Source: a virus (taxonomy: Duplodnaviria > Caudoviricetes). From it: a stretch of 64,000 nt of DNA. Shown in pieces: positions 1 through 64,000 of this stretch (positions within the stretch are counted from its first letter, which is position 1; every line of letters begins with the position of its first letter). A program made the translations under genes and the position numbers. Below the pieces are notes generated by a model, which was not told where the DNA came from, did no database searches, and saw only the letters and a program-made list of their open reading frames with translations. The stretch lies in IMG/VR virus record IMGVR_UViG_2926528486_000004, positions 885 to 64,884 of that record; one strand, written 5' to 3'.

Positions 1-1
1 T

Positions 2-154
2 GGAGACTTGTTTACGTTACAGCGAATACTCGACCATGCTGAAATTCAAACAACGCGCAAATATATTCAAATGGATAATGAACACGTCCGTCAGCAACAT
101 AATAAGTTTTCTCCGTTGAGGCGGATTGTTAAACGAAATGGCATTCGTATTTAA
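2..154 (+). CDS. Tyrosine integrase/recombinase, C-terminal end (5' partial)
   Basis: Own translation GDLFTLQRILDHAEIQTTRKYIQMDNEHVRQQHNKFSPL...; box II L-x-H...TT-x-x-Y catalytic motif. Confidence 0.85.
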   Translation, partial: GDLFTLQRILDHAEIQTTRKYIQMDNEHVRQQHNKFSPLRRIVKRNGIRI

Positions 155-486
155 TCATCGATAATCTCAACGTCGACCACGTCCGCCATTGACACGCGCG
201 TCTGCTCGCCCATTAACGTAATCACTCGCAACTGTTGCTGAATGGCATCGAAATAATGCACACGTCCAACTGTGTCGGTAATGAATCCGCCTAGCCATGT
301 CGACAGACGCAACGGCATGTTATATTCCATCGCGTAAGCCACTTGCTCGTCAAATTCCACACGCTGGTATTCGTCGATCAGTGGCTTTTCGCATTTCTCC
401 AACTCTTCGCGCAACATCTTAAGCTCCGCCACATGCTCCGTCATAAAGAAGCCTTGCCATTTTTGCAGTCCCCTATCGCGTATCAT
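151..486 (-). CDS. YolD-like protein
   Basis: MIRDRGLQKWQGFFMTEH N-terminal signature of the YolD family; SOS box upstream. Confidence 0.85.
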   Translation of the reverse strand: MIRDRGLQKWQGFFMTEHVAELKMLREELEKCEKPLIDEYQRVEFDEQVAYAMEYNMPLRLSTWLGGFITDTVGRVHYFDAIQQQLRVITLMGEQTRVSMADVVDVEIIDD

Positions 487-532
487 ACGTAATTACCTCC
501 GGTTGTTTTTAGGCTTGCGCCGCTTTAAGCTT

Positions 533-562
533 ATTATACACGAACGAATGTTCTATATTCAA
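533..562 (-). promoter_or_regulatory. sigma-A promoter with LexA/DinR (SOS) box
   Basis: CGAACGAATGTTCT at 541-554 matches the Bacillus SOS box and lies between -35 TTGAAT (562-557) and -10 TATAAT (538-533). Confidence 0.8.
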
Positions 563-1353
563 CCGTTAAGCCAATCGTAAAATACTCCGCTTTCATTAAC
601 CGTCCGCTGGCGTACGATTCGAGTAGTCGCGTTCTGCCATGCTCGATACAAATAATCGTCCAGCTTGCGGATCTTTTGCTGCTTCGTTTTCAGTATCGCA
701 TTATGGAACGCAGTCACGAACGGCTCCGGATTATCCTCGATGACCACTTCGCTGTTGATTGATCGTTTAGCTCGAAGAAGAATGCCGTAATATTTATAAA
801 TTTCTTCGGCGATGAAGTACCGTTCCATGGCGTTGTAGACGTCATTTGGCAGCGAATCTTTTAAGGCTTGCGATGGGACTGACGTGTCTAAATATGTATT
901 ATTTTTAAGATTAATAGAATCTAAAGGTTCGTTTTCGTTTTTCGCTAGTTTAGCGTTACTCTCCGTTGGCTCTGCGCTATCTACACGATTGGACACGCTC
1001 GACTGGTCATTGCGAGTAAAACGCAGCTCATTGACGGGTAGAATGCGCAATATGTTGGCGCCCTTCCCTCCGTTTATCTTACGTAGCGTGGCGACTTTCT
1101 CAACGATGCCAAGCTCGCCAAGCTTATTGACGATGCGCCTCGCGGTCTTCTCACTTTTGCCGATAATCTCCGCCAAGGTTGCGGCTTTTAAATGTGCTGC
1201 TCCCGCAAACTTGACGGCATATCGTGCGATGGTACTCAGCGTCAGGCGATCCGTGTCGTTTAGTTCGAATGCGTTACGTTTGATATGCGTGTCAACTGCG
1301 TCGTTTAATTGCTGCGTCGTATTGAAAGTTTGGTAGTCCGATAGATAGTGCAT
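559..1353 (-). CDS. HTH replication-initiator-like protein
   Basis: wHTH (TLAEIIGKSEKTARRIVNKL), low-complexity Asn-rich linker, C-terminal ...FYDWL typical of Bacillus phage/plasmid Rep-like proteins. Confidence 0.65.
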   Translation of the reverse strand: MHYLSDYQTFNTTQQLNDAVDTHIKRNAFELNDTDRLTLSTIARYAVKFAGAAHLKAATLAEIIGKSEKTARRIVNKLGELGIVEKVATLRKINGGKGANILRILPVNELRFTRNDQSSVSNRVDSAEPTESNAKLAKNENEPLDSINLKNNTYLDTSVPSQALKDSLPNDVYNAMERYFIAEEIYKYYGILLRAKRSINSEVVIEDNPEPFVTAFHNAILKTKQQKIRKLDDYLYRAWQNATTRIVRQRTVNESGVFYDWLNG

Positions 1354-1386
1354 CAGTTTCGCCCCTTATTCGTTTATTTAAATATA

Positions 1387-1449
1387 ATTATATATCGCTA
1401 TGTCGATATGTCAATCCCTATTTACAAAATATCGATATAACGTTATAAT
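1387..1449. promoter_or_regulatory. Divergent sigma-A promoters with probable XRE operators
   Basis: Minus: TTGACA(1414-1409)-16-TATAAT(1392-1387); plus: TTTACA(1421)-17-TATAAT(1444); imperfect ATATCG..CGATAT palindromes in both spacers. Confidence 0.7.
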
Positions 1450-1484
1450 TAAATCAAATAATCACGGACAAGGAGTGACGCTGA

Positions 1485-1691
1485 ATGCTTTACGTTAAAG
1501 TCTCGGAGATACTCGAAGAACGCAATATCACACGGGCAGCGCTCGCAGAAATGACCGGCTTACGTCCAAATGTGATAAGCGAAATATGCAACAATCAGCG
1601 CACGACTATTAATCGCGAACATATCGCACGTATTGCTAAAGCGTTAGATGTTACGGACACTAATCAATTATTAGAGTTACGCTCACTTTAA
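1485..1691 (+). CDS. XRE/Cro-family HTH regulator
   Basis: 68 aa, ITRAALAEMTGLRPNVISEICNN HTH. Confidence 0.85.
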   Translation: MLYVKVSEILEERNITRAALAEMTGLRPNVISEICNNQRTTINREHIARIAKALDVTDTNQLLELRSL

Positions 1692-2333
1692 AACCATTCG
1701 AATGCCGTCGGTCATTGTTATCGGCTTTGCTTCGGGTGGTTTTTCTTTTTTGAGCGACTGGACAAACGCTGTAAATGACTGCGCTTGGAATATGCGAAAC
1801 GGATAGTCGGCGGCATTTATCGCATATGGACGCTCGCTTAATATAAGGACATGCGGAAATGGTTTCGGCATAATACCTGCGCGATAGAAGTCAACGTATC
1901 GACCTAGCTTTTCCGCCATTTGCCGGTCACTATAAAGCGTACGCTGTACCTCCACGAAAAAGCCAGTCTTGCGATACTGACAATATACGTCCGGCTCAAC
2001 GGTACCTTTCCGTCCGTACTTCGGCTCGACTAAGAACGTCCTTGTCGCACCAAGCATTCGCAGCTCCTTATACACGTCAAGTATCGCGAGGAAGTGGCCG
2101 ATCTTTGCGCTGTTCTTTTTAATCTGCGTCTCTGCACCGAAATATAGAAACGGCACGAACGCTTTCGACCGCTGTATATGACCGTCGCGCCATAAACGAA
2201 GCAACACGTTGTTAGCCGAGTAATTCGGACGCTTGTTATCTGCGAAATGTATTTCCGCAATACTGTCGCGATCCATTACTCGGAATCGATTCAAGTCTGC
2301 GATTATCTCCTTATCTCTCTGCGTCAATGGCAT
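1683..2333 (-). CDS. Replication-relaxation family protein
   Basis: RDKEIIADLNRFRVM...HFLAI...EPD...FFVEVQR motifs; paired with FtsK; start taken at MPLTQRD. Confidence 0.75.
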   Translation of the reverse strand: MPLTQRDKEIIADLNRFRVMDRDSIAEIHFADNKRPNYSANNVLLRLWRDGHIQRSKAFVPFLYFGAETQIKKNSAKIGHFLAILDVYKELRMLGATRTFLVEPKYGRKGTVEPDVYCQYRKTGFFVEVQRTLYSDRQMAEKLGRYVDFYRAGIMPKPFPHVLILSERPYAINAADYPFRIFQAQSFTAFVQSLKKEKPPEAKPITMTDGIRMVLK

Positions 2334-3456
2334 CGTAAAACACATCCTCTTCCGTTAGTTTTTCTTGGTCCTGCGTGACTGGTTTCGTTTTACCTTTCGA
2401 AACCATGAACGGATTTAGTAACTCCTTTGCGTCCCCCATTTCGAGGTACGGCGCCTGCAAGTCGTAAAGTTTGTCGCTATTCATTACAAAGCGTCCAGGT
2501 TCTTCTATCTTCTCCGCGTCAGGCGTATTGACGATTCGTGCCTCCGTTTTGTCTCGCAGCTTAAAGCCCATGCTCACCGTTAAGTTTACGCGAATAGTCG
2601 TGTCTAGGACCTTCGCATTCGGTCGCTGCATCGAAAGGATTGCGAATACTCCGAGCGTCCTACCTATCGCAACAACTTCCGTCAATATCTCCATGACAGT
2701 CTCATCCTTGCGCAGCATGACAAATTCATCGATACACACCACGAGATATGGACGCCTATGTTCCACTGGCAACTCATCGATATGACTGACTTCGAATGTT
2801 TCCGTCAAATCGCTGCGTTCGTCTAGTTCGCGTTTGATGTGACATAGCATCTCCGCGATATCTCTACCGCTGCTCAAGACGCATTGCACATGCTCGACTT
2901 TACGGAAGATATGAAACTCCGACTTCTTGCAGTCGCCTAGGTATAGCTTTAATTCGCTTGGCTTTTTTGCCAGTATCAGCGTAGTTAATATCGACCTCAA
3001 TTGTGTTGACTTACCGCTACCTGTTTCGCCAGCAATAAGGATGTGCGGTTGCTTTAATAAGTCGAATGCTACATAGGCGCCCGTACGATCCTTTCCGCAG
3101 ATTATACCGAGCTTGAGTTTTGTCAACTGTTCGCGAATATCTTCGATGTCATACGCCAAGTCTCCGGTTGATGACTTCGAATAAATCGTCAGTGTATAGC
3201 GTTTGACTTCGCCTTCTAGTCGGATATGTTCTCCGAAGTGTTGTAAGATTGCGAAATAGTTGCGTTTAAGTATGTCGGGATTCAAGCCGTTCGGAAGCGA
3301 GAAAGTATATTGCGTTGAATGGTCGGTGATTTTTACGGAGACTATTTTCGGAAAAATTGGCCGCTCGAGCGTGCCGAGATAAATATTGCCGCTTTTAAAT
3401 GCGCTGATCAACCGTTTCCTTGCGTTAAGGTTCGTGATTAAATGTCGCCAGCTCAT
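2311..3456 (-). CDS. FtsK/SpoIIIE-family ATPase
   Basis: PHILIAGETGSGKST Walker A, VVCIDEF Walker B, ILSMQRP. Confidence 0.9.
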   Translation of the reverse strand: MSWRHLITNLNARKRLISAFKSGNIYLGTLERPIFPKIVSVKITDHSTQYTFSLPNGLNPDILKRNYFAILQHFGEHIRLEGEVKRYTLTIYSKSSTGDLAYDIEDIREQLTKLKLGIICGKDRTGAYVAFDLLKQPHILIAGETGSGKSTQLRSILTTLILAKKPSELKLYLGDCKKSEFHIFRKVEHVQCVLSSGRDIAEMLCHIKRELDERSDLTETFEVSHIDELPVEHRRPYLVVCIDEFVMLRKDETVMEILTEVVAIGRTLGVFAILSMQRPNAKVLDTTIRVNLTVSMGFKLRDKTEARIVNTPDAEKIEEPGRFVMNSDKLYDLQAPYLEMGDAKELLNPFMVSKGKTKPVTQDQEKLTEEDVFYDAIDAER

Positions 3457-3641
3457 TTGAGCCACCCGATAAGCGCGTTCGTTTCGATGAAGTATACGCC
3501 TGCCGCAAGTCCTGCGAGTGGTAGCAATATTCGTATGACTGTGCCTAGTGCGTGAAATCCGTAAGTCTCGGCCGTCTTGTCTACCGCCGCTACCAATATC
3601 GTCGAGCCTGCCGCCAATAACATCGTCGTTGTAAATAACAT
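3453..3641 (-). CDS. Small membrane protein of the FtsK module
   Basis: Two hydrophobic segments; RBS GGAGG before MLFTTT (an upstream start is possible). Confidence 0.6.
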   Translation of the reverse strand: MLFTTTMLLAAGSTILVAAVDKTAETYGFHALGTVIRILLPLAGLAAGVYFIETNALIGWLK

Positions 3642-3850
3642 TTCTTCCGCCTCCGTTTTCTTAACGTCTTTTCTCTTTCTTTTCCTCATTGCGTTTCTTC
3701 TTGTATGATTGCGTTTAGCCGTCACTTACTTAACACTTCCGCAACCCTGTTAATAGCCTATGCGCGAACGCCTGTCTATGTTGTTACTTTTTTGCGTATA
3801 GAAAACTTTTGGCTTGTCGATACTTGTACAAAAACGCAGGAGTGATCGGC

Positions 3851-4081
3851 ATGTTTTCATTTTTAGGACTAGGTAAAAGCCGGACGAAGTTTGGGCGATG
3901 GTTGGACAAAAAGGAAATAACGCAGATAGAAATCGAAGAGTTATCGGGCCTGAGCCGCAGGACTGTTTCGCGATTATGTAATGACGAGGATTATCAACCG
4001 AAATATTCGACGGTAAGTAGGGTAAGGTATGCGCTTAAGAAGTTAGGCGAAAGTGTGACGGATGATTATTTCGGAATGTAA
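3851..4081 (+). CDS. XRE-family HTH regulator
   Basis: MFSFLGLGKSRTKFGRWLD...ITQIEIEELSGLSRRTVSRLCND; divergent from the FtsK module. Confidence 0.8.
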   Translation: MFSFLGLGKSRTKFGRWLDKKEITQIEIEELSGLSRRTVSRLCNDEDYQPKYSTVSRVRYALKKLGESVTDDYFGM

Positions 4082-4107
4082 AAAAGCCGCGACATAAGCC
4101 GTGGCCA

Positions 4108-4296
4108 TTATTTTTCACGCATTAATGTATAGAATACTTCGTCAGAGCTTCCAACACCGACTCCGGCAGTAAAAGAACTTATAACTTTCCAGCCTTCTGC
4201 GCCAAGCTTATTTAATTCTTCATCCGGGTTGAACTTCGATTTAAATACGCCCTTTCTATCAAATTTTATCGTTTTATATTCGTATGTATTTATCAC
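4108..4296 (-). CDS. DUF4177-like small protein
   Basis: YEYKTI...EELNKLGAEGWKVIS signature. Confidence 0.75.
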   Translation of the reverse strand: MINTYEYKTIKFDRKGVFKSKFNPDEELNKLGAEGWKVISSFTAGVGVGSSDEVFYTLMREK

Positions 4297-4351
4297 GGTA
4301 TAACCTCCCTTTATTTGCTAATTATACAACATAAAACCATTCGTATGTACA

Positions 4352-4387
4352 AAAAAATCGCCCCAACCACGAGGGTCAGGGCGTTTT
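4352..4387. terminator. Probable bidirectional intrinsic terminator ending the late operon
   Basis: A7-TCGCCC...GGGCG-TTTT hairpin. Confidence 0.55.
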
Positions 4388-4388
4388 G

Positions 4389-4685
4389 TTATATTCGTTT
4401 TCCTACGATAAATCTGCGCGTGTCACTTGCGAACTCATTACCGTTCGAATACTTGACAATTCCCTGCACAACGAACAATCCGTCGCTCGATAAATCGTCA
4501 GCAGAAAGTGTTACTTCGCAAATACCTCTAGTCAAATCCGTAATGTTCGCTCGTTTAATTATTCGTCGAGTGCCCGCTTTAATAACAACGTCGACCATCG
4601 CATCAACCAACGACACTGATTGCCCGTTGTCAACTACTGTCAACTCGAGCACGGTTCCGCTGTCGCCTGCTTTTATTTCCGCCAT
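4389..4685 (-). CDS. BppU N-terminal-like (Ig-fold) virion accessory protein
   Basis: IKAGDSGTVLELTV...GICEVTLSADDL...G pattern. Confidence 0.55.
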   Translation of the reverse strand: MAEIKAGDSGTVLELTVVDNGQSVSLVDAMVDVVIKAGTRRIIKRANITDLTRGICEVTLSADDLSSDGLFVVQGIVKYSNGNEFASDTRRFIVGKRI

Positions 4686-4699
4686 CCGTAACACCTCCG

Positions 4700-5701
4700 C
4701 TATAATTTAATGTCAATTGTTTTCCTTCGAACTACTTCCAGCGTTTCAACCCGTCTTTGCGATATTTCTACCGTCAGTTTAATCGTCTCCTGATACTCAG
4801 ACCATTCCGCTATCATTCGCTGCAATGTATCTACTACTGTTAAGGCATCCTTATAAATCATCACATTAAAATCCGACTTTCTTTCACCAATGACAAAGAA
4901 TCGTTGTGATAAATCAAAAGGCAATGCCGCGTCATCCACTATCGCTTGGACAGTCACATAAGTTGTCGCCCCGTTTGCATAAGTTATAATAAGGGAATCG
5001 AATGGCACCGATCCGATTTGACCTTCGTTGTAGAGTTGCTGTAATGTATCGAAGGCGTACGTCGAGTCCTCGTAATTAATTTGCGAAGTACTTGCAGAAA
5101 TAGCGCCATCAAGGTATGAGTTTTGCTTCGTTTCAGCCTGCGTAAAGGAATCGGCGAATAGTATCTGTCGCGTATCAACCGTCAACATACCGTCATCACC
5201 GACTAATTCGCCTCCGCCTGTTCCATCGTCCAACCAAGTCCCGCCGACCAGCGTTGCGTGATTTCCCTTGCCGCTTTGATCAATCGCACTCTTCGTATTA
5301 AAGTCGAATAGGGCTACGATTTTGCCCGCGTTGTAGTACGTTATTTTATATAGCCGACCTTTCGAGCGTGCATGCGGCAAATACGAGCTAAGAAAGTAAA
5401 CATCGTCCGTGAAAGTGTTAGCGCCGAATCTGAGCGTTACCTTTTGGTCCTTCGGTATATTTGTGTAGGAAATACTCGAGTAAACCGTACTGTTGACGCC
5501 GTTTATGAAAAAGGAGGACCAGCCGGCGCCTAACGCCGAACTGTTTAAATGACCGTTAGGAAGACCGACCCTTGCGTCAATCACATAGTTTCCGCTAGTC
5601 TGTGCGCTTTCTATCAAGCAAATCATTTCGATCGTATCGATAGGAACAGACGGACCTTTCAGACTGTCGCTTGTTCCATTCAGCGAAAGGTAATAGGCCA
5701 T
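4700..5701 (-). CDS. Putative virion fibre/appendage protein (LamG-like N-terminus)
   Basis: YLSLNGTSD...DQSGKGNHATLVGGTW concanavalin-like motif followed by repeated D-T-x-Q units. Confidence 0.5.
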   Translation of the reverse strand: MAYYLSLNGTSDSLKGPSVPIDTIEMICLIESAQTSGNYVIDARVGLPNGHLNSSALGAGWSSFFINGVNSTVYSSISYTNIPKDQKVTLRFGANTFTDDVYFLSSYLPHARSKGRLYKITYYNAGKIVALFDFNTKSAIDQSGKGNHATLVGGTWLDDGTGGGELVGDDGMLTVDTRQILFADSFTQAETKQNSYLDGAISASTSQINYEDSTYAFDTLQQLYNEGQIGSVPFDSLIITYANGATTYVTVQAIVDDAALPFDLSQRFFVIGERKSDFNVMIYKDALTVVDTLQRMIAEWSEYQETIKLTVEISQRRVETLEVVRRKTIDIKL

Positions 5702-5706
5702 GCCCG

Positions 5707-6105
5707 TTAAACCGCAAATTTACGGTAGTTAACCGTCAGCTTAATATCGCTTTTATTCTGAACGTTTCCGACTGCGGGTGTCGTTACTTTAAGCCAAAAC
5801 GGTTTACCCACGCCGTTATCTGCAATATTCGCTATCGAAAGTGCGGCTCCGCCAGCTAAATACATTCCGGCTACTCCACCGCTATCCGGCGCAAGCTGCA
5901 TCCACGTACTTTCGTCAGACCCTTCGGTATCTGTAGGATCAATCGAAATATTTTCAAATCGCTCGGCTGCGTTATCGTTAAATAACCACAACCGAACCTC
6001 TTGCGAACTTCCAGCTATAGGATGCTGCGTTGAAATTGCGTTAGATCCGTCGCCAGCCGAGACGATGTCAGTTAAGCCTTGATTCTTGGCGATTTTCAAG
6101 GACAT
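5707..6105 (-). CDS. Putative virion structural protein
   Basis: Beta-rich 132 aa, co-transcribed with the LamG- and BppU-like genes. Confidence 0.45.
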   Translation of the reverse strand: MSLKIAKNQGLTDIVSAGDGSNAISTQHPIAGSSQEVRLWLFNDNAAERFENISIDPTDTEGSDESTWMQLAPDSGGVAGMYLAGGAALSIANIADNGVGKPFWLKVTTPAVGNVQNKSDIKLTVNYRKFAV

Positions 6106-6116
6106 CGTATTTCCTC

Positions 6117-6335
6117 CTATTCTTCGCGTGTTTTCTTAGTCACGTCGTTATTTTTCCAGTAACTCCATAGCGCCGTACCACCAAGGAATGCAAACGAAAT
6201 AAACTCGCTCACTCCGTCAGCATCGACAGGAATAACGCTCATCCCCGCCATTTCCAGTCCCGTATTTACTAGCGCCAGCAACAGTAAAATAAACCGGCTG
6301 ACTGTGCCGGCATTGATTGGTTTAGTATTATTCAT
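6117..6335 (-). CDS. Holin (SPP1 family)
   Basis: GTVSRFILLLLALVN...WSYWKNNDVT signature; next to endolysin. Confidence 0.9.
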   Translation of the reverse strand: MNNTKPINAGTVSRFILLLLALVNTGLEMAGMSVIPVDADGVSEFISFAFLGGTALWSYWKNNDVTKKTREE

Positions 6336-7141
6336 TATTTTGCCTCCTTCGCAATATAAGGCGTATAGCCTGCTTTCTTCGCCTTTTCCGCTAGTGCCTT
6401 CGCGTTAGATTCGTTACTAAACGCGCCAAGCTGCACCTTATACAACCCGCCAACCTTCACCGCAAACGCATCGAATTTCTTACCTTTCGCTTGCTTTACG
6501 AGTGCGTCAGCGTTTGCCTTCTTGCTGAATGCGCCGATTTGTACTTTGTAAAGCGTGCTTGACGGATTGGCTGGTGCAGGCTTGCTGACTGCCGCTTGCT
6601 TCTTCGATAGATTAAATGCCTTCGCGATTCCTACCGCATGCCCTCGAGCAACTTTCTCGATAAACGCCGCATCTTTTAATTTCGCCGCATCTGCTGCCGT
6701 ATCGATGAACAAGTTTTCCGTTAACAACGCAGGCATTTTAGATTCGCGCAACATGTGGTAGTTAGCGCGTTTCTTACCGCGATCACGAACCTCTACAATT
6801 TGCGCCATGATTTCGGCATGAATGACGTTTTGATAAGTCGTCGTTGGCGCCCCGACAGTCGTATAAATGAAGTCCTCGTAACCCGTTCCGCCGCCAGCGT
6901 TGATATGGACGGAGAGCAAGAAATTAGCGCCCCAAGCGTTTGCTGCGTTCGTACGTTGAGTCAGCGACAAAGTGGCGTCATTGGTGCGACTTAACTTAAC
7001 CTCGACGTTGTTGTATTCCGTCTTGAGAATCGCCTCAATGCGCTTGGAAATCGTCAGCGTTAAATCCTTTTCGCGTAAACCATTGCCGACCGCTCCCGGG
7101 TCAGTACCGCCATGTCCTGGATCGATAAATACTTTAACCAA
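6335..7141 (-). CDS. Endolysin: N-acetylmuramoyl-L-alanine amidase (Amidase_3) + two SPOR repeats (CwlC-like)
   Basis: IDPGHGG..GAVGNGLREK, SVHINAG, ALLTENLFID; YKVQIGAFS and YKVQLGAFS repeats. Confidence 0.95.
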   Translation of the reverse strand: MVKVFIDPGHGGTDPGAVGNGLREKDLTLTISKRIEAILKTEYNNVEVKLSRTNDATLSLTQRTNAANAWGANFLLSVHINAGGGTGYEDFIYTTVGAPTTTYQNVIHAEIMAQIVEVRDRGKKRANYHMLRESKMPALLTENLFIDTAADAAKLKDAAFIEKVARGHAVGIAKAFNLSKKQAAVSKPAPANPSSTLYKVQIGAFSKKANADALVKQAKGKKFDAFAVKVGGLYKVQLGAFSNESNAKALAEKAKKAGYTPYIAKEAK

Positions 7142-7163
7142 ATAAATCCGCTCCCTTTTCGTT

Positions 7164-7451
7164 TTATTTTATAATCGCGACTCCCACCGTTACTAGCAGT
7201 CCGATGACCGTTAGCAACGTTCCCCAAACCCATTTCGTGTTCGCCTTCATATCCCGTATGTCCTCGCGATTCTCCCTCGCCAAGTTCAGCGCTGCTTCGG
7301 CTTTGTCATCGACTTTATCTGCCTTTTCGTCTGCGCGTTCAGCAAGCCGTTTGATGTCGTTGAGATTATCCATCTTCGTATCAATTCGCACCAGCCATTC
7401 GCGTATGTCGGCGATCTTTTCGTTTAATTCGTGCCCGCTTGGCTCCGACAA
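7164..7451 (-). CDS. XhlA-like holin-associated membrane protein
   Basis: Coiled coil plus C-terminal TM (NTKWVWGTLLTVIG); directly upstream of endolysin. Confidence 0.75.
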   Translation of the reverse strand: MSEPSGHELNEKIADIREWLVRIDTKMDNLNDIKRLAERADEKADKVDDKAEAALNLARENREDIRDMKANTKWVWGTLLTVIGLLVTVGVAIIK

Positions 7452-7491
7452 TGTGCCGCCCCTCCTTTCGATGGAATAAAAAAAAGACGCC

Positions 7492-8025
7492 TTATTTGGC
7501 GCCCCTTAATTGTGCAGCTTCGTTTATTAAATTTGACAAGTTCCCGGTATCTTTTGTTAGTAATGTATTTTCTATTTCCGCCATTTTAGCGAAGTAGTCC
7601 GTTTTGTCTGGATATTCACCTTTTAGCGTTCCGTTGTAGTACAGGACAACCGAATGCCACCATTCGCTAGGCTTTTCAGAATTGCCGTTAGCAAATTCAA
7701 TCAATTCGTTTTCCAAAGCCTCAGCGTCGCTTAGTAAGAATACTACTTCGCCATTTTGCGCACGTTCTTGAATAGCGTCATCGCTGCCGAACACTTCGTA
7801 TACTTCCCACGGATATTTACCGTCAGCGATCGGCTCAGTACGCTCAGTTGGACCTTCTTCTGCTGGTTCCACAGGTGCCTCGTCCTCGCTTGGTCCTTCT
7901 TCTTCAACTTTAGCCGCAGTTTCTACTTCCTTATCTGAATCGGTGTTTGTTTCGGATTTTTCTTCCGAACTACAACCGGTTAATATTAAGAACAACGCAA
8001 TAAAACTAGCAAAATATAACTTCAA
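7492..8025 (-). CDS. Lipoprotein (moron)
   Basis: TTG start, MKLYFASFIALFLILTG-C lipobox, acidic linker; terminator-like hairpin at ~7478-7504. Confidence 0.8.
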   Translation of the reverse strand: MKLYFASFIALFLILTGCSSEEKSETNTDSDKEVETAAKVEEEGPSEDEAPVEPAEEGPTERTEPIADGKYPWEVYEVFGSDDAIQERAQNGEVVFLLSDAEALENELIEFANGNSEKPSEWWHSVVLYYNGTLKGEYPDKTDYFAKMAEIENTLLTKDTGNLSNLINEAAQLRGAK

Positions 8026-8084
8026 GGAAAATCCCCCTTTTTGATGAAAATAATACCTCATTAGTTATATTTACGCAACAACCT

Positions 8085-8339
8085 TTAAAAAGATTCAGTG
8101 CTTTCGTTAATTTTTTCGTTTTCTCCTTCGTTATTTTCCTCGACTGGTATTTCAGGCTTTAACGCCTCAGTTATTGGCGTAATTAGCTTAACTTCTATTC
8201 GCGAAAATATTAAATCACCCACTAAGACGGTATTAATGTCACGATCATTTAATTGCTGATTAATTTCCGAAGCGTTATATGTCTCTACCTCAACCTCGTA
8301 ATTGCCACTGTTATAGGTATCTATTTTTAGTTTTATCAT
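8085..8339 (-). CDS. Small tail-associated hypothetical protein
   Basis: Overlaps the stop of the tail spike gene. Confidence 0.55.
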   Translation of the reverse strand: MIKLKIDTYNSGNYEVEVETYNASEINQQLNDRDINTVLVGDLIFSRIEVKLITPITEALKPEIPVEENNEGENEKINESTESF

Positions 8340-10231
8340 AGTGAGTAATCCCCTCTCGATTGAATGAAAAACTGTAAATTCAACTGCGCATTAATCCTTC
8401 CCAAATCATTTGGGGTTATCTCTACCGTATGCCACCCTCGCTGTATCTTGTTACCGCTATCCGTTGATAAATACGGCACTAAATCGATATTATCTCCGCT
8501 TGTGGATGTATGAGAGACGGCCTTACCGTCTACCTTTATCGTAACCGTCGAGGGTAATCTGTTAAGTTTATAAATACCGTGCGCTATTTCATGTATGTGA
8601 TTTGGTATCGTAAAATCGTGCGTATGGTTTGGGATAGAAACGCTATGCGAGTGATTCGGTACATCGAAATTGTGCGTATGCGATGGTATGATAACTGTGT
8701 GCTGGTGATTTGGGATAGTCGACGAATGATTATGGTTCATTTGGTCCGTAACGTTAATCGCGTGAATGTGGTCAGCATATGCCGGATTAAGTCCGACAGG
8801 GTTGGATGTATATGCAAAAAATGTCGGATTAGAAATCGAGCTGGTTATGGTAGTCCCTCCACCGGACGAACTCGTTGCAGTACTTCCACCACCGCTTGCG
8901 GTAGATTTCGCCACACCCCCACCGCTTGAGCTTGTCGCAGTTGTAGCGCCCCCGCCAGACGTGGTTGTAGATGTTGCGCCTCCGCCTTGCGTTGCCTGCC
9001 CATAAGTTCTAAATTCCGAAGTTTCAAACCATAGCGTTAAACCGTTAACTCTCACTGTCTCTTCCGGTAAGTTAAAACGAATAATTGCCGGATTACTAAA
9101 ATCCGCATTATCGTCATATGAATAAGCTAGTAAATTCGTCGCACCTTGCGCATAGACTTCGTTAATCTCCTGGCGTCTTTCTAGGTCTGCTTGTGTTGTG
9201 CCAAGGTTCTCCGTTTTATTCGCGATTTCTAGCTGAATGTCTCCCGGGCTTCCTACCATGTCCGGCTTGGATTCCGCTACTATACGGGCTTCAAACGCGC
9301 CAAGGTCAGGATCGACTAAGCGAACAATACGGCCTAAGCGCAACTTATCCACATCCATACCTGTTAATACCGATAAGTCTACGGCACTAATGCGATAGGA
9401 CACTTTCGGCACGCTGCGTTCATCGAGCAAAGCCTGAGCGCTCGCCTTAAGCGATTCAACGTTTTCAAATCGGCGGTCAACCCAAACGTAGGGAATCAAC
9501 CCGTATTTTGCGATAGATGCTTCGTTCTCTAAATATGGTCGCCCGTTATTGATTTCGCGAATAGTAAGCTGATTAACGCCCTCGCCGTAGCCTTTCGGAT
9601 ATATTCTATTAATAACGCCAGTCGGGTCGATTTCCCGCTCAATCTCACGCTGGTTTTTGCCGAAGCGAACTTCGCAACTAACGTCCATTGCCGGGCGAAC
9701 TAAGTTAAGCGTCCATGGGTATGACATCGTATCCCACGTCCACTCGTATTGTTCGTCGAAAGGCTGCGCGATAGAAAACAATGGTCCGAGCAAGCCGTTT
9801 TCATCCTCCCATTTGTAATGAAAATAACGCGTAAAGTCGCATCGACCTAATCGCCAATGCTTCGTCGTTTGTCGCGCTAGTATATATTCGATATTTTGTA
9901 TCGTCGTCCAGTTTATCGTCTGATGATACTCGAAGAGAACGTCGTCCATAAGTGTCGCGATAACGTGGTCGCATTCGTATTTAACGGAGTATGTCGATTC
10001 CGATTTCGTAGTCTGCGCAGGCGCAATACGAAATAGTCCGACATATTCGCCGGTCGCATCGTCAGTTATTTCGACATAGTTGAACGGCTGGCATTCGGCA
10101 TTCTTCCTATCATCTAACGGTAAAATAAAAGAAGCGCCCCAAATTTCGTTGAGACGCTTCGAGTATGAAACTCCGTATGCATTTTCGAGTATTGCGATAG
10201 GCTGGCGTGACCTGTTTAGGATTCTAATCGT
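8336..10231 (-). CDS. Tail spike / Tal-like (prophage tail endopeptidase family) protein, start extended to a non-canonical ACG
   Basis: Frame stays open 94 codons upstream of the track's ATG (IRILNRSRQPIAILENAYGVSYSKRLNEIWGASFILPLDD...); RBS AAGGAGGT 8 nt before ACG; NRIYPKGYGEG motif; C-terminal HxH repeats. Confidence 0.8.
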   Translation of the reverse strand, partial: TIRILNRSRQPIAILENAYGVSYSKRLNEIWGASFILPLDDRKNAECQPFNYVEITDDATGEYVGLFRIAPAQTTKSESTYSVKYECDHVIATLMDDVLFEYHQTINWTTIQNIEYILARQTTKHWRLGRCDFTRYFHYKWEDENGLLGPLFSIAQPFDEQYEWTWDTMSYPWTLNLVRPAMDVSCEVRFGKNQREIEREIDPTGVINRIYPKGYGEGVNQLTIREINNGRPYLENEASIAKYGLIPYVWVDRRFENVESLKASAQALLDERSVPKVSYRISAVDLSVLTGMDVDKLRLGRIVRLVDPDLGAFEARIVAESKPDMVGSPGDIQLEIANKTENLGTTQADLERRQEINEVYAQGATNLLAYSYDDNADFSNPAIIRFNLPEETVRVNGLTLWFETSEFRTYGQATQGGGATSTTTSGGGATTATSSSGGGVAKSTASGGGSTATSSSGGGTTITSSISNPTFFAYTSNPVGLNPAYADHIHAINVTDQMNHNHSSTIPNHQHTVIIPSHTHNFDVPNHSHSVSIPNHTHDFTIPNHIHEIAHGIYKLNRLPSTVTIKVDGKAVSHTSTSGDNIDLVPYLSTDSGNKIQRGWHTVEITPNDLGRINAQLNLQFFIQSRGDYSL

Positions 10232-10245
10232 AGCGTCCGACCTCC

Positions 10246-12072
10246 TTATGATGAGACGTTAGTCCCTAGCGTTATTGAAGACATACTGTCAATTTGAATC
10301 GGCATGCCTGCACACATATTACCGATCACTATTCCATTTGTGACAGTTGAGCTGAAATATATCGCGTATTGCGCAGGAGACCCGGTTATATTTCGGCAAT
10401 TATTCCCGTTGACGATAATTCTTGCGACATTTGTAAGAACGCGAATATGCTGGTACCCGCTTCCAACGCCGACAATGATATTATCATTAACGTTAACGGT
10501 GTCGCTGTCAGTAGAAACGATGATGCCGTGCGAGCCAACTCTCGAAATATCATTACCTATAATGCTCGACGTGTTGATGGTTGTACTAGTTATTCCGTTT
10601 CCGCCGGCTTCGGTTATATGATTTCCACAGGCGTTAAAGTGGTTACCTTGGGACATAGATATACCTGTGCCAGATGTTTTAAAAATGTTATTATTGGCAA
10701 TATTAATAAATTTGCAATAAGTCGAATAGATACCGATGCCGCTGTAATCTCTTATACTATTACCGCTTAAGATTACATTCTCTACAATACCAGTTGCCTC
10801 ACCGCTTACACTTATCGCTGAGCCATATCCTCCACCTTGGTTAATAATATTATTGTTAATTTGAATATCCGTGATGTTTTGACTAGCGTTCGTTTGGATT
10901 CCTTGTTCGTTTTTAGTGTCCTCTACATTACTCGTCAGTGGTGGGTTGACAGATATTCCTCCGCCACATTTATAAATTTGATTATCTTGAATAGATGCGT
11001 ATTTCCAATGGTATCCTCTGATTCCCCACTCCAAGCAATCCGTTATGATATTTCCTTGTACGATAATATTTTCAAACCACCGGTTTATTGTAGCGTTGTG
11101 ACTCCCGATACCTCGCCCCCATCCGCCAAGCTCATCTGATGTCTCGATAACGTTATTGATAATAAAAACGTTTTTACATGCGGTATGGTCGTAAGCACCG
11201 AACCAAGGTAGTGCGTCCAAACTTTTCGCAATATCCAACTGAATAGCCTCGGAATATTTTCTTGTTGTTCCAGGATCATATCCGGAGAATCGGGAATCCT
11301 TGATCAACACATTCTTACTTGAATTTACCTCGATCCCATGTCCTAGGCTGACGTTTTTAATTACGACATCTTTTATAATGACGTTCTCTGCGTGAGCTAT
11401 CGCCATGCAGGTACCTTGCTGTACTAAGTGACCGTTATTCTCAAAAATACCGCCTTCGATGATGATATTTCCGTTTCCGTTGTATCCGTAATACTGATCG
11501 CCAGTTGCTCCATTTTGAATAATATTTCCTTGGTGCCTTCGGTCAATTATAGTATCAGGCGTCAATCTTAAATGAGTGTTTCCTCGAAGGATTAATTCTT
11601 TAGTTGTTTTAAAAACGCCTTGTGGTATATCGACAGTAATGAAATCTTTTTCTAACGCCAAATCCAATGCGGACTGTATTGCGGCAGTATCATCGTCAAC
11701 CCCATTTCCAGTCGCACCAAGCTCCGTTACCGAAACTTTACCAACCGTTCTATTGTTTAGTTTAACAATTATGTCGTCAATACTCGTCTGTGCTTGAGCG
11801 TCTTTTGCGTCCAATCTTTCTTTTAGCGTCGAAAACTCATTGTTCTCTCCGTCGACCCTCGCCTGCGCAGCCTCTACGGATGAATCCCCTTCGATTGTGA
11901 CTTTATTAAACTGCGCTTGCACACTCGTCGCCGTCTCTAAAGCGAGATTCGCGTGTTCACTAGAAACAGTCAACCCTTGCAGTGCTATGTTCGCATTGGT
12001 TATTCCTTGATTTATTTTCGGATAAGCTTGACGCAAGGTATCCGTCCCTAAAATCTTTGGCGCATCCGCCAT
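10246..12072 (-). CDS. Receptor-binding protein/depolymerase with pectate-lyase-like beta-helix
   Basis: SVEAAQARVD..TLKERLD N-terminus; LGATGNGVDDDTAAIQSAL; many Asn/Ile/Gly beta-helix repeats. Confidence 0.85.
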   Translation of the reverse strand: MADAPKILGTDTLRQAYPKINQGITNANIALQGLTVSSEHANLALETATSVQAQFNKVTIEGDSSVEAAQARVDGENNEFSTLKERLDAKDAQAQTSIDDIIVKLNNRTVGKVSVTELGATGNGVDDDTAAIQSALDLALEKDFITVDIPQGVFKTTKELILRGNTHLRLTPDTIIDRRHQGNIIQNGATGDQYYGYNGNGNIIIEGGIFENNGHLVQQGTCMAIAHAENVIIKDVVIKNVSLGHGIEVNSSKNVLIKDSRFSGYDPGTTRKYSEAIQLDIAKSLDALPWFGAYDHTACKNVFIINNVIETSDELGGWGRGIGSHNATINRWFENIIVQGNIITDCLEWGIRGYHWKYASIQDNQIYKCGGGISVNPPLTSNVEDTKNEQGIQTNASQNITDIQINNNIINQGGGYGSAISVSGEATGIVENVILSGNSIRDYSGIGIYSTYCKFINIANNNIFKTSGTGISMSQGNHFNACGNHITEAGGNGITSTTINTSSIIGNDISRVGSHGIIVSTDSDTVNVNDNIIVGVGSGYQHIRVLTNVARIIVNGNNCRNITGSPAQYAIYFSSTVTNGIVIGNMCAGMPIQIDSMSSITLGTNVSS

Positions 12073-12084
12073 AATCATCCCTCC

Positions 12085-12891
12085 TTACAGGTACTTATAG
12101 ACCAATCTTTCGCCAATCCTAACGTCCAATCTATAGCCGTTTACACTGACGGTATTTTCTCCTGGCGATAATTCGAGAAAAGAACCAGTCATCCTCGTCA
12201 TATCTGTATTTCCGTTAAATTTAATTACGAAAGTGTCTCCGTCGATTTCTACGACCTCATTGCTTAAGTTTTTTACCGAAAGGGTTCGCCCGTTAATTGA
12301 AACTGAGATCAATTCGCCACGACCTTCAAGTCTAAAAGAAAACGGAATACTGACGGTACCATTATTTATAACTTTAAATGAAGTCGGCCCAGTCACTCTC
12401 CGCGACCCTAAGCCGGTCTCCCAAATAACGTCACTAAGTATGGGCACATTACTATCCATAATGATATCGTTGCTCGGCACGATAAACTTCGCCAACGGAT
12501 CGTGCGCCACTAACGGCAATGTAAAAAAGCCGAGGTTAGCCAGTCGTTCTACCGGCACGCCTCCGCTCACTTTCACGTCATAATATTTGTCCGGCTCGTC
12601 ACCAAAGCGCAACTTGACCGTTTTCGGACGTCCGTAGTCATCGACGAACAGCCGCACGAATTGCCGTATCTGCGCCTTTTGATCTGTATAAGATTTCCGC
12701 GGCAATACGCAATTTAATGCGAACTGTCTCACGTCCATATATGCGCCAAAGTCATATGCGCCATGTCGTCCAGGCACCGTCACCGTATTCGTACGAAACT
12801 CGGGCAGCATCGGCTCGGAAGAATCGAGCTTAACTGTTACGCCTAGCGATTGTAGTTCGGTGTTATCTATCCATACGCTTGCTTCGCTCAT
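12085..12891 (-). CDS. Distal tail protein (Dit)
   Basis: VPGRHGAYDFG...LRFGDEPDKYY...FLELSPGEN; follows tape measure. Confidence 0.85.
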   Translation of the reverse strand: MSEASVWIDNTELQSLGVTVKLDSSEPMLPEFRTNTVTVPGRHGAYDFGAYMDVRQFALNCVLPRKSYTDQKAQIRQFVRLFVDDYGRPKTVKLRFGDEPDKYYDVKVSGGVPVERLANLGFFTLPLVAHDPLAKFIVPSNDIIMDSNVPILSDVIWETGLGSRRVTGPTSFKVINNGTVSIPFSFRLEGRGELISVSINGRTLSVKNLSNEVVEIDGDTFVIKFNGNTDMTRMTGSFLELSPGENTVSVNGYRLDVRIGERLVYKYL

Positions 12892-15800
12892 CAGCGCTGC
12901 CCCTTTCGTCTTTTAGTGCTCGAATTATCTCGTGCTAAGTTTCGACCAACTGACGGCGCGACAAGAGTTCCTACCCTTTCGCTATCCATTACGACTTGCA
13001 TTCCGCTCATCATTTGCAACGCTTGATTCATCATGTCGACCGCCCCTTCTATGCCGGAATTACTTACGTCTAGGCTTCCTTCGAATGAAGACATGACGCC
13101 CATTCCTCCGATGCTTGGCGTGCCATATGACGTGGATAGAGAAGGTACAGCAGCGTTAGCCATATCGTTACTGGCGCGTTCAACTCCGCTAATCATCGAG
13201 TCTAAACCAATAATGAAGCCCTCGCCCGTATGAACGCCGAATTGCTTAAACAACCGTGAAGGAGACTTAATCCTAAGGAATGACTTCGTTGCTTCTGCGG
13301 CAGCATTCGCTATTTCAGTCGCCTTCTCTTTAACGGATTTTAACATCGAACCCATTCCGCTAATTAAGCCTCTAATCATATCCGCTCCAATTTGCTTTAA
13401 GTCGACTTCTTTAATTCCTTTGATGATGCGCTTAACCAGTTCACGTCCTGCTGCGAGTAGAGCTACGCCAGCAACCGCAAGTGCTGCGCCCGCAACGTCG
13501 ATTATTATTTTTCCGAGCTTGTCGATGAACTCCGGCTTCTTCTCTTTGTTACCTTCCGCAACCTTATCAACCATTTTCTTACCCATGTCCTTGATTTCAG
13601 ACTTATTAGGTACACCAGCGAACCACGTTTTGATAGCCGTCCACCATTCGCTTAACTTTGCGGTGATTCGCGCAGGTATTTCGCTAAACCAGGCAGCCAT
13701 CTTAGTCCACCACTCGCCTAATTGCGTATAAATTTCTTTGGGACGTGTCTTAAACCATTCAGATATCGTCTTACCCCATTCGGAAAGTTTAGTACTGATC
13801 GTCTCTTTCGTTTTGTCGTACCAATCGGTAATGCTCGTTTTCCACGCCTCGAACGCAGCTTTCATTCGACCAGGTATCTCCTTAAACCAAGTCGTAATAG
13901 CTTCTCCCCATGCGCTTAACTTTTCACGCATCATATCAGGAATCGACGCAAACCACTCTTTGATTGCGTCTCGCCATACGTTCCATTGGCGGATATTTTC
14001 TTCATGCTGTCGCTCTGTCCAATCTTCAATCGCCTTTCCCCATTCAGACAACGTTGACGTGATTTTTGCGGGTAGGGATTTAAACCATGCGATGATAGCT
14101 GTCTCCCAAACGGTTAACTGTGCAGTCATCGCATCTCTCTTCTCGACGAACCACCCTGAAATCACCGCCCACCACGAGTTTAATTGCGACTTAACCTTTG
14201 AAGGTAAAGACTTAAACCACCCGACAATAGCCTCTTTCCATCCGTTGAGTTTCTCCGGTATCTTCGTTTTTAGGTTTCCGATAACTTCTACCATCTTATT
14301 GAACTCGTCGCCCCAAACCTTAGTAATTTCGCTACCAAATTTACTTGCAACTTTCTTAAGCGACTCCCAGGCTTCAACGAATATTTTAATGAAAAGCTCT
14401 TTTGCTTGCGCCCAATCACCGTTAAGGAAAGCACGCATGAAATCTCCTACGTTGGACCATACCTTTTTAAACTCTTGAACGAAGGTCTTTAAAACTTCAA
14501 CCAGCGCAAGAAATCCTTCTTTCATCTTGGCGACGGAATAATCCACTGATTTTCGGAACCATTCAACATTCTTATTCATCCATGTGAACGAAGAAACTAA
14601 CCCGACAATTGCAGCAATAACCAACGTAATTGGCAACGCGATAGCACTTATAGCCCCTATCACGGCTGGCGCCGCAGCACTTATAGCAGCAAATCCCGCT
14701 GTTATAAAAGGGATCATTCCTACTAAAATAAGTAAGGGTCCTATAACCAACGCTAAAGCTGTCGCAATCATAGGAACTAACACAATTGCCGTTTTAATTG
14801 CGGGATGTAATTTCGAAAACTTCTCCGCCATCTTAATAACGCCGTCAATGACTGGATCGAGTGCGGTCATTAACGTGACAAGTACCGCTTTAAACTCATC
14901 GCCGACAATCCGCACAATATGCTTTAGCTTGTTTTGCAGTATTTGTAATTTCGATTCGAACGTCTCATATCGCTCATTTGCCTCGTTGGTTAGTGCGCTG
15001 TTTTCTTTCCATGCTTGCGTCGATATATCTATTGCGTCAGCAAGTACACCTGTTGCGCCGGATAAACGAAGCAACGTGTCGGACTCACGTATTCCCTTGA
15101 TTCCCAAATCATCAAGCATCGTCGTTAAGTTTTTGCCTTCTTTCGATGATTTGCCAAGTCCTTCAATAAATAAATTCAACGCGCCTATGGCATCTTCTTT
15201 CCACGCTTTTTCAAATTCCGTTGAACTCATACCGGAAATTTCCGCAAAGCCTTTTAGACTCTTACCGCCTCCGTCAACCGCTTTACTGATTTTCTTCATT
15301 ACGGTAGACATTGCAGTGCCCCCAGCCTCTGCTTCGATACCAACGCTGGACATTGCTGTTGCTAATGCCGTTATCTGCGCTTCCGTCAATCCGATTTGTT
15401 TACCTTGACCGGCTAAACGCAAGGACATATTTACGATTTCTGTTTCAGTCGTCGCGAAGTTATTACCGAGAGCAACGATTGATGATCCGAGATTTTCGAA
15501 TTTTTCCTGTGGCATCTGCGTAATGTTTGCCAATCGCGCCAAGGCTGTCGCCGCTTCATCGGATGACATGTTCGTCGCAACGCCCATATTAACCATCGTT
15601 TTCGTAAAGCTTAGTATCGCTTCATTCTTAATACCTAACTGACCGGCTGCTTCCGCAACTGTAGCGATCTCTTCGGCAGATGCCGGCATTTCTTTTGCCA
15701 TTTCGAGAATACCTTTACGGAATCCTTCGAGCTCCTTATCCGTTGCGTCCACTGTTTTCTTTACGCCAGCGAAAGCAGACTCAAAATCTGACGAAACTTT

Positions 15801-15989
15801 AACCGCGTAACCTATACCGGCAGCCGCAGCGACTCCCATCGCAGACACTGCAACGCCGACCGCTCCGACAGCCTGGAACGCATCCCTATTCCGCTGTGCA
15901 AACTCATCTACTCGTCGAGAAGCAGTAGCTAATCCGGCTGTTAAACGTGTGATATCTGCGCCAATCCTAACGACTAGCGAACTTATCAT
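12891..15989 (-). CDS. Tail tape measure protein
   Basis: 1032 aa; FESAFAGVKKTV/AEAGGTA TP901-type domain, Trp-periodic helical repeats, I.SPSRLF. Confidence 0.95.
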   Translation of the reverse strand: MISSLVVRIGADITRLTAGLATASRRVDEFAQRNRDAFQAVGAVGVAVSAMGVAAAAGIGYAVKVSSDFESAFAGVKKTVDATDKELEGFRKGILEMAKEMPASAEEIATVAEAAGQLGIKNEAILSFTKTMVNMGVATNMSSDEAATALARLANITQMPQEKFENLGSSIVALGNNFATTETEIVNMSLRLAGQGKQIGLTEAQITALATAMSSVGIEAEAGGTAMSTVMKKISKAVDGGGKSLKGFAEISGMSSTEFEKAWKEDAIGALNLFIEGLGKSSKEGKNLTTMLDDLGIKGIRESDTLLRLSGATGVLADAIDISTQAWKENSALTNEANERYETFESKLQILQNKLKHIVRIVGDEFKAVLVTLMTALDPVIDGVIKMAEKFSKLHPAIKTAIVLVPMIATALALVIGPLLILVGMIPFITAGFAAISAAAPAVIGAISAIALPITLVIAAIVGLVSSFTWMNKNVEWFRKSVDYSVAKMKEGFLALVEVLKTFVQEFKKVWSNVGDFMRAFLNGDWAQAKELFIKIFVEAWESLKKVASKFGSEITKVWGDEFNKMVEVIGNLKTKIPEKLNGWKEAIVGWFKSLPSKVKSQLNSWWAVISGWFVEKRDAMTAQLTVWETAIIAWFKSLPAKITSTLSEWGKAIEDWTERQHEENIRQWNVWRDAIKEWFASIPDMMREKLSAWGEAITTWFKEIPGRMKAAFEAWKTSITDWYDKTKETISTKLSEWGKTISEWFKTRPKEIYTQLGEWWTKMAAWFSEIPARITAKLSEWWTAIKTWFAGVPNKSEIKDMGKKMVDKVAEGNKEKKPEFIDKLGKIIIDVAGAALAVAGVALLAAGRELVKRIIKGIKEVDLKQIGADMIRGLISGMGSMLKSVKEKATEIANAAAEATKSFLRIKSPSRLFKQFGVHTGEGFIIGLDSMISGVERASNDMANAAVPSLSTSYGTPSIGGMGVMSSFEGSLDVSNSGIEGAVDMMNQALQMMSGMQVVMDSERVGTLVAPSVGRNLARDNSSTKRRKGQR

Positions 15990-16382
15990 CTAGGTTCCTC
16001 CTTTCTTCGAAAATTTCCATTGCGATAGCCATTCCTCGGCATGCTTGGCTTGTTCAGCTTTCTGCTTAATCCACTCTTCCGTAACGCCTTCTTCCGGACG
16101 CTTGAACAGGTCGGTTGCTTTCGGCTGTTTTGACCGATGCGCTTTCTCCTGCATAATTGCGATATGAGAGTCGCGCTCATATTCGTCATAACGACGTTCT
16201 TGTTGCGCTTCCATAAGCAGCACGTATTCCCTCGGCGTAAAAGCCAGCACTTCGGCAGGCTTAAGACCGAGAAAACGCCAACCGTCCTTTATTATTCTGT
16301 CGTAGTCAAAATCTCGTTCAGTTGTTCGAACACTTCCGGATTCTTGGCTTTCATGTTCTTCACTACCTTCGCGAAGAAAAAA
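15990..16382 (-). CDS. Tail assembly chaperone, C-terminal -1 frameshift extension (gpGT-like)
   Basis: -1 frame open from slippery T TTT TTC (16382-16376) through DFDYDRIIKDGWRFLGLKPAEVLAFTPREY... Confidence 0.75.
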   Translation of the reverse strand, partial: FFLREGSEEHESQESGSVRTTERDFDYDRIIKDGWRFLGLKPAEVLAFTPREYVLLMEAQQERRYDEYERDSHIAIMQEKAHRSKQPKATDLFKRPEEGVTEEWIKQKAEQAKHAEEWLSQWKFSKKGGT

Positions 16383-16666
16383 CTTTCCAGCACAACCTCG
16401 TTAATCGTTTTGTGAATGTATTCTAAATCGATTTTCCCGTCGTTAAATGCCTTTTCAATTGCCTGCTCAACGGTTTCTTTCGATAGGCTTTCACCGGTAT
16501 GAAAAAGTCCTGCATGAATAACATCTGCGAATACTTCCAATGATCCCGACATTGCTACGCCGACAAATCCGAGCGAACCGCCTTCGTATAGACCTTCCAA
16601 GTGTTTAACTGATTTAAAACCTAATTTCAATTCATATTCCTTTTGCCCAACTTCGAACATTGCCAT
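16292..16666 (-). CDS. Tail assembly chaperone (gpG-like)
   Basis: KEYELKLGF N-terminus; lies between major tail and tape measure genes. Confidence 0.8.
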   Translation of the reverse strand: MAMFEVGQKEYELKLGFKSVKHLEGLYEGGSLGFVGVAMSGSLEVFADVIHAGLFHTGESLSKETVEQAIEKAFNDGKIDLEYIHKTINEVVLESFFFAKVVKNMKAKNPEVFEQLNEILTTTE

Positions 16667-16702
16667 TTATAAAACCCCTTTTCGGTATAATTTTCGTAAG
16701 TA

Positions 16703-16725
16703 AAAAGGCGAGCATGAAGCCCGCC
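16703..16725 (-). terminator. Intrinsic terminator after major tail gene
   Basis: Minus strand GGCGGGC-TTCAT-GCTCGCC followed by T5. Confidence 0.7.
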
Positions 16726-16736
16726 AGGAAAGTCGA

Positions 16737-17171
16737 TTATTCCGCACCTTCAGGTACTAGCGTCAACGTTTCAAGCGTTCTTTTACCGTTTAATGAAGCA
16801 CTCAGCGAATAAGTAACATATTCTGAATTTCCGAAGCTATATTCGAAAGATGAGATCATGTAGTCGCCCACTTTCGCCTCAAGCGTACGGGTATTTATTT
16901 CGTGAATTTTTACTAATCGTTTTTCATCCATCGCAGAATCAAAATGTTCCAGTGATGGGTCACCTTCCGTCATAATTCCTTCGATAGAAATTTCATGCGT
17001 TATATTTCCATAATCACTTCCGCTTTTGTCCTTCGTATTTAAATCGATAGTGTCTGCTGATTTATTAGATGACCCTGCCGTTTGGTTTAACGGACGTACC
17101 AATGTCGCGCCATCAACCCCATCAATTTCAACCGCAAATAATATTTCTTCTCCGCGATATTCGATCGCCAT
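16737..17171 (-). CDS. Major tail tube protein (TP901-1-like)
   Basis: ADTIDLNTKD..G...ISIEG motif; synteny. Confidence 0.8.
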   Translation of the reverse strand: MAIEYRGEEILFAVEIDGVDGATLVRPLNQTAGSSNKSADTIDLNTKDKSGSDYGNITHEISIEGIMTEGDPSLEHFDSAMDEKRLVKIHEINTRTLEAKVGDYMISSFEYSFGNSEYVTYSLSASLNGKRTLETLTLVPEGAE

Positions 17172-17184
17172 TTATTCGTCCCCC

Positions 17185-17598
17185 TTAATTTGTCGCGCTT
17201 ACTTCAACGTCGAAATACACGCGATGATATTTCGATTTATCGCTAGAGTCATCCGGTGTAATCGGAGTCTCACCTGTAACGAGCGCATAAAAATAACCGA
17301 GCTTTTCGCCCGGCGTTGTTGCGCTGATTAATTCGATCTTCTCTCGTAATGCCTTTTTAACTTCGTCTTGCAATAACGACCGCTCTCGTATAGTCGCTGC
17401 GTATAATCCGATTTGATATCGATAAGTCGTTTCAACGCGCCGCTGCTTCGAAATTAGCGCGTTATTATTCTGCATTTGTTCAACAATCAATAACGGTCTA
17501 ACGGTCGGCAACGTTACGCCGTCATATAGCCATACCGTTTTTATTCCGGTCGATGCTTCCAAATGCGTACGTAAAGAATGCGTTAAATTAAATTGCAT
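17185..17598 (-). CDS. Tail terminator/completion protein
   Basis: Start reassigned to MQFNLTHSL (RBS GGGGCGGTG); synteny. Confidence 0.6.
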   Translation of the reverse strand: MQFNLTHSLRTHLEASTGIKTVWLYDGVTLPTVRPLLIVEQMQNNNALISKQRRVETTYRYQIGLYAATIRERSLLQDEVKKALREKIELISATTPGEKLGYFYALVTGETPITPDDSSDKSKYHRVYFDVEVSATN

Positions 17599-17602
17599 AA
17601 TA

Positions 17603-17959
17603 TCACCGCCCCATGTTCCGTAATACTTCGGCGATTTTACTACGATAAGGGTCGCGATTATCCCAAACGGCTTTTCTAACAAATCCCTTTTTCGTAGCAT
17701 GTTCGTATTCTTGGCGCAAAGCATAAGGTAAGTCTGACCCGACTGTCCAAACGGTCTCTACCTCTTTTTGCGGACTAGATGATAGCGAGCCTTTAAGCGC
17801 TCCGGAGTCAACCGGCGCATTGTTAGCTGAATCATTCGCAATTTTACGCGCATACGTTTCGGTTACACGTCCGATTTCCTCAGTAATTCCCGCGTCATTT
17901 AACATGCGCAAGGTATCTCCAAGGCCAGACACACTAACGTTAAACACCCGTCTACTCAC
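17603..17959 (-). CDS. HK97 gp10-like tail-component protein
   Basis: APVDSGALKGS...YALRQEY motif. Confidence 0.8.
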   Translation of the reverse strand: MSRRVFNVSVSGLGDTLRMLNDAGITEEIGRVTETYARKIANDSANNAPVDSGALKGSLSSSPQKEVETVWTVGSDLPYALRQEYEHATKKGFVRKAVWDNRDPYRSKIAEVLRNMGR

Positions 17960-18354
17960 GATATCAACCTCCCGACAAATTCGGCACGATTGCGCTCGCC
18001 AATGCCTTTTTTATCTTTCGCCATGACTTCGTATTCTTGCCCGTCATACTTAATGCGGACCAGCGAATTGAATACATCGGCGATTTCGTCAATATCAACC
18101 GATGCCCAAATGTCGCCTTTTTCGACGAGTATTCCTGCGTCAAGCAACCGTTCAAATGACGATTGTGCCATCGAAGATACTTCGGTGACTACGGCTTTAG
18201 TCGGCAGTAGATGCTCTCCGCCGCCAATTGGCTCGTTGGTAATCGGGTCGCGTTCACCTTCCGGTTCATACGTCAATACGACGTCAATTACACGTCCAGC
18301 AACTATTTCTTTCCGCGTCTGTTTCATAAATGCGATGTCTTCCGGCGTTATCAT
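17956..18354 (-). CDS. Head closure / head-tail joining protein
   Basis: Synteny and beta-rich sequence ending YDGQEYEV. Confidence 0.6.
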   Translation of the reverse strand: MITPEDIAFMKQTRKEIVAGRVIDVVLTYEPEGERDPITNEPIGGGEHLLPTKAVVTEVSSMAQSSFERLLDAGILVEKGDIWASVDIDEIADVFNSLVRIKYDGQEYEVMAKDKKGIGERNRAEFVGRLIS

Positions 18355-18494
18355 GAAAACTTACCACGTTTCCACCGTATACCTTCATTCTCAAATGACA
18401 GGTAGATTTCGTTATCGTTTAAATACGAAACTAACCGATAATCCTTAGTTCTTCGTATTTCGCCTAGAATTACTTCGACTATTTCTGCGCTCAT
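18351..18494 (-). CDS. 47-aa hypothetical protein (not in ORF track)
   Basis: RBS AAGGAGTG, MSAEIVEVILGEIRRTKDY...GKFS*, ATGA overlap with next gene. Confidence 0.55.
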   Translation of the reverse strand: MSAEIVEVILGEIRRTKDYRLVSYLNDNEIYLSFENEGIRWKRGKFS

Positions 18495-18509
18495 CGCAAT
18501 CACTCCTTT

Positions 18510-19328
18510 CTACAAATAACGCTCATCAAGTACATAAGTTATATAGCTCGAACATCCCGGATGTGGCGAATAGATTTCGCTATCCATCGGATCGTAGATG
18601 CCTGCGCCTTGCCCGTATCTATCTTCGCGCGCTAACTGATAGCATCGATGAGTCGAGTGCCCTTTGTGGCGATGTCCGTTATCCGTAATCTTGACCCACT
18701 GGACTACGTCGCTTCGTTTGGCGCTATGTGCCGACCCGACTCGATAAGCCGTATTGCCTTCGGTCACTACCAATCTTCGAATCTTCCACGTCTCGTTTTC
18801 GTGTACTCGTCGGATGTTAGCAATCATTGTGCTGACGGACTCTCCGCGGATAATATCAGCGCGCAATACTTTCGATAGTTCATCGCGCATATCTCCGCTT
18901 AGCCGCCAAACACGATCGCTCAAGACTAAGCCATCTTCACCGTAGCGTCTCATGACATAGTCGAATACGTTTCGATTGATCCTTTCGAGTGTAGCTCCTG
19001 CAATTGCACCGGCACCGACCGCCGTTTTGACTGCTCCGTTTATGCCCGCCGTTGCAAAGCCGGCTGATTCCAATACGATGCCTTCGATGGAAGACGTACC
19101 GTACTTGCGCATTAGATCCTCGATATCGTTCAGCTCGCGTAGTAGTCTCGACAAGCGTTGACGTTTAATTGTGCCATCTGCTGTGGCAAAGTCCGCAAGC
19201 AAGTCGCTAATGTCGCCCCGTATTCTTCCGATTTCCTTTATGGCGAATGTGACTTGCTTATCGTTTAATTTGCCGTAATCTAGCGATAGCTTTCTAAGTA
19301 GTTCGTCGAGTTCCGCTTGTTTGCTCAT
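18510..19328 (-). CDS. Minor head/morphogenesis protein (SPP1 gp7/Mu gpF-like)
   Basis: LSDRVW, RRLVVTEGNTAY, C...PHPGCSS motifs. Confidence 0.75.
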   Translation of the reverse strand: MSKQAELDELLRKLSLDYGKLNDKQVTFAIKEIGRIRGDISDLLADFATADGTIKRQRLSRLLRELNDIEDLMRKYGTSSIEGIVLESAGFATAGINGAVKTAVGAGAIAGATLERINRNVFDYVMRRYGEDGLVLSDRVWRLSGDMRDELSKVLRADIIRGESVSTMIANIRRVHENETWKIRRLVVTEGNTAYRVGSAHSAKRSDVVQWVKITDNGHRHKGHSTHRCYQLAREDRYGQGAGIYDPMDSEIYSPHPGCSSYITYVLDERYL

Positions 19329-19672
19329 CGGCAGTCTGCCCTTCCTACATGCGATTGACTAGCACCGTTTCCCCGCTTATACTTTCGATAGTTTTTTCGG
19401 GATTCTTTTGCTAGTTGCATATAATTAGCGTAGATGCTCGACTTATCGACCATTTCTTCGCCGTCGGTATACTTAAAGTAGTGCGCTGTATTTGCTGTAA
19501 TCGTTTCATATCCGACGGAAAGTGCGAGATAAAATACCGCATTCTCATTTTCCTCTTCCGTAAATCCCGATTCAATAACAGCTTCGGCGACCCAATCGAC
19601 AATATCAGCCGGAGTGACGCCTGGAACATTATTTAACCGCGTTTGCAATCGTTCTGATACCGATACCGTCAT
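19325..19672 (-). CDS. Head-tail adaptor protein
   Basis: Synteny after capsid genes; helical 115 aa. Confidence 0.55.
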   Translation of the reverse strand: MTVSVSERLQTRLNNVPGVTPADIVDWVAEAVIESGFTEEENENAVFYLALSVGYETITANTAHYFKYTDGEEMVDKSSIYANYMQLAKESRKNYRKYKRGNGASQSHVGRADCR

Positions 19673-19687
19673 TTGGCGTCACCTCCG

Positions 19688-19885
19688 TTATTTCTGTTTT
19701 GGCTTTGCTTTCGGTTTTTCCGGTGCTGGTTTTTCTTCTGACTGAACAAACGGCTTTGCTTTTTCTAGCGCCTCGATTACCTTTTCATCATTCGTAACAA
19801 GCACGCCCTCTCCGTTAAATAATGCATACACTCCATCGCGATTGTATTCATAGTTAGGAATAGCTTTAAATTTCGCTGTTTTCAT
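19688..19885 (-). CDS. Small head-associated protein
   Basis: Lys/Pro-rich tail typical of post-capsid small proteins. Confidence 0.5.
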   Translation of the reverse strand: MKTAKFKAIPNYEYNRDGVYALFNGEGVLVTNDEKVIEALEKAKPFVQSEEKPAPEKPKAKPKQK

Positions 19886-20331
19886 TAGGCACTGCCTCCT
19901 TCTAAGACCGCGATTTTAGCCGCTAACGATTCCAGGACAGCTTGCACATTTGCGCCGGTTACACCGCTAATTGCTGTAGTAGATACTTGGCCTGCGTTGT
20001 GTGCGTGATTTCCGGCTGCTGCAGTACTTGCCGTTGAACCAATCGCTAAGCTAGACGTTCCTGCGCCGATTGCTGTTCTTGCGGCTGCCGCGTCTTGTGC
20101 AGAAAGCACGCCTCGACCTACTGTGGACGCGTCACTAATTTGAGACGCCGTATGGGTATGCGTACTTGGTGGAAACGTGCTCGGTTTACCGGTAACATCG
20201 CCCCAAGCTACAGCAGTGCTTCCGTCGCCAGTATTCTCTTGTAAGTCTTTTATGATATCGCCCAACTTAACGTCATTAGCGACGGGCATAGACAAATTTA
20301 GTCGTTCTTTTTCCGTTTCATTAATCGGCAT
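19885..20331 (-). CDS. Head fibre/decoration-like protein
   Basis: WGDVTGKPSTFPPSTHTH and AARTAIGAGTS fibre motifs; follows MCP. Confidence 0.6.
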   Translation of the reverse strand: MPINETEKERLNLSMPVANDVKLGDIIKDLQENTGDGSTAVAWGDVTGKPSTFPPSTHTHTASQISDASTVGRGVLSAQDAAAARTAIGAGTSSLAIGSTASTAAAGNHAHNAGQVSTTAISGVTGANVQAVLESLAAKIAVLEGGSA

Positions 20332-20377
20332 ATTTTCGGTTCCTCCTTAAGAAGGGCGCCCGAATGGACGCCGTTAA

Positions 20378-21499
20378 TTATGCAATAGTTTTAGAGATAT
20401 TAGATAATACTGCAACGGATTCTTTAGCGTTCTTGATTTCGAAGCCAAGCTCACCGCGGATAACACGAGCAAAGTAGTCAGCGCCCGGGTTTGTTGCATC
20501 CTGGTCGTAGAAAGATTGAAGGTAACGGGCTTTGATGTTGTTTACATCTAGTAATAGCGCGCGATCCTTCGGCATATTTTGGTCAACTACAACGCTGGAA
20601 ACTGTACCGCCAGGAAGATCACTCATGAATGACATGATTTGATGTCCTACAGTACCTTCTCCGCGAGTTGTACGGATTGTGTCGCTAGCAAGCTTCGTAA
20701 TCTGACGAGCTACGTTTGGAGCACACACGATTGTGTCAACGCGACCGCCGCGTTTGAATGTTTCTTCGATAGCATCATTCAGTTTTTTCGCGCCAATTTC
20801 TTCGCCACCCATATCGAACTTCGCAGAACTCTGTTCTTGTGCGAATGCAAATAATCCGCCAGTTGTACGTGGGTTACTTTCGCCAGCACCTGGGTACTTA
20901 CGTCCATAGATTAAAGTGGTGTTAACTTCGCGAATCATTTCTTGTAGACGAAGGTTAACTTGGTAATCCAATTCGTTAGACACACCGTAAGTGTTTACTT
21001 GTTGTTGAGAACGTGATACTTTCGCAAAGCGAGAGAAGATTTGCGAATAGTTATGAGATACAATTCGATCATTAATCTCGTTATGACGGAAGGCTTCTTC
21101 ACCTTCTGGACGCGGGCGTGAAATAACTTTCAATTCAGCATCCGCAGTGATTGCTTCCGGCTCAGTAGCGTCATAACCACGTTGAACAGTAATTGAATCA
21201 CCGTTTACCGCAGTAACCTTTAATACTTCAAGACCATTTTGTACAAGAGCATTAACAGTAAACTTACGCCCTTCTCCATCTTTCAAAACGATAGCCGTTG
21301 CGTCAGCCGCTGCTGCCGATTTTACATCGCCTGTATCGCTATTTAGGTAATCGTTCTGCCATTCGAACTTAGTTTGCGTTAACGCTTCTCCTGTGCCGAT
21401 TAATCCGAAAAGAACCGGAGCCTTAGTTAAAATTAAATCTACATTCGCTTGCATTTGGCGAACTTGTTGTTGGAAATCATAAGTAGTTGCTACGTTCAT
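20378..21499 (-). CDS. Major capsid protein (DUF5309/SU10-like)
   Basis: TKFEWQND, NYSQIF, RTTGGL motifs; follows scaffold. Confidence 0.85.
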   Translation of the reverse strand: MNVATTYDFQQQVRQMQANVDLILTKAPVLFGLIGTGEALTQTKFEWQNDYLNSDTGDVKSAAAADATAIVLKDGEGRKFTVNALVQNGLEVLKVTAVNGDSITVQRGYDATEPEAITADAELKVISRPRPEGEEAFRHNEINDRIVSHNYSQIFSRFAKVSRSQQQVNTYGVSNELDYQVNLRLQEMIREVNTTLIYGRKYPGAGESNPRTTGGLFAFAQEQSSAKFDMGGEEIGAKKLNDAIEETFKRGGRVDTIVCAPNVARQITKLASDTIRTTRGEGTVGHQIMSFMSDLPGGTVSSVVVDQNMPKDRALLLDVNNIKARYLQSFYDQDATNPGADYFARVIRGELGFEIKNAKESVAVLSNISKTIA

Positions 21500-21532
21500 T
21501 TTTCATATCCCCTTTTTGTTTGGTTTTGTAAT

Positions 21533-21556
21533 AAAAAAAAGCCGCCGGCTGGCGAC
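21533..21556 (-). terminator. Terminator-like hairpin between scaffold and capsid genes
   Basis: Minus strand GTCGCC-AGCC-GGCGGC followed by T8. Confidence 0.6.
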
Positions 21557-21560
21557 TGGA

Positions 21561-22283
21561 TTACTTCCTTTGTCTTAATGCAATAAGCTCGTTATAGATA
21601 CGTGTAACTGTTCCCATGAATCGGCTATCCTTAAGCGCTTTTTCTTGAGCATCCGCAAGTTCTTTTTCTTTTGCGGAAATCTCATTTACACTAGGATTCT
21701 TCGCCGGATTTGAACCGCCCACTGCATCTGCGCCAAGTGACTGCTTAAACATCCAAGGCTTCGCTTCTTTTAGCGTATTAACAGCTTCATCGACGCCTTT
21801 TACGTTGCCTTCGTCGTCTATTTCAATGGACGACTTATCAAGTAATGTAAGCACGTCATTCAAATCATTCGCATTCAGCGATCGTGCTATCGATTTGATT
21901 TCCGTATTAACGATCCGTTGATTAGCAGATTCTTGAGCTTTCTTTGCTTGCTCCGCAGCTTCTTCGGCTTTCTTGGACGCTTCTTCTTTCTCTGCCTTCA
22001 AACGTTCTGCTTCGGACATTGCCGCCTTTTTACGTTCCTCTTCCGCCTGCTCGTATTCCTCAAGCTTTTTTAACTTGTCGGCCGTCTCTAATTGCTTCTT
22101 CTTTTCACGGGCGACTCTATCAGCGAGAATTTTATCGAGTTCGGCTTGCGTAAAAGTTTTCTCGGACTGTTCCTCGGTTTTCTTTTCCGGCTCCGCAGCC
22201 GTTGATTGTCCGTCTCCACCTTCGCCACCTAAATCTGCGGAAAACAACTGTAAATTTATCGGTAAAAATAATCGTTTAAACAT
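21561..22283 (-). CDS. Capsid scaffolding protein
   Basis: NLQLFS (Prp-type cleavage motif), KTFTQAELDKI, coiled coil, KPWMF. Confidence 0.85.
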   Translation of the reverse strand: MFKRLFLPINLQLFSADLGGEGGDGQSTAAEPEKKTEEQSEKTFTQAELDKILADRVAREKKKQLETADKLKKLEEYEQAEEERKKAAMSEAERLKAEKEEASKKAEEAAEQAKKAQESANQRIVNTEIKSIARSLNANDLNDVLTLLDKSSIEIDDEGNVKGVDEAVNTLKEAKPWMFKQSLGADAVGGSNPAKNPSVNEISAKEKELADAQEKALKDSRFMGTVTRIYNELIALRQRK

Positions 22284-22292
22284 TGTATACCT

Positions 22293-22372
22293 CCAACCGG
22301 TTTAGAGCCGTCGCTCATAAAGTTGCGAATATGAACAACCGTTTAGTTTATAGCGTCTTAACGTTCGGACAG
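22293..22372 (-). promoter_or_regulatory. Structured 5' leader of scaffold gene (GP20-type cis RNA-like)
   Basis: Two stem-loop + TAAAC..GG units (GTCCGAACGTTAAGAC...TAAACTAAACGG; GAGC-GACG-GCTC-TAAACCGG) abutting the RBS. Confidence 0.5.
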
Positions 22373-22380
22373 TGCGTTCA

Positions 22381-23898
22381 TTATTCGCTTGGTTCTTGAT
22401 ACGGGTCTTGTGATTGGCGTTTTAAATTACGCTCTTGCAAGATTTCCATAAACTTCTGCTCCGGATTGTCTTTCCCACTCCGTGCGATTGCGCCCTTTAT
22501 CGATTCCATTTCCGATGCAATTTCTTCGGATAATTGTTCAACTAACGCTTTTTGGTCTTGCGGCGTAGGTAGTCCGAATACAATCCTGCTGCTGTAGTAG
22601 CCGTCAACTTTGGACAGCCACTCCTTATCGTATTTAAAACGAGGATCATCTTGGCGCGCTTTCATATAGCGCAAAATGTACTCATTAAGCGTTTGTAGTC
22701 GCGACTGCCAAATAATCCAATTTCGCTGCGTCTTCGATATGATTGCGCTGAACATCATTTGTACCGCCATGTCGTTAATACCGCCAGTGTTCATGTCCGC
22801 AGTGTTTACGAGTGGTACCTCGACTTTTTCGTGAAGTCGTTTTTGCAGCCTGTCAAGATATGCTTCGATTGTTTCTTTAAACTTAAATCCGCTTTCTAAC
22901 TTCGCTGCCTTCGGTTCCCCTAGTTCCTTGTCGCCGTCACCCAAATCCCAAAGACCGCCCGGCGCAACTTGATAAGGATTTTTAGGGTCTGCGTCAACGT
23001 TTGATAGCAGCGTAATAGCAAACATTTCGAACCTTAGTGCGTCGGAGTAGTCGGACATCTTTCGGTCAATCTCATCCGCAATCTCAATCGTCTTTTCTAA
23101 TTCGCTATAGCCTTCTGTTTGTCCGCTCAATTTCTCTGTCGGTACATGGACAACGGGTATGAAATCCAGCCCCATTGACTGCCGCACTACACGTTCCGTC
23201 TGTTTAGTTACGAATCCGTCGTATACTGCTTCTTCAATTTCGCAATCATATACGCCAGTATCTTCGCGCCATACGAGATAATAAGAAAGCTTCCAAAGCT
23301 TCGTCTGCTCTTCGTCTAGCCACGCCGTAAAATGAACTTCATCTAACTGGTCGACATCCCATTCGTTGTATACTGCGATAACCTCCGTTGAAGGGTGCCA
23401 AAGTATTTTTATTTCACCGCGTCGATTGTCGTAATGTAAACGGGCATATACGCCGCTCCTTGTAATCGCACGGTCTTTAGCAGCCGCCAATAATTTCTCA
23501 TGCATCCGATTGTCTTCCCAAACCCACGTTAGCAAACGTTCTTTTGCTTTAGCTCGACTGTTTTCCGCTTCCTGTTCGCTGCTCGGCGAATAGTTAGGCT
23601 TGAGCATTAAAGCCGGATCATCGAGTACATCAGGAGGCACCGTCACTTTCGGCTCTTTTTCGAATTGCCATGCCGCAATTGTATCGACCATTTTTCGCGG
23701 GTAATTAATAGTTAATAGAGTCGGGTCATAATCGATTTTGTCCGGCTTAATGTAATCAGACCATACGTTTAAATCGCCTTCATAGCGTCTGTACAGCCTC
23801 ATTTCATCAAGAATACGATGCCACTCCGATTGTCCTAATGCCTCACGCATCGGTATGATAAACTCAATCGGATTCATTAAGTTTCGGTCAACTTGCAT
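22381..23898 (-). CDS. Portal protein (SPP1 gp6-like)
   Basis: 505 aa directly after terL; FIPVVHVP...GYSEL motif. Confidence 0.85.
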   Translation of the reverse strand: MQVDRNLMNPIEFIIPMREALGQSEWHRILDEMRLYRRYEGDLNVWSDYIKPDKIDYDPTLLTINYPRKMVDTIAAWQFEKEPKVTVPPDVLDDPALMLKPNYSPSSEQEAENSRAKAKERLLTWVWEDNRMHEKLLAAAKDRAITRSGVYARLHYDNRRGEIKILWHPSTEVIAVYNEWDVDQLDEVHFTAWLDEEQTKLWKLSYYLVWREDTGVYDCEIEEAVYDGFVTKQTERVVRQSMGLDFIPVVHVPTEKLSGQTEGYSELEKTIEIADEIDRKMSDYSDALRFEMFAITLLSNVDADPKNPYQVAPGGLWDLGDGDKELGEPKAAKLESGFKFKETIEAYLDRLQKRLHEKVEVPLVNTADMNTGGINDMAVQMMFSAIISKTQRNWIIWQSRLQTLNEYILRYMKARQDDPRFKYDKEWLSKVDGYYSSRIVFGLPTPQDQKALVEQLSEEIASEMESIKGAIARSGKDNPEQKFMEILQERNLKRQSQDPYQEPSE

Positions 23899-23910
23899 TC
23901 GACCACCTCC

Positions 23911-25686
23911 TTAGTATCTGTAATTTCCGGCGTTGCCGCCTTTTCTTCGCGTCGACTTAACGACTGTCGATACCGCCATTTGCAGCGAGTCAGGACCGTC
24001 ATCATTTGCGCCTTGACCGTATCGTTCGAACTGCTCAAGCAATAGCGTATGCTTTTTATTAAAGCGAATCGTGCCGTTTTCAATGTCCGGTTTCATTGCT
24101 TCAATCCGCAGCTCCTTTTTCGTCCGGTTCTTTATTTTCTTTAATCGAGTGGTTGCCGGATAACCTTCCGCATCTAACCTTTTCGTTAGCTGATCCGCGA
24201 TGAACTCCTGCGCAACGTTCGCATCAGCAGCGATAACATCCGGTTGCCAAAGTTTAACCTTATCGACAATTACTTCGAAATAATCATCTATTGGTAAACG
24301 TTGCACAAATGAATCTATAACGTAGATGGTGCCGTTCTCTTTATGTCTTGCAACAACGTGTAGTGCCGAATAATCTCCGCGCTCTCTTCCGAAAGCAAAG
24401 TCGAGTCCCATCGATATGAGAAATTCGTCCGATAGGAAGTTATATAGCTTTCCACCTTCGTTCCAATAAGTAAAAGTATCCGGATTAAAAATCATCGATT
24501 CTTCATCGATTGGATTATTCATGTACTCCGTATTGAATGCTTTGCTGCCATTGTCCCATTTCCACGTCATCAACTTCCATAACGGCTGTACTTCCGGCCA
24601 TAGCACGCGACTACCAGCCAGCATTTCCGCCTCGTTATCCGCATAAAACGCCAACGCATCAGCAAGCCGATTCGGATTTTCTCGGTCAATATAAATAAGC
24701 CGGCACTGTTCCCAAAGGTCAGCCCGACTCGGTTGATCGATTATTGCGCGATATACTTTCGATTGAAAGTCCGAGCGATTGTATAAAACTTGCATTAAAA
24801 GTGCGTCAAAATGGACGGTAGTCCCCATGTAGACGAAGGCTGTCCGCTTGCCTTTCGGATCACCTAACGGAATGACGGTCTGCGAAAACCAATCGCGCAA
24901 TGACTGTCGTTGTTCGGGCGTAGATGCGTTCCCTCCTGGTCGTGCGTCCTCTAAGTCATCAAGGACGATTAAATCCGGACGTGAGCCATTCCAGTTACGT
25001 CCACGCAGCGCTTGACCAGTCGAAGCCGCTTCAACTAACGCCACTTGCTTGCGGTAATCACCGTCAGTATAATGCCATGCGATAAATCCTTCGCCGTTAT
25101 CCTGGATGTTCGACTGATCCTTCGGCGATAGCAAGGGACCGAAATCCTCGCGTAGCTTTCGATTAAACTTAAGCTGATTACGAATCCATTCCATGTTTGC
25201 CTTCGATACTTTCGGCGTTTCTGAAATGATTATTACGTATTTACGCAAGCGATAAACAAGCTCATGGACCGGAAAGGCTTTCGATAAGTAAGTCGACTTT
25301 GCGTGCGAACGAGGTGCTGCCGCAGCAATCTTCGCGTTGACATGATCAGTTGAAACTACGTTGATGATGCTCGCTATCTCTTGGTGAAAGTCGGGCGCTT
25401 CGTCAACGCGAGTTATATCGAAGCCTTCCCAATTGCCGTCGTTATCAGGATTACGCGCATCGCTGAAATATTCGATTGAAAACTCGAGTAAGTTTCCTTC
25501 GCAACGGTTAATACGGTTAAGCCGTTCTAGTTCGCTCGATTTATCGAAATAAGTAATCGCTATGTCTTCCGGCATATCAAGAACATCCGGATGATCAGCG
25601 TCAAGCTCCGCCAGGAATGATTCGTAAGTATCTATTAATTCCGCACGCTCTTTCCGTGCAATCCATCGATTATTAACCCACGCCAA
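23911..25686 (-). CDS. terL: Terminase large subunit
   Basis: APRSHAKST Walker A, LIVLDDLED, MGLDFA and NDDGPDSL nuclease motifs; TTG start after AGGAGGG RBS. Confidence 0.92.
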   Translation of the reverse strand: MAWVNNRWIARKERAELIDTYESFLAELDADHPDVLDMPEDIAITYFDKSSELERLNRINRCEGNLLEFSIEYFSDARNPDNDGNWEGFDITRVDEAPDFHQEIASIINVVSTDHVNAKIAAAAPRSHAKSTYLSKAFPVHELVYRLRKYVIIISETPKVSKANMEWIRNQLKFNRKLREDFGPLLSPKDQSNIQDNGEGFIAWHYTDGDYRKQVALVEAASTGQALRGRNWNGSRPDLIVLDDLEDARPGGNASTPEQRQSLRDWFSQTVIPLGDPKGKRTAFVYMGTTVHFDALLMQVLYNRSDFQSKVYRAIIDQPSRADLWEQCRLIYIDRENPNRLADALAFYADNEAEMLAGSRVLWPEVQPLWKLMTWKWDNGSKAFNTEYMNNPIDEESMIFNPDTFTYWNEGGKLYNFLSDEFLISMGLDFAFGRERGDYSALHVVARHKENGTIYVIDSFVQRLPIDDYFEVIVDKVKLWQPDVIAADANVAQEFIADQLTKRLDAEGYPATTRLKKIKNRTKKELRIEAMKPDIENGTIRFNKKHTLLLEQFERYGQGANDDGPDSLQMAVSTVVKSTRRKGGNAGNYRY

Positions 25687-25714
25687 ATTGTCGCCCTCCT
25701 TTCGTTTATTTACG

Positions 25715-25743
25715 TTGACTTTCGTTTTCACAGCGTTTATAAT
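25715..25743 (+). promoter_or_regulatory. sigma-A promoter of the recombinase gene
   Basis: TTGACT-17-TATAAT. Confidence 0.75.
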
Positions 25744-25763
25744 GAATGTAACAAAACAATGAG

Positions 25764-26327
25764 GTGATTACATTGAGTAACGCGGTGGATGCGATTAAAA
25801 CAAAACGCGATATTGAGCGCATGAAAAAAGCCCTTCACGGGCGAGATCGTTTGTTGTTCGTTATAGGTGTATCTTTCGGTTTGCGTATAAGCGACTTGCT
25901 TACGTTGAAGATTGGCGACTTACGTAATAAAACGCATTTGACCGTCGTTGAGAAAAAGACGACTGGTACACGTAAGCAACGAAAGCCCCGCCGCATTAAA
26001 CTGAGCCAAACGGTGGTTGCCGAGGTTAAAGCGCTTGGCGGTCATAACGACGATTACTTGTTTCAATCGCGCAAAGGCGTCAATCAGCCAATCAGCCGCG
26101 TCCAAGCTTACCGCATACTCAACGATGCTGCCGAACGTGCTGGCATTGACGTGAATATTGGAACGCACAGCTTACGGAAGGCGTTCGGCTGGCAATTGTA
26201 TAACAAAGGCATCGACGTGACACGTATTATGGAAATCTTCGGCCATTCAACGCCGGCAATGACGCTTAAGTATATCGGAATCACATCGCAAGAAATTGAC
26301 GATGCATACGAAGCTATCGAGGTTTAA
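25764..26327 (+). CDS. Small tyrosine recombinase (catalytic domain only)
   Basis: GLRISDLL, EKKT, HSLRKAF, FGHSTPAMTLKYIG: complete R-K-H-R-H-Y set. Confidence 0.92.
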   Translation: MITLSNAVDAIKTKRDIERMKKALHGRDRLLFVIGVSFGLRISDLLTLKIGDLRNKTHLTVVEKKTTGTRKQRKPRRIKLSQTVVAEVKALGGHNDDYLFQSRKGVNQPISRVQAYRILNDAAERAGIDVNIGTHSLRKAFGWQLYNKGIDVTRIMEIFGHSTPAMTLKYIGITSQEIDDAYEAIEV

Positions 26328-26876
26328 GACCCTCGGCGGCTTTTTATTTTGCGTAAACACAATAAAGCCGGCAACAGGGCGGTTGTCAGTTTCGTTCTGA
26401 TTACGCTTTATTACGATAAAGCCAAAGTGAAAATTTGATTCGCGTATTTAAAAACCACTAGGGCAGATGTTTTTAGTCTGACCCACCCCCGGCCCTATTT
26501 TCCTCGGGTTTATTCTGAATATAATATACATACTTTCGAATATTAAATGTATCGTTTATTACTTTTGTTACGTTAGGCATTCGCAACAAACAGCGTCGCA
26601 TCAACATTCGTAGCATACTCAGGCATATCATTCGCATACATACGTTTATGCATCGATAAGAATCGCGATATAGCAACGTTTGGCAATCATCCATATCCGC
26701 AACCCCTTGCATAGAATCCTGCATAAAGTTAGCGATTAATATCTGCGGAATCAAAGCGAAGAGAGGGTCACGCGCCAGCAGTGCGAGGCTAGTAAATCAA
26801 CGCCCTAAGTCCGAATTAGTCCGTAACTATTTACGCAATCTATCCGCATTCTTTCTTATTTATATAACCTACGATT

Positions 26877-27266
26877 TTACTTATCGGACTGCCTTCGCTG
26901 CCTCATCGCTTCAATTTGCGCTTTCATAGAATCAATATCCGTTTGACTTCCGTTTTTATTATCGACCTCTACTTTCTCCGTCAACATTCCGTGCATTTGC
27001 AATATCGTTCTAAATGCCGCTGCGTTTCCGGTTTCAATAATATTATCGAGCATAGAATCGAACATTTCCGGCAGACGATCCGTTGTCTTGCGCACAACTT
27101 CCTTCTTAAGCGCGTCGTTAAATTCGTCTTGCTTCTTCCATTCGAACAGCGTCGACTTTGCGATTCCGACTTCCTTTGCGATTTGCTCGTATGTTAAGCC
27201 TCCGCGTTTAGGCACGCTCAAATACTCGATAGCAGCGATTTGCTTCTCGCTCAATTGTTTCGCCAT
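26877..27266 (-). CDS. phBC6A51-type HTH protein, probable terminase small subunit
   Basis: LSEKQIAAIEYL...TYEQIAKEVGIAKSTLFEWKK; upstream of terL. Confidence 0.75.
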   Translation of the reverse strand: MAKQLSEKQIAAIEYLSVPKRGGLTYEQIAKEVGIAKSTLFEWKKQDEFNDALKKEVVRKTTDRLPEMFDSMLDNIIETGNAAAFRTILQMHGMLTEKVEVDNKNGSQTDIDSMKAQIEAMRQRRQSDK

Positions 27267-27331
27267 TTCTCATCCTCCCTTCGTTTATTCAACGCAAATA
27301 AAGACGCCCTATTGGACGCCCTCCTGTTCCG

Positions 27332-27391
27332 CTATCCATTCAGTCCGAGTTCTTTAGCTTCCAACATCAGCGCAACCCATTCCGCCTCCAC
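27332..27391 (-). pseudogene. Truncated SinI-like anti-repressor peptide (19 aa)
   Basis: RBS GAGGAGG, GTG start, MEAEWVALMLEAKELGLNG*; matches the SinI-family EW..L..EAK..G helix. Confidence 0.55.
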
Positions 27392-27465
27392 TAGCGTCCT
27401 CCTCTCGTTTACAATAAATTACCTACAACGATATATCAACGAAAATAAAGACGAATACGATACGC

Positions 27466-27627
27466 TTAAGCCTTGATATAAGCTCCATAACGCTCTAAGA
27501 ACTCAATAACGATTGACCTCTCGTCGGCATTGCGGCTAAACAAGCAATCCTTAGCAAGTGCTTCGGGCAATCCGTACTCCTTCAATGTTTCTACGTACGC
27601 CTTCTCTTCCGGTAAGTAATCTAACAA
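27466..27627 (-). CDS. 53-aa hypothetical protein (not in ORF track)
   Basis: RBS AAGGAGG, TTG start, MLDYLPEEKAYVETLKEYG...YIKA*. Confidence 0.55.
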   Translation of the reverse strand: MLDYLPEEKAYVETLKEYGLPEALAKDCLFSRNADERSIVIEFLERYGAYIKA

Positions 27628-27676
27628 ATAGGTTCCTCCTTCCTTAATTCCCGTTAATGGGAGTCGGGCGATAGCT

Positions 27677-27912
27677 GGTACGGAAATCGTACCGATGGTT
27701 ATCGCTTTGTTATTCTCTATCGCTAACGCTCTTTCTTTTGCGTCAAATACTTATATTAATAAATCGTGGCGACATATATGAGCGTAAGCGAATATGTGGC
27801 GCAATGTTTATAAGGCTTTATTATTAATGCTTTATAAGTAAAGATATATAGAGTACACTTATCGTACTAGGGTGGTACGGAAATCGTACTAGGGTAGTAC
27901 AGAAATCGTACC
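27677..27912. repeat. Iteron array / putative replication origin
   Basis: RGTAC-N4-ATCGTAC at 27852, 27874, 27896 (22-bp period) plus a copy at 27677; adjacent AT-rich tract; directly downstream of an HTH initiator-like gene. Confidence 0.7.
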
Positions 27913-27920
27913 ACCTACCG

Positions 27921-28355
27921 CTATAATAGCTCCGCCAACTCTTCCGACTCGTCCACAACGGCTTCTTTACGCTGATACCTCTTCGCCAGCTCAACGCCAA
28001 ACTTACGATAAAACGCGTCCTCATCATCGATCGGCGGCTTGAATACGTAGCAATTGTTGTCCCAGCCGTTATCATTCGCATGTGTCACGCGCTTTATCAA
28101 CTCAAGGTGTTCCAGCGCCTTCAATGCGTTGCTGACCGTCCCTTTAGAGCCGATTCCTGTCTCGCGCATGATAGAAGACCAGCTCGGCCAAGCGTAGCCA
28201 TAGTCGGCATTGTGACGCTGTAATAAATAACGATATACTCGCTCGGCTGTCGGATTGAACTTCGGATGCCTTACATATAGAGTGCATACGGCTGTTGGAA
28301 TCGCCGCAAATCCTTTTGTCGTATCGAATGGCAATGCTCGCTTCTGTTCGCTCAT
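27921..28355 (-). CDS. HTH (HTH_36-like) replication-initiator-type protein
   Basis: YGYAWPSWSSIMRETGIGSKGTVSNALKALEHLELI...NNCY. Confidence 0.75.
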   Translation of the reverse strand: MSEQKRALPFDTTKGFAAIPTAVCTLYVRHPKFNPTAERVYRYLLQRHNADYGYAWPSWSSIMRETGIGSKGTVSNALKALEHLELIKRVTHANDNGWDNNCYVFKPPIDDEDAFYRKFGVELAKRYQRKEAVVDESEELAELL

Positions 28356-28392
28356 TTACTATCGCTCTCCTTCGTTCACTAATTGACGCATC

Positions 28393-28590
28393 TTAGCGCT
28401 CTAATAATTCCGCTTTTGCCAACGCTTTACGCGCGTCGTATTCGTCTAAATATCGTTTTAATTCGTCTGTACGTTCGAAAACCCACATCCGATTGCCCGT
28501 GCGTTTGTGTAGCGCTGTATATTTATAGCGAAGACCATTCGCCTTGAGGAAGTGCATTAATGTCGTTGAATAGCAGAAAAACTCGATCAT
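28393..28590 (-). CDS. DUF5659-like small protein
   Basis: FFCYS..LMHFLKANGLRY....H..T....WVF pattern. Confidence 0.6.
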   Translation of the reverse strand: MIEFFCYSTTLMHFLKANGLRYKYTALHKRTGNRMWVFERTDELKRYLDEYDARKALAKAELLER

Positions 28591-29511
28591 TTATCTAACC
28601 TCCGTTAAATTATCGTTAGGATTCGCATGACAGTCGTATACATATTCGCGATATTCAGCGAAGGTCATTCCGTTAAGCCCCGCAATGTATTCAACAGCTT
28701 TATTGAATAACTCCGGTTTAACTTCGAATCGGTCACCATTGTCCTCGTACCATTCAAATAAATTTCTTGCGTTTTTAGATGAGTTAATGCGCTGCCATAT
28801 AGGAAGCATATTTGCTTTAGTAGTTCCTCCGTGTCCAACCGCTAATGGGATTATATGGTCGAAATGTAGTGGAACGTCCTTACCAGTAAACGCACATTTA
28901 CCTTCGAATTTTTGAAGAACTTCCTCTCTGTCATCACCTGTAAAATCATTAACCAAGGCTAATAGACGACTTCTCCTTCTTCTTGAGCATTCGTAGTCTT
29001 TTCGAACTAAATAGTCAGGGTTATTGATAAATGATTGTTGGTGGTATAGCTTAATAAGTAGTTCATAATTATCTAAGAGACATAGTTTATTAGCGTTCAA
29101 CGTTAGTATAGTATTACCCATCCCAACGGTTTTCTCTAGATACCTTTTCGCCAATAACTCGGATAAAATACTGTCTGACGCACTCTTTACTTTTATAGAA
29201 AATGAAGGTACAGTAAAATTAGCCAATGCAACTCTTAATAAATCTATAGACTCGGGCGTCAAGTCATCTATCGAACTTAGTAAACTGTCTACGAATATAG
29301 GAGACTCTCGCTTTCGTAAAGCTTCTATAAATCCTTCATATCGCGTAATTTTACTTTGACAACGAGGACATTCAAATGTTCCCTCTCGGCTATTAAACGT
29401 CTCTCCCTCGTGAGAATTAAACATCATCCATAATATAGGGTATGTTGCGTAGATATCATCGCAAATATTACAATATTCAATCTCTCCATTGATCGCCATA
29501 ACTAAAACCAC
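28591..29511 (-). CDS. HNH endonuclease with N-terminal Zn-binding motif
   Basis: CAFTG..LHFDHIIPL..GHGGT...N...INSSK; CxxC pairs at N-terminus. Confidence 0.8.
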   Translation of the reverse strand: MVLVMAINGEIEYCNICDDIYATYPILWMMFNSHEGETFNSREGTFECPRCQSKITRYEGFIEALRKRESPIFVDSLLSSIDDLTPESIDLLRVALANFTVPSFSIKVKSASDSILSELLAKRYLEKTVGMGNTILTLNANKLCLLDNYELLIKLYHQQSFINNPDYLVRKDYECSRRRRSRLLALVNDFTGDDREEVLQKFEGKCAFTGKDVPLHFDHIIPLAVGHGGTTKANMLPIWQRINSSKNARNLFEWYEDNGDRFEVKPELFNKAVEYIAGLNGMTFAEYREYVYDCHANPNDNLTEVR

Positions 29512-29549
29512 TCCCTCTTTAACTAACTAGGACTACCATTTCGGGTGTA

Positions 29550-29807
29550 TTAAACCTTTTCGTAAGTCTGCTCGAATATGTCCGGCTTGCACGGATAAAA
29601 CTCGCCAGCAACGCCGCGAATAATATAGTCGCCAACTTGCGCTGACATAAGGCCTTCTAGCGTGTCTATCACTAGTTCAGTCGTATCGCTATTGCTATAA
29701 CGAACGACTAGCACATTGTCAGCAAAATCGGATATTTGCGTTATAGAATCCGCATCATCAGTAAATTGAATCGCCTCTACTTCAACGGGCTTTTTACGAT
29801 ATCTCAT
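29550..29807 (-). CDS. Conserved phage protein (RKKPV..EA...GDYII..GEFYPCKPDIF family)
   Basis: Recognisable family motif. Confidence 0.75.
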   Translation of the reverse strand: MRYRKKPVEVEAIQFTDDADSITQISDFADNVLVVRYSNSDTTELVIDTLEGLMSAQVGDYIIRGVAGEFYPCKPDIFEQTYEKV

Positions 29808-30322
29808 TTTACACCACCGTCCTTAAACCACGCGCGAGGCTGTGTCCGATTACTAGTCGTTGTCACGCTTCCGCTACCAGTTCCGTATTTCCTTACGTGT
29901 TCGGGGATGTCTCCCGCCGTATTCGGATGAGTCATTATAGGGGCAAACACATAATCACTGCCGTCAATAACGTCGTCAACGTTTTCGTACGGAAATACAT
30001 GACCGCCTTTGTGACGTCCTTGCATAATCGCTTGGACAACTTTCTCGGCATCCTCGGAACTGATCGGCAAATAGTTCGCCATTACTTCCGCAACTTTCGG
30101 TTGCTGCGCCGCTTCTAACTCACGCAACGCCTTCGTTGCTTCACGCGCCTCACGCTGAACGGCTTTAAGTCCCGTTAATGCTTCGGATACGTCCAAAGAT
30201 AATTTATACGTCAACTCTCCGATATCTTTCGTCTTCTCTGCGACAACTTCGATACCATCTGTGCGAGATTTACCCCAATTTTCTGCCGTCACAACTTCGC
30301 GCTTTTCTTCCGCCATGTTCAT
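29804..30322 (-). CDS. Hypothetical phage protein (first gene of late operon)
   Basis: LDVSEALTGLKAVQREAREAT coiled segment; RBS AAGGAG. Confidence 0.6.
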   Translation of the reverse strand: MNMAEEKREVVTAENWGKSRTDGIEVVAEKTKDIGELTYKLSLDVSEALTGLKAVQREAREATKALRELEAAQQPKVAEVMANYLPISSEDAEKVVQAIMQGRHKGGHVFPYENVDDVIDGSDYVFAPIMTHPNTAGDIPEHVRKYGTGSGSVTTTSNRTQPRAWFKDGGVK

Positions 30323-30342
30323 CGACTCCTTTAAAGTAAAAT

Positions 30343-30545
30343 TGCCGCCCCGAAGGACGGCTATGTAGACCGACGTTGGTCCGCGTGCATTGCGAAGAGG
30401 CGTCCGGTCATATACAATTTATGGCGGCTAACCAAACCGCTATTGATTCGCCCCAATTGCTCGGCAAGTCCGCCGGCTCATTTCCACGTCAAACGTGCGA
30501 ATCTTCCCGTCAATAAAATAAAAAGCCCGCCATAGCTGACGAGCG
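30343..30545 (-). ncRNA. Candidate structured leader RNA of late operon
   Basis: Five consecutive stem-loop domains in a GC-rich non-coding gap (see findings). Confidence 0.5.
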
Positions 30546-30675
30546 TGTAACCGTTTTTCTTTCTACATATATAAGGCAGACATTTTGACGAAAAGTAAGC
30601 CGTTGCAACGAAAAAAGCCCGCTGATGCGAGCCTATACTTGATTACAATATTTAACTCGACCAACAAATTATTAA

Positions 30676-30798
30676 TTACATTTCTCTTTTTACTTCGATT
30701 TCCATACAGTTAGTACACCAAATATTACCCATATAGTCATACTTGTAGCTATTCTTTTTTCCTAAATCTAGTTCTTTTTCACAATGACTACACTCCAT
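30676..30798 (-). CDS. 40-aa zinc-finger microprotein (not in ORF track)
   Basis: RBS GGGAGG; MECSHCEKELDLGKKNSYKYDYMGNIWCTNCMEIEVKREM*. Confidence 0.65.
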   Translation of the reverse strand: MECSHCEKELDLGKKNSYKYDYMGNIWCTNCMEIEVKREM

Positions 30799-30869
30799 AT
30801 CTAGAACCTCCCTAATCTAAACATTGCTTAAAATGTTTATCAGCATGACTGTCAATCTGTTGTATAGCG

Positions 30870-31061
30870 TTAAAAATCTTTCATATGCGTAAAACCACGT
30901 TTAGTTAGTTCTTCGTATACAGCATGAAGTAAATTTGTTTCATTGTCTAACTCTGCGCGTTGGAACCAAATTTTCAATTCTTTATCTGAAAGACTTGTTA
31001 CCTTGTCCTCCATTATTTTTACTCGTTCTCTTTGTCTTTTCTCTAAATATTTTTTAAGCAT
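30870..31061 (-). CDS. Hypothetical protein in AT-rich moron
   Basis: RBS AAGGGGG; 63 aa. Confidence 0.55.
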   Translation of the reverse strand: MLKKYLEKRQRERVKIMEDKVTSLSDKELKIWFQRAELDNETNLLHAVYEELTKRGFTHMKDF

Positions 31062-31274
31062 GTAATAATCCCCCTTAATTTACACATCTCATGCATAAAA
31101 TCCTGACAATCATATATATTTCAGATTGAACTACATTTAAGGATTCCGCTATTCAGTCTCTTTTTGAAATGGACAAAAGCACTCATCTCTATTCAATATA
31201 ATGCTTAGTGAGTTAATTAGCCATGATTTATTTTCCATTCTTACGCATTATCAACAGTGTCGCTGCGATAACAA

Positions 31275-31302
31275 TAACGGTAACGGTAACGGTAACGGTA
31301 AC
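31275..31302. repeat. Tandem hexamer (TAACGG)x4.7
   Basis: Read directly from sequence. Confidence 0.9.
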
Positions 31303-31331
31303 ATTTCGTTCACCTCCTTTCTATACTTTAA

Positions 31332-31394
31332 TTATACGATATCGTATAAAGAATGTCAACACTTATTGACGAAAAATATTCGTTATCGTATAAT
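31332..31394. promoter_or_regulatory. Divergent promoters with XRE operators
   Basis: Perfect palindrome TTATACGATATCGTATAA (31332-31349) and degenerate copy TATTCGTTATCGTATAA; TTGACG..TATAAT (+) and TTGACA..TATAAT (-). Confidence 0.7.
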
Positions 31395-31415
31395 TATTTT
31401 AGGAGGTGTTTCCGA

Positions 31416-31622
31416 ATGCTACAAGTCACGCCACGTTTAACGGAAGTTCTAAAAGAAAAAGGCATCACGCAAATGCAACTCGCCGAACTTTCCGGCGTAC
31501 CACAAGGCTCTATCAGCCGTTTCGACAAGAACGAACGCCATGTCGATTGGCACGTATTCGCCATCACTAGAGCGCTTGAAATTGATGTTGCGGATTTATT
31601 TAGGGTATCAGATGCGAAATAA
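31416..31622 (+). CDS. XRE-family HTH regulator
   Basis: RBS AGGAGG; GITQMQLAELSGVPQGSISRFD. Confidence 0.85.
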   Translation: MLQVTPRLTEVLKEKGITQMQLAELSGVPQGSISRFDKNERHVDWHVFAITRALEIDVADLFRVSDAK

Positions 31623-32061
31623 CAACCGGCTGTACTTTCGTAAACTCACGATATCTGCGCCTACGTTCGGCGTTTCTGCTTCGGGAGCGGTTCGCCTTCG
31701 TATTCTCGTAATCAGTGCGCTTGCGTCGTCCTGCTGACTGCGGTTTCTTGCCGTCATTATTAACGTAGCCAAGCGCCTGCATGCCAACTTCATTCTTTTC
31801 GATTTCTTCTTGCTGACGGTCGCTGTTTATTGGATATTCATTACTACGCGACTTCCACGGCGTATCGTCCGATAATTCTTCGTACAAACAAAGCGTCGCC
31901 AGCCGATCGAGCGCGCCAGCTTCCGGCATCTTACCTCTAGCAGCGAAATACTCCTCAGTCAGCGCTTCGATTGCTTCAAAGCGCGAAGGACGCGGCAGAT
32001 TGCCGGCTTTCGTCTGCGCCCATAGTTCGTTAATTTTATCGTTAAATTGCTCGTTGTTCAT
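31600..32061 (-). CDS. Conserved hypothetical phage protein
   Basis: LDRLATLCLYEELSD...EYPINS.RQ; basic C-terminus. Confidence 0.55.
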   Translation of the reverse strand: MNNEQFNDKINELWAQTKAGNLPRPSRFEAIEALTEEYFAARGKMPEAGALDRLATLCLYEELSDDTPWKSRSNEYPINSDRQQEEIEKNEVGMQALGYVNNDGKKPQSAGRRKRTDYENTKANRSRSRNAERRRRYREFTKVQPVVISHLIP

Positions 32062-33656
32062 CCGATATCCTCCGTTTCATTTGTATCGCTTAATAGCCGT
32101 CTAACGTCCGTTACAATATCGCCGAACTCTTTTTCGACAAAATTGCGTGCTTTCGGATCATTACGGAGCTCTTCGTCCGTTGGTAGCCAATTAAACTTTC
32201 GACCGCATACGTAATTAATCTTATTTAGCGACTCCGGGTCGTTAAACCATACGTGAACCGTGCCTTTCATGAAAATCTTAAAGCGCAGAACGTCGTTTCT
32301 AAATTCACCCTTGCCGATCTTTTCAAAATCGTAATTCACTTCGCGAAAAGGTTCGAAGGCCTTTAGTAAGTCGAAAATAAAGCCTTTTATGCGGTAATCA
32401 ACGCTATTAAAGCTATTATCGCGCGCTCCCATGTCCCAATCTCCGAAGGTAGTGAAAAACGGATAAATTACTTTCTTGCCGATTTTATACGCCTCGTTCG
32501 TATTCCATCCGTTGTAATAATGAATGTTTGTCGAAAATTCTCGGCGACTATAAGACGTTACCTTTTCGAACATACTAACGACACTGCTCAATAGCATATC
32601 GGAAGAGTTCGCCATGATTGCGTGAAGAAGCATGTATATGTTAGTTGAATTTATTTCTAGTTCCGAAGCCGAACCTAGTTGTCGATTCAGCTTTTCTTGT
32701 GCTTCCGTGGTCAGTTTCTTCATAAATTCATCCGTTTGCAGGATGAGCTTCCAATACGTCGACCGAAGCCTTTGCAACTCTTCTTCGTAATCTTTTGACG
32801 ACGTATCGCTTGGCGTAAATATTTTTCCTCCGTTGATAGTCGAAATGTAGCTTAGGAAATCGGCTTTTCGTTTACTTACTTCGTAATCCTCGCGAACTAA
32901 GCGCACAGCCTGCTCATATTCGCTGATTAGCCTTGATATATCGTCAAGTCGTTCCTGGACTTCCTGCTGTTTAACAAACGTACTTAACGCGGTAGTTATA
33001 TTACCTTCAATGTCGTGTTGTTGAGCGTTCGATACGGCGTCAACTGTACGCTTATATAAGTCCGCACTCGCATCTTCTCGGCGCACCTTTAAGTAAATTA
33101 GCGCCACCTCAACGTCTGTTTTCCTTTCTGCGTCGCTAAACGCATTAGTGACAAACTTTATTCGCGCGTTGTGTAGATCAAGCAACCGCGCCAATTCCTT
33201 CCTAGTAACGCTGAATTGATTTTTAATAGTTTCTGCGTTGGTAATCGCATATATTTCGCAGTCCTTCGTAATTTGCCTGCTTGCGAGATTAATAGCGTGT
33301 AGTAAATGTTTATCGCCGGCACTGAACGGAGGATTCATCACAATCGAGTCGTATTCCCGGAATGTTTCAAACGTAAGGAAGTCCGACCAGACTACGTTAT
33401 GACCAGCGCCTAATAAAAAACTTGAAAGTTCCGGATCCATTTCGATTGCGTCTACTTTTATCGAACTCATTTTTCGCTTGATATACGAAACGATATTTCC
33501 TTTACCAGCGGAAGGTTCAAGCACACGCCCATGTAATGTAAGTCTGCTAATCCCTTTTAGCCCTGAAAACCTCGAAGGTATTTCCTTACTAATACTTAGC
33601 GCTAATAATTCCTCGATTAACTCGTCCGGCGTCGGGTAAAAGTCTTGATTAAACAT
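32058..33656 (-). CDS. N6-adenine-type DNA methyltransferase with DUF4942-like C-terminus
   Basis: DFYPTP, VLEPSAGKG (motif I), IVMNPPF (motif IV), F.KGTVHV.F. Confidence 0.85.
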   Translation of the reverse strand: MFNQDFYPTPDELIEELLALSISKEIPSRFSGLKGISRLTLHGRVLEPSAGKGNIVSYIKRKMSSIKVDAIEMDPELSSFLLGAGHNVVWSDFLTFETFREYDSIVMNPPFSAGDKHLLHAINLASRQITKDCEIYAITNAETIKNQFSVTRKELARLLDLHNARIKFVTNAFSDAERKTDVEVALIYLKVRREDASADLYKRTVDAVSNAQQHDIEGNITTALSTFVKQQEVQERLDDISRLISEYEQAVRLVREDYEVSKRKADFLSYISTINGGKIFTPSDTSSKDYEEELQRLRSTYWKLILQTDEFMKKLTTEAQEKLNRQLGSASELEINSTNIYMLLHAIMANSSDMLLSSVVSMFEKVTSYSRREFSTNIHYYNGWNTNEAYKIGKKVIYPFFTTFGDWDMGARDNSFNSVDYRIKGFIFDLLKAFEPFREVNYDFEKIGKGEFRNDVLRFKIFMKGTVHVWFNDPESLNKINYVCGRKFNWLPTDEELRNDPKARNFVEKEFGDIVTDVRRLLSDTNETEDIG

Positions 33657-33658
33657 AA

Positions 33659-34045
33659 TTATTCCGCCTCCCTTTCACTAAGCACGTATCCCTCACCGCG
33701 CCTGCACCACGATTCATAAACACGAGCTATTTTCGTCATTGCCACGTCAACCAGCCGATTGACCGTTTGCTTACTTACTCCAAGCTCGTTCGCCGCATCA
33801 ACTTGCGACATGTCTTCGCCGTATACTAGCCGCACTGCCTGACGCTGCCTATCCGTCAAGCCTGCCCGTTCAATCGCCGTCATTAAATCGATAATCAAAT
33901 CGCTCGCAGCCGTATCGCCAGCAAACCGACGTTGCTTGAGCGCGTGATAGTCAGCGAGCAATCGCCTTACTCCTACCGCGTTGTCCAGTGCGTATCTTGC
34001 ATCATATTGCTGATGATGGTCCGGCTTGTTCGTTGCGCTTCCCAT
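33659..34045 (-). CDS. Sigma-70 region 4-type HTH regulator (probable late activator)
   Basis: LTDRQRQAVRLVY...SQVDAANELGVSKQTVNR. Confidence 0.75.
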   Translation of the reverse strand: MGSATNKPDHHQQYDARYALDNAVGVRRLLADYHALKQRRFAGDTAASDLIIDLMTAIERAGLTDRQRQAVRLVYGEDMSQVDAANELGVSKQTVNRLVDVAMTKIARVYESWCRRGEGYVLSEREAE

Positions 34046-34064
34046 TAAATCGCCTCGATTTCGT

Positions 34065-34526
34065 TTAGGGTGTGCGTACCCATCGTATTTTTTCACTTGC
34101 ATCCCGATTTTCTCGACCGACCCGATTACTCCAACCTTTCGTTGAAACTTTGCTACGTCCTAACTCAAACCAGTTATCCGCTTTATATATCGTTCCCTCA
34201 TGCCTCATGCCGGTGCTTGAGTATGCGATGATACCTTTTATTTCCGGCATATTTTTTCTGATATATTTTCGTGCCAACCCTAGTGATTTACTTTCACTGT
34301 TCTTCGGAGCCTCTTCAACTAAGTACATGCGTGTGAGTTCAAGTAACGCATGCTGATCGAGTTGTCGAGCGTTAGGTCTGCCCCACATCATCGCACCAAT
34401 TCTTTCGCCTGTATCGTCAAGCACCCATAATCGAAGTCTTGCTCCGGCGGGTGTTGATTTTAAGTAATCCCTATCAGCAACCCATCTATCCAACTCGGTA
34501 CTTCGCGAAACTTCAATTCTCATCAC
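34065..34526 (-). CDS. Mom-like (GNAT-fold) DNA modification protein
   Basis: LELTRM...PKNSES...IIAYS....H.GTIYKADNW signature of the Mu Mom family. Confidence 0.75.
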   Translation of the reverse strand: MMRIEVSRSTELDRWVADRDYLKSTPAGARLRLWVLDDTGERIGAMMWGRPNARQLDQHALLELTRMYLVEEAPKNSESKSLGLARKYIRKNMPEIKGIIAYSSTGMRHEGTIYKADNWFELGRSKVSTKGWSNRVGRENRDASEKIRWVRTP

Positions 34527-34679
34527 AATTCCTCCGTTTCCATTAATCTCCTAGTCAAATCAGACCGGCTCGGGCATGCTGCGTCTGCCGAGTTTTGTCG
34601 AATGGCTATAAAGCGTTGCTTTTCGTTGGTTTAAAAGCTATAATTGCGTTAAATATTCCAAAGTTTGGAGCGTGATTAC

Positions 34680-35042
34680 ATGCCATTCGAGCCGTTACAA
34701 ATCTCTAGATCCGGCGGAGCAAGTCTGTCGCTCGATAAATTCTACCGTTTGCGTGTCAATTCCGAGGCGATGCGTGAAATGAAGCTTTCTGCGTACCAAT
34801 ACGTCGTCATTAGCGTCGATGTGGAAAATAAACGCATCGGGTTAGCGAAACAAGAACTCGCAAAGGTGCCGAACGCGTCTGCAATTAAATTGGACAAACG
34901 CGGCTATGTTGGCGTTGCTGCTGGCAAGCTTGTTGCGCGTAAGCTCGGACTGACTGACGGTGACTTGCCGGTTAAATTCGCTGATATCGGTAACTTCGAT
35001 GAAGGCGGAACCTACTGGCGCGCTTTCGAAGTAACTAAGTGA
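34680..35042 (+). CDS. Stand-alone hypothetical protein (possible AbrB-like fold)
   Basis: Own promoter TTGCTT-17-TATAAT (34616-34644) and terminator (35044-35077); SLDKFYRLRV and KLDKRGYV repeats. Confidence 0.6.
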   Translation: MPFEPLQISRSGGASLSLDKFYRLRVNSEAMREMKLSAYQYVVISVDVENKRIGLAKQELAKVPNASAIKLDKRGYVGVAAGKLVARKLGLTDGDLPVKFADIGNFDEGGTYWRAFEVTK

Positions 35043-35097
35043 GACGAAGCCTATTGCCGTAAGCTTCGTCTTTTTTTCGGTCAAAATAACCGCTTGC

Positions 35098-35685
35098 CTA
35101 CTGCGCTATTTCATCCAACATCGCATCAACTTTCGCATGTAATTCGTCAAGTGTTCCGTCATTAACAATCTCGTAGTCTACCGTAAATCCATCGACATGC
35201 TGCTCGGTATCGTGCGCCAAGTCTTTTGCGTCAAACTCGTCGCCAGCCATTTCCGCACAGATAAGACGATCGGCTTCCAGTGCTGTTACTCGCACGATGG
35301 TAAATCCGTTAGCCTTCGCCCACTCTAGCTCGTTAGGCTGACGTAAGTCCGTAATTACAATGCCGACGTGATCACTGGTTGTCTTGCGAAAGTTAATCGA
35401 CGCCTCGACCGTTCGCTCTACGTGCCTAATCCAAATATCTTCTCCGTATAGTCGGCGCATATCTTGACCGAACGTCTGATAACCGGCGCGCGGCTTCGGA
35501 TGCTCTGGTACCCACGGCAATGTTGCGTGATATAAATACTTTAACTTGTCTCCGAAAGCCACTCGGTCAAACATGGCGCGAATATACATGCGATTGGCTA
35601 CGGCGTCCTTGCCTGAACGGAGCTTGCCGCATAGCGCGATTTTAGTAACGGTGACAGTTCGATTGACTTCAATTTCCGTTTTCAT
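35098..35685 (-). CDS. Deoxynucleoside monophosphate kinase
   Basis: IALCGKLRSGKD P-loop, AFGDKLK, ITDLRQPNE. Confidence 0.85.
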   Translation of the reverse strand: MKTEIEVNRTVTVTKIALCGKLRSGKDAVANRMYIRAMFDRVAFGDKLKYLYHATLPWVPEHPKPRAGYQTFGQDMRRLYGEDIWIRHVERTVEASINFRKTTSDHVGIVITDLRQPNELEWAKANGFTIVRVTALEADRLICAEMAGDEFDAKDLAHDTEQHVDGFTVDYEIVNDGTLDELHAKVDAMLDEIAQ

Positions 35686-36532
35686 CGGCAGTCACTCCCG
35701 CGATAAATTCGACATCGTACATTGTAAAATCATCTCGGCTCGCTTTTATTCTTACGGATGATACACCCTTAAGCTCAACACCGTCCTGATATACGCGCCA
35801 ATTTGTTAAGCCTTCTTGTTCAAAACGCAAAGTTTTACCGTTTGATTTCTTCTGCGTCCGGTCGCTGAGCGACCTTATTGCTTCCGTATTAATTTCCGTC
35901 TGCTGTGCGAATGTCTCAACGTTGCGCTGCGTATCACGTAGTTGCGTTTCTAATTGCGTAACTCTTCGCGCTAGGTTGCCGAGTAGTTCGAGGACTTGCG
36001 GACTGGCTTGCGTTGCGTCTACGGTGATAGGTTCGGACGTTGATTCCGCTTCGACTAGCTGTAGTACGCTGTATTCTTTTGTCTTTATAGGGACCTCTCC
36101 TGCGTCCGTGGTGCTGTAGTAAACGACATTATTACGGTAATGATGCGTTCCTACTATTTCAAGTACTTCTCCGTCAGACAAATCTAGCACCTTTTCGCCA
36201 ATCTCCGCCTTACGGTCAACTAGACGGTAGCGCCCTACGGCATGGAGACTTGTATCCGCGTCTACTAACGTATCAATGCGGACGATGTCCGTTGGCTCTA
36301 GCGTTTTGTAGTCGATATATACTTCATCCGATATATACCATCCGCCCGCGTCAACGATTCCGTCTTCGACAATTTCCGTAACTTGTGTAATTTCTCCGAT
36401 TTCAAATGGATGGTTCATCTCATTTGAAATAATGATAACGTAATCCCCCACGTCAGCATTCCGTTCAACCTCGACAAATTCGCGCTCAATTCCACCTAAG
36501 CTTTCGTCTGCAATATAATGTTTATTCGTCAT
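35669..36532 (-). CDS. Hypothetical protein with repeated SH3-like modules
   Basis: VERNADVGD / VDRKAEIGE repeats; related to 47239-48282. Confidence 0.6.
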   Translation of the reverse strand: MTNKHYIADESLGGIEREFVEVERNADVGDYVIIISNEMNHPFEIGEITQVTEIVEDGIVDAGGWYISDEVYIDYKTLEPTDIVRIDTLVDADTSLHAVGRYRLVDRKAEIGEKVLDLSDGEVLEIVGTHHYRNNVVYYSTTDAGEVPIKTKEYSVLQLVEAESTSEPITVDATQASPQVLELLGNLARRVTQLETQLRDTQRNVETFAQQTEINTEAIRSLSDRTQKKSNGKTLRFEQEGLTNWRVYQDGVELKGVSSVRIKASRDDFTMYDVEFIAGVTADENGN

Positions 36533-36729
36533 TAATTACTCGCCTCGCTTTCGAATTTAATACTAACCGCGTGCTTTAAATTTATCGCGTCAATAGGAGT
36601 GCTGAGCCAGCCGATAGGGATTTTTTCCACCGCTCCCGTTGGACCTGTGAAATAATCGTGAAGGTCGCTCACAAGGTCGCCTGTCACCGTAAATTCTTCA
36701 CCATTGACCATCTTAATTATCGCTTTCAT
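36532..36729 (-). CDS. Hypothetical protein
   Basis: Tightly packed in operon. Confidence 0.55.
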   Translation of the reverse strand: MKAIIKMVNGEEFTVTGDLVSDLHDYFTGPTGAVEKIPIGWLSTPIDAINLKHAVSIKFESEASN

Positions 36730-37266
36730 TCATTTCGCCCCTCTTTCGATTATTTTTACGTCAACTTGCTGGCGTCCGAACTGTATTGCATCACCGTGAC
36801 TTCCGATTAAATAGTCGAGCTTCCTACCGCGAATAGCTCCGCCCGTATCCAGCGAAATGGCTCGCTCGGTTCTGCCGTCAGCAAAGCGTAGCTCGACGAT
36901 TGACCATAACGGGACGACTGACGGATCGGTTGCAATAACCCTCATGCCGTCATGATGCGTCTTGTTGCGTACATCAATGCCGACGCGCGTGATACCCGAG
37001 CAACCTTCGGCACAATCCGCTATATAAGCGCTAGCGTCAAACGGTTGCCATGCCGTTTCGTTCAAGCGTTTAATTTCGGCTGATAGGCGCTCATTCTTGG
37101 AGCGTAATTCTTCGTTGGCTTGCGCTGATACTTCCACCTGCTGACGCCATAATTGAGCGTTCGGTGCCCATCTTTTTGCTATCTCTTCTGAAGTAATAGA
37201 CGGTATTTCATGGGATATAATAGTTTGAGATATTAGTATAGATGCAAAAAAACTGATAACAGTCAC
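36730..37266 (-). CDS. 3D-domain (MltA-like) cell-wall protein
   Basis: ASAY..C..GC.GIT, IATDPSVVPL, LDTGGAIRGRKLD, FGRQ. Confidence 0.85.
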   Translation of the reverse strand: MTVISFFASILISQTIISHEIPSITSEEIAKRWAPNAQLWRQQVEVSAQANEELRSKNERLSAEIKRLNETAWQPFDASAYIADCAEGCSGITRVGIDVRNKTHHDGMRVIATDPSVVPLWSIVELRFADGRTERAISLDTGGAIRGRKLDYLIGSHGDAIQFGRQQVDVKIIERGAK

Positions 37267-37288
37267 ACTCCTAAATCTATAAAGTTGT

Positions 37289-37957
37289 TTAGCCGTAATA
37301 CTTTATTTCAGCTATTTTTCTTGCCTCTGCTGCTTTTTCTAGCTCGTCGAAGTACCCTAGGTGAATCACTTTCTTATCTACTTGAATATACGCCCGCCAT
37401 TTATTTCGGGACTTATGTCGCGTAACACCCGTAATTCCACTAGTTGTATTTTCTCTTTGCCGTTTGTTATGGTTTTGAATACCTCTCGTAGCCCACCTAA
37501 CGTTATCTAAAGTGTAATCACAATTAGGGTTAATTCGATCTAACGTAGTGTTTTCTTCCCCAAACATCTCAACATGTTCTTTATAGGAATCAAATAAGTC
37601 CTCTTTAAAATGATCGAAAGAATCCCATCTCTCGCAAACTTTAATGCCCCTACCTCCATAAAGCGAGTATCCGGTATCTTTATTGTTATAGCACCTTGTT
37701 TTCATGCCTCCCCATATGTGGTAGAATCTCGTTCCATGCATACCGTGCTTTGTTGCTCTTTCTTTTCTCGTTTCCAAACATAAGCAACCGCAAGACTTTG
37801 TGGCCCCACTTCTAACAGCATCACCATTAACCTCTACCTGATTTCCGCAATCACAGATACAAGTAAAATAGGCTCTATTTCTTTTTCCATCATTCTTGTA
37901 CAGACAGTCAGTTATTTTTAGTCTTCCTAACTTACGTCCTATAAAATCTTTATACAA
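37289..37957 (-). CDS. Free-standing HNH homing endonuclease with AP2 domain
   Basis: CICDCG, KSCGC, YGGRGIKVC, TLDRIN..Y...NVRWAT, TSGITGV...KWRAYI...HLGYF; AT-rich; directly after thyX. Confidence 0.85.
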   Translation of the reverse strand: MYKDFIGRKLGRLKITDCLYKNDGKRNRAYFTCICDCGNQVEVNGDAVRSGATKSCGCLCLETRKERATKHGMHGTRFYHIWGGMKTRCYNNKDTGYSLYGGRGIKVCERWDSFDHFKEDLFDSYKEHVEMFGEENTTLDRINPNCDYTLDNVRWATRGIQNHNKRQRENTTSGITGVTRHKSRNKWRAYIQVDKKVIHLGYFDELEKAAEARKIAEIKYYG

Positions 37958-37961
37958 AGTA

Positions 37962-38735
37962 TCACCCCTCGAAGAATTGTCGCGTCCATGGTTCTGCATT
38001 GATAACCGCCTCTTTTAGTTCCTCCGCCAGCTTGGCGATTTCAACTTGTGCGCCGTTTCCTGCTTTCCTTTTCGCGTAAAATTCGAGCAAGGCGCGAAGG
38101 TTAGCCGTCATTACGAGATTAGTAGCCGCAGCGTTCGGTAGGACAGCGCGTGCATCTTCGGATGGAACGCCAGCTTTCCGTAAGTCATCGTATACTTGCT
38201 GCGATATAGCCATCGCTTGATTGAAAAGGGTTTCCGCACTATATTCGCCATCACTGTCCGACATCTTGCATCGTTTACCTTCAACGCTTTCCGGAACAAC
38301 GTAATCAAATCCACCCGACTTATCGCCACTGCCGAATCTGACATACCGTTGTGACTGAACGCTAAAGCTAAAGCCGACGCGATGTCGTGTAAGTTGCGCC
38401 AGTAGAGCACGGCTTACGCCTTCAATCGCGAAAGTGAACGATAAATGCTCCAGCGTAGAAGTGTGACGGCTGCGGACAATGTGGCGGAACAGACGATCAG
38501 CTTCCGAGCCGCCTTCGCCATCCGTCGCTTTGTTGCCGAAATACTTTGCGCCTTCTTTCGCTACAATTTCGCTTGGCTTGCCAGGACTGTAGCACGTGCG
38601 AATGGCGGTTAGGGCGACCGCTTGGCCGTCTGATACTTTTTCAGTTACATACTCGTCCATGTCCGGAGTTAAACGGTATATGTGGTCGCAGAAGTCCTCG
38701 CTTAATTGCGTATGTGCTATTAATTTAACGTTCAT
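37962..38735 (-). CDS. thyX: FAD-dependent thymidylate synthase
   Basis: HTSTLEH, QLTRHRVGFSFSVQSQRY, EDARAVLP, NLRAL. Confidence 0.95.
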   Translation of the reverse strand: MNVKLIAHTQLSEDFCDHIYRLTPDMDEYVTEKVSDGQAVALTAIRTCYSPGKPSEIVAKEGAKYFGNKATDGEGGSEADRLFRHIVRSRHTSTLEHLSFTFAIEGVSRALLAQLTRHRVGFSFSVQSQRYVRFGSGDKSGGFDYVVPESVEGKRCKMSDSDGEYSAETLFNQAMAISQQVYDDLRKAGVPSEDARAVLPNAAATNLVMTANLRALLEFYAKRKAGNGAQVEIAKLAEELKEAVINAEPWTRQFFEG

Positions 38736-38914
38736 TCCATTTCCTCCTTAATCGGATCACTTTCCGCCAATAACACTCCCTCTTTACTCCAATATTGGGT
38801 AACCTCCCGCAGTACTGTATCAACGCCATTACCTCGAATCGATACCGTCTCGATTACTTCGATAATACGAGCGCGTCTAGTTGTTTCCGGCTCAACTGGC
38901 TTTCGATTGTTCAT
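38732..38914 (-). CDS. Hypothetical phage protein
   Basis: VIET...RG.G....REVTQYWS.EG.LLAE.DP family pattern. Confidence 0.6.
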   Translation of the reverse strand: MNNRKPVEPETTRRARIIEVIETVSIRGNGVDTVLREVTQYWSKEGVLLAESDPIKEEME

Positions 38915-39441
38915 TCCGCACTCACCCCGCTACTCCCGAAGCCACCTACGCCTCTTGCTGTCTCGCCCAACGTTTCAACTTCGGTAAATTGCGCTCTTGA
39001 TACGGGCGCGATTACCGCTTGAGCTATGCGATCACCTTTGCGGATGATATAGCCTCCGCCTTCTTTGATATTATTTGTACCGCAGTAATACCTTCCGTCA
39101 ATGCCGTATATAACATAGAAATCCTCTATCGTAGGTATATCGAATAAGTCAGCGAAATTTGCGGTATTATCGACAATCACGCCTACTTCTCCGCGGAAAT
39201 GACTATCGACCGTGCCGAGTTGAACGCGTAGCTTCGTTTTAAGCGTAATCCCTGAGCGCGGACGAATCATCATTTCGTAGCCGTCCGGTAACTCAAACGC
39301 CAAGCCCGTCTTGACTAGCGCTGTCTCGCCCGGCTCGATAATGACGTCCTCTATCGCGACTAGGTCGACGCCAGCATCGCCTTCGTGCGCATATTTCGGC
39401 ATTTCCGCATCCTCGTGCAATTTCTTTATATTAACGTTCAT
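38911..39441 (-). CDS. dut: Trimeric dUTPase
   Basis: AGVDL, RPRSG, GTVDSHFRGE, DRIAQ, RGVGGFGSSG motifs I-V. Confidence 0.95.
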   Translation of the reverse strand: MNVNIKKLHEDAEMPKYAHEGDAGVDLVAIEDVIIEPGETALVKTGLAFELPDGYEMMIRPRSGITLKTKLRVQLGTVDSHFRGEVGVIVDNTANFADLFDIPTIEDFYVIYGIDGRYYCGTNNIKEGGGYIIRKGDRIAQAVIAPVSRAQFTEVETLGETARGVGGFGSSGVSAE

Positions 39442-39485
39442 ATAAACGCCTCCTTCATGATATAATCTATTTCGGGTGATACAAC

Positions 39486-39644
39486 ATGAACTACGATACC
39501 AACAAGATTTACGACATTAGCGAATACCCTGACGTCAAAAGTGGTCGCTGCGACAATTGCGACAGTAGCCACTTTAAGTCGAAAATAGGTGACGGGAAAT
39601 TCCTTCGCGAATGTCGTAAGTGTGGTATGAAGAAGCTGATTTAA
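39486..39644 (+). CDS. 52-aa zinc-finger microprotein on the opposite strand (not in ORF track)
   Basis: MNYDTNKIYDISEYPDVKSGRCDNCDSSHFKSKIGDGKFLRECRKCGMKKLI*; GGGTGA RBS, TATAAT upstream. Confidence 0.65.
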   Translation: MNYDTNKIYDISEYPDVKSGRCDNCDSSHFKSKIGDGKFLRECRKCGMKKLI

Positions 39645-39979
39645 CGGTCGGCTTCTTTTTTGCGCAGCGTGTAAAGCTCACCTTGATTGCTGACGATCTC
39701 ATAGCCCGAGTTGTACACTTCGTTAAAGTCCATGATTTTCGCTTTGTATGTTACCTCAGGCCCACTCTTAAAACCGAGGAATATTCCTATCGAAAAGAAG
39801 ATTAATAACACCGAGGCTGCTGTCGTCATTACGAAGTCAGTTGTTGTTCGACTTTCTCCCGTGATAATTAACGTTGCTCCCCCTACCGTAGTAAACATCA
39901 TTAGTAAAACAAGTAACGAAAGTATTACCGTAGCTACGATAAATCCTCCCCAATGTGTAGTCGTCGCTAATATTTCCAC
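39641..39979 (-). CDS. Membrane protein
   Basis: Two TM segments. Confidence 0.6.
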   Translation of the reverse strand: MEILATTTHWGGFIVATVILSLLVLLMMFTTVGGATLIITGESRTTTDFVMTTAASVLLIFFSIGIFLGFKSGPEVTYKAKIMDFNEVYNSGYEIVSNQGELYTLRKKEADR

Positions 39980-39990
39980 GCCATCCCTCC

Positions 39991-42255
39991 TTATCTAATC
40001 GGACAAACTCCGCCTTCACATCCGCCCATTCCGTCAAGGTCGCCGTCTTCGCCCGTCTCAAATCGCTGCAATATCGACGGATCAAACTCGGCTAATTTTG
40101 CGACCATTTCTTCGTAGCGCTCTTTCGTAATTGCTTCGTATGGCGCTAATCGGTAAGTCCCTCCATCATATGCGAGGAATGATACGCCAACAAAATCGTC
40201 CCATCCGTCATATACGATATCCTGCGCTTTGCCCCATTCGTCAGGTCGGACGTGAATCGTATTGCTCGAATTATGCTCGGTATAATGACGCTGGAATCGG
40301 AAATACGTATCGAATTGCTCCGGCACATATACGTCATCTTTCGTCTTTGTTGCGCCGCTGGCTATAGGAAACTCGATGACTAGCGTTCTAGCTTGCGCAA
40401 TGATTTCCGGCTTCGCTAGTTCAGCCTCATCGTTATGACCCGCCGTGCCAACTTCCGCGAATACCGGCCAGCCAATCGATTGCACCGCCTTCGCTAACGG
40501 ATCGGCAGCGTTAATTCTGATGCGGCGAATATAATATGGCGAATGCGACCAGTGAAGTCCGCTTGATACGCCGCCGGCTACTTGCGAGATTGTGCCTTCC
40601 GGCTTAACTGTCGTTACTAGCAACGGACTGCTGACGCGTAGTTCTTTCGCATAGTTGTCGGCTTCTTTGCGTGCGATAATTTTAAGAGTTTGCAATAATG
40701 CTTTTTCGTAATCTAGAGGCGCCTGCCAAACATCCGGGATATTAACCATAGCGAGAGCATCTTTTACGCCGGTCAGCGATGTGCCGAGTAGTCTATCCCG
40801 CTGCTGGATTGCATTCCAGTGAGGTAGTTCGAGTTCCGCCAATGTCATTCGTAATCCTGCACGTGCCGATAACCTTTGCGCTTCTTTTAGCTTTTCAACA
40901 TTAAGATTGCCGTCCTCCACAAAACCGGCCATGTTAACCGTCGTTAAATTACATACGCCGTAGCTATCGAGTATAATTTCGACGCATGGATTTAAGCCCT
41001 CTGCGTTAGGGCGCCTTCTTCGCGCTTCCTCAAGGTTAACGAAGCCCGGTTCGCCTTCCATCTGCATCATTTCGAATACTAAATCGAGCATTGCTTCGCT
41101 TGGCTTTTCCGTAAACGCAATCGAGTTATTCGACATACGGCGATGATGTAACGGACGCGCATTCGGGTCATTTATCGGCAAGCTTTCTAGCATTCTCACA
41201 ATATCGCGAAGCCCTAGCGCTCTTACCTTTTCGATAATCTTGCGGTGCTGTTGCTCATTCCATACGCCGTTGATGCCGTACTTTGCGAAAATAGATTCGT
41301 AATCATCCGCGTCCATAAGGAATATTTCGGCTGTCCTGCGTACGCCTCCGACAACTACGTTATTGCCGATTAGGTTCCCGATGTCGAGAATGTGGACCGG
41401 ACGGACTTTCGAGTAAATACCGTCGATAGTTTCCAGCACGTCAAGATTCGGGTCAATTTCGTTTTTTAATACGCGCTCAATTCCTTCGAACATTTCCATT
41501 AATGGCTCAGGCCCTGACGCAGTGCCTCCGAATGTATTCAAGCGCTCGCCATTCGGACGGACTGAATCGTAATTTATGATGATTTGCGTATAATCATCGC
41601 TACCTTTATCTGTCAATATTGCGAAGAAATAACGTAGTGCCTCGACCCAACCTTCCTTGGAATCTCCAACCACTATTTCGAGCGTTGTATCGCTAATTTC
41701 GCGAGTCTCTGTATGCTCAATGCGCTCATGCTTAGCGACCGGGTCGTATGACTCGTTATACAACGTAAAGTTCGTTCGTATTGGCGCAAGCTCTGCCGCA
41801 AACTCCTTCGTACATTTGAATCCGACGCCGGTACCTACTAGCAACAAATAAAACAAGTCGCCTAGGTCGCTCCAACTCCGGATATTTACGAAGCTACAGT
41901 TAAAATTTGCGAGTGGATATTTTTCCGCAACGCCCCCATCAGCTCCGCCCACCCAAAGTGTGCGACCCGACAAGAATTGGCGAAGGTTAAACATGCTATC
42001 GAACAACGCTTCGGCTTCTTTGCGAAAAGCATCGTAATCGACCGCATAGCCGATTTTCTCCATATGCTTGACGCCAAGCCCTACGTTATAGTCTGTCGCG
42101 CGTCTTACCGTTTCCTTCCACGTTTCACGTCGTCCCTTTTGCGGTAAGAAACGCGAATATGTGCGATAGTAGACGAAGGTGCCTAGCGCGTTCATGTGCG
42201 ATGGAAAGTCCGGGTATTTATCGATAAAGTCGTCCGTTAATAGCTTCGTAGTCAT
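39991..42255 (-). CDS. nrdJ: Class II (adenosylcobalamin-dependent) ribonucleotide reductase, monomeric RTPR type
   Basis: NFNCSF, GGVRRTAEI, NPCVEI, TVKPEGT, C-terminal CEGGVCPIR; no beta subunit gene. Confidence 0.92.
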   Translation of the reverse strand: MTTKLLTDDFIDKYPDFPSHMNALGTFVYYRTYSRFLPQKGRRETWKETVRRATDYNVGLGVKHMEKIGYAVDYDAFRKEAEALFDSMFNLRQFLSGRTLWVGGADGGVAEKYPLANFNCSFVNIRSWSDLGDLFYLLLVGTGVGFKCTKEFAAELAPIRTNFTLYNESYDPVAKHERIEHTETREISDTTLEIVVGDSKEGWVEALRYFFAILTDKGSDDYTQIIINYDSVRPNGERLNTFGGTASGPEPLMEMFEGIERVLKNEIDPNLDVLETIDGIYSKVRPVHILDIGNLIGNNVVVGGVRRTAEIFLMDADDYESIFAKYGINGVWNEQQHRKIIEKVRALGLRDIVRMLESLPINDPNARPLHHRRMSNNSIAFTEKPSEAMLDLVFEMMQMEGEPGFVNLEEARRRRPNAEGLNPCVEIILDSYGVCNLTTVNMAGFVEDGNLNVEKLKEAQRLSARAGLRMTLAELELPHWNAIQQRDRLLGTSLTGVKDALAMVNIPDVWQAPLDYEKALLQTLKIIARKEADNYAKELRVSSPLLVTTVKPEGTISQVAGGVSSGLHWSHSPYYIRRIRINAADPLAKAVQSIGWPVFAEVGTAGHNDEAELAKPEIIAQARTLVIEFPIASGATKTKDDVYVPEQFDTYFRFQRHYTEHNSSNTIHVRPDEWGKAQDIVYDGWDDFVGVSFLAYDGGTYRLAPYEAITKERYEEMVAKLAEFDPSILQRFETGEDGDLDGMGGCEGGVCPIR

Positions 42256-42458
42256 TCGTCAGCCTCCAAGTCTTTTAATATTTCCTTTATCTCCGCGATA
42301 CTTTTAACGACCTGTTCGCGTCTATTGTAGTGTTCCGTTAGTTTGTCGCGTTCCTTACGGAGAAAATAGTCGATGTCTTTTAGCTCCGCTTCGTTGTGCT
42401 CGAGTAGCTTGCGGTATGCTGGCGCTAGATTAGACATACGGTAATAGCACCCAGCCAA
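42252..42458 (-). CDS. Hypothetical coiled-coil protein
   Basis: ORF track; true start probably MSNLAP. Confidence 0.5.
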   Translation of the reverse strand: MAGCYYRMSNLAPAYRKLLEHNEAELKDIDYFLRKERDKLTEHYNRREQVVKSIAEIKEILKDLEADE

Positions 42459-42717
42459 TAAATAGATAGATTAATAAAGCAACGCCATACACCGTCGAAT
42501 GAAATATTATTTTATTTAACGGAAGATCGTCCGCGTCATCAAAAGTTCTTTTAGAACGGAGTACGTTTACTGTAAATATCAGGACAAACGACTGCATAAG
42601 TGTTATCGTCGTTACTCCGAAGATTTGCGACGGGTACCAGTTATATAACTTCATAACTACGAACGCTTTAAATAACGATAGTATTATCGTCACTACAATA
42701 CTTACTAAATACTTCAT
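42430..42717 (-). CDS. Membrane protein
   Basis: Three hydrophobic segments; AGGAGG RBS. Confidence 0.6.
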   Translation of the reverse strand: MKYLVSIVVTIILSLFKAFVVMKLYNWYPSQIFGVTTITLMQSFVLIFTVNVLRSKRTFDDADDLPLNKIIFHSTVYGVALLIYLFIGWVLLPYV

Positions 42718-42729
42718 TATTCTGCCTCC

Positions 42730-43170
42730 TTATTTTCCGCCACCGAACGCGTCGAGGATTTCTTTAATTGCGTAGTATTCCGGATTAATTAGTGTGAGGA
42801 TACCGCTATATATACAGAGAGTTCCAAACAGCGCCGTTAATAATAAGAAAGGAACTATTATCATGTGAGCAAATCCGTCAGTTCTATCTATAAGCTCATA
42901 TACTTTTGCGTAAATATTCGAAGGAACTTCCGCTTTTAGATAGCCGTCGCCAACCGTCTTGTATTTAGGATTTAGGTAAGCTCCAATAACAAGCGTTAGT
43001 GTAACAATGAAAAGTATTAACATAAGGACGCCGACTATAGTTTCAGCCACTCCTTCTGTAAATTTCTGCTGCACCATAAGACCGTAAACATGCTCGGCAG
43101 CTACGCCAAGATTCGCAGCAATCGCGTCAATGTATTCCGTTGCTTTTGAGAAAATTTCCTCTTTCATCAT
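42730..43170 (-). CDS. Membrane protein
   Basis: LGVAAEHVY...INPEYYAIKEIL conserved phage family pattern, 2 TM. Confidence 0.65.
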   Translation of the reverse strand: MMKEEIFSKATEYIDAIAANLGVAAEHVYGLMVQQKFTEGVAETIVGVLMLILFIVTLTLVIGAYLNPKYKTVGDGYLKAEVPSNIYAKVYELIDRTDGFAHMIIVPFLLLTALFGTLCIYSGILTLINPEYYAIKEILDAFGGGK

Positions 43171-43664
43171 TCCGCCCCCTTAATAATTCCGTTTTTAATT
43201 AGATACGCAAGTCCTATCGCAGCAGCATCGCTAGCATCGTTACTCTTAAACTTGTAATCTTCCGTAAGCCCCAGCAAGCGTCGAACGCCCGCCTCAACTT
43301 CGTCCTTTGTTGCCGTACCTTTTCCGCCAACTATTCGCTTGACTTCCGTCGGCGTTATCTCGCCATCGACTGCGTATCCGTATTTGCCTAACGCGCTATC
43401 AATCATCGACCAGCTACCGAATACGAGCTGTGTGGCGCGCTTGCTTCCGCCCTTCGTGAAATGTTCGCGAATCGTCAGGTCGAATGGTCCGTGTTCGTGA
43501 ATCGCCTTAACTGCGAAAGCTTCAACGTAGGCATATCGTTCCGAATCGCTATTGTCCGTGCTAGTTTTTATGGAATCGGCGATGATTAGCGAAGGCGCTC
43601 CGCCTTTTACTTCGAGGACGGCTACGCCTGGACTTGCGCTAATGTCGAACGCTAGGATTCTCAT
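43167..43664 (-). CDS. RuvC-like Holliday junction resolvase
   Basis: ILAFDIS, IREH, PTEVK..VGGKG.ATKDEV, DASDAAAI. Confidence 0.85.
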   Translation of the reverse strand: MRILAFDISASPGVAVLEVKGGAPSLIIADSIKTSTDNSDSERYAYVEAFAVKAIHEHGPFDLTIREHFTKGGSKRATQLVFGSWSMIDSALGKYGYAVDGEITPTEVKRIVGGKGTATKDEVEAGVRRLLGLTEDYKFKSNDASDAAAIGLAYLIKNGIIKGAE

Positions 43665-43924
43665 TCGTACACCTCTTTGTATGTGTACGCCTCAACGTCT
43701 GAACGGCTAATAGCAAATACGCAATCTCCGTCGTAACAGTATACTTCCAAGAAATTAGCTTCGTTGGTATCGTTTAATCCTTCGCGAATTTTCGTAAGTC
43801 CGCTTTTGTCCACTTTAGCGAAATGTGAGCCATCGCCCACAAAAAGTTTTATTTCGTACATCATTTCGCCTCCCTTGCATCCTTGATAAACTCGAATGCT
43901 TCGTAATATTGTTGCTTCTTCCAT
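43661..43924 (-). CDS. Hypothetical protein
   Basis: ORF track; true start probably MMYEIK. Confidence 0.5.
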   Translation of the reverse strand: MEEATILRSIRVYQGCKGGEMMYEIKLFVGDGSHFAKVDKSGLTKIREGLNDTNEANFLEVYCYDGDCVFAISRSDVEAYTYKEVYE

Positions 43925-44874
43925 GCAGGTAAATTTGATCGCTGTGCTCGTCTAACTTGTGCTTTCAATATCTCGAATTCCTCATCCGTAAAATCTTTGG
44001 CGATTACCGTCTTATAGTCGTTATATTTCCATCCGTCAAGGTCAATCGCCGGCGGCGTTTTAGTTCGCCATGCCTTCGTCACTCTTGCGAATTTATCTAG
44101 CAAAGAGATACGCGCCTCTCTCGGTATAAATCTTCCGTAAATTTTATTGCGACTAAACTCGTACTCCCAATCCGCGCCGTAAGTCAGATGATATAAAACC
44201 AGCGTATAGTCCAAGTCATACATTTCGTTGTACACATGCGTTTGCAATTCGTGATCCCTCTTCGGCTCTGCTTGCTCCTTAAAATCCGTATAACTTTTCT
44301 GAAACGATTTAACCTCAAGTCCTACGCGTAATATTTCGCCATCGTCCGTAATGTACTCAAGGATCCCGTCAGGCAATCCGTTTAAGCCGAACTTCTCACC
44401 GTTATGTTCAACTTCGTGAATCTTCTTCACGAAATGTTCAAACGCTGGCTCATTACGTTTAGTTCGCTCGAACTTAAACCGCGGCTTCTTGCCGGTCAGT
44501 TTTTCGAAATGTCGCTCGGCAAGCATTATCTCGCGCTGAATGTAGCCACCAACTTGCGATCCAAGTCCAGTCCAATCTCGTTGATTACGGTTGGGCGGAC
44601 GACCTTCTTCGGCTTTCCTTCCGTAAACAGCCTTCGAATAGAGTTGTCGCTCATCTTTACCGGCAGAACTTGGCGCGAATGTAGGTCGAGGTGTTCCGTC
44701 CGGTGCCGTTTTCCAATTGAAGTAACCCCATTTCGATTGCTCGCGTAAAACTCTCGCGTATTGTTCATAAAATTCAGCGTCCATCGCGTCATCGTACGGT
44801 TGAGGATATCGGTGAAATTCGTCCATATATTCCGCAAAATCTTGCGCTATTTGTTCGGCTAGTTGTTGACTCAA
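43861..44874 (-). CDS. PD-(D/E)XK exonuclease (Cas4/RecB-like)
   Basis: PSSAG, GLPDGIL...LEVKS...HELQ..Y. Confidence 0.75.
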   Translation of the reverse strand: MSQQLAEQIAQDFAEYMDEFHRYPQPYDDAMDAEFYEQYARVLREQSKWGYFNWKTAPDGTPRPTFAPSSAGKDERQLYSKAVYGRKAEEGRPPNRNQRDWTGLGSQVGGYIQREIMLAERHFEKLTGKKPRFKFERTKRNEPAFEHFVKKIHEVEHNGEKFGLNGLPDGILEYITDDGEILRVGLEVKSFQKSYTDFKEQAEPKRDHELQTHVYNEMYDLDYTLVLYHLTYGADWEYEFSRNKIYGRFIPREARISLLDKFARVTKAWRTKTPPAIDLDGWKYNDYKTVIAKDFTDEEFEILKAQVRRAQRSNLPAWKKQQYYEAFEFIKDAREAK

Positions 44875-47052
44875 TTATTCGTCCTCCCCTTCGTACCAAT
44901 CATCTTCGCTAACTTTTCCTAGCCATCTTTCAGGATTTAACTCGACGTCACAACGTACAGGAACAATCAATTTAACGGCCTTTTCCATAGTCTCCTTGAT
45001 AAGAGTCAAATTTTCGCGACTAATATCTTTCGGACAATCGAAAAGTAATTCGTCATGAACCTGTAGTAGAATGTGCGTATCTAGTGACGAGAGCACTGGT
45101 TGCAAGTCGACGACTGCTTTTTTTAGAATCGTTCCTGCGCTCTCTTGTATCGGAAAGTTGCCTGCTTGTCTGTCGGCGCGAAAATGATGGTATCTATCTT
45201 TCGATTTGTAGTCCGTGTGAAGTCGGCGCTTCCTACCGAAAATGCCGGTCACATATCCTTGCTTGCGGGCTATGCGTTTCTGTTCGTCCATATAGCGCTC
45301 TATGCCCGGATATCCTTTGAAGTAATTATCGATGATGATTTGCGCTTCTTTCTTCGTAATTTCAAGCGTGTTCGAAAGCCCGCCGGCACTCATCCCATAT
45401 ACAATTCCGAAGTTAACTACCTTCGCCTGCTTACGCAGCTTCTGTTGCTCGGAGCCATCCGTGTCTTTGGCTGCTTCTATATCCTCGTAAGTGTATTTTC
45501 CTGCACTGATCATCGCCGCTGTTGTCGAGTGAATATCACGATTTTCGAAAAACGCTTTAATGAGTTCCTTTTCGTTAGCCATATGCGCCAAAACCCTTAG
45601 TTCAATTTGCGAATAGTCGATAGAAACTAAGATACGGTCATTGTCCGTTGCTAAAAATAACTGCCTCACTTCGGGACGTTTTGCCGGTATCTGCTGCGTG
45701 TTTGGATCCTTGCAAGTAAATCGGCCAGTCGCTGCTCCCCACGTATTGTGCCAAGGGTGAATCTTACCGTCGCTCTTTACTTCGTGAGGGAGTTTTTGCG
45801 TAAATGATTCTCGAAGCTTTCCTAACCCGCGATTCTCAAGTAACAACGGTATTACTGGATGACTGTTTTTAATACGCTTCAATACCTTTGCAGCCGTCGA
45901 CCCTTTCGCTAAGTCAGGCACCTCCAACTCGACGAACAGCTTCTTCTTTAATTGCGTCGGACTATTCAAGTTGATTTCTGCGCCGAGATATCTGTGTATC
46001 TTGCTCATTAATTCCGCCTGCTCAGTAGCAAATTGTGCGTCCAGCTTTGCCGCTGCTTCCGAATCAAATCGAATACCTCGCACGTCGGACTTTATAAACT
46101 GTCGGCATACCGGCATTTCTATCTCGTAAAATAGCTGTTTGATTTCTTGCAGGTCAGGACGCTTGTCATACCACTTGGATATCCAATCGAATAATGCAAG
46201 CGTTTTTTCCGTATCTCCTGCCGCGTAAGGTAATGCAACTTCAAGTGAAATCGTATTAAACGCTGTTTTCGGAAATAACTCGTCGAAATTGTCGCTCGGC
46301 TGCTTTAACCAATCTGTGAGTAAGTTTTTCAACCGGTGATCGCGGTTCTCGTCCATCGACATCGCCATGATTCTCGTATCTGCATATAGTGCGTCCGTTA
46401 GATTTAAGCCGTATTTTACTTCGAACCACTTACAGTCGAACGGCGCATTATGCATAACGATTTTTGTAGTCATCAAAGGGACGGCAACTATACCGAGAAT
46501 ATCGTTTATGTCGCACTGATTTAACGCTGTCTTTTCCGTATGATTTAACGGTACATACCAACTTGCTTCTCGAGTTGAGACGGAGAATCCCGCAACGTTG
46601 CCGCGCCACGGGTCTAGTGCTCCGCCTTTCTCTCCAAAAGTTTCGCAGTCAAATGCGATGATATCTGCGGCATTTATAGCGTCAGCCATCTGCTGTAATT
46701 TATCGATTGAATCGACCAGCGTATAGTGTGAAGGAGTATTCGCCACAAGCTCCTTTAGTTTTGATTCGCGCCGCTCTTCCGCAAGTTGCTTATGCATCCG
46801 CAAAGCTTCCGCCTTGCTGAAACGCTTGGCAACTAGCGAAGGATTTCTGCCTAACAAACCCTTCGCCATTGCCGCCTTGACTTCGAACAACTTCGCCTGA
46901 TCAGCGTCGCTATTCTTCATCGCCAGTATTCGCACCCACGCCTCGTCAATCGTCTCAGTCGCCGCAACTTTCCGCTTTGAGACGGTCTGTACCGCCTTGA
47001 CCGACTCGCTCGGATCAGCTTGCGCAATGTTCAGCCGTAGTTTTGGCGCCAT
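44875..47052 (-). CDS. Family A DNA polymerase with 3'-5' exonuclease
   Basis: AFDCET, HNAPFD, YAAGD exo motifs; DYSQIELR, KVVNFGIVYG, QVHDEL. Confidence 0.95.
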   Translation of the reverse strand: MAPKLRLNIAQADPSESVKAVQTVSKRKVAATETIDEAWVRILAMKNSDADQAKLFEVKAAMAKGLLGRNPSLVAKRFSKAEALRMHKQLAEERRESKLKELVANTPSHYTLVDSIDKLQQMADAINAADIIAFDCETFGEKGGALDPWRGNVAGFSVSTREASWYVPLNHTEKTALNQCDINDILGIVAVPLMTTKIVMHNAPFDCKWFEVKYGLNLTDALYADTRIMAMSMDENRDHRLKNLLTDWLKQPSDNFDELFPKTAFNTISLEVALPYAAGDTEKTLALFDWISKWYDKRPDLQEIKQLFYEIEMPVCRQFIKSDVRGIRFDSEAAAKLDAQFATEQAELMSKIHRYLGAEINLNSPTQLKKKLFVELEVPDLAKGSTAAKVLKRIKNSHPVIPLLLENRGLGKLRESFTQKLPHEVKSDGKIHPWHNTWGAATGRFTCKDPNTQQIPAKRPEVRQLFLATDNDRILVSIDYSQIELRVLAHMANEKELIKAFFENRDIHSTTAAMISAGKYTYEDIEAAKDTDGSEQQKLRKQAKVVNFGIVYGMSAGGLSNTLEITKKEAQIIIDNYFKGYPGIERYMDEQKRIARKQGYVTGIFGRKRRLHTDYKSKDRYHHFRADRQAGNFPIQESAGTILKKAVVDLQPVLSSLDTHILLQVHDELLFDCPKDISRENLTLIKETMEKAVKLIVPVRCDVELNPERWLGKVSEDDWYEGEDE

Positions 47053-47066
47053 GAATATCGCCTCCT

Positions 47067-47252
47067 TTAAATCAATACTTTCCGCACGTTCAGTTTCCGA
47101 TAGAAATCGAATACGACTGATTCGCCCTCACCGACCGCCCACTCTCGCCAGCATTGCGCGTCACAAAACGTTAGGTCAGCGTGGTCGTCATCGAGGTGAA
47201 GCTTGCCGGGCCGGATTGGCGAGGAACATTTCGCACATTTATTCACGGTCAA
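47067..47252 (-). CDS. Small Zn-binding protein
   Basis: CAKC...FCDAQC. Confidence 0.6.
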   Translation of the reverse strand: MTVNKCAKCSSPIRPGKLHLDDDHADLTFCDAQCWREWAVGEGESVVFDFYRKLNVRKVLI

Positions 47253-48282
47253 AACGGCTTTCTACTGGCGTGACTAACACGACTTTATCTAAATCAACCC
47301 TTCGAGATTCAAACGAAACTTTACCTGTGATTATTTCATCTGCGGCTAACACGGTAAACTCTGCGGCACCATTTTCGCTATGAACGATATCGCCTTTCTT
47401 GAACTCACTAGGCTTGCGTCCAATGCTCGCCCATTTTGCTTCGATTTCAGCTTGCTCAGTTTGACGCTTGGCTTCCGCAACTTCTTCGTCGGTTGCGCGG
47501 ACTAGTTCTGATGCGTTAAAAAGGGTAGAGCCGCTTTCATCTCCAGGCTTTGTACACTTGAAATCGTAACAGCCACCGGTATTATCATGCAATTTAACTA
47601 TGTCGCCTGCTCCAGCGTATCCATCATGACTGACATGTGGGGCAACCTTCGCGTAGTCGCCAACCTTTAACGGCTCGCTTTTCGCAACTGGTTCGTAAAC
47701 TTTGACGTTATCCTGCGTGCGGTCGTACATCTCGTTGTAAAGTCTGTAATGCTTACCGTTGTTTCCGTACGCAGTTACTTTTACGTCATCAAACTCGTCA
47801 GCCACCTCATACATTTTACCTTCTTCGAAATACGGGCTTCCTCCGCCTTTAGGAATAATCACGACATCGCCCGGTTGTGCTTTACGGTCAACTAGCGTAT
47901 ACTCTGCGCCATTGTGATTAATGATTTCCGCAGTCTTCTCCTCGCCTTCAAGCGATGCAACTTTCGTTTCTAGTACGGATACGCGTTCGTCTAGGGTTGG
48001 CGCGGCCTGTTTGCGGAATAGTTCGTAAGATCCGTCATAATAATTACTATCGTACTCATTTCTATCGTCTGAAATACGAGGATTAATGTCCGACAACGCT
48101 TCACAAGTGTAAAACATACCCTCTGTCGAGTGAACCCACGAATCATCCGTAATTAATACTAAGTCACCAACCTCCGCAACTCCATTTACGTCAACCTTCG
48201 CGTAAACCTCTCCGCCATACTCAACCTTCGTAATTTCACCGTTTACCATATCGATAGTTTTAACGCCTTCTAATTTCGCCAT
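47239..48282 (-). CDS. Hypothetical protein with repeated SH3-like modules
   Basis: AEVGD/AQPGD/LKVGD/FKKGD repeats. Confidence 0.6.
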   Translation of the reverse strand: MAKLEGVKTIDMVNGEITKVEYGGEVYAKVDVNGVAEVGDLVLITDDSWVHSTEGMFYTCEALSDINPRISDDRNEYDSNYYDGSYELFRKQAAPTLDERVSVLETKVASLEGEEKTAEIINHNGAEYTLVDRKAQPGDVVIIPKGGGSPYFEEGKMYEVADEFDDVKVTAYGNNGKHYRLYNEMYDRTQDNVKVYEPVAKSEPLKVGDYAKVAPHVSHDGYAGAGDIVKLHDNTGGCYDFKCTKPGDESGSTLFNASELVRATDEEVAEAKRQTEQAEIEAKWASIGRKPSEFKKGDIVHSENGAAEFTVLAADEIITGKVSFESRRVDLDKVVLVTPVESRFDRE

Positions 48283-48424
48283 TTATCGTTTCCTCCTTCG
48301 TTTAATAGGAATACTGCCGCAGCCGTCAACGTAAGCGATGCGACAATGTAAAAGCCACGTACCATTAATCCGATTGACACTAGCGCCAGCAATATCGTCA
48401 GCCCTGCGAAGAATAGGCGGGCCA

Positions 48425-48844
48425 TCATGCGCTTGTTGCCTCGAATACCCCGCGATCCAATGCGATTGACAATTCGACCCAACGTTGACTAGCGCGCGCT
48501 TCCGTTGCCCAATATTCTTGCAGGCCGCGGTTCTCCAAGAGCCATACGCGAGGCATTTCGCCGTTCTCTCCCAAGACGCCAATGATATAATCCGCGTCGG
48601 ACTGAGAATACGCTTTGCCTTGACCGTTTCTAGCGTAAATCACCAGCTCACCTCGTCGGTCATCGCGTTTACGAATCGTTTTTACCTGGAATGTTTTCCA
48701 GTCTCCAGTCAATGGGTCGCGTGCGCTGACATCGAAAGATTCTTCTGTTTCGGATGTGCTAACGGCAGACCACCCGTTGGCGAGTAGCGCTGCCCTAGCG
48801 ATTAATTCCGAATATTTACCTACTGATTCGGTTGTATATGCCAT
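48425..48844 (-). CDS. PD-(D/E)XK endonuclease-like protein
   Basis: GKYSELIA...FDV...TFQVKT...Y....ADY. Confidence 0.7.
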   Translation of the reverse strand: MAYTTESVGKYSELIARAALLANGWSAVSTSETEESFDVSARDPLTGDWKTFQVKTIRKRDDRRGELVIYARNGQGKAYSQSDADYIIGVLGENGEMPRVWLLENRGLQEYWATEARASQRWVELSIALDRGVFEATSA

Positions 48845-48858
48845 CTATTCCGCCCCCT

Positions 48859-49638
48859 TTAAAATGGTAAGTCTTCCTCGTCGCCGATGTTCGCCGTGTC
48901 TGCTGCCGATTCGCTTCCGCCAATGCTCAAGCCGATAAGCGTAATGTCAAAGCCTGCCGCGACAAGGTTTTCGATTTGCTGCTTTTCGTCAGCTTCGAAT
49001 AGAAGTCCGTCGAACAACGTCATATCGAACTCTTTGCCGTCAACCTTTTCAAAATTAGCTCGCTCTGCGTCAGTTAAATCTTCGTCCATATCGATAACTG
49101 GCGATAGGCTTACGACGGTCGAAGTACTGCTGCCCGCTTTCGTTAACTCAAACGCCAACTTGCCGAGTTTCTTTTCGTACTTCTTGATGACTGCCGCAAC
49201 GCCTTGCGCCTGTTTACGGCTCAGGTCGACGATGATCGGCTCGCCTGTCGCAAGGTCAATGAATCCTAGCGCAAATCTTTCCTTCGCACGATACTTACCA
49301 GCTTCCGCCTTGTACTCATCAACTTTCGTTTGATTACCCGCATCCTCCGCTTTCTTTTTAAGGTCAGCGTAGTATTTTGACGCGAGGTCCCACGGCGTGA
49401 AGTTTGATTCCGCAAAGCCTCTAGCATTCTTGACCGAAGGATTTTTCGCTACGAAAGAATTAACTTTCTTAAAGATTCCGTAACTGTAAAACTTGATGAG
49501 GTCAGCCGTCCCTAACGCGCGAACCTTGTAGGTAGTGCCCGACTTAAAACTTGCGAATTCCGCGCTACTGTTGCCACCTCCGTCGTTTGTTGCGTTAAGT
49601 GCGTTTAGAGCGTCAGCTCCGGATACAAATTGACTCAT
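48859..49638 (-). CDS. Single-stranded DNA-binding protein
   Basis: Acidic C-terminus ...GDEEDLPF; position in replication operon. Confidence 0.7.
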   Translation of the reverse strand: MSQFVSGADALNALNATNDGGGNSSAEFASFKSGTTYKVRALGTADLIKFYSYGIFKKVNSFVAKNPSVKNARGFAESNFTPWDLASKYYADLKKKAEDAGNQTKVDEYKAEAGKYRAKERFALGFIDLATGEPIIVDLSRKQAQGVAAVIKKYEKKLGKLAFELTKAGSSTSTVVSLSPVIDMDEDLTDAERANFEKVDGKEFDMTLFDGLLFEADEKQQIENLVAAGFDITLIGLSIGGSESAADTANIGDEEDLPF

Positions 49639-49650
49639 TCATTTTCCTCC

Positions 49651-50029
49651 TTGCTTTCGCAAATATTTTCGAACACCGGATTGATTCCCGCGCCCGCTAC
49701 AACACCCAGCCTGCCTAGAGCTTCCGTAATTCGAAAGCGACTCGATGCTGTAGCCGACGAAGGTTGCCCGCCTGACAGCTAATGAAAGCCTATCGCCAGT
49801 CGACCCAGCCAGCCGAGCCATAACGGTTCCGAACGCAGTCCCTTGTCGGCACAAGTGGCGATATTTCCTTCGCCTATGACTGCGACCGCCTACGCCCGCC
49901 GTTAAATACCGAATAGTAACGGAAACTGTACCAGCGCTCGGCGGGTCGTATGACCGTTTTAGCACAGCGACCATCTTACTTAACCGCTACCTCGATATTC
50001 ACCGGCGGACGCAAGCGCTTGCCGACACA
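49651..50029 (-). ncRNA. Candidate large structured RNA upstream of ssb
   Basis: GC-rich gap with about ten nested helices and GNRA tetraloops (see findings). Confidence 0.6.
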
Positions 50030-50134
50030 TTACTTCGCTTTAGTTGCGTCATACGCCGTTCCATAAAACGCAATATACTTCGCAATCATTTGCTTACGCT
50101 TGATATCCGCCAGGCTAACGACTTTCGCGCTCAT
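50030..50134 (-). CDS. 34-aa hypothetical microprotein
   Basis: MSAKVVSLADIKRKQMIAKYIAFYGTAYDATKAK*; ATGA-coupled to upstream ORF. Confidence 0.45.
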   Translation of the reverse strand: MSAKVVSLADIKRKQMIAKYIAFYGTAYDATKAK

Positions 50135-50214
50135 TCTTCGCCACTCGCTTGCCATACGGCGTTTACAATTCCGATAATTAAGATTCCGCCAACTACCCAA
50201 ACTAGCTCCGTCAT
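50131..50214 (-). CDS. 27-aa hydrophobic microprotein
   Basis: MTELVWVVGGILIIGIVNAVWQASGEE*; ATGA overlaps at both ends. Confidence 0.5.
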   Translation of the reverse strand: MTELVWVVGGILIIGIVNAVWQASGEE

Positions 50215-50750
50215 AAATATGCAGCCGCCCCTTCTTTAATCGCGTTAAATGATTTCGTTGCTTCGTCTAACTCGAATTGTATGCGTCCTGCCTTCGTTTC
50301 GACTTCCGATATCTTTTCCACCAAGTTAGTTCGAACCTTTGGCGATTTAGCTTTCGCGAAGTTCAGTCGCAGCGTTGCAAGTTCGAGATTAAACTCGGCA
50401 AGCTCGATTGACAGCGTTCGTTCCTTGCGTTTAAATTCGCGTTCCGATTTCGCGAACTTGCGCTTAATCAGTTGCGATATTTCATCGATATAAGGAAGCG
50501 TTGGCTGCGGTGTGATAGCTTCTTCCGGAAATTTATAAACCGTAATAATATGGTTGTCTTCTACGAAAATACGGGTTCGCGACTTGTGATGATCGTATAT
50601 TTTTCGGACGCTGCCTTGGTCCTGCGTTTCCCCTTGATAGAAAGCCGTCTGCATTAGCTGGTTTAAGTGATGCGCTGCGTTCTTGCGTGAAATGCCCAAA
50701 CGTTCATACGCTCGTTCGATTGCGTGCTTTGTGACGATATAATTTCTCAT
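50211..50750 (-). CDS. Hypothetical protein (T.HA.ER N-terminal domain + coiled coil)
   Basis: VTKHAIERAYERLG...IITVY pattern. Confidence 0.65.
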   Translation of the reverse strand: MRNYIVTKHAIERAYERLGISRKNAAHHLNQLMQTAFYQGETQDQGSVRKIYDHHKSRTRIFVEDNHIITVYKFPEEAITPQPTLPYIDEISQLIKRKFAKSEREFKRKERTLSIELAEFNLELATLRLNFAKAKSPKVRTNLVEKISEVETKAGRIQFELDEATKSFNAIKEGAAAYL

Positions 50751-50917
50751 CCGAGACGCACCGCCTTTATGCTCGGCAACAGGTCCGACATTGATTCCGT
50801 GGTGTCTGCGTCATAGTTGCGAACACCATCGTGCTTAATTCGTTCAATTTTTCGTTCGAACGAGGTTTTATTTTCCTCCGTTTGGGCATACTCATTAATA
50901 AAGTGATTAGAGAACAT
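50747..50917 (-). CDS. 56-aa hypothetical protein (not in ORF track)
   Basis: GGAGG RBS; MFSNHFINEYAQ...VRLG*; ATGA overlap. Confidence 0.55.
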   Translation of the reverse strand: MFSNHFINEYAQTEENKTSFERKIERIKHDGVRNYDADTTESMSDLLPSIKAVRLG

Positions 50918-51060
50918 CTTGACCGACCTCCACTTGCGAAATTTGTCGAACTGGTGTAGAATTACTTTTGTGTAAAGACACTATACGTAAAAGCGTATAA
51001 TGCCTTATAATGTAAATAACGGAATGAGACGTAATGCCTATTCGCCTCACTCCGCTAATT

Positions 51061-51729
51061 TTAAAGCGCAACAAGGTAATCGGAGTAATCTCCGTATTTC
51101 TTTGAATCGAATTTGCCCGCCAGGCGTTCGAACTTGTGCGAAACTGTCCGTTTATCTATACCGAGTCTTTCTGCTACAAATTTTTGTAGTGATATCGGCC
51201 TGCCAGCCGATTTGTTTGACTCGTAGGTAAGTGCGATGCTGACTAATGCCGTAGTCTCGTCGCAGCTATCGGATAAGAAAGAGTCGATCAGCTCTAACTG
51301 GTCGGCTTTTTTCTTTGAAAATATTTCATCCTCTAAATTTAATTCGCTGGGAATTAAAGATATTTCATCATCCAATTCACCATCAAGGTAATTCGGGTTG
51401 TACGTTTCAAGCTTACGCTTCCGCTTTGATTTCCTATAAATGTCAGTACGCCGACGCTTCCAGAGTAACTTGAAATAACAAGGCTTTCCTGGTCGATTTA
51501 CAAAATCAATCGAGCCATCATAATTATTAACTGCATTTAGTATAGTAAAATTAAACTCCGATATAACATCATTAACATCTGTCTTTAATTGATCAGCGTG
51601 GTATTGAAAGTAAGGTTTGCCGTCCTTACTACCAGCCACTGTTGAATAAATGACTCTATAAATCTCTTCAAATGATGAGTCAGTTCGTTCTTCACGATAT
51701 TCCATTATTAAGTTTTTTATACTTTTCAC
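51061..51729 (-). CDS. Phage sigma-70-like transcription factor
   Basis: Region-2-like DVISEFNFTILNAVNNYD...F, C-terminal HTH VAERLGIDKRTV; GTG start after AAAGGGG. Confidence 0.6.
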   Translation of the reverse strand: MKSIKNLIMEYREERTDSSFEEIYRVIYSTVAGSKDGKPYFQYHADQLKTDVNDVISEFNFTILNAVNNYDGSIDFVNRPGKPCYFKLLWKRRRTDIYRKSKRKRKLETYNPNYLDGELDDEISLIPSELNLEDEIFSKKKADQLELIDSFLSDSCDETTALVSIALTYESNKSAGRPISLQKFVAERLGIDKRTVSHKFERLAGKFDSKKYGDYSDYLVAL

Positions 51730-51899
51730 GTGTAATTTTCCCCTTTCATTGTTTACAATAGGTGATACGTTCAACTTTTAATATCGAACATAAAAATAAA
51801 ATAAATATATATATATATATATTTTGCTTTTCGATATACTAATAATAACCAATAATAGTAATTTTTTATGTATTATTTACTATTCTTACAAATGAAAAA

Positions 51900-51919
51900 A
51901 TGTTCAATCATCTGAACAT
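51900..51919. promoter_or_regulatory. Operator-like palindrome ATGTTCA-N6-TGAACAT (copy 1)
   Basis: Identical arms recur at 53369-53388. Confidence 0.65.
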
Positions 51920-51925
51920 GAAGCG

Positions 51926-51959
51926 AAAAAAAAGAACACTGGGATCATTAGTGTTCTTT
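51926..51959 (-). terminator. Intrinsic terminator after aimP
   Basis: AAAGAACACT-N9-AGTGTTCTTT stem with T-run on minus strand. Confidence 0.8.
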
Positions 51960-51973
51960 CTTACAATTAGTAT

Positions 51974-52117
51974 TTAGTCACCCCCGATTCCACCGCCTCC
52001 TGGTGAAGCAACATTTATTGAATCACTTCCCTCGGTTACTGCTGCGGTAGCTTGTCCGGCTAGAAATCCAAATGTTAATGAAGTTACAATTAAAAAGGCT
52101 AGTACGATTTTTTTCAA
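51974..52117 (-). CDS. aimP: Arbitrium pro-peptide AimP (47 aa; not in ORF track)
   Basis: AAGGAG RBS overlapping aimR stop, TTG start; MKKIVLAFLIVTSLTFGFLAGQATAAVTEGSDSINVASPGGGGIGGD*: signal peptide plus Gly-rich C-terminal peptide. Confidence 0.88.
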   Translation of the reverse strand: MKKIVLAFLIVTSLTFGFLAGQATAAVTEGSDSINVASPGGGGIGGD

Positions 52118-52129
52118 TTTTCCATCTCC

Positions 52130-53290
52130 TTATGCGATATTTATATTGCACATTACAGTCGCAGAGAATATATATCCAGGGAATTTTTCTATCTCTCTTC
52201 TCGGTAGTTCAGCGAAAAATCTATCTCCTTTTTCTATAAAACTTGCTAATGATTGAAGTAATAAATGTGGATCTTCTTTGGCTATTCCAAGGTAACATAA
52301 TGCAAATGGATTTGTGCTGTGTTCTTCACGATCGTAAAAAATCTCATTAACTTTCTCATACTCCCCGATTCTCGCGTAATAATGCATTTTTTCTAGGTTA
52401 TCGCACGTTTCGTTTTCCGAAGAGGCTTGACCCCACAAAGTATTGACGAAAAAGATATCCAATACCGTAACCTCATTAATTAAGTCATTCCTCTCTTGTT
52501 GCTCAAGTAGCTTTTTATATGTCTCGAAGTACCTAAGACTTAATTCTCGGTTTTCGAAAACGTACGATGTTCCTAATAAGTGATACGTGTGTGCGGTGAA
52601 TTTTGAGCATAAAAATTTTGAATTAATTACATTATTTGCGTAAAAACGAGCTTTTTTTACATCCCCTCTTTGATACAGATATCCTCTTGCGAAAATCTCC
52701 GATAGTCTGGCGCTGTAACATTCCTTAATGTAGACGTTTTTTATTTTATCTATTTCTTTTTCTACTTCCTTTGCAATTTTAAACATAAAAGAGTACTCGC
52801 CCATCCTGTACAGGATATTTGACTTAAGAAGTAACGAAAAAACTCTTGTAGTGTGGTTTTTTGGCTTATACCTTTCTACCGTTTGAAGGATGGATTCTAA
52901 AGGTTTAGATTTTTTTTGGAAACTTAATGCAATACCATAAATCTCCGCCCAATCTTTGTTCTCTCTTGAAACGTTTTTTTGTAAGTCAATCATATTTTGA
53001 AGCAGTTGGAAGTTTCTTGTTGTTGAGGCGTATTCCATGAGGTGTCTACAATTTTGTCTATTCTCTGTCCTTACCATTTCCATTGCTACAATTTCAATTA
53101 ATTCATCTTCCCTTTCGGGGGCTAAGAACCTTATTGCAGATAAATAAAATCTAAAAGACAAATCAGAAGTATCATAATTAAACCATTTAGATATTGATGA
53201 GTCATCATAATTTATCGCACCTGCTAATTCTATATTAGTAACATCCTTGTCCGGTCTCTCCATCAATGTTCGGAATAACTTACGTAACAT
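52130..53290 (-). CDS. aimR: Arbitrium receptor AimR (HTH + TPR, RRNPP family)
   Basis: 386 aa; N-terminal HTH; LMEYAS...NKDWAEIY; KKARFYA...YHLLGTSYVFEN TPR pattern; followed by signal-peptide ORF. Confidence 0.88.
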   Translation of the reverse strand: MLRKLFRTLMERPDKDVTNIELAGAINYDDSSISKWFNYDTSDLSFRFYLSAIRFLAPEREDELIEIVAMEMVRTENRQNCRHLMEYASTTRNFQLLQNMIDLQKNVSRENKDWAEIYGIALSFQKKSKPLESILQTVERYKPKNHTTRVFSLLLKSNILYRMGEYSFMFKIAKEVEKEIDKIKNVYIKECYSARLSEIFARGYLYQRGDVKKARFYANNVINSKFLCSKFTAHTYHLLGTSYVFENRELSLRYFETYKKLLEQQERNDLINEVTVLDIFFVNTLWGQASSENETCDNLEKMHYYARIGEYEKVNEIFYDREEHSTNPFALCYLGIAKEDPHLLLQSLASFIEKGDRFFAELPRREIEKFPGYIFSATVMCNINIA

Positions 53291-53368
53291 GTTATATCTA
53301 CTCCTTAATTATATTTTAATTGATTATGGCTGACAAAGAATGTAATATTTAATATGATTATACATATA

Positions 53369-53388
53369 ATGTTCATATATGTGAACAT
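53369..53388. promoter_or_regulatory. Operator-like palindrome ATGTTCA-N6-TGAACAT (copy 2)
   Basis: In the divergent aimR / XRE intergenic region. Confidence 0.65.
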
Positions 53389-53422
53389 TTATTTTAAAAA
53401 TAGGAAAAAAGAGGTGAAAAAA

Positions 53423-53641
53423 GTGATTAGTTACGCTCCCTTGTTTAAGACCTTAGAGGAAAAAGAAATCGTCATAAGTAGTTTGCGTTCTAGAGGTATT
53501 CACCCAACAACAATTGCGAAGATTAACAAAAATGATTCTGTTTCATTACTTAAGATAGAAGAAATTTGCATAATACTTAACGTTCCAATCGAAAAAGTAG
53601 TTGAAATAAAGTTAGAAAGTGCCGATAAATATAATAAATAA
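53423..53641 (+). CDS. XRE (HTH_26)-family regulator
   Basis: GAGGTG RBS, GTG start; ISYAPLFKTL...TTIAKINKNDSVSL..IEEIC..L. Confidence 0.8.
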   Translation: MISYAPLFKTLEEKEIVISSLRSRGIHPTTIAKINKNDSVSLLKIEEICIILNVPIEKVVEIKLESADKYNK

Positions 53642-53663
53642 TTACATAATGAGGTGAGCCACT

Positions 53664-53894
53664 ACGAAACAAGTCGGAAGGTGCTTACTTCGGGACCGAC
53701 GCCTTGAGCAAGGACTTACGCAGCAACAACTGTCTGAGCGAACGGGAGTCTATGTAAAAACGATTAGTGACTATGAAAACGGTCGCTTCATTTTAAAAGT
53801 ACCAACCGCAAAGGCCCTCGCCGATTCTCTCGGTTGCCGTATCGAGGACCTATACGAATGGTTGCCCGAAGATAAGTCGTCACGCAACGGGTAA
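53664..53894 (+). CDS. XRE-family HTH regulator with apparent ACG start (not in ORF track)
   Basis: GAGGTG RBS 7 nt before ACG; KQVGRCLLRDRRLEQGLTQQQLSERTGVYVKTISDYENGR...LADSLGCRIEDLYEW. Confidence 0.75.
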   Translation, partial: TKQVGRCLLRDRRLEQGLTQQQLSERTGVYVKTISDYENGRFILKVPTAKALADSLGCRIEDLYEWLPEDKSSRNG

Positions 53895-53899
53895 GCGCG

Positions 53900-54907
53900 T
53901 TACTTACCCAGCGAAGAACTCCGTAGTTTCACGTACAACTCCCGTACACTTTCCGACAATCGAACGCTTTCACGCAACGATTCCTCTCCGTATTTCACCA
54001 ACGCCTCATTCGCATCCTTAAGGCTTCCGCCGTTACTTTCTCTCGCATCGATATACGCATTTCTCAGCCGTACACGCCCGCGCATTGACTTCTCGATCTC
54101 AGCCCGCAACTTTTCGCCAGCCTTGTCGTTATCAGTAGCGATAATTAATTCTTCGACAGCCGACCGTTTGATTTCGTCCGCCTTCCACTCGTTAAAACTT
54201 GCACCGCCAGTTGCAATCGCTGAGTAGCCTGCCTGTCGCCAGCTCATCGCGTCAATTTCTGCTTCACATATTACCGTTTGAGCTGTCGCCAATTCCAGCC
54301 CGTAAACTAGTTCGCGAATAGGAACCGCGCCCCGTTCGTACCAAAACACTTTACCGCGTGTTTTCCGATACTTAACATTCGCCAGCTCGCCGTTTGGCAG
54401 ACGCCAGGGTATTACGACTGCCTGACTCTTCGCATCATATAGCACGCCTGCCTGCCGCTGTATTTCTGCGCTAATGCCCCGCGATTCGAGATACGAATAA
54501 TCCTGCCGATAATCTGCCAACAAGCCGTCTTTCAACGGCTGCCTAACCCACTGAACCTTTAGTCGTATCGGCTTGAGTTTTATATCGGTCGAATCGGTCG
54601 TAAATCCATACGACGCAAGCAAATATTCTTCGACTTCCTCATACGTTTCGTGACGCAAGAATGCGAGTAGCTTGACGATGTTACCGCTGGACCATTCGTC
54701 GTCGTACGAGCCGCTGTCCGACCATGTGCCCGCTGGATAGTCGCCATAGTCCTCGAGTCGCACGAAGAAGCTCGGCGATTTATCATAGCGAAACGGGCTT
54801 GCTGCGATTAGCTTGTCGTTGGACCAGGTCGGTCGCGTCCAGTCGAACTTCTCAAGCTCGCCGCGAATATCGATGTGTAACGATTGTCCGCGAATAATGA
54901 AAGTCAT
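53900..54907 (-). CDS. DNA primase (TOPRIM)
   Basis: SPFRYDKSPSF, YLESRGI, ICEAEIDAMS, IATDNDKAG, KDANE. Confidence 0.9.
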   Translation of the reverse strand: MTFIIRGQSLHIDIRGELEKFDWTRPTWSNDKLIAASPFRYDKSPSFFVRLEDYGDYPAGTWSDSGSYDDEWSSGNIVKLLAFLRHETYEEVEEYLLASYGFTTDSTDIKLKPIRLKVQWVRQPLKDGLLADYRQDYSYLESRGISAEIQRQAGVLYDAKSQAVVIPWRLPNGELANVKYRKTRGKVFWYERGAVPIRELVYGLELATAQTVICEAEIDAMSWRQAGYSAIATGGASFNEWKADEIKRSAVEELIIATDNDKAGEKLRAEIEKSMRGRVRLRNAYIDARESNGGSLKDANEALVKYGEESLRESVRLSESVRELYVKLRSSSLGK

Positions 54908-54990
54908 GCCGTTCGTCCTCCTTCGTTTTACCTAAAATTATACAATATCGTAGTAATTTTCGTAATAGTCCAAAATTTAACAAATGCGCG

Positions 54991-56376
54991 CTAGAAATCG
55001 AAATGCTTTGCGGCCGCCTCTCCGCTGTCCATTTCGCGAACAATTCCGTAGTTAGGCAAATAAAGCACGCTCACTTTAGTTCCTTCGCCACCGTTACGTC
55101 CTTTGCCGATTTCGATAATACCTTCACCGTCCAGCGAATCAATGCCGAAAGTGTTTGTCGCGTCCTCAAGGACTGCTTTCGTTTTCTTTATTTCTGACCG
55201 TTTGGGCGCACGCAACTCACGATTTCCGTCCTCGTCTGTCTCATCGCGAACCTCTTCCGCCTGCGTAATAATATGCATGGTCACGCCAGTTTGACCCGCA
55301 AGTCTACGCAGCTTTTTCGAAGTATTAGCGACGTCGCCGCCGGCAGTCTTGCTCGTATTTGCTTCATAGTCCATCAAATAAATTGGATCGACGAGCACAA
55401 CGTCAGCCTTTGTCGCATGTATATCCGCTTCAAGCTGGCTGATACCTCGTTTATAAAAGTCGACGTCATCTGCTGCACGAAGGGTAATGTTGCCCGCCAG
55501 GTGTTCCCCTTCCGCCATTTGCATCAGAAATACTTCGAGTCCTGCTTCGAACTCATCCGATAACTTTCCGGTTATCAGTTGCTTATTCTCGAAGCCGACT
55601 TCGTAATCAGTCCCGTCAATCATATCAACCGCAATGCCAGCGCGAGCACTAATCGACGAGTATGCGCGTGCCATCCATTCGAATCGCGACATTTCCATCG
55701 CCCATACAAGCACGTTCGCACCTTGCGCAGCAGCTTCTACTATCTCTTCCATCGTAAAAATGGATTTACCGCGACCTGACCGCCCGTACCACGTGAACAT
55801 GTTTCCGCTTAAATAGCCGCCAATCTGTTCGTTAATGCTCGGAAACTTCGAACGCCATATCTTAAATGACTCGCCAGCCTTGCGTTTCCGATATTCATCG
55901 AGGAAGGAACTACCGTCAGATTTGACGTCCGTTCCCACCTTAGATAGAACATTTGTTCCTATTATAGCCTGTTCTGTTTTTTCACGCAATAGTTTTAAGA
56001 CTTCGGCACCGTCGGAATTTTCTTTTATAGTCCGTTCTAACCAGCCGGGTTTATTCTTCTCGCTTTCTTCGCGTGTTCCGTTAATTAGATCGGTCAGCCA
56101 CGTTAAAGCAGTGTGACCTTTTATTTCCCGTACTAAAAATTCGTAACTGTCTCCGATTTGTGGCGCATACCATCTTGCAAAGTCCGGTATCTTTGCCGCA
56201 ACAACTTCCGAGCCAGGCGATTGACCGCGATTCTGCTCGGCATAGTCACGGACAAATCGGAAGACTTCTCGCTCGCCGTCAGACGGAAAGTCGCGTTCAG
56301 TGATGCCGTAGCGAGTGAGTGCTGCCGGATCGTTGCCGTCGATGACTTTCGATAATAAAAATGTTCCGTATTGCAA
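54991..56376 (-). CDS. DnaB-like replicative helicase
   Basis: GRSGRGKS Walker A, AMEM, LVDPIYLM, ITQA, KGRNG. Confidence 0.9.
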   Translation of the reverse strand: MQYGTFLLSKVIDGNDPAALTRYGITERDFPSDGEREVFRFVRDYAEQNRGQSPGSEVVAAKIPDFARWYAPQIGDSYEFLVREIKGHTALTWLTDLINGTREESEKNKPGWLERTIKENSDGAEVLKLLREKTEQAIIGTNVLSKVGTDVKSDGSSFLDEYRKRKAGESFKIWRSKFPSINEQIGGYLSGNMFTWYGRSGRGKSIFTMEEIVEAAAQGANVLVWAMEMSRFEWMARAYSSISARAGIAVDMIDGTDYEVGFENKQLITGKLSDEFEAGLEVFLMQMAEGEHLAGNITLRAADDVDFYKRGISQLEADIHATKADVVLVDPIYLMDYEANTSKTAGGDVANTSKKLRRLAGQTGVTMHIITQAEEVRDETDEDGNRELRAPKRSEIKKTKAVLEDATNTFGIDSLDGEGIIEIGKGRNGGEGTKVSVLYLPNYGIVREMDSGEAAAKHFDF

Positions 56377-56419
56377 AAGCGTTCGCCTCCCTTAATTAAC
56401 AATTTCTATCTTTTGTTTC

Positions 56420-56764
56420 TCAAATATCCTGTAGTTCAAGCATCCTGTCCCTTGTCTGTTTTATAAATGTCTTCCATTCTTCACACATAGATCCACCGTT
56501 TTCAAATAAATCATTTAAGCAATAACCTGCAAACAGTTGCAATTCAGCATGGGATATTTCGTACTTTTTTAACCGTTCAATTTCTTTTTGCTCTTTTTCA
56601 GCTAAATCGATTAAATATGGAACAAATTTTGTGCTGCCAGAGTTCCACTCCTCTTTACACTCAGCTAAGTCATCTTTCCATTCATCTAAATCTTTAATTC
56701 TCTCCTCCAAATTAACTCCTCCTACCTTGTATTTATTAATAAATATAATTGTCTGACTTTTCAT
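56420..56764 (-). CDS. Hypothetical protein (AT-rich insert)
   Basis: ORF track; likely TTG start at LEERIK after AGGAGG. Confidence 0.55.
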   Translation of the reverse strand: MKSQTIIFINKYKVGGVNLEERIKDLDEWKDDLAECKEEWNSGSTKFVPYLIDLAEKEQKEIERLKKYEISHAELQLFAGYCLNDLFENGGSMCEEWKTFIKQTRDRMLELQDI

Positions 56765-56832
56765 ATTTCGACATTTTTTCTATATTCATTGTGTTAATAT
56801 CCTAACAAATACATACAAATGGGGGTGAAAAA

Positions 56833-56952
56833 ATGAAAAAATGGATTGCTACAGCATTTTTAACTTCTGCACTTATTTTAGGTATGTCCTCACTTGCACA
56901 TGCTGATAAAAAAGTTGAAGTAATAAAAGCTGCCCATTATGAGAATAAATAA
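56833..56952 (+). CDS. Orphan secreted signalling-type peptide (39 aa; not in ORF track)
   Basis: GGGGGTG RBS; MKKWIATAFLTSALILGMSSLAHA|DKKVEVIKAAHYENK*: Sec signal with AxA site plus 15-aa mature part. Confidence 0.75.
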   Translation: MKKWIATAFLTSALILGMSSLAHADKKVEVIKAAHYENK

Positions 56953-57066
56953 TCGACCTGAATATCCTTTGCCTAACCAGTTTGCTTTTGAGCCTCTATG
57001 GCTCTTTTTTTCGCTACAAAATTTACACAATGAGTTTCCTTCAAGGAAAATGTTCTATCATTAAGT

Positions 57067-57267
57067 TCACTTATTTGCTTTGGTCTTTTCTTCAATCCTG
57101 CGTGCTTCAGCTCGTAATTGCATTGCTTTTGTTCGGAGTCTTCCTACCCTATCATACTCACCCTTCAAAGCAGCTTGCTTTGATCGAGACTCCCAAAGAC
57201 CAGCCCTATCGTGCAGTTTGCTCACTTTTTTGCTCACCGACTTATTCACCTCTTTGCTAGGAAACAT
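57067..57267 (-). CDS. Small basic helical protein
   Basis: ORF track. Confidence 0.5.
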   Translation of the reverse strand: MFPSKEVNKSVSKKVSKLHDRAGLWESRSKQAALKGEYDRVGRLRTKAMQLRAEARRIEEKTKANK

Positions 57268-57284
57268 TTTGCTTTTCGTGTTTA

Positions 57285-57455
57285 TCAGCCCTCGTTTAAT
57301 TCAAATGTAATGATTCCCCAAAGTCCGGCATCCTGATACCATTCAAAACTGCTTTGAAATGCTCGTTTATATCCTTGTTTATCAAGCTCGTTCATTCGAT
57401 CAGCTAATTCAGAAGGTGTAAGACCAGAAACATTTAAAACAATGAACTTTTCCAT
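57285..57455 (-). CDS. 56-aa hypothetical protein (not in ORF track)
   Basis: GGGAGG RBS; MEKFIVLNVSGLTPSELADRMNELDKQGY... Confidence 0.55.
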   Translation of the reverse strand: MEKFIVLNVSGLTPSELADRMNELDKQGYKRAFQSSFEWYQDAGLWGIITFELNEG

Positions 57456-57480
57456 GTTAGATCCTCCCTAGTAATCGTTA

Positions 57481-57996
57481 TTACTCTTGTGTTTCGCTAA
57501 CCTTCCGCAACTCCGCGTCAATCTCCGCTATCCTCTCGCCAGCATCCAGCGCATCACTCGCCGCATACCATCTGCGCATGTCCAGCAAGTTATCGATTTG
57601 CGCCGCCTGCTCCTTCGCTTTCCTCTTGCGATCAGCCACTTCCTTTGCGCTAATCTCACGCGCAGTCGGCTTCGGTAGCTCTTTCGGCTTGCGTCCGCCA
57701 TTTCCGAAATCTCCAAACATATAGAACATCGATAATCCCTCCGTTTCAATTAGTTGTGGCGGATTGGCTCGCAGATATTCGTCCGCCTGCCCTGCGTCTG
57801 CAACTAGCGTCAAATCAACCTCATCTGCGATAAGGAATTCGCCATTATCGACGGAAGTCACTTCGTAATACAAATCGGCAAACTCGACTTCGGGCGAATA
57901 GTAGTAGCTGTCCGTATATGCGTCGATTTGAAAGATGCGCTGACCGTAGCCCGCAACTGTGACTAGGTCGCCGAAATAGAAGTCCGGCTTATTCAT
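57481..57996 (-). CDS. Hypothetical phage protein (SH3-like N-terminus, IDEAL-like C-terminus)
   Basis: FYFGDLVTV.GY..RIF; IDNLLD. Confidence 0.6.
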   Translation of the reverse strand: MNKPDFYFGDLVTVAGYGQRIFQIDAYTDSYYYSPEVEFADLYYEVTSVDNGEFLIADEVDLTLVADAGQADEYLRANPPQLIETEGLSMFYMFGDFGNGGRKPKELPKPTAREISAKEVADRKRKAKEQAAQIDNLLDMRRWYAASDALDAGERIAEIDAELRKVSETQE

Positions 57997-58237
57997 TGAC
58001 TGGCTCCTTGTCGTCGTTATACGTTATTATAAATTCCGTTGTATCGTCGTTTACCGGACAATCCAAGCATTGCAATAAACCTGAATAGTCTCCGTCATAT
58101 ATATAGTAAGTTTCGCTTCCGCACCTAGGGCAGTATTCCCAATAATGAACGTCCTTTGCCTTGAATGTGTAAAAGTATTTTCGTTTCATCTTCGCAACCC
58201 CCTTTTCGACTCTCCCACAAACGTCTGCACTCCGCAC
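57989..58237 (-). CDS. Zn-ribbon protein
   Basis: CPRCG...CLDC; true start probably MKRKY. Confidence 0.55.
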   Translation of the reverse strand: MRSADVCGRVEKGVAKMKRKYFYTFKAKDVHYWEYCPRCGSETYYIYDGDYSGLLQCLDCPVNDDTTEFIITYNDDKEPVNE

Positions 58238-58995
58238 TGTTCGTTTATCCTATCCGGCAACCTCTCTTCGCCAAACACGTCGACCAAATCGTACGGCTCC
58301 GTATCTCCTTCGACCCGTTTTCCCGTATAAAATATCGGCAAATTCGACGTATAGACTGTCGGCATCTGATTCGTCACGCGATGATTGACGACCGCATGAA
58401 GGTCCGAGCGAAATCCATCCGTGCTCCCTCGTACGCCTAAATCGTCCAGTACCGCAAATGGCGCATGCTTGGCTCGTTCCATAGCGAGGTAATACCGCTT
58501 AGATGCCGCCTCTGCAATGACGTCAGGTACGCGCGCACGATTGAATTGGTTGTAGTCCGTCTGCCATTCGTTGACGTCGAGGAAATATGCCGGACGCTGT
58601 GCCGGTTGCAGTCCTCGCTGAATTGATCCGAGATAATGGACGGTCAGCCATTCGTTGAGTATCGCAGCCGCCGTCGTCGTCTTGCCCGTGCCTGGGCTTT
58701 CGCTTTTTAAATACAGCGACTTGACGCGCTCACCTTCGTTAAATTGACGCTCAAATGTCGCAATATATGCGTATACATTTTTGTATACATTCGTCTGTGA
58801 CTCGCGCGCTGGCGAATTAGCAACCGTAACCAGGCGATAATCTGCCGGCACGCCTGCCGCTGCTGCTCGACCGCCTGCGCCCGATTTGCCGTGGATAGCA
58901 ATAAAATGCGGGCATGTCGATTTACATTCGGCTGAGTTAGCGAGCTTGCATTCGGATGATAATAGGCAGCGACTGGCGTGCGAATTATTAGTCAA
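58186..58995 (-). CDS. DnaC/IstB-like helicase loader ATPase
   Basis: PGTGKTT, VLDDLG, TVYTSN, DRI, GESKR. Confidence 0.88.
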   Translation of the reverse strand: MTNNSHASRCLLSSECKLANSAECKSTCPHFIAIHGKSGAGGRAAAAGVPADYRLVTVANSPARESQTNVYKNVYAYIATFERQFNEGERVKSLYLKSESPGTGKTTTAAAILNEWLTVHYLGSIQRGLQPAQRPAYFLDVNEWQTDYNQFNRARVPDVIAEAASKRYYLAMERAKHAPFAVLDDLGVRGSTDGFRSDLHAVVNHRVTNQMPTVYTSNLPIFYTGKRVEGDTEPYDLVDVFGEERLPDRINEQCGVQTFVGESKRGLRR

Positions 58996-59213
58996 TATGG
59001 CGCACCTCCCACTTTTTCATCTGACGTGCAGGCGACGAGTGCAGCAATGCTTCCAGTCACCATAATAACGATAAAAACTGTCGGGCCATACGTTGGATGT
59101 ATCATAATAGCCAGTCGGCCTAGCCAATAAAATGCAGCAAACGCCATCACTAGCGCGCAAACGATTCCGTTAAAAAATGCCCACGCTATAAAAAAAGTTC
59201 TTACCTTATTCAA
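58992..59213 (-). CDS. Small membrane protein
   Basis: Two TM segments. Confidence 0.55.
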   Translation of the reverse strand: MNKVRTFFIAWAFFNGIVCALVMAFAAFYWLGRLAIMIHPTYGPTVFIVIMVTGSIAALVACTSDEKVGGAPY

Positions 59214-59385
59214 CCCGCCACTCTCCTTCGCGTTCCACTTTAGTCATGCCAACGTTCTTAAATACCGCCGCATGCCCGCCAATCATCTTCGGCTGCAATT
59301 CATCCGCCGTATAGCGTCTGCCTATTACGCTTACGACCGCTGGCGCTCCGTTTGCTATTGCGTTCATTGCTTGCGGTAGATTCAT
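59206..59385 (-). CDS. 59-aa hypothetical protein (not in ORF track)
   Basis: MNLPQAMNAIANG...EGEWRVE*; overlaps neighbours in operon fashion. Confidence 0.5.
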   Translation of the reverse strand: MNLPQAMNAIANGAPAVVSVIGRRYTADELQPKMIGGHAAVFKNVGMTKVEREGEWRVE

Positions 59386-59852
59386 TCGCTATCCCCCTTC
59401 ATAAAAACTAGCCAATGCGTTTTACTTCTGCGATTACCGAATAACGGTTGCTTTCCAATTGCCTTTAAAACGTCGACTAATTTTACTTGATCTTCGTTCC
59501 ATTTAAATATCAACGTTCCATTCGGCTTCAAAACGCGCATGCATTCGTCAAATCCTTGCTTAATATCGTTTGGCCATGTTTCTATATTCAACTTTCCGTA
59601 CTTCTTCGCAAGCCATGATTGATCTCCGGCATTGATTAGATGAGGCGGATCAAAAACAACGAGATAAAAAATTTCGTCATCAAAAGGCATATTACGGAAA
59701 TCAGCAATCACATCTGGTGCAACAATCAATTTACGTCCATCACTCAACGTATCATCAACTTCACGAATATCCATAAAGACCGCATCATCATTTTGCTTAT
59801 CAAACCAAAACATTCGGCTACCGCAACATGCGTCTAATACCCTTTGTTCCAT
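59382..59852 (-). CDS. Class I SAM-dependent (DNA) methyltransferase
   Basis: VLDACCGSRMFW, VVFDPPH, RVLKPNGTLIFKW. Confidence 0.85.
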   Translation of the reverse strand: MEQRVLDACCGSRMFWFDKQNDDAVFMDIREVDDTLSDGRKLIVAPDVIADFRNMPFDDEIFYLVVFDPPHLINAGDQSWLAKKYGKLNIETWPNDIKQGFDECMRVLKPNGTLIFKWNEDQVKLVDVLKAIGKQPLFGNRRSKTHWLVFMKGDSE

Positions 59853-59855
59853 CCG

Positions 59856-60107
59856 TTATTCCTCCCATATGGTATCGTTTTCGTCATACAGTTCGAAAAT
59901 ATACTTCGCGTGACGACGACATTCTACGAAAACATTTGCGGATGCATTAGCGTCATAATCACGATCTTTGATTGTTTCAACCGCTTGTTTTAGTACGTAG
60001 TTAGCCTCCGCCTCTAACTCCGCCGCTTTTGCTATCCGATGAAATTCCGGCGTGCATGTCGTTAATCCTTTTACGCTAATCATTCCGCCACCTCTATTCC
60101 GTCCCAC
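59856..60107 (-). CDS. Hypothetical protein
   Basis: ORF track; operon packing. Confidence 0.5.
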   Translation of the reverse strand: MGRNRGGGMISVKGLTTCTPEFHRIAKAAELEAEANYVLKQAVETIKDRDYDANASANVFVECRRHAKYIFELYDENDTIWEE

Positions 60108-60412
60108 TTCTCGAATGCTTCCGCAGCTTTCTTTTGACTAGCTCTATGTTTCTGTCGCCCTTTATTATCGTTTTCATATCCGATGACCTCGTTTATCGCC
60201 ATACGGATGTAGTCGTAATTCCATTCTTTTTCGCCGTAGTTCGAACATCCTGTACCTATTTGGTTAAACCTTTCGCGCCCAAACCACCCTTTAGCTTTCG
60301 TGTATAATCTGACTTCTACCTTTCCGTAAGCCATACTAGGCCGTATCGACACCAAATACTCGTTACCTTCTACGGAAACAACCGGATACTTTTCGAGGTA
60401 CTTAAAGCTCAT
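60080..60412 (-). CDS. Hypothetical protein
   Basis: ORF track; ends FEKWDG. Confidence 0.55.
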   Translation of the reverse strand: MSFKYLEKYPVVSVEGNEYLVSIRPSMAYGKVEVRLYTKAKGWFGRERFNQIGTGCSNYGEKEWNYDYIRMAINEVIGYENDNKGRQKHRASQKKAAEAFEKWDGIEVAE

Positions 60413-61101
60413 TCTCCGTCAACTCCTTCGCGGGTGTCGTCGATGACCGTAGTTATATCGGTAAGATTATCGTATCTTATAATTCCGTAATCCCTACCGG
60501 TACCTACGTCTAAAAATCCGTATAGATTATTCTGTTGTTTTTCGTTAATTACATAGCGATATTCTCCCTGGCCCTTCCACTGTACAACATCACCAACGCG
60601 AACCTCAGTCGGGTGTGGCGCGTTCAAGTATTCCGCAGGCACTTCGAGTCCTAGCGCTCGTCGCAGTGCGATTGCCTTGCCGATATGAGCGTTGAAGCAG
60701 TCGGACGGCGCGCATTTGGCGATACCGCGATGCTGTACTTTTTCGGTAAATGCCCCTCGTAATAAAGCGACAACTGTACGTTTTTCTTTATTGACAACAA
60801 ACTCTTCGCGGCATACTCTATACGCATATTTACCGCCGTTTAACTCCGCCACATCCTTCTTCGCCTGCTCAACGATTGCGTCGCGATACTCTTGCGGAGT
60901 GATTGGCGTGAGTTTGGCTCTTGCTTTCGCGACATTCCCTCTCATTCTTGCGACTATTTCTAGACTAGATTTCGTGCCTACTCCCGCTATACACTCAAGC
61001 AACTGAAAATCAACGTTATTCTCTAACGGTCCTGCCTCGCACTCAAATCCGCAACTACGTAATTTCTCAACGATTTCTTTTAATGATTTCACTTTGCTCA
61101 T
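60409..61101 (-). CDS. Conserved phage protein
   Basis: GIAKCAPSDCFNAHIGKAIALRRA motif. Confidence 0.65.
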   Translation of the reverse strand: MSKVKSLKEIVEKLRSCGFECEAGPLENNVDFQLLECIAGVGTKSSLEIVARMRGNVAKARAKLTPITPQEYRDAIVEQAKKDVAELNGGKYAYRVCREEFVVNKEKRTVVALLRGAFTEKVQHRGIAKCAPSDCFNAHIGKAIALRRALGLEVPAEYLNAPHPTEVRVGDVVQWKGQGEYRYVINEKQQNNLYGFLDVGTGRDYGIIRYDNLTDITTVIDDTREGVDGE

Positions 61102-61122
61102 TCCGATTCCTCCTCCGTTTTA

Positions 61123-61518
61123 TTAAAGCCAATCCGTCAAATCTTCCTCGCTGACGTCCGCCTGCTGCCCTTTCCTTCGTGCCTCTTGCGCCTTTTCTCG
61201 TTTACCTTCCGCCAGCACTCTCGGCAATACTCGCGCCTTCTGCCACGTAAACATAAACGCAAAGTTTAAGCCGGGATATTCGCGCGTGGGCTTGTATTCC
61301 GCAAAGCATGCGTCGATGAATTGCCGCAGGACTGCCGGACCGTGTTCCGCAAGCATCTGCTTCATGTTGCGTCCTTCCATGCCGTAATTACGAGCGACAT
61401 AATCGATGCCATAACGTTCGACATGCGCATCCTTCAAATACTGCTGAAATGTAGCGACCAGCCAGTCGTCAATCGGGCGATTGCGCCAGTCCTTCGGTTT
61501 AGGCTTCGGTGCTGCCAT
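61123..61518 (-). CDS. Conserved phage replication-region protein
   Basis: DWRNRPIDDW..TFQQYL...YPGLNFAFM; upstream of DnaC-like loader. Confidence 0.6.
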   Translation of the reverse strand: MAAPKPKPKDWRNRPIDDWLVATFQQYLKDAHVERYGIDYVARNYGMEGRNMKQMLAEHGPAVLRQFIDACFAEYKPTREYPGLNFAFMFTWQKARVLPRVLAEGKREKAQEARRKGQQADVSEEDLTDWL

Positions 61519-61521
61519 TTA

Positions 61522-61890
61522 CTAGCGCCTCCTTAACTTCTTGGATAACTCACCCATGACCTCGGTAAGTGTTGCCGATAAATATTCGCGCTCAAGTTTT
61601 TCCGAATATACGTCCGCTTTCTTTAATTCTTCGATTAGTTTAGAATGCATTATTTGTAGGCGCTCAACTTCCGCAATCAACTCGAAAACATCCCGCGTCA
61701 TATCCGGCGTAACTGTATAGCTGTAAAACTCTTCGCCAGTTTTATTAAAGCGTCGGACTGACTCGTCAATCCTGTTCCATTTTCGCTTGATTTCGTCGTG
61801 TTTAATTTCGATCATTCGAAATCGCCCCCATTTGCCGAATAGTCTTGACGTAACCCTCGACTTCTTCATCAGTAAGCGTTCCGAAAGCAT
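61522..61890 (-). CDS. Hypothetical protein
   Basis: ORF track; true start probably MIEIK. Confidence 0.5.
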   Translation of the reverse strand: MLSERLLMKKSRVTSRLFGKWGRFRMIEIKHDEIKRKWNRIDESVRRFNKTGEEFYSYTVTPDMTRDVFELIAEVERLQIMHSKLIEELKKADVYSEKLEREYLSATLTEVMGELSKKLRRR

Positions 61891-62143
61891 CTTCTAACGC
61901 GTTGATTAAATCTTCGTTTTCTTTGCGTTCGATTTCGTCTGCATACCGATTCTTATTTCGTTCACACTCTTCGAATGATGTTTCGAGTATTTTATTTTCC
62001 GCCTGCAACTCCGCAATCGCGTCAAGCAAGGCTGGGATGTCATCGAGTGAATCCGATATAGGTGAGCCAGGCCAATCTTGTTCCTGCGCATAAATAAAGC
62101 GTTGCCTGATTTCCGCCAATTGTTCGTTGGTTAATTTCCGCAT
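61802..62143 (-). CDS. Hypothetical protein
   Basis: LAEIRQR...DIPALLDAI pattern. Confidence 0.55.
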   Translation of the reverse strand: MRKLTNEQLAEIRQRFIYAQEQDWPGSPISDSLDDIPALLDAIAELQAENKILETSFEECERNKNRYADEIERKENEDLINALEDAFGTLTDEEVEGYVKTIRQMGAISNDRN

Positions 62144-62148
62144 CTATA

Positions 62149-62493
62149 TTAAACCTCCTCGTCTTCTTTCCCATTTAGCATAAATCCGAAGTCATTATCG
62201 CGCAACATTCCGTAAAGCACCTTCGCAGTTCGATTGATTAAATCCTCGTCTTGTTCCGCATAGCCCGCCTCGTAAAATATACCGTGCATTATTTCGTGTA
62301 TAAATACCTCCTTAAGTCTCGTACCTTCCAACGTTTCCTCTAACTTAATTACCGCGTCCTTATATACAATCTGCCCGATTAAATCGTGTTGCTCCGCTAA
62401 TTGAGGAACGTGTTTTACCTCGTAAGCTACGCTTCCGATTCGATATTTTCCGACCATGTTACCGTCCTCCTTGTATTTGTATTCGGCGACCAT
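62149..62493 (-). CDS. HExxH metallopeptidase-like protein (ImmA/IrrE-like)
   Basis: EVFIHEIMHGI...E. Confidence 0.65.
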   Translation of the reverse strand: MVAEYKYKEDGNMVGKYRIGSVAYEVKHVPQLAEQHDLIGQIVYKDAVIKLEETLEGTRLKEVFIHEIMHGIFYEAGYAEQDEDLINRTAKVLYGMLRDNDFGFMLNGKEDEEV

Positions 62494-62501
62494 TTGCGCC
62501 T

Positions 62502-62783
62502 CTATTTCGCTGATTCTTCACGGAGTTTTCGGAGTCTATCGCCCGCTGCTTGCCGTTGCTCTTCCGTCATGACTCGCGCCTTCTTCGTCGACACCTGCTT
62601 TTCGGACAGGATGCCGCTGACTGCTTTCGGTGTGATTCCGTCTGCCTCCGTTTCTAAGACGTTTAAAGCCGTTAAGTTAGCGAGTTTCCGCATGTGTTTC
62701 GGGACGGTAGAGTAAACCTTCCACTCGTTCGTTGAAGCTTCGAAAACTAGCGTAGTTTCTTGTTCTTCGCGACTATACGCCAT
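62502..62783 (-). CDS. Conserved hypothetical phage protein
   Basis: EEQETTLVF...W.VYS.VPKH; MTEEQRQ tail. Confidence 0.6.
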   Translation of the reverse strand: MAYSREEQETTLVFEASTNEWKVYSTVPKHMRKLANLTALNVLETEADGITPKAVSGILSEKQVSTKKARVMTEEQRQAAGDRLRKLREESAK

Positions 62784-62971
62784 TATGAACCGCCTCCTAC
62801 GTTTATGCCGTTTTTAACTGCATCATAATCGTCTGCTGCGAAAATTACCTCGCCCGTCGTAAGAGAGATTACAATATTAGAGTTTTTCCCATGAGGCAAT
62901 TCCGCTATTTGAACTATACTTTCAACGCGGATTAGTCGCCTACACCCGTTTACCATACTTACTTCGATCAT
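62783..62971 (-). CDS. Hypothetical protein
   Basis: ORF track; GAGGCGG RBS. Confidence 0.5.
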   Translation of the reverse strand: MIEVSMVNGCRRLIRVESIVQIAELPHGKNSNIVISLTTGEVIFAADDYDAVKNGINVGGGS

Positions 62972-63028
62972 GTTACCGCCTCATTTCCTATATTCTAACG
63001 CCGGTGAATGGCGCCGAATGTATTCGTA

Positions 63029-63406
63029 TTACTTCGTGTTAATGCCTTCGATTTGGATGCCGAGGATTGATAGCGTTTTTTCGATTCCTTCTATAACACA
63101 CTCGGCTCGTGCCGTTCCGTAAGTTCCGTACTTAGTCCGATTTATTTTTTCGTAATACTCGCGCAACTTTTCTTCCGGAGATTGTTCGATAGTGAAACCG
63201 TTGACTAGTGCGGACATTATTAACTCCTGACGGGCGTCGTACGGGTCTTCTTGTACCCACTTGCGAATAAGCTTAAGTGATCGCTCATCGTAGTCATTCC
63301 ACCCAACTGCTGCGCTAACTATTTCACCGCCCGTAAATGATTCGCGAGATTCTTCGATTGCTTCCGCCACGTCGCGCGGCAAGGTTACCTTTTTAGCTTC
63401 GTTCAT
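63029..63406 (-). CDS. DUF1642-like protein
   Basis: KVTLPRDVAEAIE...ALVNGFTIE. Confidence 0.55.
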   Translation of the reverse strand: MNEAKKVTLPRDVAEAIEESRESFTGGEIVSAAVGWNDYDERSLKLIRKWVQEDPYDARQELIMSALVNGFTIEQSPEEKLREYYEKINRTKYGTYGTARAECVIEGIEKTLSILGIQIEGINTK

Positions 63407-63589
63407 TTGCGTATTCCTCCTTATTATTTATTGCATAGTTCATTTTTGCGAAAAGTTACTTGAGATAATTTCGTCGTGGCGACAATAGTGATTTTCTATT
63501 GGCGCAATGTTTAATCTTCTTAAAGATAGTTCTTGTTAAAAACATGGTTCTTCTTAGTGTCAAAGATAGCCATATCGGCGGTTACGGTG

Positions 63590-64000
63590 TCAGTCTCCGT
63601 TGACTTGGTCGCTTTTAAATATCGCCAGGCAGCTAACGGACATAATCGTATATCGCGTATTGTCCCATCTGCCGTGTTCGTCTCGGTCCTTTATCGACCT
63701 AATAACCGGCTTCCCTTCCCACCTAAACGCTAGCAGGTCGTTCACATACTTATTTGCCGTCTGCCTACTTACTCCGAGACCCTTTGCGATTTGTGACTGC
63801 GTAGGGTAGCACTGGCGCTTTTCGTTCATATGCGATGCTATAACGCAGAGTGTCGTCCAATTCTTCGGACCTAATTTCGCGATTAGCCCCGACCTTACTG
63901 CCGCTACGTACATCTTAAGGAATATTTCCTTTTCCTCTTTACCGGACGTCATGTCGTATTCGAATCGCGTTTCTACTGATAAGAGTTTACTTTCGGTCAA
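63590..64000 (-). CDS. HTH (HTH_36-like) replication initiator (start at window edge)
   Basis: CYPTQSQIAKGLGVSRQTANKYVNDL...NTRYTI. Confidence 0.75.
   Translation of the reverse strand: MTESKLLSVETRFEYDMTSGKEEKEIFLKMYVAAVRSGLIAKLGPKNWTTLCVIASHMNEKRQCYPTQSQIAKGLGVSRQTANKYVNDLLAFRWEGKPVIRSIKDRDEHGRWDNTRYTIMSVSCLAIFKSDQVNGD

Follow-up and report, generated by a model that had tools for sequence, protein, structure and literature searches.

Introduction

In the arbitrium systems of phi3T and SPbeta, which have been studied experimentally, aimP is followed by a terminator with a site just behind it, and AimR acts by antitermination (PMC10769878). The AimR operator is made of two inverted 6-bp boxes about 25 bp apart, located downstream of aimP; it has been shown for SPbeta and phi3T only. 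The published outputs are aimX, which acts on MazF, in phi3T, an RNA in SPbeta and a small antirepressor directed against AimC in most Bacillus phages. An extended arbitrium, with the order aimR-aimP-aimX, a convergent aimC and aimL, has been described for phi106, phiW23, Waukesha92, Wbeta and BMBtp14 (bioRxiv 10.1101/2025.11.23.689978). The same work leaves a generic 'RP' class of arbitrium loci unexplained, and the word 'sigma' is absent from its text. Also relevant here is the Bacillus phage vB_BauS_KLEB27-1 (OM654379), an isolated temperate phage of 64,960 bp with the relatives 268TH002/007 (PMC9476937). Arbitrium is mentioned neither in this record nor in the announcement.

The window, i.e., the stretch of 64,000 nucleotides analyzed here, comes from a host-integrated prophage of the KLEB27-1 type (about 65 kb, siphovirus-type), which harbors an aimR-aimP cassette. 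The output side of this cassette had not been covered by the original prediction: the unit lacks an aimX ORF, and a palindrome present at both ends, a small divergent HTH gene and a sigma-like gene are further parts of it.

The prophage and its low-GC island

The prophage looks complete. Integrase, amidase/lysis, tail, polymerase, primase, helicase and RNR genes were detected, together with FtsK, replication-relaxation and HTH genes. The window opens with the 3' end of the tyrosine integrase gene (1..154, plus strand; Pfam Phage_integrase, 132.4 bits), the start of which lies outside, at position 36919 of contig C10. The GC content of the prophage is 0.45, versus 0.37-0.39 for the host contigs, and a nucleotide search against the phage collection returned no match. 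The HTH, aimR, aimP and sigma genes form a low-GC island within the prophage (0.31-0.42, versus 0.45-0.51 in the flanking regions).

The receptor and pro-peptide genes

The aimR gene (52130..53290, minus strand) encodes 386 amino acids from an ATG start, with an N-terminal HTH followed by a TPR-like helical domain, and is the single AimR gene of the genome. Its product scores 242.6 bits against NCBIfam NF038310 (cut-off 70), over model positions 7-365 of 365, and 173.6 bits against Pfam PF22871 (cut-off 26.7). The AF2 model (pLDDT 93.1) was compared by Foldseek with solved AimR structures, giving E-values of 1e-11 to 1e-9 and TM-scores of 0.69-0.83; ranks 1-15 among the matches listed are AimR structures throughout. 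Other RRNPP receptors are more remote, with E = 1.8e-3 and a TM-score of 0.39 for PlcR, and TM-scores of at most 0.57 for Rap. Profiles and structure thus group the receptor with AimR, away from the other members of the superfamily.

The aimP gene (51974..52117, minus strand; NCBIfam match and ORF call) starts with TTG, 12 nt past aimR, and encodes a 47-aa pro-peptide ending ...VASPGGGGIGGD. This product reaches 43.3 bits against NCBIfam NF033802 (AimP_fam; cut-off 35; E = 3.1e-11), residues 1-42 being covered. The original prediction had described a 386-aa HTH and TPR frame followed by a TTG-initiated 47-aa frame; both are present, and the 47-aa sequence is exactly as quoted. The tight junction that it reported was found as well. 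When the minus strand is read, the aimR stop codon TAA (52132-52130) falls within the RBS AAGGAGA (52131-52125), which lies 7 nt ahead of the TTG at 52117. One detail needs correction: aimP had been called unannotated, but NCBI, UniRef and nr all contain an identical 47-aa protein, which means that the gene has already been modeled.

The proposed aimR-aimP arbitrium architecture is borne out by scores above the curated NCBIfam cut-offs, by the temperate-phage context and by the AimR fold. The receptor-peptide pair is a genuine arbitrium pair of a known kind, far above chance. As such it is ordinary, since pairs of this type are already named by curated models. A decayed remnant, or an RRNPP pair foreign to arbitrium and without any part in the lysis-lysogeny choice, seems very improbable: the low GC content does set the module apart as foreign to the remaining prophage, but aimR and aimP are both intact and full length against the curated models, the fold resembles AimRs far better than PlcR or Rap, and the surrounding prophage looks complete.

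The AimP C-terminus and the possible extent of the signal

Read by eye, the AimP N-terminus consists of a basic MKK, a hydrophobic stretch of 18 residues and an A-T-A/A site, a layout which agrees with the Sec signal peptide suggested originally. The AimPs compared likewise agree with the view that the peptide is unlike the xxRGA type and akin to the Gly-rich PGGG peptides. The group with a P-G-G-G core is widespread (11 of the 23 AimPs read, that of the published phage Waukesha92 among them). The exact C-terminus of the window AimP was absent from all other AimPs searched, and the peptide may have a new specificity, as suggested originally. The core from the proline onward is kept in the AimPs of relatives. 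Some of them carry extra residues beyond this core, such as L002 (...GPGGGIGGNRYVRS) and L017 (...PGGGGGGGNSMC), which makes it plausible, rather than assured, that the mature signal corresponds to the last 6-10 residues of AimP. AimPs of a sister group (L012 and L056) contain tandem SEKVGG / SDKVGG units, pointing to peptides of about six residues in that group. Of separate interest, the related genome G059 has two arbitrium modules of the present sort, with peptides ending in NDPGTGGH and ADPGGGGH. That Gly-rich peptides with a shared PGGG core accompany distant receptors is also relevant to phage cross-talk.

A sigma-like gene in the aimX position

A terminator-like hairpin lies past aimP (51928..51962, minus strand; inverted repeat I7). 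Its arms (51928-51940 and 51950-51962) form a 13-bp stem closing a 9-nt loop, with a T run behind. A simple terminator scan, limited to loops of 8 nt, missed it because of the length of this loop. The folding energy is -12.5 kcal/mol, and 5 of 200 shuffles equal it. The strong terminator announced in the original prediction thus stands as a plausible intrinsic terminator, its strength being overstated (z = -2.44).

Canonically, aimX is a small gene of 29-80 codons, or an sRNA, located ahead of the next large gene. On the cassette strand, the interval 51706-51973 contains no aimX-like ORF of at least 30 aa, although an RNA may be encoded there. A convergent HTH gene is likewise missing 3' of aimP, all ORFs of at least 80 aa down to 48283 being on the aimR strand. 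The position of aimX is occupied by a gene of 214 codons (51061..51705, minus strand; GTG start at 51705 in the public gene model), a putative divergent member of the sigma-70 family, ECF-like, which is the proposed output. The family profile aligns with 22 host ECF sigma domains (hhalign) with a probability of 96.1% and E = 3.1e-9 over 146 columns, so as to span both domains. The predicted structure comprises two helical blocks joined by a disordered linker (105-122). Other searches gave fainter signals: 22 bits against TIGR02937, below its curated cut-off of 42.9, weak NCBIfam matches, and a weak RpoE match in a profile search of the PDB (E = 0.097). The top Foldseek matches of the model are mostly sigma factors, with TM-scores of 0.2-0.35 and none at E <= 1e-3. 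None of 18 family members shows a Pfam sigma domain (0/18), scattered HTH matches only being obtained. The gene is best termed sigma-like, its homology to ECF sigma factors being established at the profile level while the curated cut-off is not reached.

Members of this family are found immediately behind aimR-aimP, on the same strand, in 12 of the 27 loci scanned. L002, the AimR of which is 45% identical, has no detectable sigma-like gene within 2.8 kb. Conversely, a search of 269 related genomes led by the sigma profile retrieved 11 places in 10 genomes, kin rather than independent samples, and an AimR frame is located directly upstream in each of the 11. The AimRs ahead of the sigma-family genes span several distant branches of the receptor tree (FastTree, 80 rows), and the peptides of these loci differ as well (PGGG, EKVGG/DKVGG and LPRGG). 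In at least 10 related loci besides the window, a sigma factor of this kind fills the place of aimX, and it was never found apart from aimR. The primase is 60-65% identical across these loci, and the side-by-side position of aimR and the sigma gene could stem from conservation of the phage backbone.

When the 110-nt stretches preceding the sigma gene are aligned for 11 loci, a conserved ECF-promoter-like element emerges, TATGTTCGATA-N12-CGTATCAC in the window (51762..51792, minus strand), about 55-85 nt ahead of the sigma start. Owing to this element of its own, the sigma gene could be expressed without read-through from aimP. The interval from aimP to the sigma gene yielded no recognizable AimR operator with the known design of 6-bp boxes spaced by about 25 bp, nor is any long-spacer operator common to the window, L017, L006 and L019. 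The sole long-spacer repeat of this interval, AATAGTAA-N15-TTACTATT, was considered as a candidate AimR operator and rejected: it is not found in relatives, and by estimate it is a chance product of AT richness.

These features raise the question of whether the sigma gene is the output at all. It might instead be controlled by the small HTH protein and by its own promoter, in a real arbitrium system whose AimR acts elsewhere, for example on the small HTH gene or at a distant site. The conserved promoter-like element, the lack of a recognizable AimR operator behind aimP and the terminator standing between aimP and the sigma gene all fit such a scheme. Adjacency would then be mere inherited order, and the order primase, HTH, aimR, aimP, sigma is indeed kept as a backbone. 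It is harder to reconcile with the 11 sigma-family genes (11/11), found independently of the receptor, that lie directly behind aimR despite distant AimR branches and differing peptides, and with the fact that the arbitrium systems studied all regulate the gene directly downstream of aimP. We consider it unlikely that the sigma gene is a bystander.

What the sigma factor itself might control was searched for in four ways within the window, and no regulon emerged. Neither direct repeats across the window nor k-mers common to the 28 intergenic gaps show any excess, and the density of CG[AC]AA is 6.6 per kb in the gaps versus 6.8 elsewhere. With a two-block weight matrix derived from the 11-locus element, the best scores over the window exceed those of block shuffles by only about 1 bit.

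A palindrome associated with the small HTH gene

A small Cro/CI-type HTH gene is divergent from aimR (53423..53641, plus strand). It encodes about 72 aa from GTG 53423. The open frame of 95 aa matches Pfam HTH_26 (E = 3.4e-4), and its relatives align from residue 24 onward. Ten distinct loci have a member of this family upstream of aimR and in divergent orientation.

The palindrome ATGTTCA-N6-TGAACAT is present in two exact copies in the 64 kb, a count reached by none of 100 shuffles. The downstream copy (51900..51919) lies 8 nt beyond the T run of the terminator and recurs at the equivalent position in L006, L017/18/23, L019 and L011-L014. The upstream copy (53369..53388) is located where the divergent promoters of aimR and the small HTH gene would be, overlapping promoter-like hexamers of either strand. 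When up to two mismatches are allowed, the palindrome is found upstream of aimR in 9 of the 10 loci with the small HTH gene, versus 0 of the 13 loci without it. Judged by this distribution, the palindrome goes with the small HTH gene and not with AimR, and the product of that gene is its probable binder.

The same repeat, written as ATGTTC-N8-GAACAT, could be taken for the operator of AimR in a real arbitrium system, with phi3T-like antitermination into the sigma gene, autoregulation at the upstream copy and targets elsewhere for the small HTH protein. In phi3T, AimR recognizes inverted ATGTTC boxes located behind aimP (PMC6458997), the hexamer being identical to that of the window. Antitermination depends on how far the site is from the terminator (PMC10769878), and here the two are 8 nt apart. 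In addition, L006 retains the site although its AimR is only 29% identical in the TPR part, the HTH part being 44-46% identical. On the other hand, the spacer is not the expected one, with 8 bp instead of 25, and SPbeta AimR no longer binds once more than 2 bp are removed from its spacer. The site is also kept in L008, L011-L014 and KLEB27-1, although identity to the window AimR in the helix region is only 5-26% there, no closer than in loci devoid of the site. Every site-bearing locus, in turn, has the small HTH family. An AimR operator at this place looks improbable to us.

A possible mechanism

On balance, and with moderate confidence, we favor a working arbitrium unit in which the AimP signal acts through AimR on the sigma gene, the small HTH protein gating the unit through the palindromes. 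AimP would be exported by the Sec pathway, with a probable cleavage behind A-T-A (residue 25), and extracellular trimming would then leave a short Gly-rich peptide with PGGGGIGG(D) as its core. A host oligopeptide permease would then import this peptide (13 Opp-type binding proteins are encoded by the host), which would bind the TPR domain of AimR and switch it off. AimR without peptide would favor the lytic path by permitting expression of the ECF-like sigma gene, either through read-through of the aimP terminator or through activation at the sigma promoter, and the sigma factor might in turn drive lytic genes. The sigma gene would also be driven by its own ECF-type promoter, and would probably be self-amplifying. 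Bound to both palindromes, the small HTH protein would gate the aimR-aimP pair and the sigma gene as well as the gene that encodes it. If AimR does gate the sigma gene, the signal would be turned into an all-or-none transcription switch.

A broader proposal is more tentative, and we would not lean on it: an HTH repressor, AimR, AimP and a self-amplifying ECF-like sigma factor might together form an undescribed arbitrium output, in which the peptide decides on sigma firing and on commitment to lysis, the module moving as a unit among Bacillaceae phages of about 65 kb and swapping its receptor-peptide specificities. The sigma-like gene in the place of aimX hints at an undescribed conversion of the signal into a kill-or-hide decision.

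Comparison with known systems

The locus shares with phi3T and SPbeta the receptor family and fold, a pro-peptide gene with a signal peptide directly downstream of aimR, a terminator after aimP with an inverted repeat at once behind, and the ATGTTC hexamer, as reported for phi3T. It differs in many respects. Its AimR is only about 17-20% identical to theirs, and its peptide is Gly-rich and longer, whereas theirs are of the xxRGA type. The spacer of its repeat (8 bp versus 25 bp) and the link of this repeat with the small HTH protein are also distinctive, as is the 214-aa sigma-like protein encoded downstream, where theirs have aimX. The phage itself is of 65 kb, compared with about 130 kb for the SPbeta-like phages.

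As in the extended arbitrium, the system is linked to small HTH proteins that regulate the switch, and the AimP of Waukesha92 ends in SEPGGGGW, a PGGG type as in the window. Unlike the extended loci, the window has neither a small aimX ORF nor a convergent HTH gene downstream of aimP; its single small HTH gene is upstream and divergent from aimR, and the sigma-like gene stands in the aimX place. This layout would fall in the generic 'RP' class of bioRxiv 10.1101/2025.11.23.689978.

KLEB27-1 provides another comparison. Its AimR is only about 25% identical and belongs to a separate branch, its peptide, encoded by a gene which is not annotated, ends in ...DIRPGG, and its sigma factor has no detectable kinship to that of the window (BLASTP and A2 profile). 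Both phages nevertheless have in common a set of FtsK, replication-relaxation, HTH, tyrosine recombinase and RNR genes. A palindrome ATGTTTA-N6-CGAACAT is present upstream of aimR in KLEB27-1, and its gp46-gp51 follow the order of the window: helicase, primase, divergent HTH gene(s), AimR-like regulator, AimP and annotated sigma factor.

The arbitrium cassette and its receptor

The cassette is a real and ordinary member of the AimR/AimP family. Both originally predicted reading frames are present on the minus strand with the sequences quoted for them, aimR (52130..53290, 386 aa) and aimP (51974..52117, 47 aa, TTG start), and the aimP ribosome-binding site AAGGAGA, 7 nt 5' of the TTG in the minus-strand reading, does contain the aimR stop TAA (52132-52130). 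With 242.6 bits against a cut-off of 70, the receptor passes the NCBIfam model NF038310 'AimR family lysis-lysogeny pheromone receptor'; it also reaches 173.6 bits with Pfam AimR, and residues 1-42 of AimP score 43.3 bits on NF033802 'AimP family' (cut-off 35), which bears out the assignment of the pair to arbitrium. The description of aimP as unannotated has to be dropped, since the exact 47-aa protein is found in NCBI, UniRef and nr, and a gene model therefore exists. AimR is encoded in a single copy in the genome, and the host has 13 Opp-type peptide-binding proteins.

A structure model of AimR, based on 25 relatives, reached a pLDDT of 93.1 and a pTM of 0.88. Its best PDB matches are all AimRs (SPbeta, phi3T, Katmira33 and ATCC13952; E 1e-11 to 1e-9, TM 0.69-0.83), followed by PlcR (E = 1.8e-3, TM 0.39), with Rap proteins at a TM of at most 0.57. 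Because the AimR structures match best and PlcR and Rap worse, the grouping with non-AimR RRNPP proteins that had been envisaged as a counter-case does not occur. The nearest AimR, named by NCBI from a Cytobacillus, is 60% identical, and further close ones come from Neobacillus (54%), Heyndrickxia (50%) and Peribacillus (45%), each of the four being labelled AimR family by its source; no AimR in the phage collection exceeds 27% identity to that of the window. An exhaustive search recovered 428 cluster representatives with E <= 1e-3, 35 of them with E <= 1e-30. An arbitrarily rooted FastTree phylogeny was computed on 80 rows (the window, homologues P0002-P0060 of 330-430 aa, 16 related loci and 6 published phages), omitting shorter fragments, P0061-P0172 and loci L018, L019 and L021-L023. 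The window receptor and its 60% relative form a pair (support 99) within a 27-row group that includes loci L002 and L017 (support 96). The surrounding 61-row group (support 93) excludes the SPbeta-type receptors, Waukesha92, B83, Tavor_SA and the phage KLEB27-1.

The signal peptide

Reading the frame behind aimR yielded 23 distinct AimPs, 11 of which share a P-G-G-G core. They end in ...VASPGGGGIGGD in the window, ...GPGGGIGGNRYVRS in L002, ...GDPGGGGI in L003, ...MDPGGGIGN in L004, ...IPGGGGGIGGG in L006, ...KDPGGGGH in L007, ...ADPGGGGH in L016, ...ACPGGGGGGGNSMC in L017, ...RDPGGGL in L019, ...AGPGGGAG in L020 and ...SEPGGGGW in Waukesha92. The B83 AimP terminates in ADPGGSVG, an end also given in PMC6669507. 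Judged from these sequences, the Gly-rich PGGG type is real, known from published phages and spread over distant receptor branches, and the resemblance proposed for the window peptide stands. This peptide is, by its predicted sequence, a new variant of the known type: a word-based search for a second AimP with exactly the same peptide returned the window protein alone, and a degenerate PGGGGIGGD pattern was met in four IMG/VR contigs, each time within a large protein of a high-GC phage and away from any AimR. As the AimPs of L002, L017 and L009 have residues beyond the core, the mature peptide does not have to coincide with the extreme C-terminus.

In two other AimPs the presumed mature unit is tandemly doubled, in L012 (frame ~2561-2698, ...SEKVGGIVTYSEKVGG) and in L056 (frame 2395-2577, minus strand, ...SDKVGGFILFSDKVGG), which suggests that the repeats mark the ends of the unit and that each pro-peptide would hold two copies of the signal. 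The related genome G059 has two modules (L008 and L016), each with a primase, aimR, aimP and a sigma-like gene. Their peptides end in NDPGTGGH and ADPGGGGH and their receptors are sisters in the tree, which makes G059 a natural setting in which two prophages could cross-talk. In L002, from Peribacillus, a small HTH protein encoded upstream of aimR (L002:1994-2263, minus strand) terminates in ...VEQVKPHGGIGGN, a near-match to the core of the neighbouring AimP (L002:4166-4318). Chance use of Gly codons could explain the resemblance, as could a scar left by recombination, or the DNA-binding protein may carry a peptide-like tail.

Terminator and palindrome

Behind aimP, on the minus strand, an inverted repeat (arms 51928-51940 and 51950-51962) encloses a 9-nt loop, which accounts for its absence from a simple terminator scan. 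Of the strong terminator claimed at this place, the hairpin is confirmed (-12.5 kcal/mol) and the strength is not (z = -2.44, equalled by 5 of 200 shuffles); a terminator is plausible, not a strong one.

The palindrome ATGTTCA-N6-TGAACAT has exactly two exact copies in the 64 kb, one just past this terminator (51900-51919) and one in the divergent promoter region upstream of aimR (53369-53388). With up to two mismatches, three matches are found versus 0.19 expected, a number reached in none of 100 shuffles. AimR of phi3T binds inverted ATGTTC boxes 25 bp apart downstream of aimP (PMC6458997), and the AimRs of phi3T and SPbeta act as antiterminators of a terminator just upstream of their site (PMC10769878); AimR was thus the first candidate for binding the palindrome. 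Its distribution points to another protein. A small HTH gene of ~72 aa starts at GTG 53423, divergent from aimR, and its family occupies this position in 10 distinct loci. In a search that accepted Y/R at one position in each arm and tolerated two mismatches at most, the palindrome was found upstream of aimR in nine of these ten loci (the exception being L002) and in none of the 13 loci lacking the small HTH gene that have upstream sequence; in these counts L019 is cut at its upstream end and the duplicates L018, L021 and L023 are omitted. Allowing up to three mismatches, 8 of 11 distinct loci with the sigma gene have the downstream copy, versus 1 of 13 others. The AimR HTH regions of palindrome-bearing loci (L008, L011-L014 and KLEB27-1) are 5-26% identical to that of the window, no closer than those of site-less loci, and the short spacer suits the widely spaced heads of AimR less well than it does a small HTH dimer. 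On the strength of co-occurrence, AimR HTH divergence and spacer length, the palindrome is assigned to the small HTH protein as its putative site, a fairly likely reading that we prefer to binding by AimR.

A sigma-like gene in the aimX position

On the gene strand, the 268 nt behind aimP contain no aimX-like ORF of at least 30 aa. The next gene (51061-51705, minus strand, 214 aa in the public model) encodes a protein whose matches to curated models are sub-threshold (type III-E sigma, E = 1.8e-5; TIGR02937, 22 bits for a cut-off of 42.9), and 4 of 18 relatives bear the JGI label sigma-24 family. Its AF2 model (pLDDT 76) has two helical blocks and a disordered linker; the top Foldseek rows are mostly ECF or other sigma factors, none at E <= 1e-3 and with TM values of 0.2-0.35. 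Profile-profile alignment of the family with 22 host ECF sigma domains was decisive (96.1% probability, E = 3.1e-9, 146 columns, both domains), and the protein is accordingly called, with good confidence, a divergent ECF-like sigma factor.

Alignment of the 110 nt before the sigma start in 11 loci revealed a common A-rich run, GTGCGCGAAA, 12-14 nt, then CGTC or CGAC, which takes the form TATGTTCGATA-N12-CGTATCAC in the window (51792-51762, minus strand). An AAC...CGT pattern is the usual appearance of ECF promoters, and self-activation is usual among ECF sigma genes. The element is predicted to be the gene's own ECF-type promoter; no extra copies above chance were found within the window. A (TA) repeat run (51805-51825) also lies in the spacer that separates aimP from the sigma-like gene and has 22% GC; the run is not seen at the corresponding place in L017, L006 and L019.

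A scan of 27 loci with the sigma-family profile placed the gene directly behind aimR-aimP, on the same strand, in 12 of them (the window's own L005, L006-L008, L011-L014 and L016-L019, L017 and L018 being near-duplicates); L003 has a 19.5-bit match elsewhere and 14 loci have none. When the sigma profile instead of AimR served as the query against 269 genomes from the family of the host, 11 places in 10 genomes came up. Each has an AimR-like frame immediately upstream, and two of them are loci new to the AimR search (L056, E = 1e-42; L061, E = 1e-32). The sigma-linked receptors sit on several distant branches, with varied peptides (PGGG, EKVGG/DKVGG, LPRGG). The gene is absent at 3 of the 14 AimR places in these genomes (L009, L010 and L015), and also from L002. 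In the window the module forms a low-GC island (small HTH 0.31, aimR 0.34, aimP 0.42, sigma 0.39) flanked by the primase (0.51) and the next gene (0.45). As the sigma-linked loci are kin with a common backbone (primase identity 60-65%), these counts show tight linkage and are no proof of regulation; that AimR regulates the sigma gene is given slightly better than even chances.

Prophage context and known systems

The window corresponds to contig C10:37803-101802 of a 5.58-Mb genome, and GC rises from 0.36-0.40 in host contigs to ~0.45 in C10 from roughly 37 to 102 kb. Position 154 is the end of a tyrosine integrase gene (132.4 bits in Pfam). Next come RepA-like, replication-relaxation and FtsK/SpoIIIE genes together with an amidase and a tail endopeptidase, and farther on ThyX, dUTPase, ribonucleotide reductase, DNA polymerase, primase, DnaB and DnaC-like genes. 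The element is an integrated prophage of ~65 kb and appears complete. Between integrase and lysis genes, the RepA-like HTH_36, replication-relaxation and FtsK/SpoIIIE set (559-3465) is that of a variable 2.5-kb block in phage 268TH007 (PMC9476937). A 337-aa protein encoded beside the DNA polymerase (43861-44874), probably a Cas4-like nuclease belonging to the replication module, hits PHROG 1706 'CRISPR/Cas system associated' at E = 1.9e-39 and has a weak similarity to an exonuclease family.

The local gene order of the window recurs in the isolated phage vB_BauS_KLEB27-1 (64,960 bp): helicase, primase, two opposite-strand HTH genes, AimR-like regulator and an annotated RNA polymerase sigma factor. 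The AimP of this phage, which carries no annotation (L031:2915-3049, OM654379), ends in ...YKTADIRPGG and begins within the 3' end of the AimR model, which is probably too long. For its temperate relatives 268TH002 and 268TH007, a set of FtsK, replication-relaxation, HTH, recombinase and RNR genes has also been described, in an announcement whose body text makes no mention of arbitrium (PMC9476937).

Judged by listings, no description of an aimR-aimP-sigma layout was found in the arbitrium and sigma factor literature, where matches combining these terms with AimR deal with SPbeta MrpR; the 2019 survey and the supplements of the papers may contain it. In phi3T the known output is aimX, with MazEF (PMC10769878). 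An extended module with the small antirepressor AimX, AimC and AimL has been reported for ~75% of systems and SPbeta-like systems for ~4%, a generic 'RP' class being left over (bioRxiv 10.1101/2025.11.23.689978), and the word 'sigma' is absent from the text of that preprint. The point of interest here is the architecture: a four-gene module, with the predicted operator of the small HTH protein on both sides of the cassette as a second feature, in which a probable divergent sigma factor stands in place of aimX.

What the first reader, a model, noticed from the sequence alone, without database searches (positions are those of the whole stretch)
56767..56952. Second, orphan secreted-peptide gene with no adjacent receptor
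Seen: a plus-strand 39-aa ORF within the otherwise minus-strand early operon, with a strong RBS: MKKWIATAFLTSALILGMSSLAHA-DKKVEVIKAAHYENK. It has a signal peptide with an AHA cleavage site and a 15-aa mature tail, sits in an AT-rich insert, and has a Spo0A-box match (TTCGACA, 56767-56773) upstream. Known: this is the layout of Phr/PapR/NprX/AimP pro-peptides, which normally follow their receptor gene. Inference: a receptor-less signal (e.g. AAHYENK/HYENK) that could mimic or jam a host quorum-sensing system or another element's arbitrium, or act as a second input to this phage.
Basis: partly seen in the sequence, partly recalled or inferred. Interest (0 to 1): 0.75.

Follow-up and report, generated by a model that had tools for sequence, protein, structure and literature searches.

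The report
Stand-alone secreted mini-peptide gene in prophage
A tiny self-contained gene inside a Cytobacillus prophage encodes a 39-residue exported peptide of a very rare, uncharacterised family that never sits beside a receptor gene, so it is a real accessory gene whose role as a signal remains unproven.

Summary
The ORF is real. Window 56833..56952 (+) encodes MKKWIATAFLTSALILGMSSLAHA|DKKVEVIKAAHYENK, with a GGGGGTGA ribosome site, an extended -10 promoter (TGtTAATAT) and a hairpin plus T7 terminator. It lies antisense in the replication module of a ~65-kb AimR/AimP prophage, inside a 30-34% GC accessory slot. A distant relative prophage has only 115 bp at that slot.

Promoter, ORF and terminator recur at 89-97% DNA identity at three other places, in two further genomes of the same genus (Cytobacillus by record titles). 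None has a TPR/RRNPP receptor within 8-9 kb.

Protein searches of 5.8 and 1.8 billion sequences gave seven other distinct sequences, eight with the window's own. All share the signal peptide and DKKVEVIK, with tails that differ in length and sequence (HYE[NSR]K, ADYEM, ...CDY[EG]M). No longer protein was found.

The promoter, 5'UTR and first codons are shared with a second family of two-cysteine secreted peptides in prophages of the same genus, once in tandem with this gene.

The TTCGACA box is at chance level. The host's own RRNPP pheromones look nothing like this peptide.

Verdict: a genuine phage moron for a small exported peptide. The orphan quorum-signal reading is neither supported nor excluded.

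The parts
56400..57100 (.). AT-rich accessory slot (GC 0.30-0.34) between the helicase gene and the next replication-module genes
   Evidence: Composition profile. A distantly related prophage in G059:C7 (helicase 48% aa, DnaC-like 54% aa) has only 115 bp between the helicase gene and the next gene.
56750..57011 (+). Conserved mobile unit (moron): promoter, 5'UTR, ORF, 3'UTR and terminator
   Evidence: Identity to G056:C45 is 82/83 upstream, 71/72 signal-peptide codons and 57/59 3'UTR. Identity to G085:C66 is 75/83, 69/72 and 48/59. Similarity is lost outside these limits in G085.
56792..56800 (+). Extended -10 promoter element TGtTAATAT (inferred)
   Evidence: TG-y-TA-w-w-n-T is found at the same distance from the ribosome site in 14 of 14 upstream regions of this gene family and its two-cysteine sibling family. 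The generic scan instead proposed TTTTCA-17-TATATT at 56758-56786. There are no transcript data.
56767..56773 (+). TTCGACA (0A-box-like heptamer), chance level
   Evidence: 13 matches in the window against 11.4 +/- 3.6 expected. It reads TTCGACG in G085:C66.
56821..56828 (+). Ribosome-binding site GGGGGTGA (GGAGGTGA in G085:C66)
   Evidence: Sequence and alignment.
56833..56904 (+). Signal peptide codons: MKKWIATAFLTSALILGMSSLAHA
   Evidence: The residues AFLTSALI, SS and AHA are invariant across the five sequences of alignment A2, and the same holds by eye for P0007 and P0008.
56905..56952 (+). Predicted released 15-mer DKKVEVIKAAHYENK plus stop codon. DKKVEVIK is invariant in the family and the tail is variable.
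   Evidence: Predicted pI 8.4 and GRAVY -1.17.
56953..57011 (+). 3'UTR and intrinsic terminator (stem 56990-57004, T-run 57005-57011)
   Evidence: The stem is kept with a different loop in G085. The same 3' element follows unrelated small ORFs in other genomes of the genus.
56420..56764 (-). Divergent 114-aa ORF in the same AT-rich slot (likely real start at the TTG after GGAGGAG). Not part of the conserved unit.
   Evidence: No Pfam, PHROG, NCBIfam or PADLOC hit. Found in 1 of 43 genomes of the genus, the window's own.
51974..53290 (-). Context: the prophage's arbitrium pair, AimR (52130..53290) and a 47-aa AimP-like ORF (51974..52117), 3.5 kb from the finding
   Evidence: PF22871 AimR, E 7.2e-51. 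phrog_1728, E 1.2e-66. Translation. It is the only AimR in the genome.

Best explanation
Window 56750-57011 is a phage moron: a self-contained gene with its own promoter, ribosome site and terminator, inserted antisense into the replication operon of a temperate, arbitrium-carrying prophage of a Cytobacillus-type host. Its product is a 39-residue pre-peptide. The Sec pathway would export it and signal peptidase I would cut it after AHA, releasing the hydrophilic 15-mer DKKVEVIKAAHYENK outside the cell. Because it is transcribed against the lytic operon from a housekeeping-type promoter, it is most likely made by lysogens as an accessory (lysogenic-conversion) product. It belongs to a tiny uncharacterised family with an invariant signal peptide plus DKKVEVIK and a variable tail. 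By its shared promoter, 5'UTR and first codons, and by one tandem arrangement, it also belongs to a wider set of small exported peptides carried by prophages of this genus. Shown here: the gene's anatomy, its mobility as a unit, its rarity and the absence of an adjacent receptor. Inferred: transcription in lysogens, export, cleavage and an extracellular site of action. The target is unknown.
For: ORF, ribosome site and terminator are as described. The composition island is clear, and the slot is only 115 bp in a distant relative prophage. The whole unit recurs in G056:C45, G085:C66 and G085:C40 in unrelated surroundings: a chromosomal islet, a prophage remnant between mutL and miaA/hfq, and a prophage beside glnA/glnR. 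The relatives are all mini-peptides of 39-49 aa, counting P0008 from its internal MKKW. None of the 6 candidates of 71-2000 aa scored. One relative carries an NCBI protein accession as a hypothetical protein. The hydrophobic core is only 15 residues with mean hydropathy 1.8 and is followed by A-x-A, which fits a cleavable signal rather than a membrane anchor. An 82% identical 53-57-nt promoter/5'UTR/start region precedes two-cysteine secreted peptides in prophage-like regions of the same and related genomes. One of these lies in tandem directly after this gene in G085:C40. In that sibling family, synonymous codon changes outnumber non-synonymous ones in 6 of the 10 informative signal-peptide and mature-region comparisons printed (2 of the 14 had no change at all). 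Non-synonymous changes lead in 2 (the mature regions of L176/L178 and L176/L179), and two comparisons are near even. This fits translated genes under constraint.
Against: No expression data exist. The signal-peptide call is by inspection only. Within the family the DNA copies are so similar that selection on the ORF cannot be measured: window against G085:C66 shows 3 non-synonymous changes, 1 synonymous change and an end indel. The window allele lacks the cysteine-containing stretch of the longer alleles, and its last codons are shifted by a 1-nt indel, so it could be a decaying form. The generic promoter and terminator scans are not enriched over shuffles. No function or target is shown.
Confidence: 0.55

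Rival explanations
1. Orphan RRNPP-type pro-peptide. After export and trimming, a C-terminal fragment is re-imported by Opp and binds a cytoplasmic TPR receptor encoded elsewhere: the host's, another element's, or this phage's AimR. It would act as a cross-talk or jamming signal.
For: Its size and layout match the propeptide criteria quoted in PMC10075063 (passages read). The signal peptide and pro-region are conserved while the C-terminal tail varies (HYE[NSR]K, ADYEM, CDY[EG]M), as expected if the tail sets specificity. The prophage carries AimR/AimP, and the host has at least five further RRNPP-type receptors. AimP cross-talk between phages is reported in the abstract of PMC13220667.
Against: Adjacency to a receptor, a defining feature, fails in 4 of 4 loci, and 0 of 28 neighbouring ORFs carry TPR, RNPP_C, RapH_N or AimR domains. 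No receptor-linked homologue was found in 269 + 401 genomes or in the protein libraries. The cognate peptides of the host and of the prophage's AimR are unrelated in sequence. The invariant part is DKKVEVIK directly after the cleavage site, not the C-terminus. The tail also changes by an indel and a frameshift.
Confidence: 0.17
2. A decaying allele: a shortened, end-shifted derivative of a 47-49-aa cysteine-containing peptide gene. It survives only because it travels inside a mobile promoter-terminator cassette, and it has no present function.
For: Longer alleles end in ...SCDYEM or ...YCDYGM, and the Cytobacillus alleles lack 9-10 residues including the cysteine. There is a 1-nt indel at the last codons, and three different residues (N/S/R) at position 38 among otherwise near-identical sequences. 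The copy in G085:C40 has a different 5' end at a contig edge.
Against: The reading frame, ribosome site, promoter and terminator are intact in 3 of 4 DNA copies. The HYESK allele is seen on 10 contigs. Which form is ancestral is unknown, because no root is available.
Confidence: 0.15
3. An uncleaved small membrane peptide, such as a type I toxin or a superinfection-exclusion factor, that acts in the producer's own membrane.
For: It is short with a single hydrophobic segment and a charged tail, it is prophage-borne, and it is oriented against its neighbours.
Against: The hydrophobic core of 15 residues is short for a membrane span, and it is followed by a canonical A-H-A site. No Rfam family, including antitoxin RNAs, matched at E <= 1 in 56200-57400. 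No PADLOC hit was found. The terminator is one-directional and the transcript overlaps no opposite-strand ORF.
Confidence: 0.08
4. A chance ORF. The conserved unit acts as RNA or DNA only, for example as a promoter/terminator cassette that interferes with the lytic operon.
For: 39-codon ORFs are common in AT-rich DNA. The 3' element is a repeat found after unrelated ORFs.
Against: A strong ribosome site sits at the right spacing. Protein-level relatives in another genus (a Psychrobacillus record) keep the signal peptide and DKKVEVIK while their tails differ.
Confidence: 0.05

Closest known systems
Phr / AimP / PapR / NprX pro-peptides of RRNPP quorum-sensing pairs (criteria as quoted in PMC10075063, passages read)
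   Same: A 10-100-aa ORF with a Sec-type signal peptide, a short hydrophilic pro-region and a strong ribosome site. It is carried by a temperate phage of a spore-former that also has a true AimR-AimP pair.
   Different: No adjacent TPR receptor in any of 4 loci. No sequence relation to any receptor-linked propeptide found. The invariant segment is the N-terminus of the released peptide, not its C-terminus. No tandem pheromone repeats like those of the host's own propeptides.
Phage morons: independently transcribed accessory genes between genes of an operon, with their own promoter and terminator and deviant composition (concept recalled from the lambdoid-phage literature; mentioned in the abstract of PMC6469090)
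   Same: It has its own promoter, a terminator, the opposite orientation and deviant GC. It is absent from a related prophage at the same slot and present in unrelated elements.
   Different: The cargo is a 39-aa exported peptide of unknown role rather than a recognisable conversion protein. The promoter and terminator modules are themselves shared among different mini-gene cargos in the genus.
Two-cysteine secreted mini-peptides of prophages in the same genus (sibling family found here, e.g. G000:C2:215450-215575; no published name found)
   Same: About 82% identical promoter, 5'UTR and MKKW start. Same size and layout, each with its own terminator. Prophage or island context with no conserved neighbour. 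Tandem with this family in G085:C40.
   Different: A different signal-peptide core, and a mature region of the form P-x-x-C-x4-8-C-x3-4. The window peptide has no cysteine.
AgrD / cyclic autoinducing peptides (features recalled, not tested against a model beyond NCBIfam)
   Same: The longer alleles of the family end in Cys plus four residues (CDYEM, CDYGM), the ring size of staphylococcal-type autoinducers.
   Different: It has a Sec signal instead of an amphipathic leader, and no C-terminal recognition tail for an AgrB-type protease. No NCBIfam hit was found, and the window allele lacks the cysteine.

Membership tests
RRNPP-type signalling pro-peptide (Phr/AimP/PapR/NprX) | Small ORF (10-100 aa) with a Sec/SPase I secretion signal | tested here: met
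   39 aa with MKK, a 15-residue hydrophobic core and AHA|D, by inspection and hydropathy. No SignalP run was possible.
RRNPP-type signalling pro-peptide (Phr/AimP/PapR/NprX) | Gene directly adjacent to a 250-500-aa TPR receptor gene | tested here: not met
   The window neighbours are a 114-aa ORF with no hit and a 66-aa ORF, and AimR is 3.5 kb away across the primase and helicase genes. In the three other loci, 0 of 28 ORFs within 8-9 kb have TPR, RNPP_C, RapH_N or AimR domains.
RRNPP-type signalling pro-peptide (Phr/AimP/PapR/NprX) | Homology or motif identity with a propeptide that has a known or adjacent receptor | tested here: not met
   Only receptor-less relatives were found. The host and prophage cognate peptides are unrelated.
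RRNPP-type signalling pro-peptide (Phr/AimP/PapR/NprX) | Mature peptide imported by Opp and bound by the receptor, changing its activity | not testable with these tools
   This needs synthetic peptide, binding and reporter assays.
Phage moron | Own promoter and terminator, inserted between genes of a phage operon, deviant base composition, absent from related phages | tested here: met
   Searches cover the signals and composition. Searches show the slot is 115 bp in the G059 relative. Searches show the unit moves intact. Promoter activity itself is inferred.
Type I toxin-antitoxin toxin | Membrane-spanning small peptide with an overlapping antisense RNA | tested here: inconclusive
   The core is only 15 residues and is followed by A-x-A. 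There was no Rfam match at E <= 1, and no convincing opposite-strand promoter on reading. An unknown antisense RNA cannot be excluded.
AgrD-type cyclic autoinducer precursor | Cysteine five residues before the processing site, a C-terminal tail removed by AgrB, and a neighbouring agrB | tested here: not met
   The window allele has no cysteine. The family ends at the would-be ring with no tail. No NCBIfam hit was found, and no AgrB-like neighbour is among the ORFs scanned.

The most novel reading that the evidence does not exclude
Prophages of this Cytobacillus-type genus carry a shared expression cassette (TGyTAATAT promoter, common 5'UTR, MKK[WL] start, own terminator). It is loaded with different small exported peptides: this cysteine-free DKKVEVIK family and the two-cysteine family. 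Together they would form a receptor-less, phage-borne repertoire of extracellular peptides. Lysogens would use them to mark kin, to talk across elements, or to jam the peptide sensing of the host or of rival phages. The window peptide would be one word of that code and a second communication output of an arbitrium phage.
Probability: 0.15. Interest if true: 0.75.

Novelty: new variant of a known kind. Interest (0 to 1): 0.4.

Why it matters
Peptide communication in phages is currently defined by receptor-propeptide pairs, and detection tools require adjacency (PMC10075063, passages read). A conserved, mobile, receptor-less exported-peptide gene in an arbitrium prophage is outside that definition. 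So is its promoter-sharing sibling family in prophages of the same genus. If these peptides act on receptors encoded elsewhere, or at the cell surface, they would be an unrecognised layer of lysogen-to-lysogen or phage-to-host interaction. If they do nothing, they show how mini-gene cassettes spread among prophages. Either way the gene is short and cheap to test with a deletion, a synthetic peptide and supernatant mass spectrometry.

Tried and rejected
(1) DNA similarity of 56380-57100 to 50,697 phage records: no match.
(2) tblastn of the 49-aa relative against phages and plasmids: no match.
(3) Two degenerate back-translated patterns in viral contigs: 0 hits each.
(4) Pfam, PHROGs, NCBIfam and PADLOC on the peptide, its relatives and the small neighbours: no family.
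(5) ESM Atlas on the peptide and on the sibling peptide: best scores 0.85 and 0.80, below the level the tool calls meaningful.
(6) Rfam on 56200-57400: nothing at E <= 1.
- Of the 80 loci with DNA, 74 lie in open frames over 110 aa. The 6 shorter frames are cut L7/L12-like genes or lack a signal peptide.
- One locus was confirmed as ribosomal protein L7/L12 by Pfam, and the host's own L7/L12 reads DQKIKVIKAV.
- The motif is therefore shared with L7/L12, most likely by chance, and the scan added no family member.
(8) Two actinobacterial-looking 43-47-aa peptides with ...GDKKVEVIKGV... after a signal peptide (P0009, P0010): E 0.3-0.7, and they were picked by shared words, so they are not counted as relatives.
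(9) The divergent 114-aa ORF as a partner: found only in the window's own genome among 43 of the genus, so rejected.
(10) A conserved neighbour of either peptide family: clustering ORFs from 16 loci gave none beyond the peptides themselves and one short frame over the sibling gene.
(11) The Spo0A box as a regulatory clue: chance level.
(12) Earlier findings of this scan: none for this genome or sequence. The word search returned only unrelated cases.
(13) Literature: no paper with 'orphan Phr', 'orphan AimP' or 'orphan propeptide' in a bacterial sense, and none holding the strings DKKVEVIK, CWIQY or AAHYENK.
(14) The genomic context of the Psychrobacillus relative and of the two short-contig relatives could not be fetched.

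Full report
OBSERVATION

The window sequence and ORF list confirm a plus-strand ORF at 56833..56952. It encodes MKKWIATAFLTSALILGMSSLAHADKKVEVIKAAHYENK (39 aa).

- GGGGGTGA lies at 56821-56828, four bases before the ATG.
- Almost all long ORFs from about 26.4 kb to the window's end are on the minus strand.
- GC is 0.30-0.34 in the 200-nt windows from 56400 to 57099. The flanks are 0.41-0.59, the host genome 0.381 and the prophage about 0.43-0.49.
- A hairpin GAGCC-tctat-GGCTC followed by T7 lies at 56990-57011.
- The generic scans are not enriched over shuffles: 4 promoter-like sites against 3.3 +/- 1.8, and 1 terminator against 1.0 +/- 1.0. They carry little weight on their own.
- The heptamer TTCGACA at 56767-56773 is one of 13 in the window, against 11.4 +/- 3.6 expected. 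31 of 100 shuffles reach 13. It is not evidence of Spo0A control.

The signal-peptide reading rests on inspection and a hydropathy table. The peptide has an MKK start, a 15-residue core (WIATAFLTSALILGM, mean Kyte-Doolittle 1.8), then SSLAHA before D. That would leave a 15-mer with pI 8.4 and GRAVY -1.17. No signal-peptide predictor was available.

SETTING

The window is G000:C10:37803-101802, in a 5.58-Mb genome of 83 contigs. It covers a higher-GC block of about 65 kb inside a 141-kb contig.

PHROG and Pfam scans show a siphovirus-type structural and lysis module and a replication module. The replication module has DNA polymerase, ribonucleotide reductase, primase at 53900-54907, DnaB-like helicase at 54991-56376 and a DnaC-like loader at 58186-58995.

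There is an arbitrium pair. AimR is at 52130-53290 (PF22871, E 7.2e-51; phrog_1728). It is followed by a 47-aa ORF at 51974-52117 that ends ...INVASPGGGGIGGD. This is the "first" peptide to which the finding's title alludes.

The nearest deposited phages by helicase are below 60% identity: 179 of 179 records, the best being Bacillus phage phi18-2 at 46.8%.

A distantly related prophage in G059:C7 (helicase 48%, DnaC-like 54% aa identity) has only 115 bp between the helicase gene and the next gene. The window has about 1.1 kb there. That stretch holds a 114-aa ORF, the peptide gene and two small ORFs. The peptide gene therefore sits in an accessory slot.

THE GENE IS A MOBILE UNIT

A six-frame search of 269 genomes of the family gave strong matches at only four places in three genomes of one genus:
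- the window's own;
- G056:C45 (95% identity);
- G085:C66 (92%);
- G085:C40 (89%).

Every other match had E >= 0.045 and covered only signal-peptide-like stretches of unrelated frames.

A pattern scan of one genome per species (185,579 species) found the same three foreign places. They lie in records titled Cytobacillus horneckiae 1P01SC and Bacillus sp. Bva_UNVM-123.

The DNA alignment shows that promoter region, ribosome site, ORF, 3'UTR and terminator travel together:
- Against G056 the identities are 82/83, 71/72, 44/49, 57/59 and 50/51 in successive segments.
- Against G085:C66 they are 75/83, 69/72, 43/50 and 48/59. Similarity is then lost (22/54).
- The terminator stem is kept with a different loop in G085.
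- The G085:C40 copy has a different 5' end at a contig edge.

The surroundings differ:
- a chromosomal islet in G056;
- a prophage remnant between mutL and miaA/hfq in G085:C66, next to an MT-A70 methylase and integrase fragments;
- a prophage beside glnA/glnR in G085:C40, next to a Dam-type methylase.

None of the 28 neighbouring ORFs scanned has a TPR, RNPP_C, RapH_N or AimR domain.

The divergent 114-aa ORF of the window has no family hit. It occurs in 1 of 43 genomes of the genus, the window's own. It is not a partner of the peptide gene.

THE PROTEIN FAMILY

Searches gave the following results.
- Among 5.8 billion clustered proteins, the peptide found 2 clusters. This query was sent with one extra upstream codon because of the 40-aa minimum, after the error.
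- None of the 6 candidates of 71-2000 aa scored.
- A full HMMER pass over 1.84 billion representatives gave 2 hits at E <= 0.001. One was a 49-aa protein from a Psychrobacillus record.
- A profile of five sequences gave 5 strong hits among 238 candidates.

The distinct sequences are listed:
- ...DKKVEVIKAAHYENK (the window);
- ...AAHYESK (seen on 10 contigs);
- ...AAHYERK;
- ...AADYEM (G085);
- ...GIESDSSSAYCDYGM;
- ...AVASDSNGVSCDYEM;
- ...AVANDSNGVSCDYEM.

The signal peptide is nearly invariant and DKKVEVIK is invariant. The tails differ by a 9-10-residue indel. At the DNA level, a 1-nt indel turns ...E-M-stop into ...E-[SN]-K-stop.

Somewhat longer alleles exist, but every member is a mini-peptide.

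Two further peptides with GDKKVEVIKGV after an actinobacterial-type signal peptide scored only E 0.3-0.7, and they had been selected by shared words. I do not count them.

A metagenome scan for the motif returned ribosomal protein L7/L12 genes. 74 of 80 fetched loci lie in frames over 110 aa. Pfam confirmed one, and the host's L7/L12 reads DQKIKVIKAV. The resemblance is most likely coincidental.

A SIBLING FAMILY WITH THE SAME EXPRESSION CASSETTE

A DNA search of the genus (43 genomes) showed two things.
- The 53-57 nt spanning the promoter, 5'UTR and first codons are about 82% identical to regions in G000:C2, G067, G060 and G056:C56.
- The 3'UTR and terminator form a repeat found in several genomes.

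The 5' matches precede 42-46-aa ORFs such as MKKWFVRLGLVSILTIAIVSPASAAGEVNPDWCRDTQCWIQY. A protein search found this two-cysteine family in 10 of 269 genomes, in 3 of 25 genera, with up to four copies per genome.

All 14 upstream regions examined (3 of the finding's family, 11 of the sibling family) carry TG-y-TA-w-w-n-T at the same distance from a GGAGGTG-type ribosome site. I read this as an extended -10 promoter. That is an inference.

In G085:C40 a sibling gene follows the finding's homologue directly in tandem, each with its own promoter and hairpin.

In the sibling family, close pairs show:
- more synonymous than non-synonymous codon differences in 6 of the 10 informative signal-peptide and mature-region comparisons printed (2 of the 14 showed no change);
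- more non-synonymous changes in 2 (the mature regions of L176/L178 and L176/L179);
- two comparisons near even;
- a coding region better conserved than its flanks.

This fits translated genes under constraint. The equivalent test is not possible for the finding's own family, because its DNA copies are too similar.

No conserved neighbour accompanies either family. In G045 the same 3' element terminates an unrelated 53-aa ORF. The promoter and terminator modules thus look like reusable parts of prophage mini-gene cassettes in this genus.

TEST OF THE QUORUM-SIGNAL READING

The genome has the following RRNPP-type receptors:
- one AimR, in this prophage;
- one Rap;
- three RNPP_C-type regulators;
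- one 423-aa HTH-TPR regulator.

Five of the six have an evident downstream propeptide, several with tandem repeats:
- SKADFGQITPR x6;
- HEIFP[ED] and GIPTQH;
- GLPTQH repeats;
- the AimP tail.

The sixth lies next to the GLPTQH pair and is followed only by a 34-aa hydrophobic ORF.

None resembles DKKVEVIKAAHYENK or its tail, so mimicry has no sequence support. This inventory used Pfam models and is not exhaustive.

The defining adjacency of RRNPP pairs is quoted in PMC10075063 (passages read). It is not met in any of the four loci. Phrase searches for orphan Phr/AimP/propeptide returned no bacterial case. The paper on arbitrium cross-talk (PMC13220667; abstract and one passage seen) concerns AimP peptides that have their own receptors.

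The reading stays open because the conserved-leader, variable-tail pattern is what a specificity-bearing tail would give. It is not supported by any positive result here.

OTHER READINGS

Type I toxin or membrane peptide:
- This is disfavoured by the short core and the A-x-A site.
- There is also no Rfam match and no PADLOC match.
- It is not excluded.

AgrD-like reading of the long alleles:
- The long alleles end in Cys plus four residues.
- This reading fails for lack of a C-terminal tail and for lack of any family hit.
- The window allele has no cysteine.

Decay:
- Decay of the window allele is possible, given the missing stretch and the shifted end.
- However, the expression signals are intact in 3 of 4 DNA copies.
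- The closest allele is also seen on 10 contigs.

VERDICT

The feature is a genuine, mobile, receptor-less moron encoding a small exported peptide of a very rare family that has no family model and no literature match in the libraries and papers searched here. It is tied by its expression cassette to a larger set of prophage mini-peptides.

I put 0.55 on [quoted passage not shown]. I put 0.17 on the orphan RRNPP signal, 0.15 on a decaying allele, 0.08 on a membrane peptide and 0.05 on no translation.

It is the cheapest decisive computation.

Noticed in passing
window 51974-53290 (-): The prophage's arbitrium pair. AimR is a clear PF22871 member, but the 47-aa AimP-like ORF starts with TTG and ends ...SPGGGGIGGD. 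From recall, this tail is unlike the xxxxG[GA] hexapeptides of SPbeta-group phages.
   Followed up: partly
G000:C2:215450-215575 (L038 3451-3579) and loci L176-L189: A family of 42-46-aa secreted peptides with the motif P-x-x-C-x4-8-C-x3-4 (e.g. ...GEVNPDWCRDTQCWIQY). It occurs in prophage-like regions of 10 of 269 genomes of the family, with up to 4 copies per genome. It has the same TGyTAATAT promoter and 5'UTR as the finding, and no Pfam or NCBIfam model.
   Followed up: partly
window 56948-57012, and e.g. L039 3298-3385 and 3959-4007: The 3'UTR plus terminator of the peptide gene is a dispersed repeat in the genus. It follows unrelated small ORFs (a 53-aa ORF in G045) and sometimes no ORF at all. 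This suggests reusable terminator modules in prophage accessory cassettes.
   Followed up: partly
window 56905-56934; metagenome loci L059-L138; G000:C25:21168-21479: The invariant DKKVEVIK(A) of the peptide is also the start of the C-terminal domain of ribosomal protein L7/L12 in many bacteria (the host has DQKIKVIKAV). This is probably coincidence, but it swamps any motif-based DNA scan.
   Followed up: yes
G000:C5:181907-185092 (L044); C3:217000-223000 (L049); C61 (L048); C50 (L045): The host's own Rap and RNPP_C/HTH-TPR receptors are followed by propeptides with tandemly repeated pheromone units (SKADFGQITPR x6, many GLPTQH, GIPTQH x3, HEIFP[ED]). This matches the tandem-duplication theme of PMC11343458 (abstract seen).
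   Followed up: partly
window 57040-57092 and L038 3273-3316: Just right of the cassette, the minus strand reads ATGATAGAACATTTTCCTTGA. It looks like a frameshifted remnant of the start of a 61-aa ORF (MDRTFFV...) that flanks the sibling peptide gene in the host's other prophage. This hints that the cassettes were exchanged between prophages by recombination.
   Followed up: no
window 559-3465 (-): Beyond the endolysin at the left end of the window lie an HTH_36/RepA-like protein, a replication-initiation protein and an FtsK/SpoIIIE-like ATPase. This may be a separate small integrative or plasmid-like element abutting the prophage.
   Followed up: no
window 25764-26327 (+): A 187-aa tyrosine-recombinase ORF (Phage_integrase, E 4e-27) lies on the opposite strand between the large and small terminase genes. 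This is an unusual place and a short length for a prophage integrase.
   Followed up: no
L038 3960-4680 (G000:C2:215959-216679): About 700 bp without convincing ORFs lie downstream of the sibling peptide gene and before a C5 methylase gene. It may be a structured RNA or an intron-like element. It was not examined.
   Followed up: no
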